IMG/VR virus record: IMGVR_UViG_3300017700_000616
Coordinates: 1 to 37,796 of that record
Length of the DNA stretch: 37,796 nt
Strand: one strand, 5' to 3'
From: a virus
Taxonomy: Duplodnaviria; Caudoviricetes
In this document: positions 1 to 37,796 of the stretch, in pieces
Layout: each line of letters opens with the position of its first letter
Position numbering within the stretch: the first letter of the stretch is position 1
The notes under the pieces: generated by a model
The model's database searches: none
What the model saw: only the letters and a program-made list of their open reading frames with translations
What the model was told of the DNA's origin: nothing
Position numbers and translations under genes: made by a program

Positions 1-123
1 GTCCCGCTCGCCCTGTCTCCTGAGGCGACGAAGTATGACGTGATCGTTGATGAAGCGCCGTCGAGTCCGAACCAGAAGGAGCGTGTGTTTGCGATCCTGA
101 CGCAGTTCCAAGGGATGCTTGCA
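1..123. repeat. Terminal direct repeat, copy 1 (circular assembly overlap)
   Basis: Identical to 37674-37796 and lies inside the portal reading frame, so it is an assembly overlap of a circular or permuted genome. Confidence 0.95.
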
Positions 124-435
124 GATGCCCCGCCGGAAGTTCTGGCCGAGGTTATCCGTTATTCGCCCTTGCCTGCGTCTCTGGCCGAGAAGATCGCCAA
201 GGCTATCACTCAACCGCCCCCTCCCGACCCGATGGCCGAGCAACAGGCTGTGTTGGGAATGGAAGGGCTTAAGGCTACAGTCCAGAAGACCCAAAGCGAG
301 GTCGGAAAGAACGTGGCCGACGCCCAGAAGACCGAAGCCGAAGCGGCCCGCGACCTCACAGAGTCGATGAGAGCGCAAGCCGAGGCGGACCTTATGAATA
401 TCGTTGGAAACCTTGGAGGGACTGAAAATGTCTGA
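1..435 (+). CDS. Portal protein, C-terminal part (continues from 36201 across the contig junction)
   Basis: In frame with the ORF starting at 36201; KYDVIVDEAPSSPNQKE motif followed by a coiled-coil tail as in P22-like portals. Confidence 0.9.
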   Translation, partial: VPLALSPEATKYDVIVDEAPSSPNQKERVFAILTQFQGMLADAPPEVLAEVIRYSPLPASLAEKIAKAITQPPPPDPMAEQQAVLGMEGLKATVQKTQSEVGKNVADAQKTEAEAARDLTESMRAQAEADLMNIVGNLGGTENV

Positions 436-1312
436 CGTTGATTTCGCTGAACAGAACGATGACGGCTTTGAAGCCGAGTTTGATGCCGCTCGCCAAGAGC
501 AGGACGCGCCTCTTGTCGAGAACGAGGAAGAGGAACAGGAAGAGCAGCAGCCCAGCCCAGAGGATGATCGCCTAGCGCGTCTGGAGAAGGTCGCGGCGGA
601 CAAGTCCCGTATGGCCCATGCCGAGCGCCGTCAGCGTCAGGAGGCGGAAGCCCGTGCATCCCGCCTTGAAGAGCGCCTGAACGCCCTTGAGCGTGGCGGT
701 GGGAAGGACGCTGAAATCGACTTCAGCAAGATTCCTTCGGCTGTTGACGACCCTATCGGTAATCTTGAGGCCCTTCGCGTTATTGCGGAGAAGATGAGCC
801 GGGAGCATCAAGAGCAGCAGCGCCAGACGCAGGCTCAGACCCAGCAAGAGCGCCAGTTCCAGCAGATCAATACGCGGATGCAGGAGTATGAGGGCGATTT
901 CCGCGCTATCCAGCCCGATTACAACGACGCCGCCGAGTTCTTCCGTCAGTCCCGGATCAAGGACTATGAGGAGCAGGGCTATACGGGCGCAGAGTTGAAC
1001 AAGGCGCTGACAGATGAGTTTGTCGGTCTGGTGGCCCGAACGATGCAATCCGGCAAAGACCCTGCCGAAGTCGTCTATAATTTGGCAAAAAATCGCGGCT
1101 TTGGTGGGGAACAGCGCAAGCCTGTTGTTGACAAACCGTCTGAAAAGCTACAGACCATTGCACGAGGGCAGCAGTCCTCACGTTCGTTGAGCCAGATGGG
1201 CGGAAAACAGGGTGGGTCGAATCTCACCATGGAGTCTGTTTCCAAGCTGGACGGCGCAGAGTTCGACAAGGCCTTTGCTAGGCTTCGTGAACAGACGCGC
1301 AAGGCGGGCTAA
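428..1312 (+). CDS. Capsid scaffolding protein
   Basis: Acidic N-terminus, E/Q-rich coiled coil, basic C-terminal helix; between portal and capsid; GGAGGG SD before ATG 428. Confidence 0.8.
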   Translation: MSDVDFAEQNDDGFEAEFDAARQEQDAPLVENEEEEQEEQQPSPEDDRLARLEKVAADKSRMAHAERRQRQEAEARASRLEERLNALERGGGKDAEIDFSKIPSAVDDPIGNLEALRVIAEKMSREHQEQQRQTQAQTQQERQFQQINTRMQEYEGDFRAIQPDYNDAAEFFRQSRIKDYEEQGYTGAELNKALTDEFVGLVARTMQSGKDPAEVVYNLAKNRGFGGEQRKPVVDKPSEKLQTIARGQQSSRSLSQMGGKQGGSNLTMESVSKLDGAEFDKAFARLREQTRKAG

Positions 1313-1317
1313 CGGGG

Positions 1318-1384
1318 GCGTCACGGCACGACGCGAGCCCACGGCGGGTCAAGGCCGTTCGGATGCTGTCACGGGACGATAGCG
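1318..1384 (+). promoter_or_regulatory. Structured leader of the capsid gene with three ACGG-loop hairpins
   Basis: gcgtc-ACGGCAC-gacgc (1318-1334), gccc-ACGGC-gggt (1337-1349), gctgtc-ACGGGAC-gatagc (1365-1383). Confidence 0.5.
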
Positions 1385-1420
1385 CGAGAACAGCCTTGAA
1401 ACCCCTTATGGAGCCTCGAA

Positions 1421-2470
1421 ATGGCCCTGACTTCCTATGGCGTTAATGCGCCCGAATCCGTCAAGCTTTGGTCGAAAGTCCTTGCCCGCGAAGCCCTGAA
1501 GGCTACGTGGATTGGCAAGTTCATTGGCGATGGCGCAAATAGCCTGATCCAGCAAAAGAACGACTTCAAGAAGTCCGCTGGCGACCGCCTCACCATGACC
1601 CTTCGTATGCAGCTGACCGGCGACGGCGTGCTGGGCGACGGCACTCTGGAGGGCAACGAAGAGCGTCTGACCACCTACACCGACAATCTGCTGATTGATC
1701 AGCTTCGCCATGCCGTCCGTTCGGCGGGCAAGATGACTGAACAGCGCATCCCGTGGAGCATCCGCGAGGAAGCCAAGGATGGTCTGGTTGACTGGTGGTC
1801 GGGCCGTATGGACACCGCCTTCTTCAACCAACTGTGTGGCTACACTGTCCAGACCGATCTTCGCTACACCGGCAACAACGCCATTCTGGCCCCGACCACG
1901 GTCATCCGTCCGAATGCTCGCGCCAACGACCAATCGCTTGTCGCGGGTGATGAGTTCTCGCTTCAACTGATCGACGCTGCGGTGGCTGCGGCCAAACTGG
2001 CGACTCCGGTCATGCGTCCGGTGCGTGTCGATGGCGAAGACAAGTACGTCCTGTTCCTTCACACCAACCAAGTCACCCAGCTGCGTACCAACACCTCGAC
2101 CGGCCAATGGCTGGACATTCAGAAGGCCGCTCTGGCCGGTGGTGTGGGTGCCAAGTCCCCGATCTATACGGGCGCTCTGGGCGAATACAACGGCGTCGTG
2201 CTGCACGAATCGACCCGCATCACTCCGGGGGTCAACTCGTCCACGGGCGCTTCGGTCGCGACTGCCCGTCGTGCTGTTCTGGCGGGCGCTCAGGCTGTCT
2301 CGCTGGGCTTCGGCGGCGGTCAATCGTATGGCGGCTGGGACTGGAACGAAGAACTGTTTGACTACGGCAACCAACTTGGTGTCGAAGCCGGTGCGATCTT
2401 CGGTCTGAAGGCAACCCGTTACAACTCCGCTGATTTCTCGAAAATCGGCATCCACACCTTCACCTCGTAA
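1421..2470 (+). CDS. Major capsid protein (N4-gp56/DUF4043-like)
   Basis: VKLWSKVLAREA, GDGVLGDGTLEGNEE, IDQLRHAV, GALGEYNGVVLHE and EELFDYGNQLG motifs; strong codon bias; follows scaffold. Confidence 0.92.
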   Translation: MALTSYGVNAPESVKLWSKVLAREALKATWIGKFIGDGANSLIQQKNDFKKSAGDRLTMTLRMQLTGDGVLGDGTLEGNEERLTTYTDNLLIDQLRHAVRSAGKMTEQRIPWSIREEAKDGLVDWWSGRMDTAFFNQLCGYTVQTDLRYTGNNAILAPTTVIRPNARANDQSLVAGDEFSLQLIDAAVAAAKLATPVMRPVRVDGEDKYVLFLHTNQVTQLRTNTSTGQWLDIQKAALAGGVGAKSPIYTGALGEYNGVVLHESTRITPGVNSSTGASVATARRAVLAGAQAVSLGFGGGQSYGGWDWNEELFDYGNQLGVEAGAIFGLKATRYNSADFSKIGIHTFTS

Positions 2471-2482
2471 GGAGGACGGACA

Positions 2483-2878
2483 ATGACTGTTACGGCACGT
2501 CAAAACGACACCCAGCAAGAACACTTCATCCGCTACAATCTGGCCTTCAACTCGGCTCCTGCGACGGCTATTCAGCTTAGCGTGGGCTCGGCTGTTCCGG
2601 CCAACGCCGTAGTGACCTCGGTCAATGTGGCGATCCAGACCGCGTTTAACGCTGGCACGACCAACACCCTCGACGTTGGTACGGCTGGCGCTCCGACCGC
2701 TCTTGTCTCGGCTCAGGCGCTGGGTTCGGTCGGTGTGACCCCGGTTGCTCCGGCCACTCTCGGCGGCATCATGTCTTCGTCCGTCGATACGGAGCTTTTC
2801 GTTCGGTATAACTACACCGGCACTGCTCCCTCGGCTGGCGCTGCGGTGGTTACGATCTTCTACGTCCCGAATATCTAA
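2483..2878 (+). CDS. Capsid decoration / minor head protein
   Basis: Small beta-rich A/T/G/V protein directly after the capsid gene, AGGAGG SD, FNAGTTNTLDVG motif. Confidence 0.65.
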   Translation: MTVTARQNDTQQEHFIRYNLAFNSAPATAIQLSVGSAVPANAVVTSVNVAIQTAFNAGTTNTLDVGTAGAPTALVSAQALGSVGVTPVAPATLGGIMSSSVDTELFVRYNYTGTAPSAGAAVVTIFYVPNI

Positions 2879-2885
2879 GGCGTAA

Positions 2886-2911
2886 GGGGAGAGGGTTTCG
2901 GCTCTCTCCCC
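2886..2911 (+). terminator. Strong hairpin after the head genes (terminator or RNA stabiliser)
   Basis: ggggagagggt-TTCG-gctctctcccc; no canonical U-tract follows. Confidence 0.55.
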
Positions 2912-2919
2912 GATCCTTC

Positions 2920-3543
2920 ATGGCAACGCTAGGCGATCTGAAAACCCGCATCAAAGCGGAAACGAACCGGGATGATCTGGACGATGAGCTGGCAGCGGCT
3001 TTCGTGGAGGTCATTCAGCGTGCCATTGTCTATTTTGAAAGCCAGCGCTTTACGTTCAACGAAGCGCGCATTGTCCAGACGGCGACGGGTGAATATTCCC
3101 CCCTTCCCGAAGGCCTGAAGTTCATCGACACACTTAGCGTTCAGGTGGGGAGCAACCGCTATCCGCTGCGGATGCAGTCCTATGAGGTGATCGAGGAATG
3201 GAACGGCTACGCGACCTCTGCGGGCCAGCCCACGGACTTCTCCGTCTCGGATGGACAGGTCAGGCTCTACCCGATCCCCAACACCAGCTACCCTCTGATC
3301 TTCCTTGGCGTGCGCGAAGTTACGCCAGCCTTGGACTATGATGACGATAGCTCGACTAACGCTTGGCTGGTGCAGGGTTACGATCTGATCGCGTCGCGCG
3401 TTCGGTATCTGCTGTACCGGGACTACTTCCGTGACGATGCAGGAGCCTCTACGGCGTTTGGGGCGCAGCAGGAGGCGTTGTCCGATCTTCGCAATGAGGC
3501 GAGCCTTCAAATCGGCACAGGGAGGATGCGTGGGTCATGGTGA
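2920..3543 (+). CDS. Head-tail adaptor (tail tubular protein A-like)
   Basis: MATLGDLKTRI start and GQPTDF...VRLYPIP motif; size and position typical of podovirus adaptors. Confidence 0.75.
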   Translation: MATLGDLKTRIKAETNRDDLDDELAAAFVEVIQRAIVYFESQRFTFNEARIVQTATGEYSPLPEGLKFIDTLSVQVGSNRYPLRMQSYEVIEEWNGYATSAGQPTDFSVSDGQVRLYPIPNTSYPLIFLGVREVTPALDYDDDSSTNAWLVQGYDLIASRVRYLLYRDYFRDDAGASTAFGAQQEALSDLRNEASLQIGTGRMRGSW

Positions 3544-3764
3544 CTTCCAATCCAATCCTGATAGAGCCTGAAACCCCCGCATGGTGGAAGCGGGCCGCGC
3601 TTTCGATCAACACGGCCTTTGTTCAAGCCCAGCGCCCGATCCTTCTTGCCGGATATGCTACGGCGGACCTTCCTGACCCGGCTCAATGGGCGGGATGTTT
3701 TGCTCGCGACCTGACCCTTAACCAGCCTGTTTACAGCGACGGAGCGACGTGGAATGCCCTCTAG
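3537..3764 (+). CDS. Small virion/tail-associated protein
   Basis: Overlaps both neighbours; PVYSDGATW motif seen in fibre-associated domains. Confidence 0.55.
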   Translation: MVTSNPILIEPETPAWWKRAALSINTAFVQAQRPILLAGYATADLPDPAQWAGCFARDLTLNQPVYSDGATWNAL

Positions 3765-5112
3765 CCCTACGCCCCTCCTGAATATCGAACAGCAAGCCGC
3801 TGGCGAAAACCTGAACGTATGGGGGCAACCGCACCTCAACGACGCCTTGGCGCGCCTCACGGAGGCTATTGCGGGCGCGACGACGGTCAGCAGCTATCCG
3901 ATTACGCTGTCCTCGACCAACTACGTCGTAAACCAAGCCCGCAACATGATTTTGCTCTGCACTGGAGCCGGTGGCGTCATCACCATTCCAGCTCAGAGCA
4001 AGCTTTACATCGTCCGCAACACGTCGAGCGGCAACGTCACCCTGACCACGGGTAGTGGGACGACGGCTGTCGTGTCCTCGGGAGACATTCTCCCGGTAAT
4101 CTGCGACGGCGTTAACTGCCTGACCAGCAAGCGACAGGATTTCCAGAACAGCATCGTTCGGAACCTCGCTAATGGCGTCAACGCCCAAGACGCGGTTAAC
4201 AAGCAGCAGCTTGACGCTACTCTGGCGGCGGCTCAGGCCTATACGGATGCGACCGCGTTTGCGTCGGCGTCCCTTCCCGGACAGGCGGGTCAAGCGGGCA
4301 AGTTTCTGACTACGGACGGCACGGCAACTTCGTGGACGAACGTCTTCCCTGCCGGAACCTTGGACTACATGCTGTTCAGCAATGGCGGGACTTCGGTTTC
4401 GTGGGGCTCGCCGTCTCAAATACGAGCCAAACTGTCCTTGGCGGGGGCGGCTCTGCTGAATGTCGGCACCGCTGCTGGCACTGTGGCTGCGGGTGATGAT
4501 TCACGGATTGTAAACGCCGCCCAGCTTTCCGGCGCTGTTTATACGGGGGCTATTCAAGCCCCGGCCATCACCTCTCCTGCGTTCTCGGGCTCCTTCAGTG
4601 GGCCGGTAACAGGCAACGCCTCCAGCGCTACCCGGTGGACCACGCCTCGCGACCTAAGCCTGACGGGAGACGCAACGGCTACCCTGCCCGCAATCGACGG
4701 ACAAGCCAGCGTGTCGGCGGCGATTACGCTTGCCAATACGGGAGTGTCGGCAGGGACCTACGGCAACTTCACGGTTGATGCGAAAGGCCGTGTGACTGCG
4801 GCTTCGGTTGCGCCCTATATTCGGGCGGCTGGGCTGTTCACGGGGACGACGGGTGCGGCTCTGGGAACGCCTGTGAATATCACCTGCGTCCGAAACGCCA
4901 TCGGGCTCTACACGCTGACCTTCGGCTCGCCGCTGCCTAATGCGAACTACATTCTCAGCGTCTTCTGCGAAAAGACCTCGGGGGCTCCGTTCTTCCAAGC
5001 CTTTGTGGCCTCTCGTTCGACTTCCTCTATCATCATCAACACGGTCTTGCTGTCAGGCGGTGTCGTGACCAGCGATGACCCGGACCGCTTCGGGGTGTCG
5101 GTGATCCTGTGA
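3754..5112 (+). CDS. Tail fibre protein
   Basis: G/A/T/S-rich 452 aa; GENLNVWG N-terminus, DAVNKQQLD, GKFLTTDG, VGTAAGTVAAGDDSRI and VDAKGRVTAA fibre motifs. Confidence 0.75.
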   Translation: MPSSPTPLLNIEQQAAGENLNVWGQPHLNDALARLTEAIAGATTVSSYPITLSSTNYVVNQARNMILLCTGAGGVITIPAQSKLYIVRNTSSGNVTLTTGSGTTAVVSSGDILPVICDGVNCLTSKRQDFQNSIVRNLANGVNAQDAVNKQQLDATLAAAQAYTDATAFASASLPGQAGQAGKFLTTDGTATSWTNVFPAGTLDYMLFSNGGTSVSWGSPSQIRAKLSLAGAALLNVGTAAGTVAAGDDSRIVNAAQLSGAVYTGAIQAPAITSPAFSGSFSGPVTGNASSATRWTTPRDLSLTGDATATLPAIDGQASVSAAITLANTGVSAGTYGNFTVDAKGRVTAASVAPYIRAAGLFTGTTGAALGTPVNITCVRNAIGLYTLTFGSPLPNANYILSVFCEKTSGAPFFQAFVASRSTSSIIINTVLLSGGVVTSDDPDRFGVSVIL

Positions 5113-6719
5113 GAGTTCCGCTTTCCATCCCTCCCGGCGTGAATACGGACGACACGACATTTTCCGTTGGTGATGGCGCATGGGCGAACGTGGACAAAGT
5201 GCGTTTTTGGCGCGGCAAGGCTCAAGTCATTGGAGGATGGGAGCGCTTCTCCGGCGAGAGCCTGTCGGGTCCGTGCCGGGGGATTCACGCTTATACGGAC
5301 CTTACCGCCAACCTGATCGTTGGCTTTGGCACGCCAACCAGCCTTGAGCTATCTTACGGCGGGCAACTGCTCGACATTACACCTGTAGAGTTTGTGCCGG
5401 GGAATGTGGACGGCACCGGGGGGCAAGGGTACGGAACGGGGACGTATTCGACGGGAGAATATTCTGAGCCGTCCACGGTGGATTACTTCCCCCTGACGTG
5501 GAGCCTGTCTAGCTATGGTACGGCCCTTGTCGCCAACCCACGCAATCAAACGATATTCTTCTATACGGCGGAGACGGTAGGCCCAGCGGTCCCGCTCACC
5601 AACGCCCCGGAGAACGTGACCTATACCCTCGTTGTGCCTCAGCGGCAGGTGATGGCGTTCGGCTGCAACGAAGAGGTATCGGGCGACTTCAACCCGCTCT
5701 GCATTCGGTTCAGCGACATTGAGGACCCGACTGTCTGGACGACGCTTCCAAGCAACAACGCGGGGGAGGTCATTCTTGAGGGCGGTGGACGCATTGTCGC
5801 CGCGCGCCTCATTGGCGATCTAGTGTACGTCTGGACCGACTCCAGCCTGTTTCGGGGGCAGTTCATTGGGAATCCTGATCAGACGTGGCGTTTTGATCGT
5901 GTGGGCGATCACTGTGGTTTGATTGGCCCGAATGCTGCTGTCGTTGTCTCCCAAGTCGCTTACTGGATGACGCCAGAGGTTCAGTTTTTCCAATGCTCTC
6001 TCGGCGGGGCTCCGCAAATCGTTCAGTCTCCGTTGCAGGCCGAAGTTAAGGCGAACCTGCCTGCGATCCAGACAGACAAGGTGTTTGCCTCTTCATGCTC
6101 TCAGTTCGGGGAGGTTCGGTGGGACTACCCTGACCTTTCGGGCGAGCTTCTGGATGAGATCGAGCTTTCGGTTGATGGCGTGGCCGATCTGGACACCGGA
6201 GACGGTGGTAGCCTGACGGCCTACGCAGCCATTGCGGCTGGTATAGAGAACAATCGGTATGTTGCCGCCTCTGTCTTGGATGGAGCGTGGTCTAGAGGCC
6301 ATATGTCCCGTACCTCCATGTTGGACTCTGGCCCCGGAGCCTACCCCATCGGGACCGACTATTTCGGCAATATCTACCTCCACGAGCGCGGACAAAGCGC
6401 GGATGGCGACGTGCTGGATTGGAGCATGGAAACGGCGGATCAATACATCACTGATGCGTCTCAATTCCTGATGTTGAAGGGCATCTGGCCTGACTTTGAA
6501 TCACAGGTCGGAGCAGTCAACCTTGAGGTCGTAACCCGTAAATATCCTCAGGCAACCGAAAAGGCGCACGGTCCATACGTGCTTGCTCCCGGCAAGCCAA
6601 AGAAGGATTTTCGTGCTACAGGTCGAATTGCTAGAATAAAGTTGTCCGGTTCGTCTGCTCCGACGTTTGTTCGTGTCGGCAAGCCGGAGTTTGAGAGCGA
6701 GGGTTCTGGATTCCAATGA
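5109..6719 (+). CDS. Tail nozzle / stabilisation protein (P22 gp10 or tubular protein B-like)
   Basis: 536-aa beta-propeller-like sequence (IRFSDIEDPTVW, CGLIGPNAA) before the GNAT and ejection genes. Confidence 0.75.
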   Translation: MRVPLSIPPGVNTDDTTFSVGDGAWANVDKVRFWRGKAQVIGGWERFSGESLSGPCRGIHAYTDLTANLIVGFGTPTSLELSYGGQLLDITPVEFVPGNVDGTGGQGYGTGTYSTGEYSEPSTVDYFPLTWSLSSYGTALVANPRNQTIFFYTAETVGPAVPLTNAPENVTYTLVVPQRQVMAFGCNEEVSGDFNPLCIRFSDIEDPTVWTTLPSNNAGEVILEGGGRIVAARLIGDLVYVWTDSSLFRGQFIGNPDQTWRFDRVGDHCGLIGPNAAVVVSQVAYWMTPEVQFFQCSLGGAPQIVQSPLQAEVKANLPAIQTDKVFASSCSQFGEVRWDYPDLSGELLDEIELSVDGVADLDTGDGGSLTAYAAIAAGIENNRYVAASVLDGAWSRGHMSRTSMLDSGPGAYPIGTDYFGNIYLHERGQSADGDVLDWSMETADQYITDASQFLMLKGIWPDFESQVGAVNLEVVTRKYPQATEKAHGPYVLAPGKPKKDFRATGRIARIKLSGSSAPTFVRVGKPEFESEGSGFQ

Positions 6720-7144
6720 ACAACCTGAACGAAGAGCTTTCCGATATGGGGATCGAGCCGAGCTTGACTCTTGTCCCGCCCAATCCGACGCCGGAACTTG
6801 TGCAGTTTGAGCGTTGCAAGGCGTGGCTGGAGGCTGGCCTTGAGCATAGCCCGCTGACCATGATCGACGTTTTGCAGGCCGTTCAGCGTGGCGCGATGTT
6901 CTGGCCCGGCAAGGCGTGCGCGATGGTCACGGAGATTTCCCCCTTTGGCGAGGGCAAGGCAATCTCTGTCCTGACCGCTGGCGGCGACATGGAGGAGCTA
7001 AAGCAAATGGCTCTCGGGGTTGAGGCTTTTGGACGCTTGAACGGCTGCACGGACTCTCTGATTGAGGGCCGCAAGGGCTGGGAGCGCTCGCTTAAGGCCG
7101 AAGGATACGTCTTCCAATCGGTCACGCTTAGGAAATCGCTGTGA
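6716..7144 (+). CDS. GNAT-fold virion assembly protein (T7 gp13 position)
   Basis: AGGDMEEL...GC...GRKGWERSL motif; conserved position between nozzle and ejection proteins. Confidence 0.6.
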   Translation: MNNLNEELSDMGIEPSLTLVPPNPTPELVQFERCKAWLEAGLEHSPLTMIDVLQAVQRGAMFWPGKACAMVTEISPFGEGKAISVLTAGGDMEELKQMALGVEAFGRLNGCTDSLIEGRKGWERSLKAEGYVFQSVTLRKSL

Positions 7145-8115
7145 GCAAGAGCAAGACCACTCAAAAGGTCGATACGGCCACGACGGCGACTAACCCTTCG
7201 TGGGTCAACAATGCGTTGCAGGGTTATACGGGTCAGGTCCAGAACTGGGGGGCGAATACCAACGCTCAAGACCTCGTTGCGCCCGCGAGCCCTCTCCAGC
7301 AACAAGCCTTTGATCAAGCTGGCGGCATGACAAGTTCTCCGCTTTTCGGTGAGGCGGCGGGGGTTGCGCGCGGAGCGGTGAACAACGGCACGGCGCAGGA
7401 CTTTATGTCGCCCTACACCAACGACGTGGTGAACACGACGCTGGCCGGTTACGACTCCAACTCTGCCCGCCAGAACGCGGCTCTGGCTGCTGCTGGAGCG
7501 CGGAATAACGGCTTTGGTGGTTCTCGCTTTGGTGTTGCTCAAGCGCTTCAAGCCGGAGAGCAAGGATCGGGCCGGGCTGCTGCTGAAGCTCAACTGAGGG
7601 ATCAGGCATTCAACACCGGCCAAGGGCTCTACGCAGACGCCCAGAACCGCAACCTATCCGCCGCTGGCCTCCTCGGAAACTTGGGGCAGGCTCAAGGGGC
7701 TGATGAGCGGTCTAACATCGGGCTTCTGTCGGAGCTTGGCGGTGTTCAGCGCGGCATTGATGCCAATATGCGGACGGCTGACCTTTCGATGTTGCAGGCC
7801 CTTGGGGGGCTCTACGGGCAAGGGCAATACGGCCTGTTCAACGGCTCCAAAACCAACGGAACGACCACCAACACAAATTCGCCAAGCTTGCTTAGCTCCG
7901 TGGGACAAGTCGCCCAAACTGGCGCGTCTCTGGCTGCTTTGTTCTCAGATCGTCGCCTTAAGAGAAATATTGTTGCGCTTGGCGGGGGGTGGTATGCGTA
8001 TAACTACCTCTGGAGCGACGATCTGGAGATTGGCGTGATGGCCGATGAGCAGCCTCAAGCCGCCATGGAAGGTCCGGGCGGGTTCATGATGGTGGATTAC
8101 GGGAGGGTTTCGTGA
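7141..8115 (+). CDS. DNA ejection (pilot) protein with C-terminal S74-type chaperone/autocleavage domain
   Basis: G/A/Q/N-rich; FMSPYTNDVV and GFGGSR motifs; FSDRRLKRNI...GVMADE...MVDYG tail. Confidence 0.7.
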   Translation: MSKSKTTQKVDTATTATNPSWVNNALQGYTGQVQNWGANTNAQDLVAPASPLQQQAFDQAGGMTSSPLFGEAAGVARGAVNNGTAQDFMSPYTNDVVNTTLAGYDSNSARQNAALAAAGARNNGFGGSRFGVAQALQAGEQGSGRAAAEAQLRDQAFNTGQGLYADAQNRNLSAAGLLGNLGQAQGADERSNIGLLSELGGVQRGIDANMRTADLSMLQALGGLYGQGQYGLFNGSKTNGTTTNTNSPSLLSSVGQVAQTGASLAALFSDRRLKRNIVALGGGWYAYNYLWSDDLEIGVMADEQPQAAMEGPGGFMMVDYGRVS

Positions 8116-8789
8116 GTCTCTTTGCATTCCCCATGCAGGCGGCAGGGAAGATGGCCCGGAACGGTGGCGGTCTTATGCAGACCACTACGCCTGTCGCCTC
8201 TTCCAACTCTACGCGCCGGGGCGGCTTGATGGGCTGGCTTGACGCCAACCGGGGCGAGGGAAACTTCGTTGAGCGCCTGAACACGTTCGGGGCTCAACTT
8301 CAGGACATTGGCGACGGCGGAAATCGAGCGGAAGAGATTGCTCAACAGCGTGCCGCGCAGGCTCAGGCCCAAGCCGCCGCTGAACAGCGCATCCAGATCG
8401 CCAAGATGGCCTCGGCTCTGAATCTCAGCCCGCAAGACCAGCTTGTGTTCAACGCCAATCCCGAATCGTTCTTCCGTATGCTGGGAGAGCGTGAAGATGA
8501 TGCTCGGGACTCGGCGCGGCCCACGTACCTCAACACCCAACGGGGCGTTTATCGGACCGGGCAGAATCCGGGCTTTGAAGTTGAGTTCCCGGAAGAAGGA
8601 CCAAAGGTCGATTTCGGCTGGCGGATGGGTGAGGGCGGGGGACTTGAGTATATCCCCGGCGGTCCTGCTGACCCGGCTTACCGTGGCCGCGTGGCTGCTG
8701 CTGGCCGTGCGCCTCCCCGTGCTCGCGCCGCTCCTCGCGCTGCTGCGTCGGCTCAGGCTCCCGCCCCACCTTGGCAGAGGAATTGGTAA
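8112..8789 (+). CDS. Internal virion / ejection protein
   Basis: Q/A-rich coil, IPGGPADP motif, coupled to neighbours. Confidence 0.6.
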   Translation: MSLFAFPMQAAGKMARNGGGLMQTTTPVASSNSTRRGGLMGWLDANRGEGNFVERLNTFGAQLQDIGDGGNRAEEIAQQRAAQAQAQAAAEQRIQIAKMASALNLSPQDQLVFNANPESFFRMLGEREDDARDSARPTYLNTQRGVYRTGQNPGFEVEFPEEGPKVDFGWRMGEGGGLEYIPGGPADPAYRGRVAAAGRAPPRARAAPRAAASAQAPAPPWQRNW

Positions 8790-9712
8790 TGCCCGGACCT
8801 ACTGTAGGACAGGTTATCGACGGCTACCGCTTCCGTGGCGGCGACCCGAACAATCAAGCGTCTTGGGAGCGTGCGGGGCCTAGCGTTCCTGCTGGCGGCA
8901 CTCGCGGACTTGATGGAAGCGTGATGACAGCGCCCGGTCCGCGCGGTGGCGCTCCTCGTCGGGTTGGGGGCCTTTCGACGCGCGAGGGAATCTCGATACA
9001 AGAGGCCCGTGATAGTGCTGCGGCGGTTCAGACCGACCTAAGCGACCTTGAGTCTTTTGCCCGGCTTCAGGAGAGCCAAGGCACTGGCGGCGCTATGGCT
9101 ATCCCGTTTGCGCGTCAAGTGGTCGGTTCCTTTGACCCCGAAGTCGCCTCCATGAATGCGATTACGGCCCGTCTGGCTCCGGCTCAACGGGTTCCGGGTT
9201 CGGGTACGACCTCGGACCGCGACCTTTCTCTGTTCCTGCAAGCTTCGCCTAGCGTGTCTCAGCCAGAGCAAACTAACACGGCCCTGATTGACCGTGGCCG
9301 TCAAGAGGGCGCTCGCCGTCAACTCTATGCAGAGTTTCTTGATAACTACGCCCGCCAGAACGGAACGCTAAATGGTTCTCAGGCGGCTTGGCGTCAGTAT
9401 TACGACCCACCTCCGGTCCGGGGCAACTCTCCGGTTCCGCGCGGCAACGTCGAGCCCTCGCAAGCCCAGAGAGCGACTGTCGAGCGCCTGAATCAATCTG
9501 GGGCTCGAAACCGTAACGCGGTGCTGGGGACGCGAGCTAACCCGCGTGTTCCGCCCGAAGGCTTCAACGTCCGCTCTCTCCCTGCGGGTGATTGGTACGT
9601 CTCGCCTGACGGTCAGGTTCGCCAAGTTCCGGCAAGCCGAGAAAGCCAAAACTCCCGCTTGCGTGGACGCTCTAATCGTACCGCTGTCGTTTCCGTTGAG
9701 AGGATTCCGTAA
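8789..9712 (+). CDS. Internal virion / ejection protein
   Basis: TAATG coupling at 8789; DGYRFRGGDP and PGSGTTSDRD motifs. Confidence 0.6.
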   Translation: MPGPTVGQVIDGYRFRGGDPNNQASWERAGPSVPAGGTRGLDGSVMTAPGPRGGAPRRVGGLSTREGISIQEARDSAAAVQTDLSDLESFARLQESQGTGGAMAIPFARQVVGSFDPEVASMNAITARLAPAQRVPGSGTTSDRDLSLFLQASPSVSQPEQTNTALIDRGRQEGARRQLYAEFLDNYARQNGTLNGSQAAWRQYYDPPPVRGNSPVPRGNVEPSQAQRATVERLNQSGARNRNAVLGTRANPRVPPEGFNVRSLPAGDWYVSPDGQVRQVPASRESQNSRLRGRSNRTAVVSVERIP

Positions 9713-11925
9713 TGGCGGAAGAGGGCCGCAAGTGGCGCATCACTCTGGAGGATGGTCGCGTTCTTGATCTGAACGCTGACCAGTCGATTCGTGATGCCCG
9801 TAGCGCTCGTGAATATGCTCAGCGCTGGGCCGCAATCAATCCAGCGGGCGAGGAAATTTCGACCTACAATGTCCGCTTGGGTGACGGTCGTGTGTTGCCT
9901 GTTCCGGCGACCTCGGAAGAGGCTGCGGCCCGCTTTGTCGAAGAGGTTTACACGCCTACTGGACGTGCCGTCTCTGACGCTCAGAACCGCCTCTCCAACG
10001 CCCACCTTGGGATTGATGGGGAATCTACCGGGCAGTGGGACTTTATAGATCAGGCGTCCAATGCGGCCACCCTTGGCCTTACCCGCCAAACCAATGCTGG
10101 CATCGCGGCTGGTATCGCGGGCCTCCAAAACCTTGGCGAGCGTCTTGGTATCGGTGAGGGTGCGGGTTACAGCGCGGGCGATGCTTACAACGCTTCCCGT
10201 GCTGCTGAAAACATCGCGCAAAGCGAATGGGAGCGCGCAAATCCGGCTCAGGCCATTGGCGGGGGCCTGCTAGGTGGGGCCGGAGCGCCGGGCGTAGCGG
10301 CGGCAGGAAAGTTCGTCACCGGGGCTCGTGGCGCTGGCGGCCTACTCTCCCAAAGCCTTGGCGGTGTTGCGGCGCGATCTGGCGCTGTAGGGGCGGGCTA
10401 TGGGGCAACCCAGGGGCTCCTGAACTCGGCTCCCGGTGATGAGGTCGGTTCGACAGTCCGTGGTGGTATCGTCGGCGGGGTGGTTGGTGGGGCTGTTCCG
10501 ATTGCCGCGCGCGGGGCAACTGCTGCGGCTCGCTTTACCGGTGCGGATCAAATCCCGGCAGTCCTCAATCGTGCGACTGGTGGTCGTATCCCGATGCTGA
10601 ACGGCTCTGTCGAGCGCCGCAATATCTCACGTCTGGTTGAGACGATGCGTCAGGATGGCATCAGCGAAGATCAGATCAGGGAGAATGTTGCGGAGGCCGT
10701 GCGTCGTGGCATTACGCCCAACCTTCTGGACGCTATCGGCCCGAACGCTACCCGAACCCGCGCCTTGATTGTCGGGGCCGCACAAGCTCCCGGACGGGGG
10801 ATGACGGCTGGCGCTCAGTACGCCAATGAGGTTCGCGGCTCGCTTCAGGACGAAGCTGTCGGACAGGCTTATCGGCTCACTCCCGGAGAGACGCGCACGG
10901 CTGCTGCCTACTCGGATGATCTTGGCCGCACCAACCGCCAGCTTGCGGATGAGCTTTATGCCGAACCGTACCGTGAACGCGTCTCGCTGACGGATGAATC
11001 GCGCCGAGCCCTTGACGGCATGGGGCCTCAAATGAACGCGGCCCGTCAGGAGTCGTCCTTCCGCTTCCCGGATCAAGCCCAAGACATTGGAGCGCTGGCT
11101 AACGGTGGAGCTGATGATGTTTCGGCGGCGGCTCTGGACCGCATCAACCGCCAGATCGGGCAGGCGGGACGAAATGCGGGCCTTCCGGGGGACAACCAGA
11201 ACCTTGGCCTAGCTGCTGACTACGGAGCGCGATCAGGGGCGCTGAATGAGGTCTTGGACAACGTGCCGGGCCTGCTTCCCGCTCGCTCGACCTACAGGGG
11301 CTATGCGGCGGCTCAAGAGGGTGTTGAGGAAGGTCTGGGCGCTCTGCGTCCGCAAACCCGACCGGCTGACTACATCGACAATCTGGATACGCTTCAGCGA
11401 ACCGAAGCCGCGTCCGAAATGGGGGCGGGGATTCCGCTTCCTAGCACGCGTGAGGCGGCGGGTGTTGGCTTGCGTGACACTATCGTTCAGCAGCTCGGCG
11501 GCGCTCGTGAAGGCGCTGTGGGGCCGCTCAACAACCTCGCTGGTCGGGCTGAGTCGAACAACGCGCGTCAGGTTCTTGAGGCGACCTATGGTCCCGAAGC
11601 TGCCGATCTGTTTCAGGGCGGCATGGGGATTCTGCGTGACCGTGGGGCGATGGCTAACTTCATGGACTCCACGCGCGGAAGCCCTACGGCTGGCCGTTTG
11701 ACTGCTGGCGGCATGGCGGACGCGCCGGGTATCCCTGCGACCCTTCAAGCGGCCATGGGCTTGCTTAGCAAGATTCGTCGCGGCGTTACTCTGACCGATG
11801 CTGACCGGGAGGCTATCGTTCAACTCGGGACGCGCTTCGGCCAGATGCCGCCTCTCAACCTTGGACCGCGCGGCGCTCCGGTTAGCGGGCCAGCCGCACC
11901 CATTCTGTCTCAACAGGTGGAATGA
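9712..11925 (+). CDS. Large internal virion / DNA transfer protein
   Basis: 737 aa, G/A-rich hydrophobic glycine-zipper segments, GSPTAGR motif; last of the ejection cluster. Confidence 0.65.
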   Translation: MAEEGRKWRITLEDGRVLDLNADQSIRDARSAREYAQRWAAINPAGEEISTYNVRLGDGRVLPVPATSEEAAARFVEEVYTPTGRAVSDAQNRLSNAHLGIDGESTGQWDFIDQASNAATLGLTRQTNAGIAAGIAGLQNLGERLGIGEGAGYSAGDAYNASRAAENIAQSEWERANPAQAIGGGLLGGAGAPGVAAAGKFVTGARGAGGLLSQSLGGVAARSGAVGAGYGATQGLLNSAPGDEVGSTVRGGIVGGVVGGAVPIAARGATAAARFTGADQIPAVLNRATGGRIPMLNGSVERRNISRLVETMRQDGISEDQIRENVAEAVRRGITPNLLDAIGPNATRTRALIVGAAQAPGRGMTAGAQYANEVRGSLQDEAVGQAYRLTPGETRTAAAYSDDLGRTNRQLADELYAEPYRERVSLTDESRRALDGMGPQMNAARQESSFRFPDQAQDIGALANGGADDVSAAALDRINRQIGQAGRNAGLPGDNQNLGLAADYGARSGALNEVLDNVPGLLPARSTYRGYAAAQEGVEEGLGALRPQTRPADYIDNLDTLQRTEAASEMGAGIPLPSTREAAGVGLRDTIVQQLGGAREGAVGPLNNLAGRAESNNARQVLEATYGPEAADLFQGGMGILRDRGAMANFMDSTRGSPTAGRLTAGGMADAPGIPATLQAAMGLLSKIRRGVTLTDADREAIVQLGTRFGQMPPLNLGPRGAPVSGPAAPILSQQVE

Positions 11926-12016
11926 CGGCATGAACAAAGCCTTTTACCCCGATGTAAACCGGAATCATGATTGCGGCAAAAACCGCCCACCAAACAATCG
12001 TCCTTAGCGCTTTCAT
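11882..12016 (-). CDS. 44-aa single-TM peptide, candidate superinfection exclusion protein (not in ORF track)
   Basis: MKALRTIVWWAVFAAIMIPVYIGVKGFVHAVIPPVETEWVRLAR; basic N-terminus plus TM helix; promoter placed for a leaderless mRNA. Confidence 0.55.
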   Translation of the reverse strand: MKALRTIVWWAVFAAIMIPVYIGVKGFVHAVIPPVETEWVRLAR

Positions 12017-12022
12017 GTGCTA

Positions 12023-12051
12023 ACTCTGCCTTATTAGAGAAAGTTTGCCAA
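12023..12051 (-). promoter_or_regulatory. Sigma70-type promoter for the leaderless peptide
   Basis: TTGGCA-N17-CAGAGT on the minus strand, ending 6 nt before ATG 12016. Confidence 0.45.
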
Positions 12052-12446
12052 TGCCTCGCGCTCTCCCGCTTCCCGCCACAAGCACTCAGGCCGATTTTAC
12101 GACCATAACTCTGAACGCCGATGGGACGACGCGGAGCGCTCCGTCTGTCTCAGCGCCCGCGTCGTCTCAAGACGTTGGCCGCGCAACGCTGGCGACCTCA
12201 CAGATCACGATTGGCACGACCGCGACCCTGATTGCAGCGGCCCGGGCCGGGCGAGGGAGCATCAAGGTCACCAACACGGGAACAACCGTGGCGTTTCTTG
12301 GCAACTCGACCGGAGTCACCATCACGACTGGCGACTATCTGGCAGGAGCGGTCGGCGCGGCCAATACCTACGGCTATCAAGGCGCCCTCTATGGAATAGT
12401 CGCGACCGGGACTGCCGTGGTTACGGTTTCGGAAGTTTACGGATGA
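12051..12446 (+). CDS. Small virion protein (beta-sandwich)
   Basis: T/A/G-rich; VTNTGTTVAFLG...LYGI pattern; in the tailspike module. Confidence 0.6.
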   Translation: MPRALPLPATSTQADFTTITLNADGTTRSAPSVSAPASSQDVGRATLATSQITIGTTATLIAAARAGRGSIKVTNTGTTVAFLGNSTGVTITTGDYLAGAVGAANTYGYQGALYGIVATGTAVVTVSEVYG

Positions 12447-12895
12447 GCCAGTCTTCTTCGGTTCCGCCGCCTACTCCGTCCAACTTTGTTCCGCCGAGCG
12501 AGGGCGGTGGTCAGGTCGGTTCTGATTCGGCCATGTTTGCTCGCGCGGACCATCAGCACCCGCGCCTTACCTCAGCAACGCCAGTGACGCTGGACGCTAA
12601 TGGGGAAGGCACCGTTACCTTTTCCCGGACGTTCTCGTCTCCTCCGATGCCTGCATTTACGCGTGTTCCTCCCATTTCTGGCGGCCCATGCGTGTTTGAG
12701 GTTTACGAGTGGATTCCGTCTTCAGGCTCTCCTGTGACGGGAGCCAAGGTTCGGGGTTATCGCCTGTCGGGGCCGCAAAACCTCGCCGCCGTGACGGTCC
12801 TCGGGATCAGCGTAGCTGTCGGCGGACAGACCCTTGTTTCCTACGGCCCAGCCAACGGCGTGACGGTTTCCGTTATCGCCCTACAAGCCAGTTGA
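12443..12895 (+). CDS. Tail-associated protein
   Basis: FARADHQHP fibre-type motif; ATGA coupling. Confidence 0.55.
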   Translation: MSQSSSVPPPTPSNFVPPSEGGGQVGSDSAMFARADHQHPRLTSATPVTLDANGEGTVTFSRTFSSPPMPAFTRVPPISGGPCVFEVYEWIPSSGSPVTGAKVRGYRLSGPQNLAAVTVLGISVAVGGQTLVSYGPANGVTVSVIALQAS

Positions 12896-12905
12896 GGGGT
12901 CCACA

Positions 12906-14693
12906 ATGGGCGTGACGCCAGACCAACTTATCCAAGCCTCCAACATCGAGGCTGACGACCTTTTTGTTACGTGGAGGGCCAGCGGTCCCCTGAAGTCTTT
13001 CCCGGCTTCTGGGCTGTTGGATTACATCGGCGGCAACAAGCTTGATCTTGACGGCGATAACGTCGGCGGTAGCGCCCCTACGCTTCTTGCGAACATCGGA
13101 GCCTTGGGAAGCGCCAACAATCTTTCTGACCTGAACAATGCCGACACCGCGAGGACCAACATTGGCGCTGTCGGGTCGGCAGAACTGGCGGACGATACCG
13201 GAAGCGACCTTGTCGGCTATCGTCAGAACATGCTCGCTATGACGGTTTCGGCGGCGCTGAATAGCGGACCAATTTACGCCAGCCGAGCCGGACTGGTTGC
13301 GGGCGGAAGCGGCTCCGCGTCTGCCAATGTCACCAAGATCAACGCGGCGATTGAGTTTGCCAGAACAGAGCAGCGCGGGGCGTTTGTAAACGACGTTGAC
13401 AACTTCTACCTAGATCAAAATATTGTCGTTCCTACCGGGGCGGATAATGCAGTACGGTTGACCGGCTACGGTGAAGACGGGCCTCGAATCTGGTTCACCG
13501 GATCGGCTGTAACCAAGGGCTTTGACATTACGGGGCCTAACACCGGGGGGACCTACGCCTATGCCGGTGGCGTGTTCGGAATGAACATCATTGGCACGAG
13601 CGGGGCCAAGCGAGGAATCACCTGCCGCGATCTTAATCACCCCGTCATCATGGACTGTCAGGTTCGGCAATTTGATGGGGCGGGAATCTATATTGACGGC
13701 TGCATTATGCCGTTTGTCGGGCTCTCTCGCCTCTTTGGGTGTGGCAATGCCTCTGAACATGGTTTGGTGGTCACTGGGGACCAAGCGGAGGGGTCGGGGG
13801 TCGGGAGCGTAACGACTCACTTTATGTGGCTGCATAACCGTATCAACGGCGCGCTGGGGGCTGGCGCGACTACCAAGATTGGTGGCCTCGCGATTGATGC
13901 TGTGCAGGGCTACAAGGTCATTGGCGGGAACATTGAAAGCACCGGACAGCCAATTTCGATTGCGAACAAGACGGCGGCGACCAGAGGATGCACGAACGGA
14001 CTGATACAAGCTATCGGGATGGAGAACCCCGGAAACGGCAATGCATTGATCGACGTAGGGCGCGGATGGACCGGGGGCGGCACGGGCGCTGGCGTCATTA
14101 ATCTCGTTCTCATGAGCGTGAACGCGTCTCCCTCTGGAACGACATCTGGCACCCACGCCCTTCGCGCCGAGAACCTGAGTGGGCTGGAAGTGATCGCCTG
14201 TCGCATGGGTTTGGCGGCGGGTGCGACCTCCGCATTCGAGTTTGTCGGAACCACCAATACCCGAAACGTCGTTCGGGCTTGCGGAGGCTCTTACGGAGAT
14301 ACCCTACCTTGGGTGCGGGTTAACAGCGCGCAGGAACCCTTGGCGACCCCCCTCCGCGATTGGAATCAGTCCAGCCCTGAGCTGATCCAAAGTAGCATCA
14401 CGGTCACTGGAGCAACGCCTTCGATCTCTCCCCTTGCGTCACAAGGCGGAGCCCACAACGTCGTGCGCCCAAACAACGGGTCGGCAACGAATATGACGAA
14501 CATGACGCCCATCGCGACGAGCAAGATCGTCACGATGATGGCAACGAACGGAAATACGACAATCAAACACCTAGCAGGGGGAACGGGTCAGTTTTCGCTA
14601 ACAGCGGCGGTTGACTTGGTAATGACGGCAAACAAGCCGTATCAGTTCATCGGTAACCCCGGTACGGGTCACTGGACTCAGATCGGCTCTTAA
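12906..14693 (+). CDS. Tailspike / receptor-binding protein with predicted beta-helix (depolymerase-like)
   Basis: ANNLSDLNNADTARTNIG and GSDLVGY anchor motifs, then INAAI and a repetitive G/N/I-rich body. Confidence 0.75.
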   Translation: MGVTPDQLIQASNIEADDLFVTWRASGPLKSFPASGLLDYIGGNKLDLDGDNVGGSAPTLLANIGALGSANNLSDLNNADTARTNIGAVGSAELADDTGSDLVGYRQNMLAMTVSAALNSGPIYASRAGLVAGGSGSASANVTKINAAIEFARTEQRGAFVNDVDNFYLDQNIVVPTGADNAVRLTGYGEDGPRIWFTGSAVTKGFDITGPNTGGTYAYAGGVFGMNIIGTSGAKRGITCRDLNHPVIMDCQVRQFDGAGIYIDGCIMPFVGLSRLFGCGNASEHGLVVTGDQAEGSGVGSVTTHFMWLHNRINGALGAGATTKIGGLAIDAVQGYKVIGGNIESTGQPISIANKTAATRGCTNGLIQAIGMENPGNGNALIDVGRGWTGGGTGAGVINLVLMSVNASPSGTTSGTHALRAENLSGLEVIACRMGLAAGATSAFEFVGTTNTRNVVRACGGSYGDTLPWVRVNSAQEPLATPLRDWNQSSPELIQSSITVTGATPSISPLASQGGAHNVVRPNNGSATNMTNMTPIATSKIVTMMATNGNTTIKHLAGGTGQFSLTAAVDLVMTANKPYQFIGNPGTGHWTQIGS

Positions 14694-14711
14694 CCCACAA
14701 GGAGATTGAAA

Positions 14712-14816
14712 ATGACCGACGAAGGCCAAGTAACCACCCCTCCAGTTCCGCCCCCGCCGCCACCTCCTCCCCCTCCTCCTCCGACCAACCCGCCGAAACC
14801 TAAGGAAGTCGATTGA
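14712..14816 (+). CDS. 34-aa polyproline peptide (not in ORF track)
   Basis: AAGGAG SD; MTDEGQVTTPPV-P12-TNPPKPKEVD; mixed CCN codons; stop overlaps the TTG start of the next gene. Confidence 0.75.
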   Translation: MTDEGQVTTPPVPPPPPPPPPPPPTNPPKPKEVD

Positions 14817-15307
14817 TTCTGACGGCCTATTTCGTCTGTCTGGGCTTAGCTCTCTGTCTCGCCCTTTTCAGGTCGGGACGGTTTGCCGCTGTCTTGCTGG
14901 CGTCATGGGCCGTCATTTTCGCCTTAGAGCGTGGAGGGTTAGGCGTCATCATGCCCTATCTTGATGGGCTGACCTTCTACGCTCTTTTGCTTCTGACACT
15001 AGGCTCGCCCAACCGGAGGTATATCGTCTGTACGCAACTAGCCGCGCTCAAGCTGTTGTTGCACATGGTTTTCAACGGGGTTGCCTATGCAACCGGCGGG
15101 TGGTGGACAGAACTTGGTCAGGCGCTCGCACTCGCGTATATGTGGAGCTTGAACGCGGACTTTCTCGCGATGGCTGTTTCTCTGATTTGGGGGATGAATG
15201 TACGATCCGTCGTGGGAATGTTTCTTGCGGGCTACCGGAGCCTTTTTGGTGTGCCTGCCCGGTTTCATCGGCCTAGCCGTGCGTCTCTTGAGGAAGAGCG
15301 GACGTGA
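14813..15307 (+). CDS. Multi-pass membrane protein of unknown function
   Basis: About five hydrophobic segments; TTG start coupled to the polyproline ORF. Confidence 0.7.
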   Translation: MILTAYFVCLGLALCLALFRSGRFAAVLLASWAVIFALERGGLGVIMPYLDGLTFYALLLLTLGSPNRRYIVCTQLAALKLLLHMVFNGVAYATGGWWTELGQALALAYMWSLNADFLAMAVSLIWGMNVRSVVGMFLAGYRSLFGVPARFHRPSRASLEEERT

Positions 15308-15630
15308 ATGATCTTTTCAGTTTCGAGAATTGGGTCACGTTCTGCGCTGCCTTTTGCGGTGCGCTATGGGGGGTAAGCCTGCAATTCGATTTCAAGGAAA
15401 TAGACCTGCGAGCGAAGTGCTGGCGGGTCTTTCTCGGTTTCATCGCGGCTCTATGTCTCGGGCCGGGCGTTCTGCATTGGAAGTTTCAGAACGCGGGACT
15501 TCCGATGGCGACGGGCGTTATGTTCGGAACGGGTGTGGCGGCGCTGTTCATTTTGCCCGTGATTGTTCGACGTATTCAACTTCTGGCCAAGACAGGCAAG
15601 CTATGGGGATTGCCCGAGGACAAACAATGA
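15304..15630 (+). CDS. Holin-like 3-TM membrane protein
   Basis: Three hydrophobic helices, basic C-terminus, upstream of the endolysin. Confidence 0.55.
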   Translation: MNDLFSFENWVTFCAAFCGALWGVSLQFDFKEIDLRAKCWRVFLGFIAALCLGPGVLHWKFQNAGLPMATGVMFGTGVAALFILPVIVRRIQLLAKTGKLWGLPEDKQ

Positions 15631-16004
15631 AACTCCGAGAGCTTCACCGGGACGCGTGGATTTTGATTGGCTTCGGCGCTCTGTCGGCCATCTTCCTCGT
15701 CTTCTTCCTCATCTGGCCGTTTGAGCCGATGACCTCCCTAGCGGTGGCTGCTGCCATCCTTAGGGGTTCTCTCCTAACCATGACCGGACTAGCCGCGTGG
15801 TGCCTGCCTCTGTCCTACGCAAAGCGCGTCGGTCTGGCTGGAGCAACGGTGGGGATGTTCATGTCCACGCAAAGCCTCCTGATCCCCCACACGCCGTGGG
15901 AGGGTTGGTCCTACATCATTTCCACTAGTGGCTGGCTGATCTACGCCTTGGCGACGTTCGGTGTTGAGGTCTGGGCTCGCATAATGCGGCTGGGCCACCG
16001 ATGA
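15627..16004 (+). CDS. 4-TM membrane protein in the lysis cassette
   Basis: Likely start MKLRELHRDAW at 15627 (ATGA overlap); four hydrophobic segments. Confidence 0.6.
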   Translation: MKLRELHRDAWILIGFGALSAIFLVFFLIWPFEPMTSLAVAAAILRGSLLTMTGLAAWCLPLSYAKRVGLAGATVGMFMSTQSLLIPHTPWEGWSYIISTSGWLIYALATFGVEVWARIMRLGHR

Positions 16005-16255
16005 AACTTCCCAAGCTTGATTCTCGCGGCTGGCTGGCGCTCGCCTCTGTGGCGATGCTGTCGGGTGCTTTTGCGGCTCTTCTGTTCATCAGGATTCCCG
16101 ATGAGAACCGGGACCTTGTTATTGCCATTGCGTCGGGCGTGATCGGATCGACTTTCAAGGACGTTTACGGCTTCTTCTTCGGCTCATCAAAAGGGACCGT
16201 TGAAGCTAATGAGCGGACGGACGCCGTTCTGTCCGCGACAGAGGAACACAAATGA
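16001..16255 (+). CDS. Holin-like 2-TM protein
   Basis: Two TM segments, IPDENRDLV loop and VYGFFFGSS motif; directly before the endolysin. Confidence 0.65.
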   Translation: MKLPKLDSRGWLALASVAMLSGAFAALLFIRIPDENRDLVIAIASGVIGSTFKDVYGFFFGSSKGTVEANERTDAVLSATEEHK

Positions 16256-16833
16256 CCAAAGCCAGCGACAACGAAGCCTTCGTAAGAGCTTTCCAGAGGG
16301 CTAACGGGCTCCGGGAGGACGGATGGGCCGGAAAGGATACTTTCGGGGCTCTAGGGGATGTTCCTGAGGCTTCTACGGACATTCCTGATAGCTACTGGCC
16401 ATTGCTCGCCAAGATCGAGAGCGCCAACCGGCCCTATGTGAAGGCCGCTTCGTCCAGCGCGTCGGGTCTGTACCAATTCATCAAGGCGACTTGGATTGGC
16501 GAGGGCGGTCAGTGGGGGCCGAACCCGAAGGAGGCTTTCGGGGGCCTTAAGCCGTCTGTCGAGGAGCAACTAAAGCGCGCCAAGACCTTCACCGAAAAGA
16601 ACGCCAAGGTCCTGCGAGACAACCGAATCCCGATCAATGCAGCCTCGCTCTACGCGGCACATTTCTTCGGAGTCGGAACCGCTGCGAAGGTCATCAAGGC
16701 TGACGTGAACGCCAGAGCCGATCTAATCGCTGGTGATGCGGCTACCAACGCCAATCCCTCGATCCTGAAGGGCAAGACGGTCGGGCAGTTCCTGACGTGG
16801 CTACACGGGAAGACGGGCGCGTGGGCTCGGTGA
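16252..16833 (+). CDS. Endolysin (short PG-binding domain plus lysozyme/lytic transglycosylase fold)
   Basis: VRAFQRANGLREDGWAG PG-binding motif; IES, SASGLYQF and LYAAHFFG catalytic-fold motifs. Confidence 0.85.
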   Translation: MTKASDNEAFVRAFQRANGLREDGWAGKDTFGALGDVPEASTDIPDSYWPLLAKIESANRPYVKAASSSASGLYQFIKATWIGEGGQWGPNPKEAFGGLKPSVEEQLKRAKTFTEKNAKVLRDNRIPINAASLYAAHFFGVGTAAKVIKADVNARADLIAGDAATNANPSILKGKTVGQFLTWLHGKTGAWAR

Positions 16834-16898
16834 GTTATAACGAGTTTATCGAGCTTACCTTATAACTCGCTAACTTCGTTATAAACGCAGCAGGTAAG

Positions 16899-16931
16899 AA
16901 AAAGGCCCCACCGGACGAATCCAATGGGGCC
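16899..16931 (-). terminator. Intrinsic terminator of the antisense moron gene
   Basis: Minus strand ggcccca...gga-TTCG-tcc...tggggcc followed by TTTTT. Confidence 0.7.
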
Positions 16932-16938
16932 GATAAAA

Positions 16939-17313
16939 CTACTCTTCTTGTTCAGCCTCAGGTTCTGCCCTAGACGAAACCAAAACCGTGCCCGTCTTTG
17001 GCAGAGTCGAGCTATCTCCCCGTGTTTCGTATAGGTTCCGAAGCGGGTAGGGATCATAGGGGGAGTAGTTTGACTCTAGACTAAATCCGGCACCGCCCAG
17101 AACGCTTGCCATTCCCTTGTTTGCCTTGGCCAAGGCGTCGGCCATTTCGAACGCCAAACGGGCGTTTACCCCGTCGCCTAGAGAGCGCGATTTTCCGTTC
17201 ACGAATTCTACGACAGACCAGACCTCGTGAGGGATGACCGTATAGCGGGGAACCTCAGGATGCTCGTCTTGGATAGAGCGTTGGGGCAGTTTTCCGTTTT
17301 CATGCAGACGCAT
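16939..17313 (-). CDS. Hypothetical protein (moron inside the lysis cassette)
   Basis: GAAAGGA SD before ATG 17313, own terminator, opposite strand to flanking genes. Confidence 0.65.
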   Translation of the reverse strand: MRLHENGKLPQRSIQDEHPEVPRYTVIPHEVWSVVEFVNGKSRSLGDGVNARLAFEMADALAKANKGMASVLGGAGFSLESNYSPYDPYPLRNLYETRGDSSTLPKTGTVLVSSRAEPEAEQEE

Positions 17314-17354
17314 TGTGGTTCCTTTCAGGAACGTGTGGCCGCAAAATCGCAGCG

Positions 17355-17383
17355 GTGACATTCTCCCCCATTCCCGCTACTCT
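17355..17383 (+). promoter_or_regulatory. Putative promoter for the spanin genes
   Basis: GTGACA-N17-TACTCT followed by AAGGAG SD. Confidence 0.45.
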
Positions 17384-17407
17384 GTGAAGACCTAAAGGAG
17401 AGACGAC

Positions 17408-17710
17408 ATGATCACCCTACGCGGCTGGATCGCTCTAGGCATCATCGCCATCGTCCTTCTTGGCGTTGGAACCTGCACCTACCAGAAGCATCGTGCAGAC
17501 CGTGCAGAAGCCCGCCTAGCCCCCGCTAAAGCCTCTGTAGAGGCATTGGACAAGGTAGCGACTGAAACCCCAGTCATTCGACAAGAGCAAGCGGAGAAAG
17601 AGCGTGAAGTTGAACGTATCGAAGGCGCGGATCAGCGCTTGCCTGATGGCTTTGGCCGCGAGCTTCAGCGCGTCCGCGTGCGCGACAAGTCCTCGAATCG
17701 CAATCCCTGA
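17408..17710 (+). CDS. Inner-membrane spanin (Rz-like)
   Basis: N-terminal TM helix then charged helical domain; overlapped by a lipoprotein gene. Confidence 0.7.
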   Translation: MITLRGWIALGIIAIVLLGVGTCTYQKHRADRAEARLAPAKASVEALDKVATETPVIRQEQAEKEREVERIEGADQRLPDGFGRELQRVRVRDKSSNRNP

Positions 17711-17885
17711 AAGCCTGAAAGCCCCCTGCACCTCGACCGTTGACGTATCGACGGCAGAAACGGTTGGGGACCTCGGGCGTGCTCTGGTTCAGAGCGACGG
17801 CGATCTAGCTTTGTGCAGCCTGAAGAAGCAGGCGATTGTAGAGATCGCTGAATCAGGCAATCGACGCTGGTGGAATATCTTCTAA
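17604..17885 (+). CDS. Outer-membrane spanin lipoprotein (Rz1-like)
   Basis: Signal peptide ending in lipobox ASAC, then IPESLKAPC; different frame overlapping the Rz gene. Confidence 0.75.
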   Translation: MKLNVSKARISACLMALAASFSASACATSPRIAIPESLKAPCTSTVDVSTAETVGDLGRALVQSDGDLALCSLKKQAIVEIAESGNRRWWNIF

Positions 17886-17995
17886 CTCAAAACCGACTGC
17901 ACAATCCTGAAAGCCCCTACCCAGAACCAAGCCAGATAGGCCAAGGCTAGAAGGCCGACTAACACCCGTAGAGATATGCTGATGGCGTGCCTCAT
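17882..17995 (-). CDS. 37-aa single-TM peptide, last gene of the leftward arm (not in ORF track)
   Basis: MRHAISISLRVLVGLLALAYLAWFWVGAFRIVQSVLS; ATGA overlap with the upstream gene. Confidence 0.55.
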   Translation of the reverse strand: MRHAISISLRVLVGLLALAYLAWFWVGAFRIVQSVLS

Positions 17996-18258
17996 TCTCC
18001 CTTCCCTTCATCGTCCAAACGGGCCCTGAGGATGGCGTCATGGCGCGCGATGAAGTCGAAAGCCGCCTCGACCTCGAATGAGCGCGGCGCGACGTGCGAC
18101 ATGGCGCGAAGGTGCTTGATGGCCTCGGCCTCCACCTCCCCCGCTACAGGCTCTCGGAGAAGGCGGGCGGCTTCGGTGAGCACCCTGTTTTCAGAGTCGC
18201 AATAACCATGAAAAGTCATGGTCTCCAGCTTGTCAGCCAGTTCCCGGCGGTTGGTCAT
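17992..18258 (-). CDS. Hypothetical protein
   Basis: MTNRRELADKLE start with ATGA coupling. Confidence 0.55.
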   Translation of the reverse strand: MTNRRELADKLETMTFHGYCDSENRVLTEAARLLREPVAGEVEAEAIKHLRAMSHVAPRSFEVEAAFDFIARHDAILRARLDDEGKGE

Positions 18259-18449
18259 GACGTGGCTCCATTGGCGGAGTCTATGGCGTTCGCAGCGGCT
18301 CGGAGGCATTCAGCAGCCCCGAAAACCCGGTCATGCTTGAAGGTCGCGAGCGGAGGTTCGTTGTTGATGCGAACCACGTAATCATGCGGCTCACCCTTGA
18401 TGTCCGCCTTAAGCGGGTCCGTCGTGACGTTTTGAATCCACAGCGCCAT
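18255..18449 (-). CDS. Hypothetical protein
   Basis: Coupled ORF, MALWIQNVT...YVVRIN...FKH. Confidence 0.6.
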   Translation of the reverse strand: MALWIQNVTTDPLKADIKGEPHDYVVRINNEPPLATFKHDRVFGAAECLRAAANAIDSANGATS

Positions 18450-18452
18450 CCC

Positions 18453-18773
18453 TCACACGCCCTTGCTGGCTAGGGCGGCGAGAGCCCGGATGCGGATTGC
18501 GGCTTGGCGCATGGTCGCGCCCCAGTCCTGCCAGTTGTTTCCATCGGCGTCCTCGGCAGTGCGGTCGAGAGCTTCCGCATCTTCAAGCGCCAACCGAACA
18601 GCATTGACCTCCCCATCCCCATCGTTCTCGGGTTGGGCTTCACGATGGGCGGGGCGGAAGGCTAGACGGCGCTTGCACTCTGCCCACGTGACCACTTCGC
18701 CGCCTTCGATCTTTACCATGGACGCATCAGACAGTTCGACGCTCGGCATCGACAATTCGCGTTCACCGCTCAT
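18453..18773 (-). CDS. Hypothetical protein
   Basis: Coupled ORF in the leftward accessory operon. Confidence 0.55.
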   Translation of the reverse strand: MSGERELSMPSVELSDASMVKIEGGEVVTWAECKRRLAFRPAHREAQPENDGDGEVNAVRLALEDAEALDRTAEDADGNNWQDWGATMRQAAIRIRALAALASKGV

Positions 18774-19303
18774 TGGGATTGGTCCTTGGCTCTGGAGGAA
18801 AGGCGGGCGCGGGCGATTTGGCGCATGAAGTCCCGCTCCCCGTTGGAACCGTACTCCGCTCCGTAGGAGACAGGTCGGTCGCTTTCGGTGCCGTCTTCGT
18901 TCGGCCAGAACAGACCCGTTTCGGGGAACTCGCCAAACCAGCGCTCAATCTTCTCCAGCGCCTCCCCATCCTTCACATTCTCCGCTTCCAGTCGGGCGAT
19001 GGTGGCGAGGAGGTCAGGGACGGCGTTGCAGGCCGCGACGATGTAGGCGGCGTCTTCTTCAGAGAGCCACACAGAGGGGCCATCAAGACCGCTCGCCAAG
19101 CCGATCACGGACACCTTGTCTTTGGCCTGCCCGTGTATCCAGCCCGTTCGCACTCGCCATTCTGTGTAGCTCCCCGCCGGGAAGTCGGCGAAGCCTTTGA
19201 CGCTCTTTGCCGGGTAGGGGTGGTCAATGCTGTGAACCTCCCAATCTCCACCCGTCGCCGCCCTCGCCAGCTTCTCCAGCTCTGCTCTTTGTTCTTCAGT
19301 CAT
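18770..19303 (-). CDS. Ead/Ea22-like protein
   Basis: ELEKLARAATGGDW and DAAYIVAACNAVPDLLATIARLE motifs. Confidence 0.65.
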   Translation of the reverse strand: MTEEQRAELEKLARAATGGDWEVHSIDHPYPAKSVKGFADFPAGSYTEWRVRTGWIHGQAKDKVSVIGLASGLDGPSVWLSEEDAAYIVAACNAVPDLLATIARLEAENVKDGEALEKIERWFGEFPETGLFWPNEDGTESDRPVSYGAEYGSNGERDFMRQIARARLSSRAKDQSQ

Positions 19304-19985
19304 GGGGTTGGTCCTTCTGGCGGGAGAGGCGCGAAAGGGCGTCTCGATCTTCCTCAAGCTCGCGCAGGAACTTGTCGTGCCAATGGTTCAGCGAGACGTG
19401 GTTGATGACGAAGGCCATGTTGTCGGCCTGCCGGTTCGCGATCCCGACCGCCTTATCCCGATCCGCAGCGAGGGAGGCGAAGAGGGCTAGGATCGCGCCG
19501 GTCGCGTTGCCGAAAGCGATCTGGCTGGGATTGTTGGCTAGGTGCTTCGCAAGGATCGCCTCGATCATCGCCCGCGTAACCTCACCCCCTTGTTGAAGGG
19601 GTTGGGGGGATGACAGGGCGGCTTCACCCTCAATCAGGATCGCCCGCCCAATGATCGCTCGGCCCTCGTCGTTATGGTGAGGCGTTCCAGCAGCGGCCAT
19701 TGCCACATATTCGTCGCTCACGGCCCTGCTGTCCCCCGGCTCCATCCGCCCGAGACGGATCAAAGCCAAGTCGAGCGCTTGCCGCAGGTCCGCAACCTCC
19801 GACACCGCCCCGCCTGCATCAGTGGGGGCTTTGAGGGCTTCTGAGAGAGATTCTGCCTGCGACTGCGTCAGGCGGAACATCGTGCTTTCAATGCCCAGCC
19901 AGTTTTGACCCGCAATCCGGTCAACGAGGCCTTGATCGACAGGCTTGATCGCCACTCCAGCGGCGGGTTGTTCGTGGTCGGTCAT
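19296..19985 (-). CDS. Hypothetical mosaic accessory protein
   Basis: MTDHEQP start with ATGA coupling; VTRAMIEA segment. Confidence 0.55.
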   Translation of the reverse strand: MTDHEQPAAGVAIKPVDQGLVDRIAGQNWLGIESTMFRLTQSQAESLSEALKAPTDAGGAVSEVADLRQALDLALIRLGRMEPGDSRAVSDEYVAMAAAGTPHHNDEGRAIIGRAILIEGEAALSSPQPLQQGGEVTRAMIEAILAKHLANNPSQIAFGNATGAILALFASLAADRDKAVGIANRQADNMAFVINHVSLNHWHDKFLRELEEDRDALSRLSRQKDQPHD

Positions 19986-20200
19986 TTCGGCTCTCGCGTG
20001 ATGCGGACGCGGTCGCCAGACCGGAAGTCCCACTTGTCAAAGTCGGCGGCACAAGTCGCGCAGTAGTGCAGGCGCGGACCTCCAGTGAATATGCCCTCCA
20101 TGAACTGATGAACGGACTCACAAGAGAGCGGGGCTTGGCAGGCCGTGCGGTTGCAGGAGCCGTTCGCGTGGCCCTTGTCCGGGTTCAACCCCCCGCTCAT
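19982..20200 (-). CDS. Small Cys-rich (zinc-finger-like) protein
   Basis: KG...GSCNRTACQ and YCATCA motifs. Confidence 0.65.
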   Translation of the reverse strand: MSGGLNPDKGHANGSCNRTACQAPLSCESVHQFMEGIFTGGPRLHYCATCAADFDKWDFRSGDRVRITREPK

Positions 20201-20745
20201 TGGTCAGCCGCCTTTTCAGCGAGAGCGGCGACGATGCGATCCAGTACGTCAAGCTGTCGCTGCCAATACGAGCGATCATCAATGTCGGGAGGCGACACCT
20301 CCGCTCGATCCCGCATTTCGGTCAGCGCCTTCCGCCAATCGTGCTGGTGCGATAGAACGTCGGCTATCGCCCTCATCCTCTCCGTATCGGATTGGTCGGA
20401 TGCGGGATGGGTGTAGAGGGGCTGGACGATCAGGTTCGGCCAGTCTTTGACGATGTCATGATCCGTCACGCGCCAGTCGGTCGGCGTGTTCGGGTGCGCA
20501 TACCGCCACGCAACCGCCTCGCCCTCCCCCGTCTCTGCTGGGGGAGAAGCGGAGGCGGCGGAGGATAGCTGACGGCCATAAAGCGCCACGATACCGCGCG
20601 CAGCCCGCCGGCACATTTCCTCCGGCGGAGCAGTCCCCATGCCGACCGGGAAGCCCAGCCCCGCAATCGATGCGCCGAGTTGTTCGGCAATGTCGCGGAC
20701 AATAGCGTCCTCGAACTTCACTTCGGCAGTCTTGGGTTCAGACAT
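20197..20745 (-). CDS. Hypothetical Eaa-like accessory protein
   Basis: GEAVAW...PLYTHP motif typical of phage accessory mosaics. Confidence 0.6.
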   Translation of the reverse strand: MSEPKTAEVKFEDAIVRDIAEQLGASIAGLGFPVGMGTAPPEEMCRRAARGIVALYGRQLSSAASASPPAETGEGEAVAWRYAHPNTPTDWRVTDHDIVKDWPNLIVQPLYTHPASDQSDTERMRAIADVLSHQHDWRKALTEMRDRAEVSPPDIDDRSYWQRQLDVLDRIVAALAEKAADQ

Positions 20746-20754
20746 TACGGGCTC

Positions 20755-20961
20755 CTAAATCCAAAAGAGTGAAAGAGAGCCAGCCAGCATTGCCAGAGCA
20801 AACCAGACGTAGGGCTTGGCGAAGGCGCTGATAAGGCTGGAGAGGCCACGAACCCAAGCTGGTTCGTAGCCGATGGGGCGGAAGTCAAAGCCCCGCTCCA
20901 GAGCATCCCGGTCGCAGGTCCGCATTGCCTCATAGCGTCGGTGATCGCTGTAGTCGTTCAT
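20755..20961 (-). CDS. Small protein with C-terminal TM helix
   Basis: MNDYSDHRRY start, ATGA coupling, hydrophobic C-terminus. Confidence 0.5.
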   Translation of the reverse strand: MNDYSDHRRYEAMRTCDRDALERGFDFRPIGYEPAWVRGLSSLISAFAKPYVWFALAMLAGSLSLFWI

Positions 20962-21158
20962 GACGCAGCTCCGATCTGACCAATCAAAGCAATTCCGGTA
21001 AGCCCCACCCAGAAGAGGGCGAGAAATCCGACCGCTAACCACATAGGGGCGTAAGATTTGTCGATTGCATCTCCGCGAATTGCTTTTAGCCACCACCAAA
21101 ACGGCGCAGCAATAACGACAAGGCTAACGGCCCCAACAAAAATCTGAGCTGCGTTCAC
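20958..21158 (-). CDS. Small 2-TM membrane protein
   Basis: GAGGAG SD, GTG start, two hydrophobic helices. Confidence 0.55.
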   Translation of the reverse strand: MNAAQIFVGAVSLVVIAAPFWWWLKAIRGDAIDKSYAPMWLAVGFLALFWVGLTGIALIGQIGAAS

Positions 21159-21325
21159 TCTGGTTTCTCCTCGCTCTGTTTCTTCATGCTGGCGAAGGTT
21201 TCCGCCCATGAATGAATATGCTCGCCCATTTCTCTGTTTGATCGGTTTTCGGATTCCCACAGACGCTCCAGATCGGAGCCTTTGCGGGGACGAACACTGA
21301 TTGGGCTGGGCTGCTTCATACGCAT
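21155..21325 (-). CDS. 56-aa hypothetical protein (not in ORF track)
   Basis: MRMKQPSPISVRPRKGSDLERLWESE...; GGGAG SD; GTGA overlap with the next gene. Confidence 0.5.
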   Translation of the reverse strand: MRMKQPSPISVRPRKGSDLERLWESENRSNREMGEHIHSWAETFASMKKQSEEKPE

Positions 21326-21346
21326 AGTCAACTCCCTATAGCCCGC

Positions 21347-21583
21347 CTAGTCAACTAGTTTCTTTTCCCAGAACGCGCGCATCCCCGGATTTGGGAAATA
21401 GCCCCATGCGAAAGGGTGTTTCCACTCTGGCGGCACACCATTGAAGGCCTTCAGCGCGTCGATCTGGGCGGGAGTTCTCTTGTACTGCATGGCGGCAATC
21501 TCAAACCCGCTGTCTCGGAAAATCTTTCGCGCGGCCTGTTCATGATGGTCGTATTGCTCTGGCTCAGGATCACTTCGGCTCAT
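21347..21583 (-). CDS. Hypothetical protein
   Basis: SD-like AAGGATGAG upstream; 78 aa. Confidence 0.55.
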   Translation of the reverse strand: MSRSDPEPEQYDHHEQAARKIFRDSGFEIAAMQYKRTPAQIDALKAFNGVPPEWKHPFAWGYFPNPGMRAFWEKKLVD

Positions 21584-21614
21584 GTTTTCTCATCCTTGTT
21601 TAGTGAGGAGGGGA

Positions 21615-21803
21615 TTAGAGCCCGCGAGATTCCCGCCAAGCCCACCTGTCCCGCATTTCTTGGCGGATATGGTCCCGAACCCAAGGAACCCTAAATAGGT
21701 CAACGGTCGATTTTGGCGTTCCGTCAGAGTACCAGATTTCTTTCGATCCGGAGGCTATGGACGCTCCGATCAGGCCCATGAAAAGCATCGGCTCCGGGTC
21801 CAT
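21615..21803 (-). CDS. Hypothetical protein
   Basis: TAAGGAG SD. Confidence 0.5.
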   Translation of the reverse strand: MDPEPMLFMGLIGASIASGSKEIWYSDGTPKSTVDLFRVPWVRDHIRQEMRDRWAWRESRGL

Positions 21804-21850
21804 CTCTCTTACTCCTTATGGGTGGTTAGGTTTTGTTTCACTACGCTGCG

Positions 21851-22135
21851 CTACGCCTGCCCCTGAACAGGACTCGCACGGTAAGTGAGGAATCTTTCAA
21901 AATGCGGCATCAGGTCGGATGCGATCTGCTGTGGCGTACCGTCTGTGACCTGAACGTCGGCCATGTAATGCGCCAGACCATCCAAAGCCCCAGACATGAC
22001 AGCCGCAGCGCCCATAAGGCTTCCCGATAGCTGAGCCTCGCTCACCAATAGCTGGTAAACTTTGTGGGACGCAGATGCCGAGATAAGCTCGTGAGCAGGA
22101 CCGGCGACCTCGGTCTTTTCGTCAGAATTATTCAT
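21851..22135 (-). CDS. Hypothetical protein
   Basis: GGGAG SD before ATG 22135. Confidence 0.55.
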   Translation of the reverse strand: MNNSDEKTEVAGPAHELISASASHKVYQLLVSEAQLSGSLMGAAAVMSGALDGLAHYMADVQVTDGTPQQIASDLMPHFERFLTYRASPVQGQA

Positions 22136-22137
22136 CG

Positions 22138-22311
22138 TTAAATCTCCCAAATCTTTTTCCAGCGACGACCGATTTTTTGTTCGATCACGACAGGTCCTTC
22201 AGATTGGTACTGATGGGCGTATCGTTTCGTCTCGTTGAACACGAAGCTCAGGTCGTTTCCTGAAACCTGAAAGACGGTCATGCCGTCCTGTTTTCCTCTA
22301 GCTTGATACAT
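22138..22311 (-). CDS. 57-aa hypothetical protein (not in ORF track)
   Basis: MYQARGKQDGMTVFQVSGNDLSFVFNETKRYAHQYQSEGPVVIEQKIGRRWKKIWEI; purine-rich upstream sequence. Confidence 0.55.
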   Translation of the reverse strand: MYQARGKQDGMTVFQVSGNDLSFVFNETKRYAHQYQSEGPVVIEQKIGRRWKKIWEI

Positions 22312-22333
22312 CCTCTATCCCTTTTTCCTACCT

Positions 22334-22448
22334 ACAAGCTCAATTGAGAGATTGGTGTGACCAGACATAGGAAGCCCTCCCGCACAAATTGGTCGAAACC
22401 AAACTTGCGAGGGGCGTTCCAGTCTGGGGCCTAACAAGCTCAACCGAG
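22334..22448 (-). promoter_or_regulatory. Long UUCG hairpin flanked by direct repeats
   Basis: ACAAGCTCAAnnGAG at 22334 and 22434; irregular hairpin 22361-22427 between them. Confidence 0.5.
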
Positions 22449-22449
22449 C

Positions 22450-23135
22450 CGACTGGCGCTTACAGACAGCTACGTGACAGGAAAGGTCCGCAGCCTAGGC
22501 AACTACTTCAGGAGGCTTTCCCCTCCATCGACCACCCTCTCGCCTCTAGGACCGGGTTTGGCTTGGTCGTCCCACAGTAGCCATGCACCCGCGCCGCTGC
22601 CGTTAACCGACCGGTTCATCAGGAGCCTAAAGGGGTTGTCAGTAAGATCGCGGCGCGCTATCTGTAATGAGCGTTACGCAATCGGTTCTGGCAAACCGAT
22701 TTAGGAGGGGTCGCCGTTGTTCAATCCGGCGGCCCCTTCGCCGTTATGGATGCACCTAGACGCGCAGAAGGTCAAGCCCGATGAAAACGACGGACATGGA
22801 TCATCTGAACCGGATGATGGCAAAGCTAAAGCTGATGGCCGCTCAGAGGAAGGCGCTGGATCGTCTGGACCGCTGTTGTCACGGAGGCGTCGTGTCCTAC
22901 AGGCTTCCTCTGGTCTTCCGCTTGGACTGCGCTAACGGGCGGTTCAATGCCTAGACGGCAGGATCGTCAAGGGGTAGATTGGTTGGGCTGTGCGGCGTCT
23001 CGATCACGAGGGTGGAACCCCTAAAGACCCGCTACCTCGACGGCGCTCCGGCTTCGGCTGGGTAAGAGATAGAATCAAAGCGCTCGCGGCTAGGATATGG
23101 AACCCTGAGGGCAGGTTGGCTTTGCCCCGCACAGC
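22450..23135 (+). ncRNA. Putative large structured non-coding RNA / replication-origin element
   Basis: About 700 nt with no convincing CDS in a gene-dense genome; more than 10 helices, with wobble pairs reading G-U on the + strand; cUUCGg and GCAA loops. Confidence 0.55.
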
Positions 23136-23168
23136 AAAAACCCCACCAATCCCGAAGGACTGATGGGG
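23136..23168 (-). terminator. Intrinsic terminator after the replication gene
   Basis: Minus strand ccccatcagtcc-TTCG-ggattggtgggg-TTTTT. Confidence 0.85.
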
Positions 23169-23222
23169 CTGCCAAAATCGACTCATTTCGGCCCCTCCAG
23201 CCGTGGCTGGATTAAGGGAACC

Positions 23223-23738
23223 CTACTCCCTCCGACGTATCCCGGCAACTCCCGCCGCCTTGAGCGCTCCCTTTTGCTCGACAAGCTTCCTCATGGCATA
23301 CTCTGTAGCTGGCGTTATGAAGCCGTCTTCATGGAATGTGCAGGGGTCTAGGTATGAACGTACGAACGGCTCCCCGATGGCTTCAAGAAGTTTTTGACGG
23401 ATCGAATCTGGCGCGACAGTGCGCGCGGCTTCATTCGCAGGGTCTGGGCTGGCAGAAAGCCAGTGATCGTAACGCTCCCCGTTCAGCCACACCGAAAGAC
23501 CCGGATAGCCACACGTAGGTTCCTTCTCCTCACGGAGATACCGCTTAAGAGCCGCTAGGAGAGCCGCTGAGCCCACCTTCTTGGCGTGCCGCTCCCATAG
23601 CTTGCGGGTCTTGTCAGAACCGTCCCCGCGCTTCTTCATCATGCCAGCACGACAAGCCCAGCCGTCATCGAACGTGGAGGGCTCTCTGACAGGTAGCTTT
23701 ACAACATTGTCCATCTGAACTAGCTTCAATTGCGCCAC
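23223..23738 (-). CDS. Replication protein (initiator C-terminal-like domain plus DnaA N-terminal-like domain)
   Basis: GGAGGAGGAG SD and GTG start; FDDGW...KLW...LSVWLNGERYD motif; IRQKLLEAIGEPFVRSYLDP resembles DnaA domain I. Confidence 0.6.
   Translation of the reverse strand: MAQLKLVQMDNVVKLPVREPSTFDDGWACRAGMMKKRGDGSDKTRKLWERHAKKVGSAALLAALKRYLREEKEPTCGYPGLSVWLNGERYDHWLSASPDPANEAARTVAPDSIRQKLLEAIGEPFVRSYLDPCTFHEDGFITPATEYAMRKLVEQKGALKAAGVAGIRRRE
23698..23726 (+). promoter_or_regulatory. Antisense sigma70-type promoter inside the replication gene
   Basis: TTTACA-N17-TAGCTT. Confidence 0.6.
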
Positions 23739-23810
23739 GGCGTTTCTCCTCCTCCGTTGTTCCGCTGTGGTTGGGCCTCCGATGATTCGCTCTCGGAGGC
23801 CCTTTTTCTT
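23733..23810 (+). ncRNA. Putative ~75-nt antisense RNA against the replication gene start
   Basis: Bounded by the antisense promoter and a + strand terminator; complementary to the GTG start and SD. Confidence 0.6.
23773..23810 (+). terminator. Intrinsic terminator, antisense to the surrounding operon
   Basis: Perfect 10-bp stem gggcctccga/tcggaggccc followed by TTTTTCTT. Confidence 0.8.
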
Positions 23811-24144
23811 ACCCGATAAGCCGAAGCTCTGGAATAGTACCCTCCGGCAGATGATCCCCACGCTGGAAAGCCTTGGCCAGTTCCACGACAAAGCGGCGAT
23901 CATTCTCACGGTGGCGCTGTTCTGCATCCCGCTCCTTATCATAGGAGGGATTTGATCGTTCCATCATGGACGGGGCGTAGGGCTTAAGCTGGTGGTGAGT
24001 CGGGTTCTTCACCTTGTCTTTCCGCCAGCGATCCAGATGCCCCCCGATGGTCCCCCGGCTTAAGCCTGTAGCCTGTCGGATTTGACCGTTCGTCTTTCCG
24101 TCAAGGTGCATTGAGACGATGGTGTCGCGGGTGCTATCCGACAT
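23809..24144 (-). CDS. GcrA-like HTH protein, paralogue 2
   Basis: GKTNGQIRQATGLSRGTIGGHLDR resembles the GcrA N-terminal HTH. Confidence 0.55.
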   Translation of the reverse strand: MSDSTRDTIVSMHLDGKTNGQIRQATGLSRGTIGGHLDRWRKDKVKNPTHHQLKPYAPSMMERSNPSYDKERDAEQRHRENDRRFVVELAKAFQRGDHLPEGTIPELRLIG

Positions 24145-24505
24145 TGGAAGCCCCCGGCAGGTGGTCGCCACGGTACATAGCAACAGCCAGAGCGCGGATG
24201 AACGACCGGTCCCGGCTCTCTTGTTCCTTGCGGCCCTCATAGGTCGGACGGTCGTATGTCGTCTTGTGAGTGCCGCCGAACGTGTCGCGGGTGAAGCGGA
24301 GGTTCAGAAGCTGTCCACGCGCCTTGATGGCCTCTTTCGTCCGTCCGGTGATCGCGGCGATTTCGGCCCGCGTATGGCCGGAGCGAACAAGGCCCAGAAG
24401 CTGTTGATCTCGCTCGTCGTCCCAAGGCTCTCCGTATGAGAAATCCTCGTTAATCCGGTGCATCTTAAGCCGTTCGGCCCGCACCAGCTCAGTTTGAAGT
24501 GTCAT
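24134..24505 (-). CDS. GcrA-like HTH protein, paralogue 1
   Basis: WDDERDQQLLGLVRSGHTRAEIAAITGRTKEAIKAR; GGAGG SD. Confidence 0.6.
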   Translation of the reverse strand: MTLQTELVRAERLKMHRINEDFSYGEPWDDERDQQLLGLVRSGHTRAEIAAITGRTKEAIKARGQLLNLRFTRDTFGGTHKTTYDRPTYEGRKEQESRDRSFIRALAVAMYRGDHLPGASNVG

Positions 24506-24878
24506 TTGGTTTCCTCCATGCGTTAGGCCTCTTCGGCCAAGGGGTTTTCTGTGTGGGTTTTTGGAAGGGTCTGGATGGGATAGGCTTACGTTCTCGCCGT
24601 GAGCCGTTCTCCCGAGCCTCCAGACGGTTACACTTTGCAATCGCCTTCCGATCTATCCGCGTCTTGCCTTTGTGCGGCTCCACGAGGGCCGGGTAGAGGT
24701 TTTCGTCGTCGTTAGTCCCGCCAAGAGCCAGAGGGATGCGATGCTCGATTTGCCACTTATCGTCAGGGCCTATCTTCACTCCGCTGATTCCGCAGATGCC
24801 GCCGTGAGCGGCGAAGATTCGGGCTCGGTCCTTGGCGCTGAACTTCTTGCGTTTGTGGATCAGGACAGGCTCACGCAA
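24489..24878 (-). CDS. HNH endonuclease
   Basis: GICGISG...IEHRIPLALGGTNDDENL...PHKGKT. Confidence 0.85.
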   Translation of the reverse strand: MREPVLIHKRKKFSAKDRARIFAAHGGICGISGVKIGPDDKWQIEHRIPLALGGTNDDENLYPALVEPHKGKTRIDRKAIAKCNRLEARENGSRRERKPIPSRPFQKPTQKTPWPKRPNAWRKPNDTSN

Positions 24879-25245
24879 GCGGCTTCACCCAGACCTTAAT
24901 CCGCCCGCCAGTGACTTGCTCAGGGGACCACCGAAGGGTAATCTCTTGGGCGTTGCAGTCGTCTTCAACGACGAAGCACGATTGCAGGAGGTCGGAAACC
25001 GGCTTCTCAAGATTCCCAAGGTCGCGACGGCGCTTGTCTGGCCTGAATGCCTCTAGGAGAAGCGCGTAGGGGCCTCGGATCATCGGAACGGGACCGATGC
25101 ACCGCGCAGCCTCGGAGAGCCACTTACGGTACTCTGCGGACTTCAGGGGCGTATGCTTTCCGGGAACGAATCTCCAAAGCCGGTTAGCGCTCGGTGGCCA
25201 AGGCAGCTCAAACCCCACAAAGCCGATCATGTCGGGAGGGGTCAT
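24871..25245 (-). CDS. rusA: RusA-family Holliday junction resolvase
   Basis: LPWPPSANRLWR and PDKRRRDLGNLEKPVSDLL...EDD motifs. Confidence 0.88.
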   Translation of the reverse strand: MTPPDMIGFVGFELPWPPSANRLWRFVPGKHTPLKSAEYRKWLSEAARCIGPVPMIRGPYALLLEAFRPDKRRRDLGNLEKPVSDLLQSCFVVEDDCNAQEITLRWSPEQVTGGRIKVWVKPLA

Positions 25246-25608
25246 TCATCCCCCCTTTTTTGACGGGTATGGAGGGCCTGACATGGCGGCGAGGATGCGC
25301 TTAACGGCGTCTCGGACACCTTGTCTTGAGGCTCCGTTGGTACCGTCTTGATCCCAAGAGGGATTGTCCCAAGGGGTGCATCCGACGCCGTCCTGCATGG
25401 CGGCACACAGACGCTCAACTTCAGCCTCCGAGACCGCTCCGCTTGAAGTGGGTGCGGTCAGGAGGGCAAGTAGGGTGTCTGCGCCGACTGTCATCGTGGG
25501 GTGCACGCCCAAGACTGTTCCGTTTCGGATGCGCGCCTCGCATGCTCCGATCAGAAGCTTGTGGTACTCAGGCATGATCGCCACACCAGCGGGATTTGTC
25601 ACGCCCAT
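25246..25608 (-). CDS. Hypothetical protein
   Basis: TGATG coupling; GGGGAG SD. Confidence 0.55.
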   Translation of the reverse strand: MGVTNPAGVAIMPEYHKLLIGACEARIRNGTVLGVHPTMTVGADTLLALLTAPTSSGAVSEAEVERLCAAMQDGVGCTPWDNPSWDQDGTNGASRQGVRDAVKRILAAMSGPPYPSKKGG

Positions 25609-26024
25609 CACTTCTCCCCCTTCACAACCCAAGCCCCGAAAGCAGGGTCATAGACACGCCGTCCAAGCTCGATTTCCATGCGTTCCCGCTGCGCGTCAGC
25701 AATGGCCTTTAGGACGTGGCTTGAGCGCTTTTTCTGCTGCCGAAGTTTGGTATATTTCTCGCCAGCGACTTCTAGCCAACGAGCCAACGAGGCAAGCTTT
25801 TCGTTCTTGCGCTGGGCATCCGTCAAGCCGTTGAACCGTTCTCGCTCGGCCTCCATTCGGCCAACGAAAGACGGGGCCGTGTAGGCGTCCACTAGTGGTT
25901 TCTTGGCCGCATAGAACGGATCGTTCTGCCAAGCCCATTGAGACGGATCGCCGTGATCTCTCTTCCCGAAAAGCCACTTCTTCACTTCAAGGAAGGGGGT
26001 TAGTATTTTGGTGAGGAGGCTCAT
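25608..26024 (-). CDS. Hypothetical protein
   Basis: AAGGAG SD, ATGA coupling. Confidence 0.6.
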   Translation of the reverse strand: MSLLTKILTPFLEVKKWLFGKRDHGDPSQWAWQNDPFYAAKKPLVDAYTAPSFVGRMEAERERFNGLTDAQRKNEKLASLARWLEVAGEKYTKLRQQKKRSSHVLKAIADAQRERMEIELGRRVYDPAFGAWVVKGEK

Positions 26025-26323
26025 TGGGCTTTCTCCTTAGCTTTCTCTTTGGACGGTGTGCGCGTGGGTCCTTCTGGCTGGCCAGACTTGATCGTCAGGA
26101 AGGCTTCGATGGTCAGGCTGGAGTTGCGGCGCTGGACCTTGCGGAAGCGATAAGAATAAAAACCTATCTTCCACCACTCACTCGGATTGGCGCCAGAAAC
26201 CCTCACGCCAGACCCGCCCAAAAGAATCATCGTGACGAAATATGTTCGTCCGCGCACCAACTCAGGAGCGCCATCGTCAAGCACACAGATGACCTTATCA
26301 CCCGGTTTGAAGTCACAGCTCAT
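26021..26323 (-). CDS. Hypothetical protein with SH3-like N-terminus
   Basis: FKPGDKVICV...RFRKV motif; AAGGAGG SD. Confidence 0.65.
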   Translation of the reverse strand: MSCDFKPGDKVICVLDDGAPELVRGRTYFVTMILLGGSGVRVSGANPSEWWKIGFYSYRFRKVQRRNSSLTIEAFLTIKSGQPEGPTRTPSKEKAKEKAQ

Positions 26324-26526
26324 TTGCTTTCCTCCTTAGCCTTACGGCGCAGCTCTTTGTTCATGGCGTTGCGGGCGCGTTGGACGGCCTTGCGGCGGAT
26401 TTCGTCCCGCGCCCCTTGAAGTTGTCCGACTCGGTTTCTGGCGCAATTCAACTGTCCAAGCCACACGGCCATGTCGGCCTGCTCCTTGCTCGTTAGGAAC
26501 TTTTCCCACTCGTATAGACGTGCCAT
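26320..26526 (-). CDS. First gene of the leftward early arm, basic helical protein
   Basis: CAGGAGG SD before ATG 26526. Confidence 0.65.
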   Translation of the reverse strand: MARLYEWEKFLTSKEQADMAVWLGQLNCARNRVGQLQGARDEIRRKAVQRARNAMNKELRRKAKEESK

Positions 26527-26550
26527 GCGGCCTCCTGTTTCTGTCCCGCC

Positions 26551-26578
26551 ATCATGCACGACAGGAAAAGAATGTAAA
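26551..26578 (-). promoter_or_regulatory. Leftward early promoter
   Basis: TTTACA-N16-CATGAT on the minus strand, back to back with the rightward promoter. Confidence 0.6.
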
Positions 26579-26593
26579 CCCCGATAAAAGGTG

Positions 26594-26646
26594 TTGACGC
26601 ATCCATTCCCTCCGCTATGTTGGTTTCAACAGAGGAGAGAGACATG
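26594..26646 (+). promoter_or_regulatory. Early promoter cassette P1
   Basis: TTGACG-N16-TATGTT, then TCAACAGAGGAGA...GACATG. Confidence 0.75.
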
Positions 26647-26835
26647 ACCAACAAGTTTTCCTACACCCAAGTCGGTGACCGCGTTTCGGTTCGTCTTGAT
26701 GGGCGCAAGGTGGGCGAGATTCGCCCGGCAAAAGGCGGTGGCTTTGTCTATCAGCCGCTTGGCTCCAAAATGACTGGCGACAAGTTCTCTTCCGTTGCCC
26801 TCGTCAAGGCCTCCATTGAGGGAGCCGACCAATGA
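26644..26835 (+). CDS. 63-aa immediate-early hypothetical protein
   Basis: GAGGAG SD directly after P1. Confidence 0.7.
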   Translation: MTNKFSYTQVGDRVSVRLDGRKVGEIRPAKGGGFVYQPLGSKMTGDKFSSVALVKASIEGADQ

Positions 26836-27143
26836 TCGGAGAGTCCAACTTCAACCAAGCCGCCGAAGCCTTCGAGACGTGGGTTCTGGAGAGCAGCGAG
26901 GGCGTTGACCAACGGGGTCTGATCTCGGAAGCCGGTAACGACACGGTGCGGATGGATCTCGCCGCCAAGCGCCTGAAGCTGGCCGTCGAGACGTATATCT
27001 CAGACCTCAAGGGCTGGCACATCGGTAAGCCCACTGAGGACGCCGAAGAGATTTGCAGGGTCGTCATGGATCACATGCAAGACAGCGTAGGCCATCAAGC
27101 CTCTGACGTTCTGAGGGCGTCTCTTAAGGTGGGGGAGAAGTGA
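26832..27143 (+). CDS. Hypothetical protein
   Basis: ATGA coupling. Confidence 0.6.
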   Translation: MIGESNFNQAAEAFETWVLESSEGVDQRGLISEAGNDTVRMDLAAKRLKLAVETYISDLKGWHIGKPTEDAEEICRVVMDHMQDSVGHQASDVLRASLKVGEK

Positions 27144-27319
27144 TGAGCCGAGCTAGTTTCTGGTTGGATTTCTTGGTGTGTGTTCTGTCCACTATGGCTC
27201 TCTACGCGGTGGCCGGAGGGGTCAGTTGGGTGAACTTCTTTGTGATCGCTACGTCCTTGGTTGCGGTGCGATGTTCCGCAATTTTTGACGAATATTGCAA
27301 GCGAAAGGATTCAGAATGA
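27143..27319 (+). CDS. 58-aa 2-TM membrane peptide (not in ORF track)
   Basis: MSRASFWLDFLVCVLSTMALYAVAGGVSWVNFFVIATSLVAV...; coupled at both ends. Confidence 0.55.
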   Translation: MSRASFWLDFLVCVLSTMALYAVAGGVSWVNFFVIATSLVAVRCSAIFDEYCKRKDSE

Positions 27320-27588
27320 CCAATATCAACGAGACAATGGAGCGTTTGAGCGCTGTCGTAGCGGAAGCCGAAAAGTGGGGCCACCTTCAAGGCAACATTA
27401 CCGACCTGAAAGCCCTCCTCTCCTACACCAAGCAATGTAGGGAGGCATTGAGCGAAATGATAAAGGTGGCCGATCAATATGTCGCCAGCGGGTCGGATTT
27501 GGCGCGAGCCATAAAGGCAGACCAAATCGGCCCCATCATTGATGAAGCCCGCCAAGCCCTCTCCACCCAACCCGGAGAAAGAGAATGA
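27316..27588 (+). CDS. Hypothetical protein
   Basis: AAAGGA SD; IIDEARQALS C-terminus. Confidence 0.6.
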   Translation: MTNINETMERLSAVVAEAEKWGHLQGNITDLKALLSYTKQCREALSEMIKVADQYVASGSDLARAIKADQIGPIIDEARQALSTQPGERE

Positions 27589-27815
27589 GCGAGTGGCAAC
27601 CGATTGAGACTGCGCCGAAGGATGGGACTGAATTCCAAGTCTGGATGCCGAGCCCAAGCGAACACTGGCCCGAGGGATGGTGGGAAGCAAAGGCCCGATT
27701 TAACCCGGCCACCGAATGTTTCGAGACGTGGGGCCGGGTAGATTACGACGAAGAGGGGTGGGGGTTTTGCGAGCTTCCGACTCATTGGATGCCGTACCCG
27801 GAGCCTCCGAAATGA
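27585..27815 (+). CDS. DUF551-family protein
   Basis: MSEWQPIETAPKDG...PTHWMPYPEPP. Confidence 0.85.
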   Translation: MSEWQPIETAPKDGTEFQVWMPSPSEHWPEGWWEAKARFNPATECFETWGRVDYDEEGWGFCELPTHWMPYPEPPK

Positions 27816-27970
27816 AAACGCCGGTTACGTTTGAGGAATGCATATCGGCTGCAACAGCCGCGCTTGGCGGTCTAGAGCGCCTTACCCTCACCCCAGAACA
27901 ACAAACCAGATACGAACAATTCTGCATAAGGGCCATGTCCCTTCAAGCCAAGATGATGAGGAGGAAGTGA
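27812..27970 (+). CDS. Hypothetical protein
   Basis: MKTPVTFEEC start, coupled on both sides. Confidence 0.5.
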   Translation: MKTPVTFEECISAATAALGGLERLTLTPEQQTRYEQFCIRAMSLQAKMMRRK

Positions 27971-28443
27971 TGACCAAGGAGAGCGCATCGGAGCCGTGGA
28001 ATTTAGCGGGCGAAAAGTACAGCCCGAACTTAAGGAAATGGGCGAAGAAGAACGCCGCCTGCCCGTCACACGACGTTTACACCGACGCGAGCGGAACGCT
28101 CTGGATCGGATGGATTGACGACGGCAGGTGGTTCGTCGGCTCGCGGCTGTGGCGTGTTCTGACCTTTGGTCGCAAAGCCGAGGTCGGCTGCTGGATGTTC
28201 CCCGTCTCCGACCTGACGTTGCTGGAGTCCTTCTGGGCTGAGTACGAGGCGATTGGACGCTGCGCGATAGACCGTGGCCACTCGCGCCACTTTGGTGACG
28301 AGACGCGATGGTCCGAAACCGGCGAAACCCGGTCCTGCAAATGGTGTGGAAACGCCCGTCAGGGTCGGGTTCGTTGGACGGAGTCTGTGCCGCGCGAACG
28401 CTGGATTGATCTTCCTGTGAAGGAAGCCGAGGAAAGCGTATGA
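27970..28443 (+). CDS. Trp/Cys-rich hypothetical protein
   Basis: GAGGAG SD; GRCAID..H and RSCKWCG possible metal ligands. Confidence 0.65.
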   Translation: MTKESASEPWNLAGEKYSPNLRKWAKKNAACPSHDVYTDASGTLWIGWIDDGRWFVGSRLWRVLTFGRKAEVGCWMFPVSDLTLLESFWAEYEAIGRCAIDRGHSRHFGDETRWSETGETRSCKWCGNARQGRVRWTESVPRERWIDLPVKEAEESV

Positions 28444-28649
28444 CCCCCATAGCCAAATGGGAGAACGGCCAACTCTGGAGGCTGATCGGAAAGCGCTATG
28501 AGCCAGACCTTACGGGATGGGACTGCACTTTTCATCTGATGGTCCTCAAGTCCCTCCCGGAAGAATACCGAACCAGAGAAGTTACAGAATCAATCAAAGC
28601 CCTCGAAACAGCCTTTAAGGCTAGGCGAGCGGCAGAGGAGGAAGCGTGA
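28440..28649 (+). CDS. Hypothetical protein
   Basis: Coupled on both sides. Confidence 0.55.
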   Translation: MTPIAKWENGQLWRLIGKRYEPDLTGWDCTFHLMVLKSLPEEYRTREVTESIKALETAFKARRAAEEEA

Positions 28650-29281
28650 AAGTTTATCAGGCTATCAGCGCCGTAATGGCCGATCTGGCCGTTGACGGTA
28701 TCGGCAAGGACCGCAAGAACCAGCAGCAGAACTACAACTTCCGTGGCATTGACGACGTTTACAACGCCCTGTCGTCGGTCTTGGCGAAGCATCAGCTTTT
28801 GATGTTGCCCCGCGTCCTGTCGCGTGAAGTTGTGGAGCGGACGACGCAGAAAGGCGGCGTACTGTTCTATGTCACGGTTGAGGCTGAGTTCGATCTAGTC
28901 CACGCGGAAGACGGATCGACCCATACCATCAAAACCTACGGCGAGGCGATGGATATGGCCGACAAGGCCACGAACAAGGCCATGAGTGCGGCCTACAAGT
29001 ACGCGGCCATGCAGGCCTTCTGCATCCCCACGGAGGGCGATAACGACGCCGACGCGATGACCCATAGCGTTCAGCCCGCCAAGCAGGAGGCCAAAAAGCC
29101 GACACTGGCGGACCGGGCGAACCTGCTTGAAGACGCCCTACGCAATGCGCCGATCACCGATCTGGAAAAGGCATGGGCTAAGGGTTCCGCCCTGTGTGCT
29201 GAGCTTGATCTTTCGATGCCGGAGCGTCTGGATGAGCTGACGAAGCTGTATGAGGCGCTTCGAGACCCGGTTCCGTTCTGA
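28646..29281 (+). CDS. erf: ERF-family single-strand annealing recombinase
   Basis: YNFRGIDDVYNAL and GEAMDMADKATNKAMSAAYKYA...FCIPTEGDNDAD motifs. Confidence 0.88.
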   Translation: MKVYQAISAVMADLAVDGIGKDRKNQQQNYNFRGIDDVYNALSSVLAKHQLLMLPRVLSREVVERTTQKGGVLFYVTVEAEFDLVHAEDGSTHTIKTYGEAMDMADKATNKAMSAAYKYAAMQAFCIPTEGDNDADAMTHSVQPAKQEAKKPTLADRANLLEDALRNAPITDLEKAWAKGSALCAELDLSMPERLDELTKLYEALRDPVPF

Positions 29282-30006
29282 TGGAAGCCGTACACATTCC
29301 AAACGAGCCCGGCCCGTTCGACGCGATCCGCATTCACATTGACGACCTGTACTCGGAGGCCAAGAACTTTGCAGACGGGAAGCCGATTGAAACTCAGGGT
29401 CAGGCCGATGCGGTTCAGTCCCTCATGCGCCAGATTCAGGAGGCCGAAAAGCTTGCCGATGCCGAGCGGGTGAAGGAGAATGATCCGTTCGACAAGGGAA
29501 AGGCAGAGGTTCAGGCCCGATACGCCCCGTTGATTGCCAACACGAAGGCGGTAAAGGGCAAGACGGTTCTGGCGATTGAAGCGCTCAAGGCCTCGCTTTC
29601 CCCGTGGTTGCAACGGGTAGCCGATGAACAGGAAGCCGCTAGGCAGAAGGCCAAGGCCGAAGCCGACGCGGCAGCGCAGAAGGCGCAAGACGCTCTACGG
29701 TCCGCTCAGGGCCTCGCAGACAAGGAACAAGCCGAATCCCTAGCGGATGATGCCAAGGCCGCTTCAAGGGCTCTCAGTGACGCGGAAAAGGCCCGCCCTC
29801 AAGCTTCGGGTTATGGTCGGGCCGCTACTCTCCGAAGCGTGTGGAAGCCAAACCTGTCTGACGTTCGCCAAGCGTGCCGACACTATTTCACCGAACGCCC
29901 GGAAGCCTTTGAGGCTGTCGTGCAAAAACTGGCAGAGGATGACGTTCGCTCCGGCAAGCGCTCTATCCCCGGCTTCAACATCATTGAAACAAAGGTAGTC
30001 GCCTAA
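29281..30006 (+). CDS. Gam/Gp157-like coiled-coil recombination accessory protein
   Basis: Long A/E/K-rich coil ending in GKRSIPGFNIIE; between ERF and SSB. Confidence 0.55.
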   Translation: MEAVHIPNEPGPFDAIRIHIDDLYSEAKNFADGKPIETQGQADAVQSLMRQIQEAEKLADAERVKENDPFDKGKAEVQARYAPLIANTKAVKGKTVLAIEALKASLSPWLQRVADEQEAARQKAKAEADAAAQKAQDALRSAQGLADKEQAESLADDAKAASRALSDAEKARPQASGYGRAATLRSVWKPNLSDVRQACRHYFTERPEAFEAVVQKLAEDDVRSGKRSIPGFNIIETKVVA

Positions 30007-30365
30007 TGAAACAGATCACCATCGCAGGCCGCGTCACCAAAGACGCCGAACTTCGCCAAGCAGGGAACGATCAGGTGTGCGGGTTCTCCGTCGCCGTGGA
30101 TGACCGGCAGGGGCGGGAGAAAACCACCCTCTTCTTTGAATGCTCGATTTGGGGCAAGCGGGGCGAATCTCTCCAGCCTCATATCAAGAAGGGCGCGCCG
30201 ATCACGGTTTCAGGCGACCTCACCAGCCGTGAGAACAACGGCAAAACCTATCTGGGCGTTCGGGTGGATCAGGTGACGTTGCAGGGCTCGGCAGGCGGCG
30301 GCGGTTCGGATCGTCAAGAGCCCTCCAAGCCCGCTTACGACCTAGACTCAGAAGTGCCGTTTTGA
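30006..30365 (+). CDS. ssb: Single-stranded DNA-binding protein
   Basis: ITIAGRVTKDAELR, FSVAV, KKGAPITVSG and acidic DLDSEVPF tail. Confidence 0.95.
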   Translation: MKQITIAGRVTKDAELRQAGNDQVCGFSVAVDDRQGREKTTLFFECSIWGKRGESLQPHIKKGAPITVSGDLTSRENNGKTYLGVRVDQVTLQGSAGGGGSDRQEPSKPAYDLDSEVPF

Positions 30366-30368
30366 TCA

Positions 30369-30764
30369 ATGGCAACCGCCCTCGTAACCATTAGAGGGAA
30401 GGCAGACAGGGACAGGGTTCATCGGTGGGTGGATTCTGTCCCTGATCTGACCCGCGTCGCCTTTCACGATCCAAAGCGCTCGCTCCCCCAGAATGACAAA
30501 TGGTGGGCCTGTCTGACGGACATATCCCGGCAAGCCATGCATCACGGTCTAAAGCTAGAGCCGTCCGATTGGGGAGCGCTATTTCTTGACGCCCTGACTA
30601 GAGAGGTCCGGCTTTTGCCAAGCCTAGACGGAACGGGCTTCGTCAATCTGCGGCGTTCATCCAGTCAGCTTTCCCATAAAGAATTCAGCGACTTGATCGA
30701 GATAGTCCATGCGTGGGGAGCGGCTAACGGGATTATTTTCCGGGATAGCGAACAAGACCGTTGA
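30369..30764 (+). CDS. ninB: NinB/Orf-family recombination protein
   Basis: KRSLPQNDKWWACLTDISRQ and SSQLSHKEFSDLIEIVHAWGA motifs. Confidence 0.85.
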   Translation: MATALVTIRGKADRDRVHRWVDSVPDLTRVAFHDPKRSLPQNDKWWACLTDISRQAMHHGLKLEPSDWGALFLDALTREVRLLPSLDGTGFVNLRRSSSQLSHKEFSDLIEIVHAWGAANGIIFRDSEQDR

Positions 30765-30815
30765 CGTGACCGGTCCTGTGTGGTTCTATGGCTCAACAGA
30801 GGAGATAACGACATG
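30761..30815 (+). promoter_or_regulatory. Early promoter cassette P2
   Basis: TTGACG-N26-TCAACAGAGGAGA...GACATG; GACCGGTC palindrome in the spacer. Confidence 0.7.
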
Positions 30816-31004
30816 ACCCAGAACCTTGAAACCACCTACGACGCGCGCGGCTCGGTCGCCCAAACCAAAGGCGACGTTACGATTTTCTGCCGCCGGGGCT
30901 ATGGCGCGACGACTGGCGACCCGAAACTGTACTCGGCTTATCGGGGCCAAGAGTTTATCGGGTATTTCCCCACGCAAATCGAAGCGTCTCAGGCTGCTCG
31001 ATGA
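30813..31004 (+). CDS. 63-aa hypothetical protein after P2
   Basis: GAGGAG SD. Confidence 0.7.
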   Translation: MTQNLETTYDARGSVAQTKGDVTIFCRRGYGATTGDPKLYSAYRGQEFIGYFPTQIEASQAAR

Positions 31005-31213
31005 CCGACGCATCCCGTAAAGCCAAAGAGCGCGCATCCCGTAAAGCCAAGGGGGAAAAGCGGGTGGAGTTGTGGCTTGAGCCACTACAACTCGAAATCT
31101 TGGATTTTCTCCGAAAGAAAAACGCTCGCAACGCATCAGAGGTGGTGTCGGTGTTGTTGTTCCATGAGTGGCTGGAAAGCGGTGATGCCATGCTTTTGGA
31201 GAGCGAAAAATGA
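31001..31213 (+). CDS. Ribbon-helix-helix-like regulator
   Basis: Basic N-terminal helix, GEKRVELWL strand, then NASEVV helix. Confidence 0.6.
   Translation: MTDASRKAKERASRKAKGEKRVELWLEPLQLEILDFLRKKNARNASEVVSVLLFHEWLESGDAMLLESEK
31009..31050 (+). repeat. 18-bp direct repeat, 24-bp period, inside the RHH gene
   Basis: cgcatcccgtaaagccaa at 31009-31026 and 31033-31050 (ASRKAK twice). Confidence 0.9.
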
Positions 31214-31362
31214 CCTTCCCCCTAACAATCAGCCAAGCCCGTCTTCTCCTGATCCTCGCTGGAAAGTCAGATGAGAGCGCGATCAGGCCCGGCCAGTTTT
31301 CGGGCCTAGAGGCCAACGATTTAGTTCAGGCTCTAAGGGCATTTACGGCGAATCAAAAATAA
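31210..31362 (+). CDS. 50-aa hypothetical protein (not in ORF track)
   Basis: GGAG SD and ATGA coupling; MTFPLTISQARLLLILAG. Confidence 0.45.
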   Translation: MTFPLTISQARLLLILAGKSDESAIRPGQFSGLEANDLVQALRAFTANQK

Positions 31363-31375
31363 TACCGTTACCCTG

Positions 31376-31428
31376 TTGACGTAACCCCGGAGACGCGGAA
31401 CAAGGGATCAACAACGGAGAACGACATG
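31376..31428 (+). promoter_or_regulatory. Early promoter cassette P3
   Basis: TTGACG-N26-TCAACAACGGAGA...GACATG; GTTAC...GTAAC dyad around the -35. Confidence 0.7.
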
Positions 31429-31581
31429 ACCAACCCCGCCCTGAACGCCGCTTACACCGCCGCCTACGCCAAACTGGAAGCTCTGCAAGCCGCAGGTGAA
31501 GACATTTGCAGCCGCTTCTACGCAGAATTCTGCGAGCTGGCCCGTCGTGATTACGACGAAAATCGCGGACTCTATGCTTGA
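31426..31581 (+). CDS. 51-aa helical protein after P3 (not in ORF track)
   Basis: MTNPALNAAYTAAYAKLEALQAAGEDICSRFYAEFCELARRDYDENRGLYA; GGAG SD. Confidence 0.7.
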   Translation: MTNPALNAAYTAAYAKLEALQAAGEDICSRFYAEFCELARRDYDENRGLYA

Positions 31582-31753
31582 GTTCAAAGACAACCGGCTG
31601 GCGGGCCTTCTCCGGGAGGTCCGCGAAGCCATTGAGGACTGTGACGACCCGACGACGCTAAGGCGGTTCGGGGTCAGCCTCAAAGCATATGGCGACAGCG
31701 CTAGAGGCAAGGGGTTCGACCTTCAGCCAAAAAAAGGAAACAGAACGTGGTGA
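31574..31753 (+). CDS. Hypothetical protein
   Basis: MLEFKDNRLAG start overlapping the previous stop. Confidence 0.55.
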   Translation: MLEFKDNRLAGLLREVREAIEDCDDPTTLRRFGVSLKAYGDSARGKGFDLQPKKGNRTW

Positions 31754-31932
31754 CCTCTCGCCAAGCCCAACACAAAAAGCGCCAGAGAGAAAAGGGCTAC
31801 AAAGCCTTTGAGGTAGAGCTAAGCCCGGAGGATCAGGCCCAGCTTTCCTCGCTCTCCACGGCGATGAACGTCAGCCAGTCAGAAGCCATCCGCCGAGCCA
31901 TTTCAGCGGCATTTACCAATCAAGGAGGGTGA
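31747..31932 (+). CDS. CopG-like ribbon-helix-helix regulator
   Basis: GYKAFEVELSPEDQAQL...NVSQSEAIRRAI. Confidence 0.75.
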   Translation: MVTSRQAQHKKRQREKGYKAFEVELSPEDQAQLSSLSTAMNVSQSEAIRRAISAAFTNQGG

Positions 31933-31936
31933 GAGA

Positions 31937-32107
31937 ATGAAGGACGAATCTAAGAGCGACGACTTTGCTCCTTGGCTTGAAGACGGGCGCAATTTGCTGA
32001 ACGCCCTGTCGGCCCATATCGAGAGCGGACAAGACGCTGGCATGTTTAATATCAAAAGCGTTCCGCCGTTCTCCAACCTCCTGAAAGGCCAGAACAATGA
32101 GCGGTGA
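31937..32107 (+). CDS. 56-aa hypothetical protein (not in ORF track)
   Basis: AAGGAGG upstream; MKDESKSDDFAPWLEDGRNLLNAL. Confidence 0.5.
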   Translation: MKDESKSDDFAPWLEDGRNLLNALSAHIESGQDAGMFNIKSVPPFSNLLKGQNNER

Positions 32108-32309
32108 GACGATGGATGAGAAAGATTGGACGCATCAATGGTCGCTGGACGATCTGTCCAATCTAACGGCGGCGCTCGCGAACGCATCTGAGGATTGGAT
32201 TAACAACGATGAAGATTCAAGAAAGCTTTTCGGAGAGGCCCGATGGGCGGTCGAGTGGCTTGTTGATCAAGTCGTGAGCCTGACGGCTGAAACGCAAGGT
32301 GCCGCGTGA
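32097..32309 (+). CDS. Small acidic hypothetical protein
   Basis: D/E/W-rich 70 aa, coupled. Confidence 0.55.
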   Translation: MSGETMDEKDWTHQWSLDDLSNLTAALANASEDWINNDEDSRKLFGEARWAVEWLVDQVVSLTAETQGAA

Positions 32310-32545
32310 CAGTCAGTGCATCCAACGGAGATTCAGGCTCGTATTTCCGAACGCCTTCGCGGGGGTTTAAGAATCTCAGCTCGGGGCGGTTTTACGTTCC
32401 TCCAGTCGGAGGAGGGGGAGAGCCGTTTAGGCTCGAAACCAACGAAGAATACCAAGCGCGACTTGTCGCCTTCGATGCCGGAATTCAGAGGGTGGATCAA
32501 TCTCCGGCCAATCCCGTTACCCATCAAACAGGAGATAAGCCATGA
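32306..32545 (+). CDS. Hypothetical protein
   Basis: GTGA and ATGA couplings. Confidence 0.45.
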   Translation: MTVSASNGDSGSYFRTPSRGFKNLSSGRFYVPPVGGGGEPFRLETNEEYQARLVAFDAGIQRVDQSPANPVTHQTGDKP

Positions 32546-32694
32546 GCCTTCTTTTCGTCCTCGCAGTTCTCGTCGGCTTCGGCCTTTGGGTTGCTGCTGC
32601 CATTCCGGGTTCGCGCGTCCCTGAGTGGGTGCCTCGTGCGTGCTTCTTCGTCGCTGCGCTGATCTGGGCCATTCCGCAACTGAGTGGCGTCTAG
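32542..32694 (+). CDS. 50-aa 2-TM membrane peptide (not in ORF track)
   Basis: CAGGAG SD; MSLLFVLAVLVGFGLWVAAAIPGSRVPEWVPRACFFVAALIWAIPQLSGV. Confidence 0.7.
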   Translation: MSLLFVLAVLVGFGLWVAAAIPGSRVPEWVPRACFFVAALIWAIPQLSGV

Positions 32695-32742
32695 GGCGTT
32701 CTTCAGGCTAAGCGGACGTTCCGCCGATCCATGGAGACGACG

Positions 32743-33030
32743 ATGACCAACAAGAACGAAAAGCCGAAGCAGTCCGAAAAAGACAAGGCAGAAGCCAACC
32801 GCATCCAGCCCGACAAGCCCCTTGGTGAGGTCGTGCATCAGGAAGAGGAAGACTTCTACGCCAAGCAGCGCCGCGAGTCCCCGGACGGCATGACTGCTGC
32901 CGAACGTGATCAGCACCAGAAGGCCGCTCCCGGCGCTCTGGAGCAAACCAGCCCGGACGGGGAAAAGCTGGGCGAAGACACTGACGAAGCCAACCCGGTT
33001 GGTGGTAAGCAGCAATCCGGCGGACGCTAA
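32743..33030 (+). CDS. Highly hydrophilic, probably disordered protein
   Basis: GGAG SD, strong codon bias, own terminator. Confidence 0.7.
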   Translation: MTNKNEKPKQSEKDKAEANRIQPDKPLGEVVHQEEEDFYAKQRRESPDGMTAAERDQHQKAAPGALEQTSPDGEKLGEDTDEANPVGGKQQSGGR

Positions 33031-33049
33031 CTCAACGCCAGACTAACGG

Positions 33050-33082
33050 AACCCTCGATGCCTTGCGGTGTCGGGGGTTTCT
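33050..33082 (+). terminator. Terminator hairpin ending the rightward early arm
   Basis: aaccctcgatgcc-TTGC-ggtgtcgggggtt followed by TCT. Confidence 0.65.
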
Positions 33083-33090
33083 GCTATCTT
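33063..33090 (+). promoter_or_regulatory. Putative promoter overlapping the terminator (start of late region)
   Basis: TTGCGG-N16-TATCTT preceded by GC, upstream of CAGGAG SD. Confidence 0.45.
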
Positions 33091-33117
33091 GAAGCCAACG
33101 CAAACAGGAGTCCTCCC

Positions 33118-33237
33118 ATGAAGGGCAAGATGCACAACGCCAGCGCTGGTAAGGTCAAGTCGATCAAGCCTCCGCGCAACCCGCTCGCTCCGATCAAAGG
33201 CACCGCGCCTGCCGTGTCGAGCAAGAAGGGCAACTGA
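33118..33237 (+). CDS. 39-aa lysine-rich peptide (not in ORF track)
   Basis: CAGGAG SD; MKGKMHNASAGKVKSIKPPRNPLAPIKGTAPAVSSKKGN; GC3-biased codons. Confidence 0.65.
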   Translation: MKGKMHNASAGKVKSIKPPRNPLAPIKGTAPAVSSKKGN

Positions 33238-33449
33238 ATGCCGCCGGTCTTGAAGGTTGTATCAGGGCTTAGCGCTGAAGAGGTCCTTAGCCTCACAGGA
33301 TCGGCGAAGTTTCTGGATGCCAGCCCGCAAACCGTTCTCCTCTGGCATATCCTGAGGCCTTGACGGAACGCCCCAAGGAGGTCTAACCATAAAACCGAAC
33401 CTCACGCAGAGCCACGGCAATAAGCGGAGCGTTCAAACCAAGGTGCTAA

Positions 33450-33815
33450 ATGGCCGAAATGGGCCGACCGCGTTTGTATCCCGATTCCAAGGCGTTCGCT
33501 GATAAGGCAGACGCCTATTTTGCGTTTGTGGAAGCCAACGGAAAGATGCCAACGCTCTCCGGCATTTGCCTGTTCATGGGCTTTAGCGACAAGCAGTCCT
33601 TCAGCAACTACGCCACCTACGGGGATGAGTTTTCCCTAACAGTAAACAAGGCAAGGCTGATGATTGAGGATGATCGCAACCAGCGCCTCGCCAAGGCCGA
33701 CTTCTCGCCGGGCATCATCTTCGACCTGAAGAACAATCACGGCTGGAAGGACAAGACCGAGCAGGAGGTTACGGTGCTTGGTCATGAGGAAGCGTTGGCG
33801 GCTCTCAAGGGATGA
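33450..33815 (+). CDS. terS: Terminase small subunit (P22 gp3-like)
   Basis: GRPRLY, PTLSGICLFMGF and IIFDLKNNHGWKDK motifs; directly before TerL. Confidence 0.88.
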   Translation: MAEMGRPRLYPDSKAFADKADAYFAFVEANGKMPTLSGICLFMGFSDKQSFSNYATYGDEFSLTVNKARLMIEDDRNQRLAKADFSPGIIFDLKNNHGWKDKTEQEVTVLGHEEALAALKG

Positions 33816-35374
33816 CGGAGGAAGAGCGTCAAATCCGTTTGCGCTTGCGTGATGACTTTCCGCACTTCGCCAGCAAATGCCTGAAGATCAGGACCAAGGC
33901 AGGTCAGGTTCTCCCGTTCTCGCTCAATCAGGCGCAGCAGTACGTTCACAGCCGCCTTGAGGAGCAGAAATCCAAGACGGGCAGGGTCCGCGCTCTTGTG
34001 TTGAAGGCGAGGCAACAGGGCTTCTCAACCTACATCGGTGGCCGTTTCTATCATCAGGTCACGCACCGGGTCGGGTGTCAGGTCTTCATTCTGACCCATG
34101 AGGATGACGCGACCACGAATCTGTTTCAGATGGTTGAGCGGTATCACGAGCATAACAATCCTCTCGTTAAGCCCGCTACGTCTGCGGACAACGCGAAGGA
34201 GCTTCGGTTCCACAAGCTTGACTCTGGTTATTCGGTCGGGACTGCTGGAGCCAAGGCGCGCGGTCGATCCAAGACGGTCCAGCTTTTTCACGGATCGGAG
34301 GTCGCGTTCTGGCCTAATGCGCCTACGCACTTTGCTGGTGTGGTTCAGGCTATTCCCGATCTGCCGGATACAGAGGTCATCCTTGAGAGCACGGCCAACG
34401 GGATTGGTGGTGAGTTCCACGAGCGCTGGCAACAGGCCGAGGCCGGGATTGGTGATTACATCGCTATCTTCGTGCCGTGGTTCTGGTCTGAGGAGTATCG
34501 CAGGCCCGTTCCCGAGGGCTTCCTGCTGAGCGATGACGATGAAGACTACATGGATCTTCACGGGCTGGACCTTGAACAGATGGTTTGGCGTCGGGCCAAG
34601 ATTGCCGAGTTGAAGGACCCGCTCCTGTTCAAACAGGAGTACCCGGCGACGGCTCAAGAGGCCTTCCAGACGACGGGTCATAGCGCCTTTATCGCTGCGA
34701 ACGATCAGGAAGTAGTGCTGAGGGCTCGCAAGCGTGAGATTGAGCCGATGGGGCCACTTGTCGTCGGTATGGACCCGGCGGGGCAGGGGGAGGATTCTAC
34801 GGCTGTCGCTTGGCGTCGTGGCGGGAAGCTGATCAAGGTTGAGCGCCGTCCCAAGCTCACGGCTCCCCAGAAGGCGAATTGGGTCAAGTCGATCATCGAC
34901 AACGACGATCCGGTCAAGCTGTTCATTGACGTGGGCGGTGGTTACGGCGAGTTCATCCAGACCGTGAAGGATTGGGGGCCTCCGTACGAGGGCGTTGTCG
35001 AGCCCGTGAACTTCGGTTCAGAGCCTCAGGACGATCCCCAGATTGATAACGAGGGCAAGCCTCTGCCGGGACCAAAGAACCGCCGCGCTGAAATGTGGAT
35101 GCGGATGCGGGATTGGCTTGAGGACGACATGGGTGCGGACATTCCCGATGACGACGCGATCCATGCTGACCTGATGGCTCCGGGCTACAGGCACGACACG
35201 AGGCAGAATATTCTTCTGGAGAGCAAGAAGGACATTAAGTCGAGAGGCATGAGGTCGCCCGATGGCGCGGATGCCATAGCGCTGACGTTCGCTGCACCGG
35301 TTCGGGTTGTTCCTGACGAGGAAGGTAGGCGTTACGGGAAGAAACGTGCTAGAGGCAGAGGGTGGGCCGCATGA
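33812..35374 (+). CDS. terL: Terminase large subunit
   Basis: LNQAQ, Walker A LKARQQGFST, Walker B FHGSEVAF, ESTANG, nuclease VGMDPA and SPDGADAIALTF. Confidence 0.95.
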   Translation: MTEEERQIRLRLRDDFPHFASKCLKIRTKAGQVLPFSLNQAQQYVHSRLEEQKSKTGRVRALVLKARQQGFSTYIGGRFYHQVTHRVGCQVFILTHEDDATTNLFQMVERYHEHNNPLVKPATSADNAKELRFHKLDSGYSVGTAGAKARGRSKTVQLFHGSEVAFWPNAPTHFAGVVQAIPDLPDTEVILESTANGIGGEFHERWQQAEAGIGDYIAIFVPWFWSEEYRRPVPEGFLLSDDDEDYMDLHGLDLEQMVWRRAKIAELKDPLLFKQEYPATAQEAFQTTGHSAFIAANDQEVVLRARKREIEPMGPLVVGMDPAGQGEDSTAVAWRRGGKLIKVERRPKLTAPQKANWVKSIIDNDDPVKLFIDVGGGYGEFIQTVKDWGPPYEGVVEPVNFGSEPQDDPQIDNEGKPLPGPKNRRAEMWMRMRDWLEDDMGADIPDDDAIHADLMAPGYRHDTRQNILLESKKDIKSRGMRSPDGADAIALTFAAPVRVVPDEEGRRYGKKRARGRGWAA

Positions 35375-35460
35375 AACGAGAGCTTTTGTTGCTGGCGATA
35401 GAACGTCTTGAGCGCGAGGGTCAGCCCCTTGCGGCTAATATGCTGAGGGGGTTGCTGTGA
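35371..35460 (+). CDS. 29-aa bridging peptide (not in ORF track)
   Basis: ATGA and GTGA overlaps couple TerL to the next gene. Confidence 0.4.
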   Translation: MKRELLLLAIERLEREGQPLAANMLRGLL

Positions 35461-35990
35461 ACGAGCCGAAACGTCGTGGGCGCCCCCCGAAGGTCCGTCC
35501 TGCTGAGGTTGTGAGTGGTGAGGCCGAAACGCCGACAACCATTGTGCGTCCTGAGCTGGACCCTGAGCACGATCCTAACCCTATCCGTCCTGTCGAGGTG
35601 AGTGATGCTGTCGAAGAAATCGTTGCTGATGGGCTTTCCGTCGATGAAGCCGATGCAGGATTGTCCCCCGCCCAAGTCCGAGCCCTCGACCGCGACTTTG
35701 ATGGGGATGCAGGCGGTTCGCGTCCTCAAGCGTCGCTGACAGAGCTACAGGTCACGGCGACTATCCAAGACGCCATTGACGCTTACGAGGGGCAGTGGGA
35801 GATCAAGCGCACTGATGGGTTTAACCGGACGTGGACGCTGCGCCATGAGATCATGAAGAACCATGACTTCATGCTGATCCGTGTCCAGCGCGGGCCTTCG
35901 GTTGGTGAGCGCCTGATCCCGTCGTCCATGTTTAACGGCGTTGCGGCTGAAGCGGCCATTCGGGAAGTTGATCGGGAGACGATGCGATGA
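35457..35990 (+). CDS. Hypothetical protein with AT-hook-like and DxDxDG motifs
   Basis: KRRGRPPK N-terminus and LDRDFDGDAGGS. Confidence 0.65.
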   Translation: MNEPKRRGRPPKVRPAEVVSGEAETPTTIVRPELDPEHDPNPIRPVEVSDAVEEIVADGLSVDEADAGLSPAQVRALDRDFDGDAGGSRPQASLTELQVTATIQDAIDAYEGQWEIKRTDGFNRTWTLRHEIMKNHDFMLIRVQRGPSVGERLIPSSMFNGVAAEAAIREVDRETMR

Positions 35991-36208
35991 CTGCGGAGGT
36001 GGTTCCTTTCGGCGGCATTTCTCGTCTGGACATTCCTGCTGAGCGCGTTCTCCAAGCTGCGATTGCGGCGGGTATGAGCGAGGTGGTGATTTGCGGTTTT
36101 GATAGCGACGGGCAGGAGTATTTCGCGTCCTCTCAAGCCGATGGCGGTGACGTTCTTTGGCATCTTGAGCGCGCCAAAATAAAGCTTTTGAGGTTGGCCG
36201 ATGATTGA
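35987..36208 (+). CDS. Conserved-looking small phage protein
   Basis: VVICGFDSDGQEYFASS...VLWHLERAK; coupled on both sides. Confidence 0.65.
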   Translation: MTAEVVPFGGISRLDIPAERVLQAAIAAGMSEVVICGFDSDGQEYFASSQADGGDVLWHLERAKIKLLRLADD

Positions 36209-37796
36209 TCGAGAAGAAGGTCCGAACTTCGAGGAAGAAGGCGACGAACTGCTCGCCCAGCTAGGCAAGTGGAAGAAGGACTGTGAGTCCCATTGGTCTA
36301 ACTGGCGCTCGGATGCCCGGTCGGACTATGACTTCGTTGCAGGCAAGCAGTGGGAGCCTGAGGCGGAAGCTGAAATGGAGGAGCAGAACCGTATTCCGGT
36401 GACGTTCAACCGCATCGAGACGACGATTGACGCCGTTAGCGGTGCTGAGATCATGGGTCGTCAGGAAGTCACGTATCTTCCCCGGACTGTGGAGGATACG
36501 GGCGTTACGGACGTGCTGTCCCAAGGCGCGCAATGGCTGCGCCAGTCCTGCGATGCGGAGGACGAGGAGTCGGACGCCTGCCGGGACGCCCTGATCTGTG
36601 GTGTAGGCGCTACGGAGACTAGGGTTAGCTACGACGAGGAGCCGGATGGTCAGCTTGTCGTGGAGCGCTGCGACCCGTTGCAGTTCTATCAGGACCCGTC
36701 GAGCCGAAAGGCCAACTTCGCGGACGCCCGGTACATCATCCGGGAAATCCCCATGTCCCGTGAGGAGGCAGAGGACGAGTTCGGTGATCTGGACTTCGAC
36801 GGCGTTGATGGAAGCGAAACCCGCACGCCGGTCATTGTTGATCCTGACGTTCGGTACAAGAACGGTGGGGCCGACCAGAACGATGACGAGGTAGAGGTAT
36901 GCGAGTACCAGTGGTTTGAAACCTACGTCGTCAACCGCATCCAGCATCCGATTACGGGCGAGGAGATCGAGGCGACGGACGAAGAGCTAGAGCTTGTTAT
37001 TCTCGGTTCGCCGGAAGTAGAGCTTCAGCCTGTCCGCCAGAAGCGCCGTCGCTATTGGAAGTGCTTCGTTGTCGCGGGTCAGATCGTGGACAAGCAGGAG
37101 ATCGAGGCGGGCGAGTTCACCTACAAATTCATCACCGGCAAGCGTGATCGGAACAAGGGTACTTGGTACGGTCTGGTAAGGCCGATGAAGGACCCGCAAC
37201 GGTTCGCCAACAAGTTCTTTTCGTCCATGCTGGAGCAGTTCATCAAGGGAGCTAAGGGCGGCGTGATGATCGAGGAGGGCGCGGTAAAGGATGCGCGCCA
37301 GTTTGAGAACTCGTGGGCTCAGACGGACGCGATTACGTGGGTTCCTGCCGGGGCTCTGTCCAATCAGCGCATTCAGGAGAAGCCGAACCAGCCGCTTAGC
37401 TCGGCGTTGCCTCCGATGCTTGAGTTCTCGGTTAGCTCGATCCGGGACGTGACGGGCGTGAACCTTGAGCTTCTGGGTATGGCGGACCGTCAGCAGCCGG
37501 GCGTTCTGGAGCATCAACGCAAACAGGCAGCTTATGGCATCCTGTCGGCCTTCTTCAACGCCTTCCGCCGCTACCGGAAGATTCAAGGGCGGCTGTTCCT
37601 GCGGATGATGCAGCTCTATCTCCCGCCGGATCAGCTTGTGCGGATCATCGGTGAGGATGGAGAGTCGAAGTACGTCCCGCTCGCCCTGTCTCCTGAGGCG
37701 ACGAAGTATGACGTGATCGTTGATGAAGCGCCGTCGAGTCCGAACCAGAAGGAGCGTGTGTTTGCGATCCTGACGCAGTTCCAAGGGATGCTTGCA
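36201..37796 (+). CDS. Portal protein (P22-like), main part; about 635 aa in total with 1-435; missed by the ORF track
   Basis: MIDREEG...DYDFVAGKQW...RIPVTFNRI...ALICGVG...GLVRPMKDPQRFANK...VTGVNLELLG; open to the window end. Confidence 0.92.
   Translation, partial: MIDREEGPNFEEEGDELLAQLGKWKKDCESHWSNWRSDARSDYDFVAGKQWEPEAEAEMEEQNRIPVTFNRIETTIDAVSGAEIMGRQEVTYLPRTVEDTGVTDVLSQGAQWLRQSCDAEDEESDACRDALICGVGATETRVSYDEEPDGQLVVERCDPLQFYQDPSSRKANFADARYIIREIPMSREEAEDEFGDLDFDGVDGSETRTPVIVDPDVRYKNGGADQNDDEVEVCEYQWFETYVVNRIQHPITGEEIEATDEELELVILGSPEVELQPVRQKRRRYWKCFVVAGQIVDKQEIEAGEFTYKFITGKRDRNKGTWYGLVRPMKDPQRFANKFFSSMLEQFIKGAKGGVMIEEGAVKDARQFENSWAQTDAITWVPAGALSNQRIQEKPNQPLSSALPPMLEFSVSSIRDVTGVNLELLGMADRQQPGVLEHQRKQAAYGILSAFFNAFRRYRKIQGRLFLRMMQLYLPPDQLVRIIGEDGESKYVPLALSPEATKYDVIVDEAPSSPNQKERVFAILTQFQGMLA
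37674..37796. repeat. Terminal direct repeat, copy 2
   Basis: Identical to 1-123. Confidence 0.95.

Follow-up and report, generated by a model that had tools for sequence, protein, structure and literature searches.

The trait that defines ColE1-type replication origins is an upstream segment of RNA able to pair with the template near the origin. In ColE1, two runs of six G residues lie at 928 and 1175, 247 nt apart, and the first reportedly pairs with the template of the second (work of Masukata and Tomizawa), seeding the hybrid. As described in parts of PMC5043065 and PMC5703827, this origin uses a long folded transcript with an antisense RNA over its 5' end and needs no encoded primase; within the former, the trigger of the persistent hybrid is called speculative. 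Structured motifs of 220 to 350 nt (ARRPOF, GEBRO, and PAGEV) occur in plasmid replication regions, with a mechanism given as unknown in the relevant part of PMC5737381, the main text of which does not name the Betaproteobacteria-1 motif. That motif is held in Rfam (RF02932) as an sRNA with no function given. In the phage-inducible islands (PICIs), the primase-replicase is a core part, and variants with this part missing or unidentified are known from sections of PMC6092414 and PMC10085698.

Here, we analyze a window of 37,796 nt, the whole stretch of DNA under study, which represents a complete virus record (37.8 kb) bearing terminal repeats. Judging from sequence patterns, we consider it probable that a minus-strand RNA in a long gap of this phage is an R-loop replication origin, similar in its working to ColE1 RNA II/RNA I and unrelated to them in sequence. 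A PHROGs scan of 59 ORFs identified portal, capsid, terminase, Erf, exonuclease, SSB, NinB, and RusA and returned no primase, helicase, or polymerase match; a Pfam scan of 17 of the unnamed ORFs likewise matched none of the three. Both scans are consistent with the preliminary description, which had portrayed a phage without these genes. The features of the locus are listed below in window coordinates.

22312-22333, minus strand: purine- and A+T-rich strip after X2, also holding the ribosome-binding site of ORF 22311
22334-22348, minus strand: repeat copy X2, predicted start site of the RNA-DNA hybrid, 100 bp after X1
22334-22627, minus strand: conserved structured RNA core of ~290 nt with three predicted pseudoknots (37-sequence alignment)
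22361-22427, minus strand: long 3' hairpin bringing X1 next to X2 (helices 9-10 of the alignment)
22434-22448, minus strand: repeat copy X1 (15 nt), predicted guide for the template strand at X2
22506-22621, minus strand: part resembling Rfam Betaproteobacteria-1 (RF02932; 18.4 bits, E 0.7)
22628-22742, minus strand: 5' leader of the long RNA, predicted antisense target, conserved among relatives
22636-22664, plus strand: predicted antisense promoter TTGTCA-17-TATCTG (simple promoter score)
22671-22742, plus strand: predicted RNA I-like antisense RNA of ~70 nt, folding into two strong hairpins (z -4.10 on plus)
22747-22775, minus strand: predicted sigma70-type promoter of the long RNA, with -35 TTGACC at 22775-22770 and a poor -10 at 22752-22747
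22755-22949, no strand: accessory 195-bp insert between two CTAGAC-N9-GTCAAG dyad copies, holding ORF 22781-22954
22952-22980, plus strand: TAGACG-17-TAGATT, a predicted promoter that overlaps a divergent one on the minus strand
22987-23135, plus strand: possible separate small RNA of ~150 nt with paired ends (closing stem), candidate product of the plus-strand promoter at 22952-22980
23139-23170, minus strand: intrinsic terminator of the upstream gene
23223-23738, minus strand: gene for an initiator-like protein of 171 aa, resembling the C-terminal part of phage replication initiators

The preliminary description had read 22450-23135 as one structured plus-strand RNA of about 700 nt. All 10 of its helix pairs and both tetraloop hairpins are present in the sequence, their non-Watson-Crick pairs read G-T on the plus strand, and the convergent terminator proposed at the end of the element was found (23139-23170, minus strand). 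The long gap is also real, but it starts earlier than claimed, at about 22312. A single GOLLD- or ROOL-like RNA on the plus strand nevertheless strikes us as hardly credible, despite helices that exist and read G-U on that strand: the whole 686 nt fold at z -1.00 on plus and -0.38 on minus (20 shuffles each), no better than shuffled sequence, 195 bp are missing in relatives, and no Rfam model of GOLLD, ROOL, OLE, or other large RNAs matched. Covariation among homologues is strong, but it resides in a core on the other strand, reaching 22334, and not in the helices listed at 22480-22657. Homologues split the gap into four parts (core, leader hairpins, 195-bp insert, and 149-nt domain), and 22450-23135 includes only the 5' 180 nt of the conserved minus-strand core. 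The suggested ColE1-like RNA origin survives as the best-supported reading, but would act through a minus-strand transcript of ~410 nt, from about 22742 to 22334. Rfam at the gathering score gave 0 matches in the window, and a tRNA and tmRNA scan gave none.

The insert is optional, since contigs of two other sequencing runs (X16 and X24) skip its 195 bp between the promoter-dyad copies, joining 22754 directly to 22950. It is also absent from locus L005, folds at z -0.52 and +0.38 on its two strands, and holds a 57-aa ORF (22781-22954) with no homologue among the collected loci other than window copies. The overlapping divergent promoter layout beside it recurs in two loci, the L001 and L005 contigs. 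The 149-nt domain at 22987-23135 folds at chance level (z +0.24 on plus); counterparts lie at about 4586-4716 in L005, where the closing stem is kept and the inner sequence is not, and at about 4640-4750 in L001.

The core alignment (A2, 37 sequences, made with MAFFT) comprises 10 helices with 45 pairs in all; three of the helices cross. Paired cells amount to 87.0%, against 66.2% in shuffled and 39-46% in slid controls, and double changes to 343 versus 112, counts that rest both on this alignment and on helices picked from it. In minus-strand orientation, we observe 220 G-U cells and 31 C-A cells, a ratio that the choice of helices favors; the strand assignment follows from the concurrence of the Rfam match, the promoter, and the direction of the alpA genes. 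No reading frame is conserved, with core lengths distributed 20/23/19 over all frames and a stop-free frame in at most 8 of 62 members. By covariation and frame analysis, the core is a predicted noncoding RNA gene on the minus strand, with a knotted fold. Its 3' module (22334-22448) folds at z -4.26 on minus. Loci L005 and L002 match 22309-22741, in full or for the greater part, with 70-75% identity and have no counterpart of 22760-22960. Contigs of other sequencing runs carry 22309-22628 with 4 differences in 320 positions and 22461-22699 with 3 in 239, compared with about 1 in 10 positions differing in the neighboring gene, and may stem from different organisms.

Three pseudoknots, many invariant unpaired bases, and a guide-like repeat that adjoins fixed GGCTCC and CACCA motifs might equally be expected of a ribozyme, in which the knotted 5' domain would cut or join the strand at X2 with X1 as internal guide; variants would nick DNA for rolling-circle replication or process themselves at the conserved CCA. 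However, the search patterns themselves imposed part of this invariance, so that the invariance of core motifs is not evidence, and no Rfam ribozyme family matched. Subtype B (L001 and L279-L281), moreover, has its 5'-most domain replaced and retains the middle and 3' parts, and we regard a ribozyme as unlikely.

The 3' hairpin is flanked by a repeat of 7-10 nt that varies between elements and matches within each. For scoring, the 8 nt after GGCTCCR were compared with the 8 nt that follow CACCA, an anchor whose placement made no use of the repeat, in a set reduced from 163 loci with a profile hit to 106 with both anchors and 62 nonredundant members. X1/X2 identity averages 6.7/8 within elements and 3.4/8 across them, with 47 different 7-mers in the 62 members. 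Six members score 2 or less, at least three of them (the window, L157, and L169) from a misplaced anchor; in the window, the two 15-nt copies show two differences, both G versus A. When X1 is set against the complement of X2, the mismatches in 56 members, taken irrespective of relatedness, comprise 17 that are wobble compatible, 2 of the reverse kind, and 5 transversions. Those with G first and A second number 16 against 1 in reverse, the G/A cases occur in 12 different repeat sequences, and the base before X is G/A in 48. Because mismatches run in this direction, X1 suits the template strand of X2. Within the RNA, no family-wide partner of X1 was found (6.75 versus 6.71; X1:X2 duplex -5.3 versus -4.7 kcal/mol), and in the window X1 may pair with X2 inside the RNA, X2 being palindromic there. 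The template strand at X2 is the simplest candidate partner of X1, and the ColE1-type trait of an upstream segment able to pair with the template near the origin appears to be present, as a covarying repeat with wobble bias. All members of subtype B carry one identical repeat sequence.

Slipped-strand pairing also tolerates G-T and predicts the same asymmetry, and the element might therefore act as DNA, by X1/X2 slippage between strands, as a single-strand origin, or through protein-binding repeats; part of PMC5737381 allows that motifs of the plasmid type may work as ssDNA. G-U-rich covarying helices, GNRA-type loops, pseudoknots, a promoter, and an antisense unit all favor RNA, and 47 repeat variants are hard to reconcile with a binding protein that many islands seem to be without, which makes a DNA element quite unlikely in our estimate. 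On average over the family, A+T content rises in the 40 nt that follow X2 (0.56 versus 0.44; higher in 39/42), as does purine content (0.61 versus 0.52; n = 42), and the A+T strip may partly reflect ribosome-binding sites. Cumulative GC skew makes no sharp turn at X2; it tracks gene direction and does not mark the element.

The predicted long-RNA promoter has its -35 box 163 nt ahead of the core, the same distance as for the TTGACG-16-TAAGGT sites of L005 and L026; a consensus promoter scan found no site, the long-RNA promoter included. The leader between promoter and core is conserved in L005, L002, L014, L026, L001, L003, and L279-L281. On the opposite strand, the highest-scoring antisense -35 begins 22-27 nt ahead of the core in 7/7 sequences (the window and its six closest relatives). 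Among 26 viral loci, 10 have an antisense promoter at p <= 0.05 (the window stands at 0.055), and among 14 islands none does. The antisense region folds at z -4.10 on plus and -3.29 on minus, plus being the better strand in 8 of 11 leaders. The plus-strand folding that had been put forward for the entire region thus holds for the leader hairpins (22680-22739) but not for the conserved core, and the predicted antisense RNA over the leader would explain the G-U pairs read on the plus strand there.

Antitermination and immunity RNAs typically sit after alpA or in early operons. The same position, an antisense promoter over the leader, and a ribosome-binding site that often follows X2 would suit a regulatory leader (antitermination, attenuation, or a switch like P4 CI or P1 C4), in which the hybrid or repeat governs read-through and not replication. 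We find this improbable, since the downstream genes are unrelated or oppositely oriented. The C4 and CI RNAs carry repeats complementary to the RNA; here, no complement of X1 and no repeats complementary to the RNA's loops were found, and Rfam gave no match to the C4 family or to CI.

The RNA origin that we favor has more than 100 homologues in phages, metagenomes, and alphaproteobacterial islands. Pattern scans yielded 58 viral loci, about half of which proved on reading to be coding DNA matched by chance, together with 26 genome loci whose titles are mostly alphaproteobacterial and 92 metagenome loci, including one copy of the window and one of the L005 contig. The A2 profile recovers 24/26 genome loci, many of which are themselves in A2, and 88/92 metagenome loci. 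The cultured Paracoccus phage Shpa carries the RNA at about 33000-33300, where it is annotated as two hypothetical genes. At 33048-33443 of KR072689.1, gp47 and gp48 overlap the RNA; gp47 lies entirely within it and is probably not a protein. With blastn, the window element gave only chance matches in phages and none in plasmids, and other family members found only Shpa among phages; four plasmid searches with the window and other members returned no small plasmid, only chance matches and one 1.5-Mb Burkholderia replicon.

The RF02932 gathering score of 49.4 bits is not reached by the window (18.4), L167 (38.4), or L144 (34.5), and the true members that the same pattern picked up (L097, L099, L225, L262, and L276) score 96-104 bits. 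Core motifs of RF02932 and its first two helices (P1 and P2) are present in the window element on the same strand. The first 60 positions of the A2 profile match L225, L099, L097, and L276 at E values of 3e-8 to 3e-3, compared with 0/17 reversed controls. On reading, these four continue past the Rfam model into a repeat-hairpin-repeat 3' module, whereas L262 does not clearly do so. The window RNA differs in its extra helices and in its ~290 nt against a 120-nt model that stops before the repeats, and it is accordingly filed as a putative diverged, longer relative of RF02932, not a formal member. A search of 151 genomes of one phylum for RF02932 gave no match, nor did its controls. Divergent copies in Bacteroidota-titled loci L159, L165, and L221 adjoin a restriction-modification system, with a G-rich first and an A-rich second repeat. 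In the literature within reach of the search, which left most subscription journals outside, neither the full-length RNA nor its repeat or replication context is described; the X1/X2 repeat, variable between elements, was likewise not found in print.

Relatives of the 23223-23738 product are encoded on six viral contigs. In the six phages with this short initiator, L006 retains only a truncated element, and L003 and L004 hold other sequences in the slot. These are G+C-rich noncoding stretches at about 4900-5240 in L003 and 4620-4980 in L004, without an Rfam match, and may be further RNA origins. In L003, the leader is retained and a hairpin is flanked by a 9-of-10 direct repeat; for L004, comparison did not confirm a suspected resemblance between the slot and the ColE1 origin.

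In the window, the 171-aa protein matches phrog_270 at E 0.0039, aligned to positions 188-266 of the 383-position profile, a C-terminal part. Of 39 aligned homologues, 15 match this profile at E <= 0.01 (best 1.3e-5), and the family measures mostly 150-190 aa among 97 matches within the searched range of 94-300 aa; the failure to find longer forms is weak evidence. Structure comparison (VIA) placed DnaA domain I in its top three rows, at Z 5.0-6.1, below the tool's reliable level, and Foldseek gave nothing at E <= 0.001 (top row DciA, E 0.61). Two domains are predicted, the C-terminal one weakly like DnaA domain I (Z 6.1) and the N-terminal one weakly like the SPP1 loader G39P (Z 4.5). From these models, a helicase recruiter without a DNA-binding domain is possible.

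Across 27 viral loci, 101 neighboring ORFs were scanned (100 of 143 listed and one added). An initiator, primosomal, primase, or helicase match occurs among the scanned neighbors in 6/27 loci, SSB or annealing proteins in 2 further loci, portal or terminase in 6, and other genes or none in the rest. In L097, the order is CII, methylase, an unknown gene, the RNA, an 85-aa O-like C-terminal piece, and a P-like loader. Initiator proteins of L144, L005, and L110 match C-terminal profile parts only, whereas that of L138 matches the N-terminal part and is hence not shortened. Helicase and primase genes adjoin the RNA in L076 and Shpa; since both encode a primase, the RNA does not in every case stand in for one. 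In L138, the gene after the RNA is an RtcB RNA ligase (906-2138), and in L097 a polynucleotide kinase lies near the RNA (3456-3905).

In bacteria, we examined 21/26 loci (five near-duplicates were dropped) and 105/129 ORFs. The RNA follows a recombinase or AlpA/HTH_17 gene in 12/21 loci, precedes a terminase in 2/21, and does neither in 7/21; neither a mobile nor a replication context is apparent for these seven or for the Burkholderia copy L276. Ten loci were extended to 19 kb, with 77/157 ORFs scanned there and others in the earlier scan; the scans took in ORFs of at least 95 aa, minus one 117-aa ORF in L273, and several proteins of 160-225 aa stayed unnamed. Five elements of 8-12 kb are bounded by tRNA att repeats, two of them with capsid and terminase genes. 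No primase, Rep, or relaxase match occurs among the scanned ORFs of the ten extended islands, and tblastn with six primase/initiator queries on the ten stretches found none, in a search insensitive enough to miss the window's own initiator-like gene. The elements at 3656-13162 of L271 and 1320-12085 of L272 are tRNA integrated, 9.5-10.8 kb long, and carry integrase, capsid, terminase, and the RNA, with no primase detected; they could be capsid-forming satellites that primase-based finders could overlook. L267, L268, L270, and L265 are minimal int-alpA-RNA islands with restriction-modification, Abi, toxin-antitoxin, and PRTase-type defense cargo.

Given the observed covariation, repeat, mismatch bias, and context, transcription, hybrid formation, priming, and antisense control at the proposed origin would proceed as follows. 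Host RNA polymerase would make the ~410-nt minus-strand RNA (about 22742 to 22334), and the 3' hairpin would keep X1 beside the polymerase while X2 is traversed. X1 could then pair with the template strand at X2 over about 10 bp, G-T wobbles being tolerated, and seed a persistent RNA-DNA hybrid across the A+T/purine strip. Cleavage of this hybrid would yield a primer for host Pol I, and/or a helicase would load on the displaced strand, with help from the short initiator-like protein. In the window's phage group, the ~70-nt antisense RNA over the leader would dampen the process, as RNA I does in ColE1; in satellites, AlpA-driven transcription would turn the RNA on.

Tentatively, and with less than even confidence, we propose a widespread class of RNA initiators, in which a freely variable built-in guide finds and opens its own origin, taking over, in phages, from the DNA-binding half of lambda O-type initiators and, in satellites, from the entire primase-replicase; the knotted core may cut the primer or nick DNA. 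Such a guide could be reprogrammed, and RF02932 would gain a function. If the origin reading is true, many alphaproteobacterial phages and satellites seemingly without a replication gene replicate from an unannotated RNA, and satellite finders that require a primase overlook such elements. Dozens of natural matched guide/target variants make the hybrid-seeding step directly testable, and an orphan Rfam family is extended to its likely full length.

Compared with known systems, short direct repeats around a structured stretch also recall DRT2-type RNAs, in which repeats serve template jumping by the reverse transcriptase. No reverse transcriptase was found among the scanned neighbors (small ORFs were scanned in part), and such a jump, in which the copied X1 would pair with X2, is disfavored by the G/A bias. 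ARRPOF, GEBRO, and PAGEV differ in hosts and element types and gave no Rfam match. The RNA occupies the slot of the PICI and cf-PICI pri-rep-ori, after int and alpA and before terminase, and that of lambda O-P, between cII and a P-like loader; where those modules have the primase/Rep gene or the DNA-binding end of O, the RNA stands instead. Like the ColE1 origin, the locus combines a long folded RNA, a predicted antisense RNA on its 5' end, and a repeat able to grip the template. It differs in showing no sequence similarity (blastn and nhmmer) and no Rfam RNAI match, in a repeat that is a variable 7-10-mer ~88 nt apart and not a pair of distant G6 runs, and in residing in phages and integrated satellites, not small plasmids. 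The parallel layout, together with this lack of sequence similarity, suggests that the element likely works like the ColE1 origin without being a member of its family.
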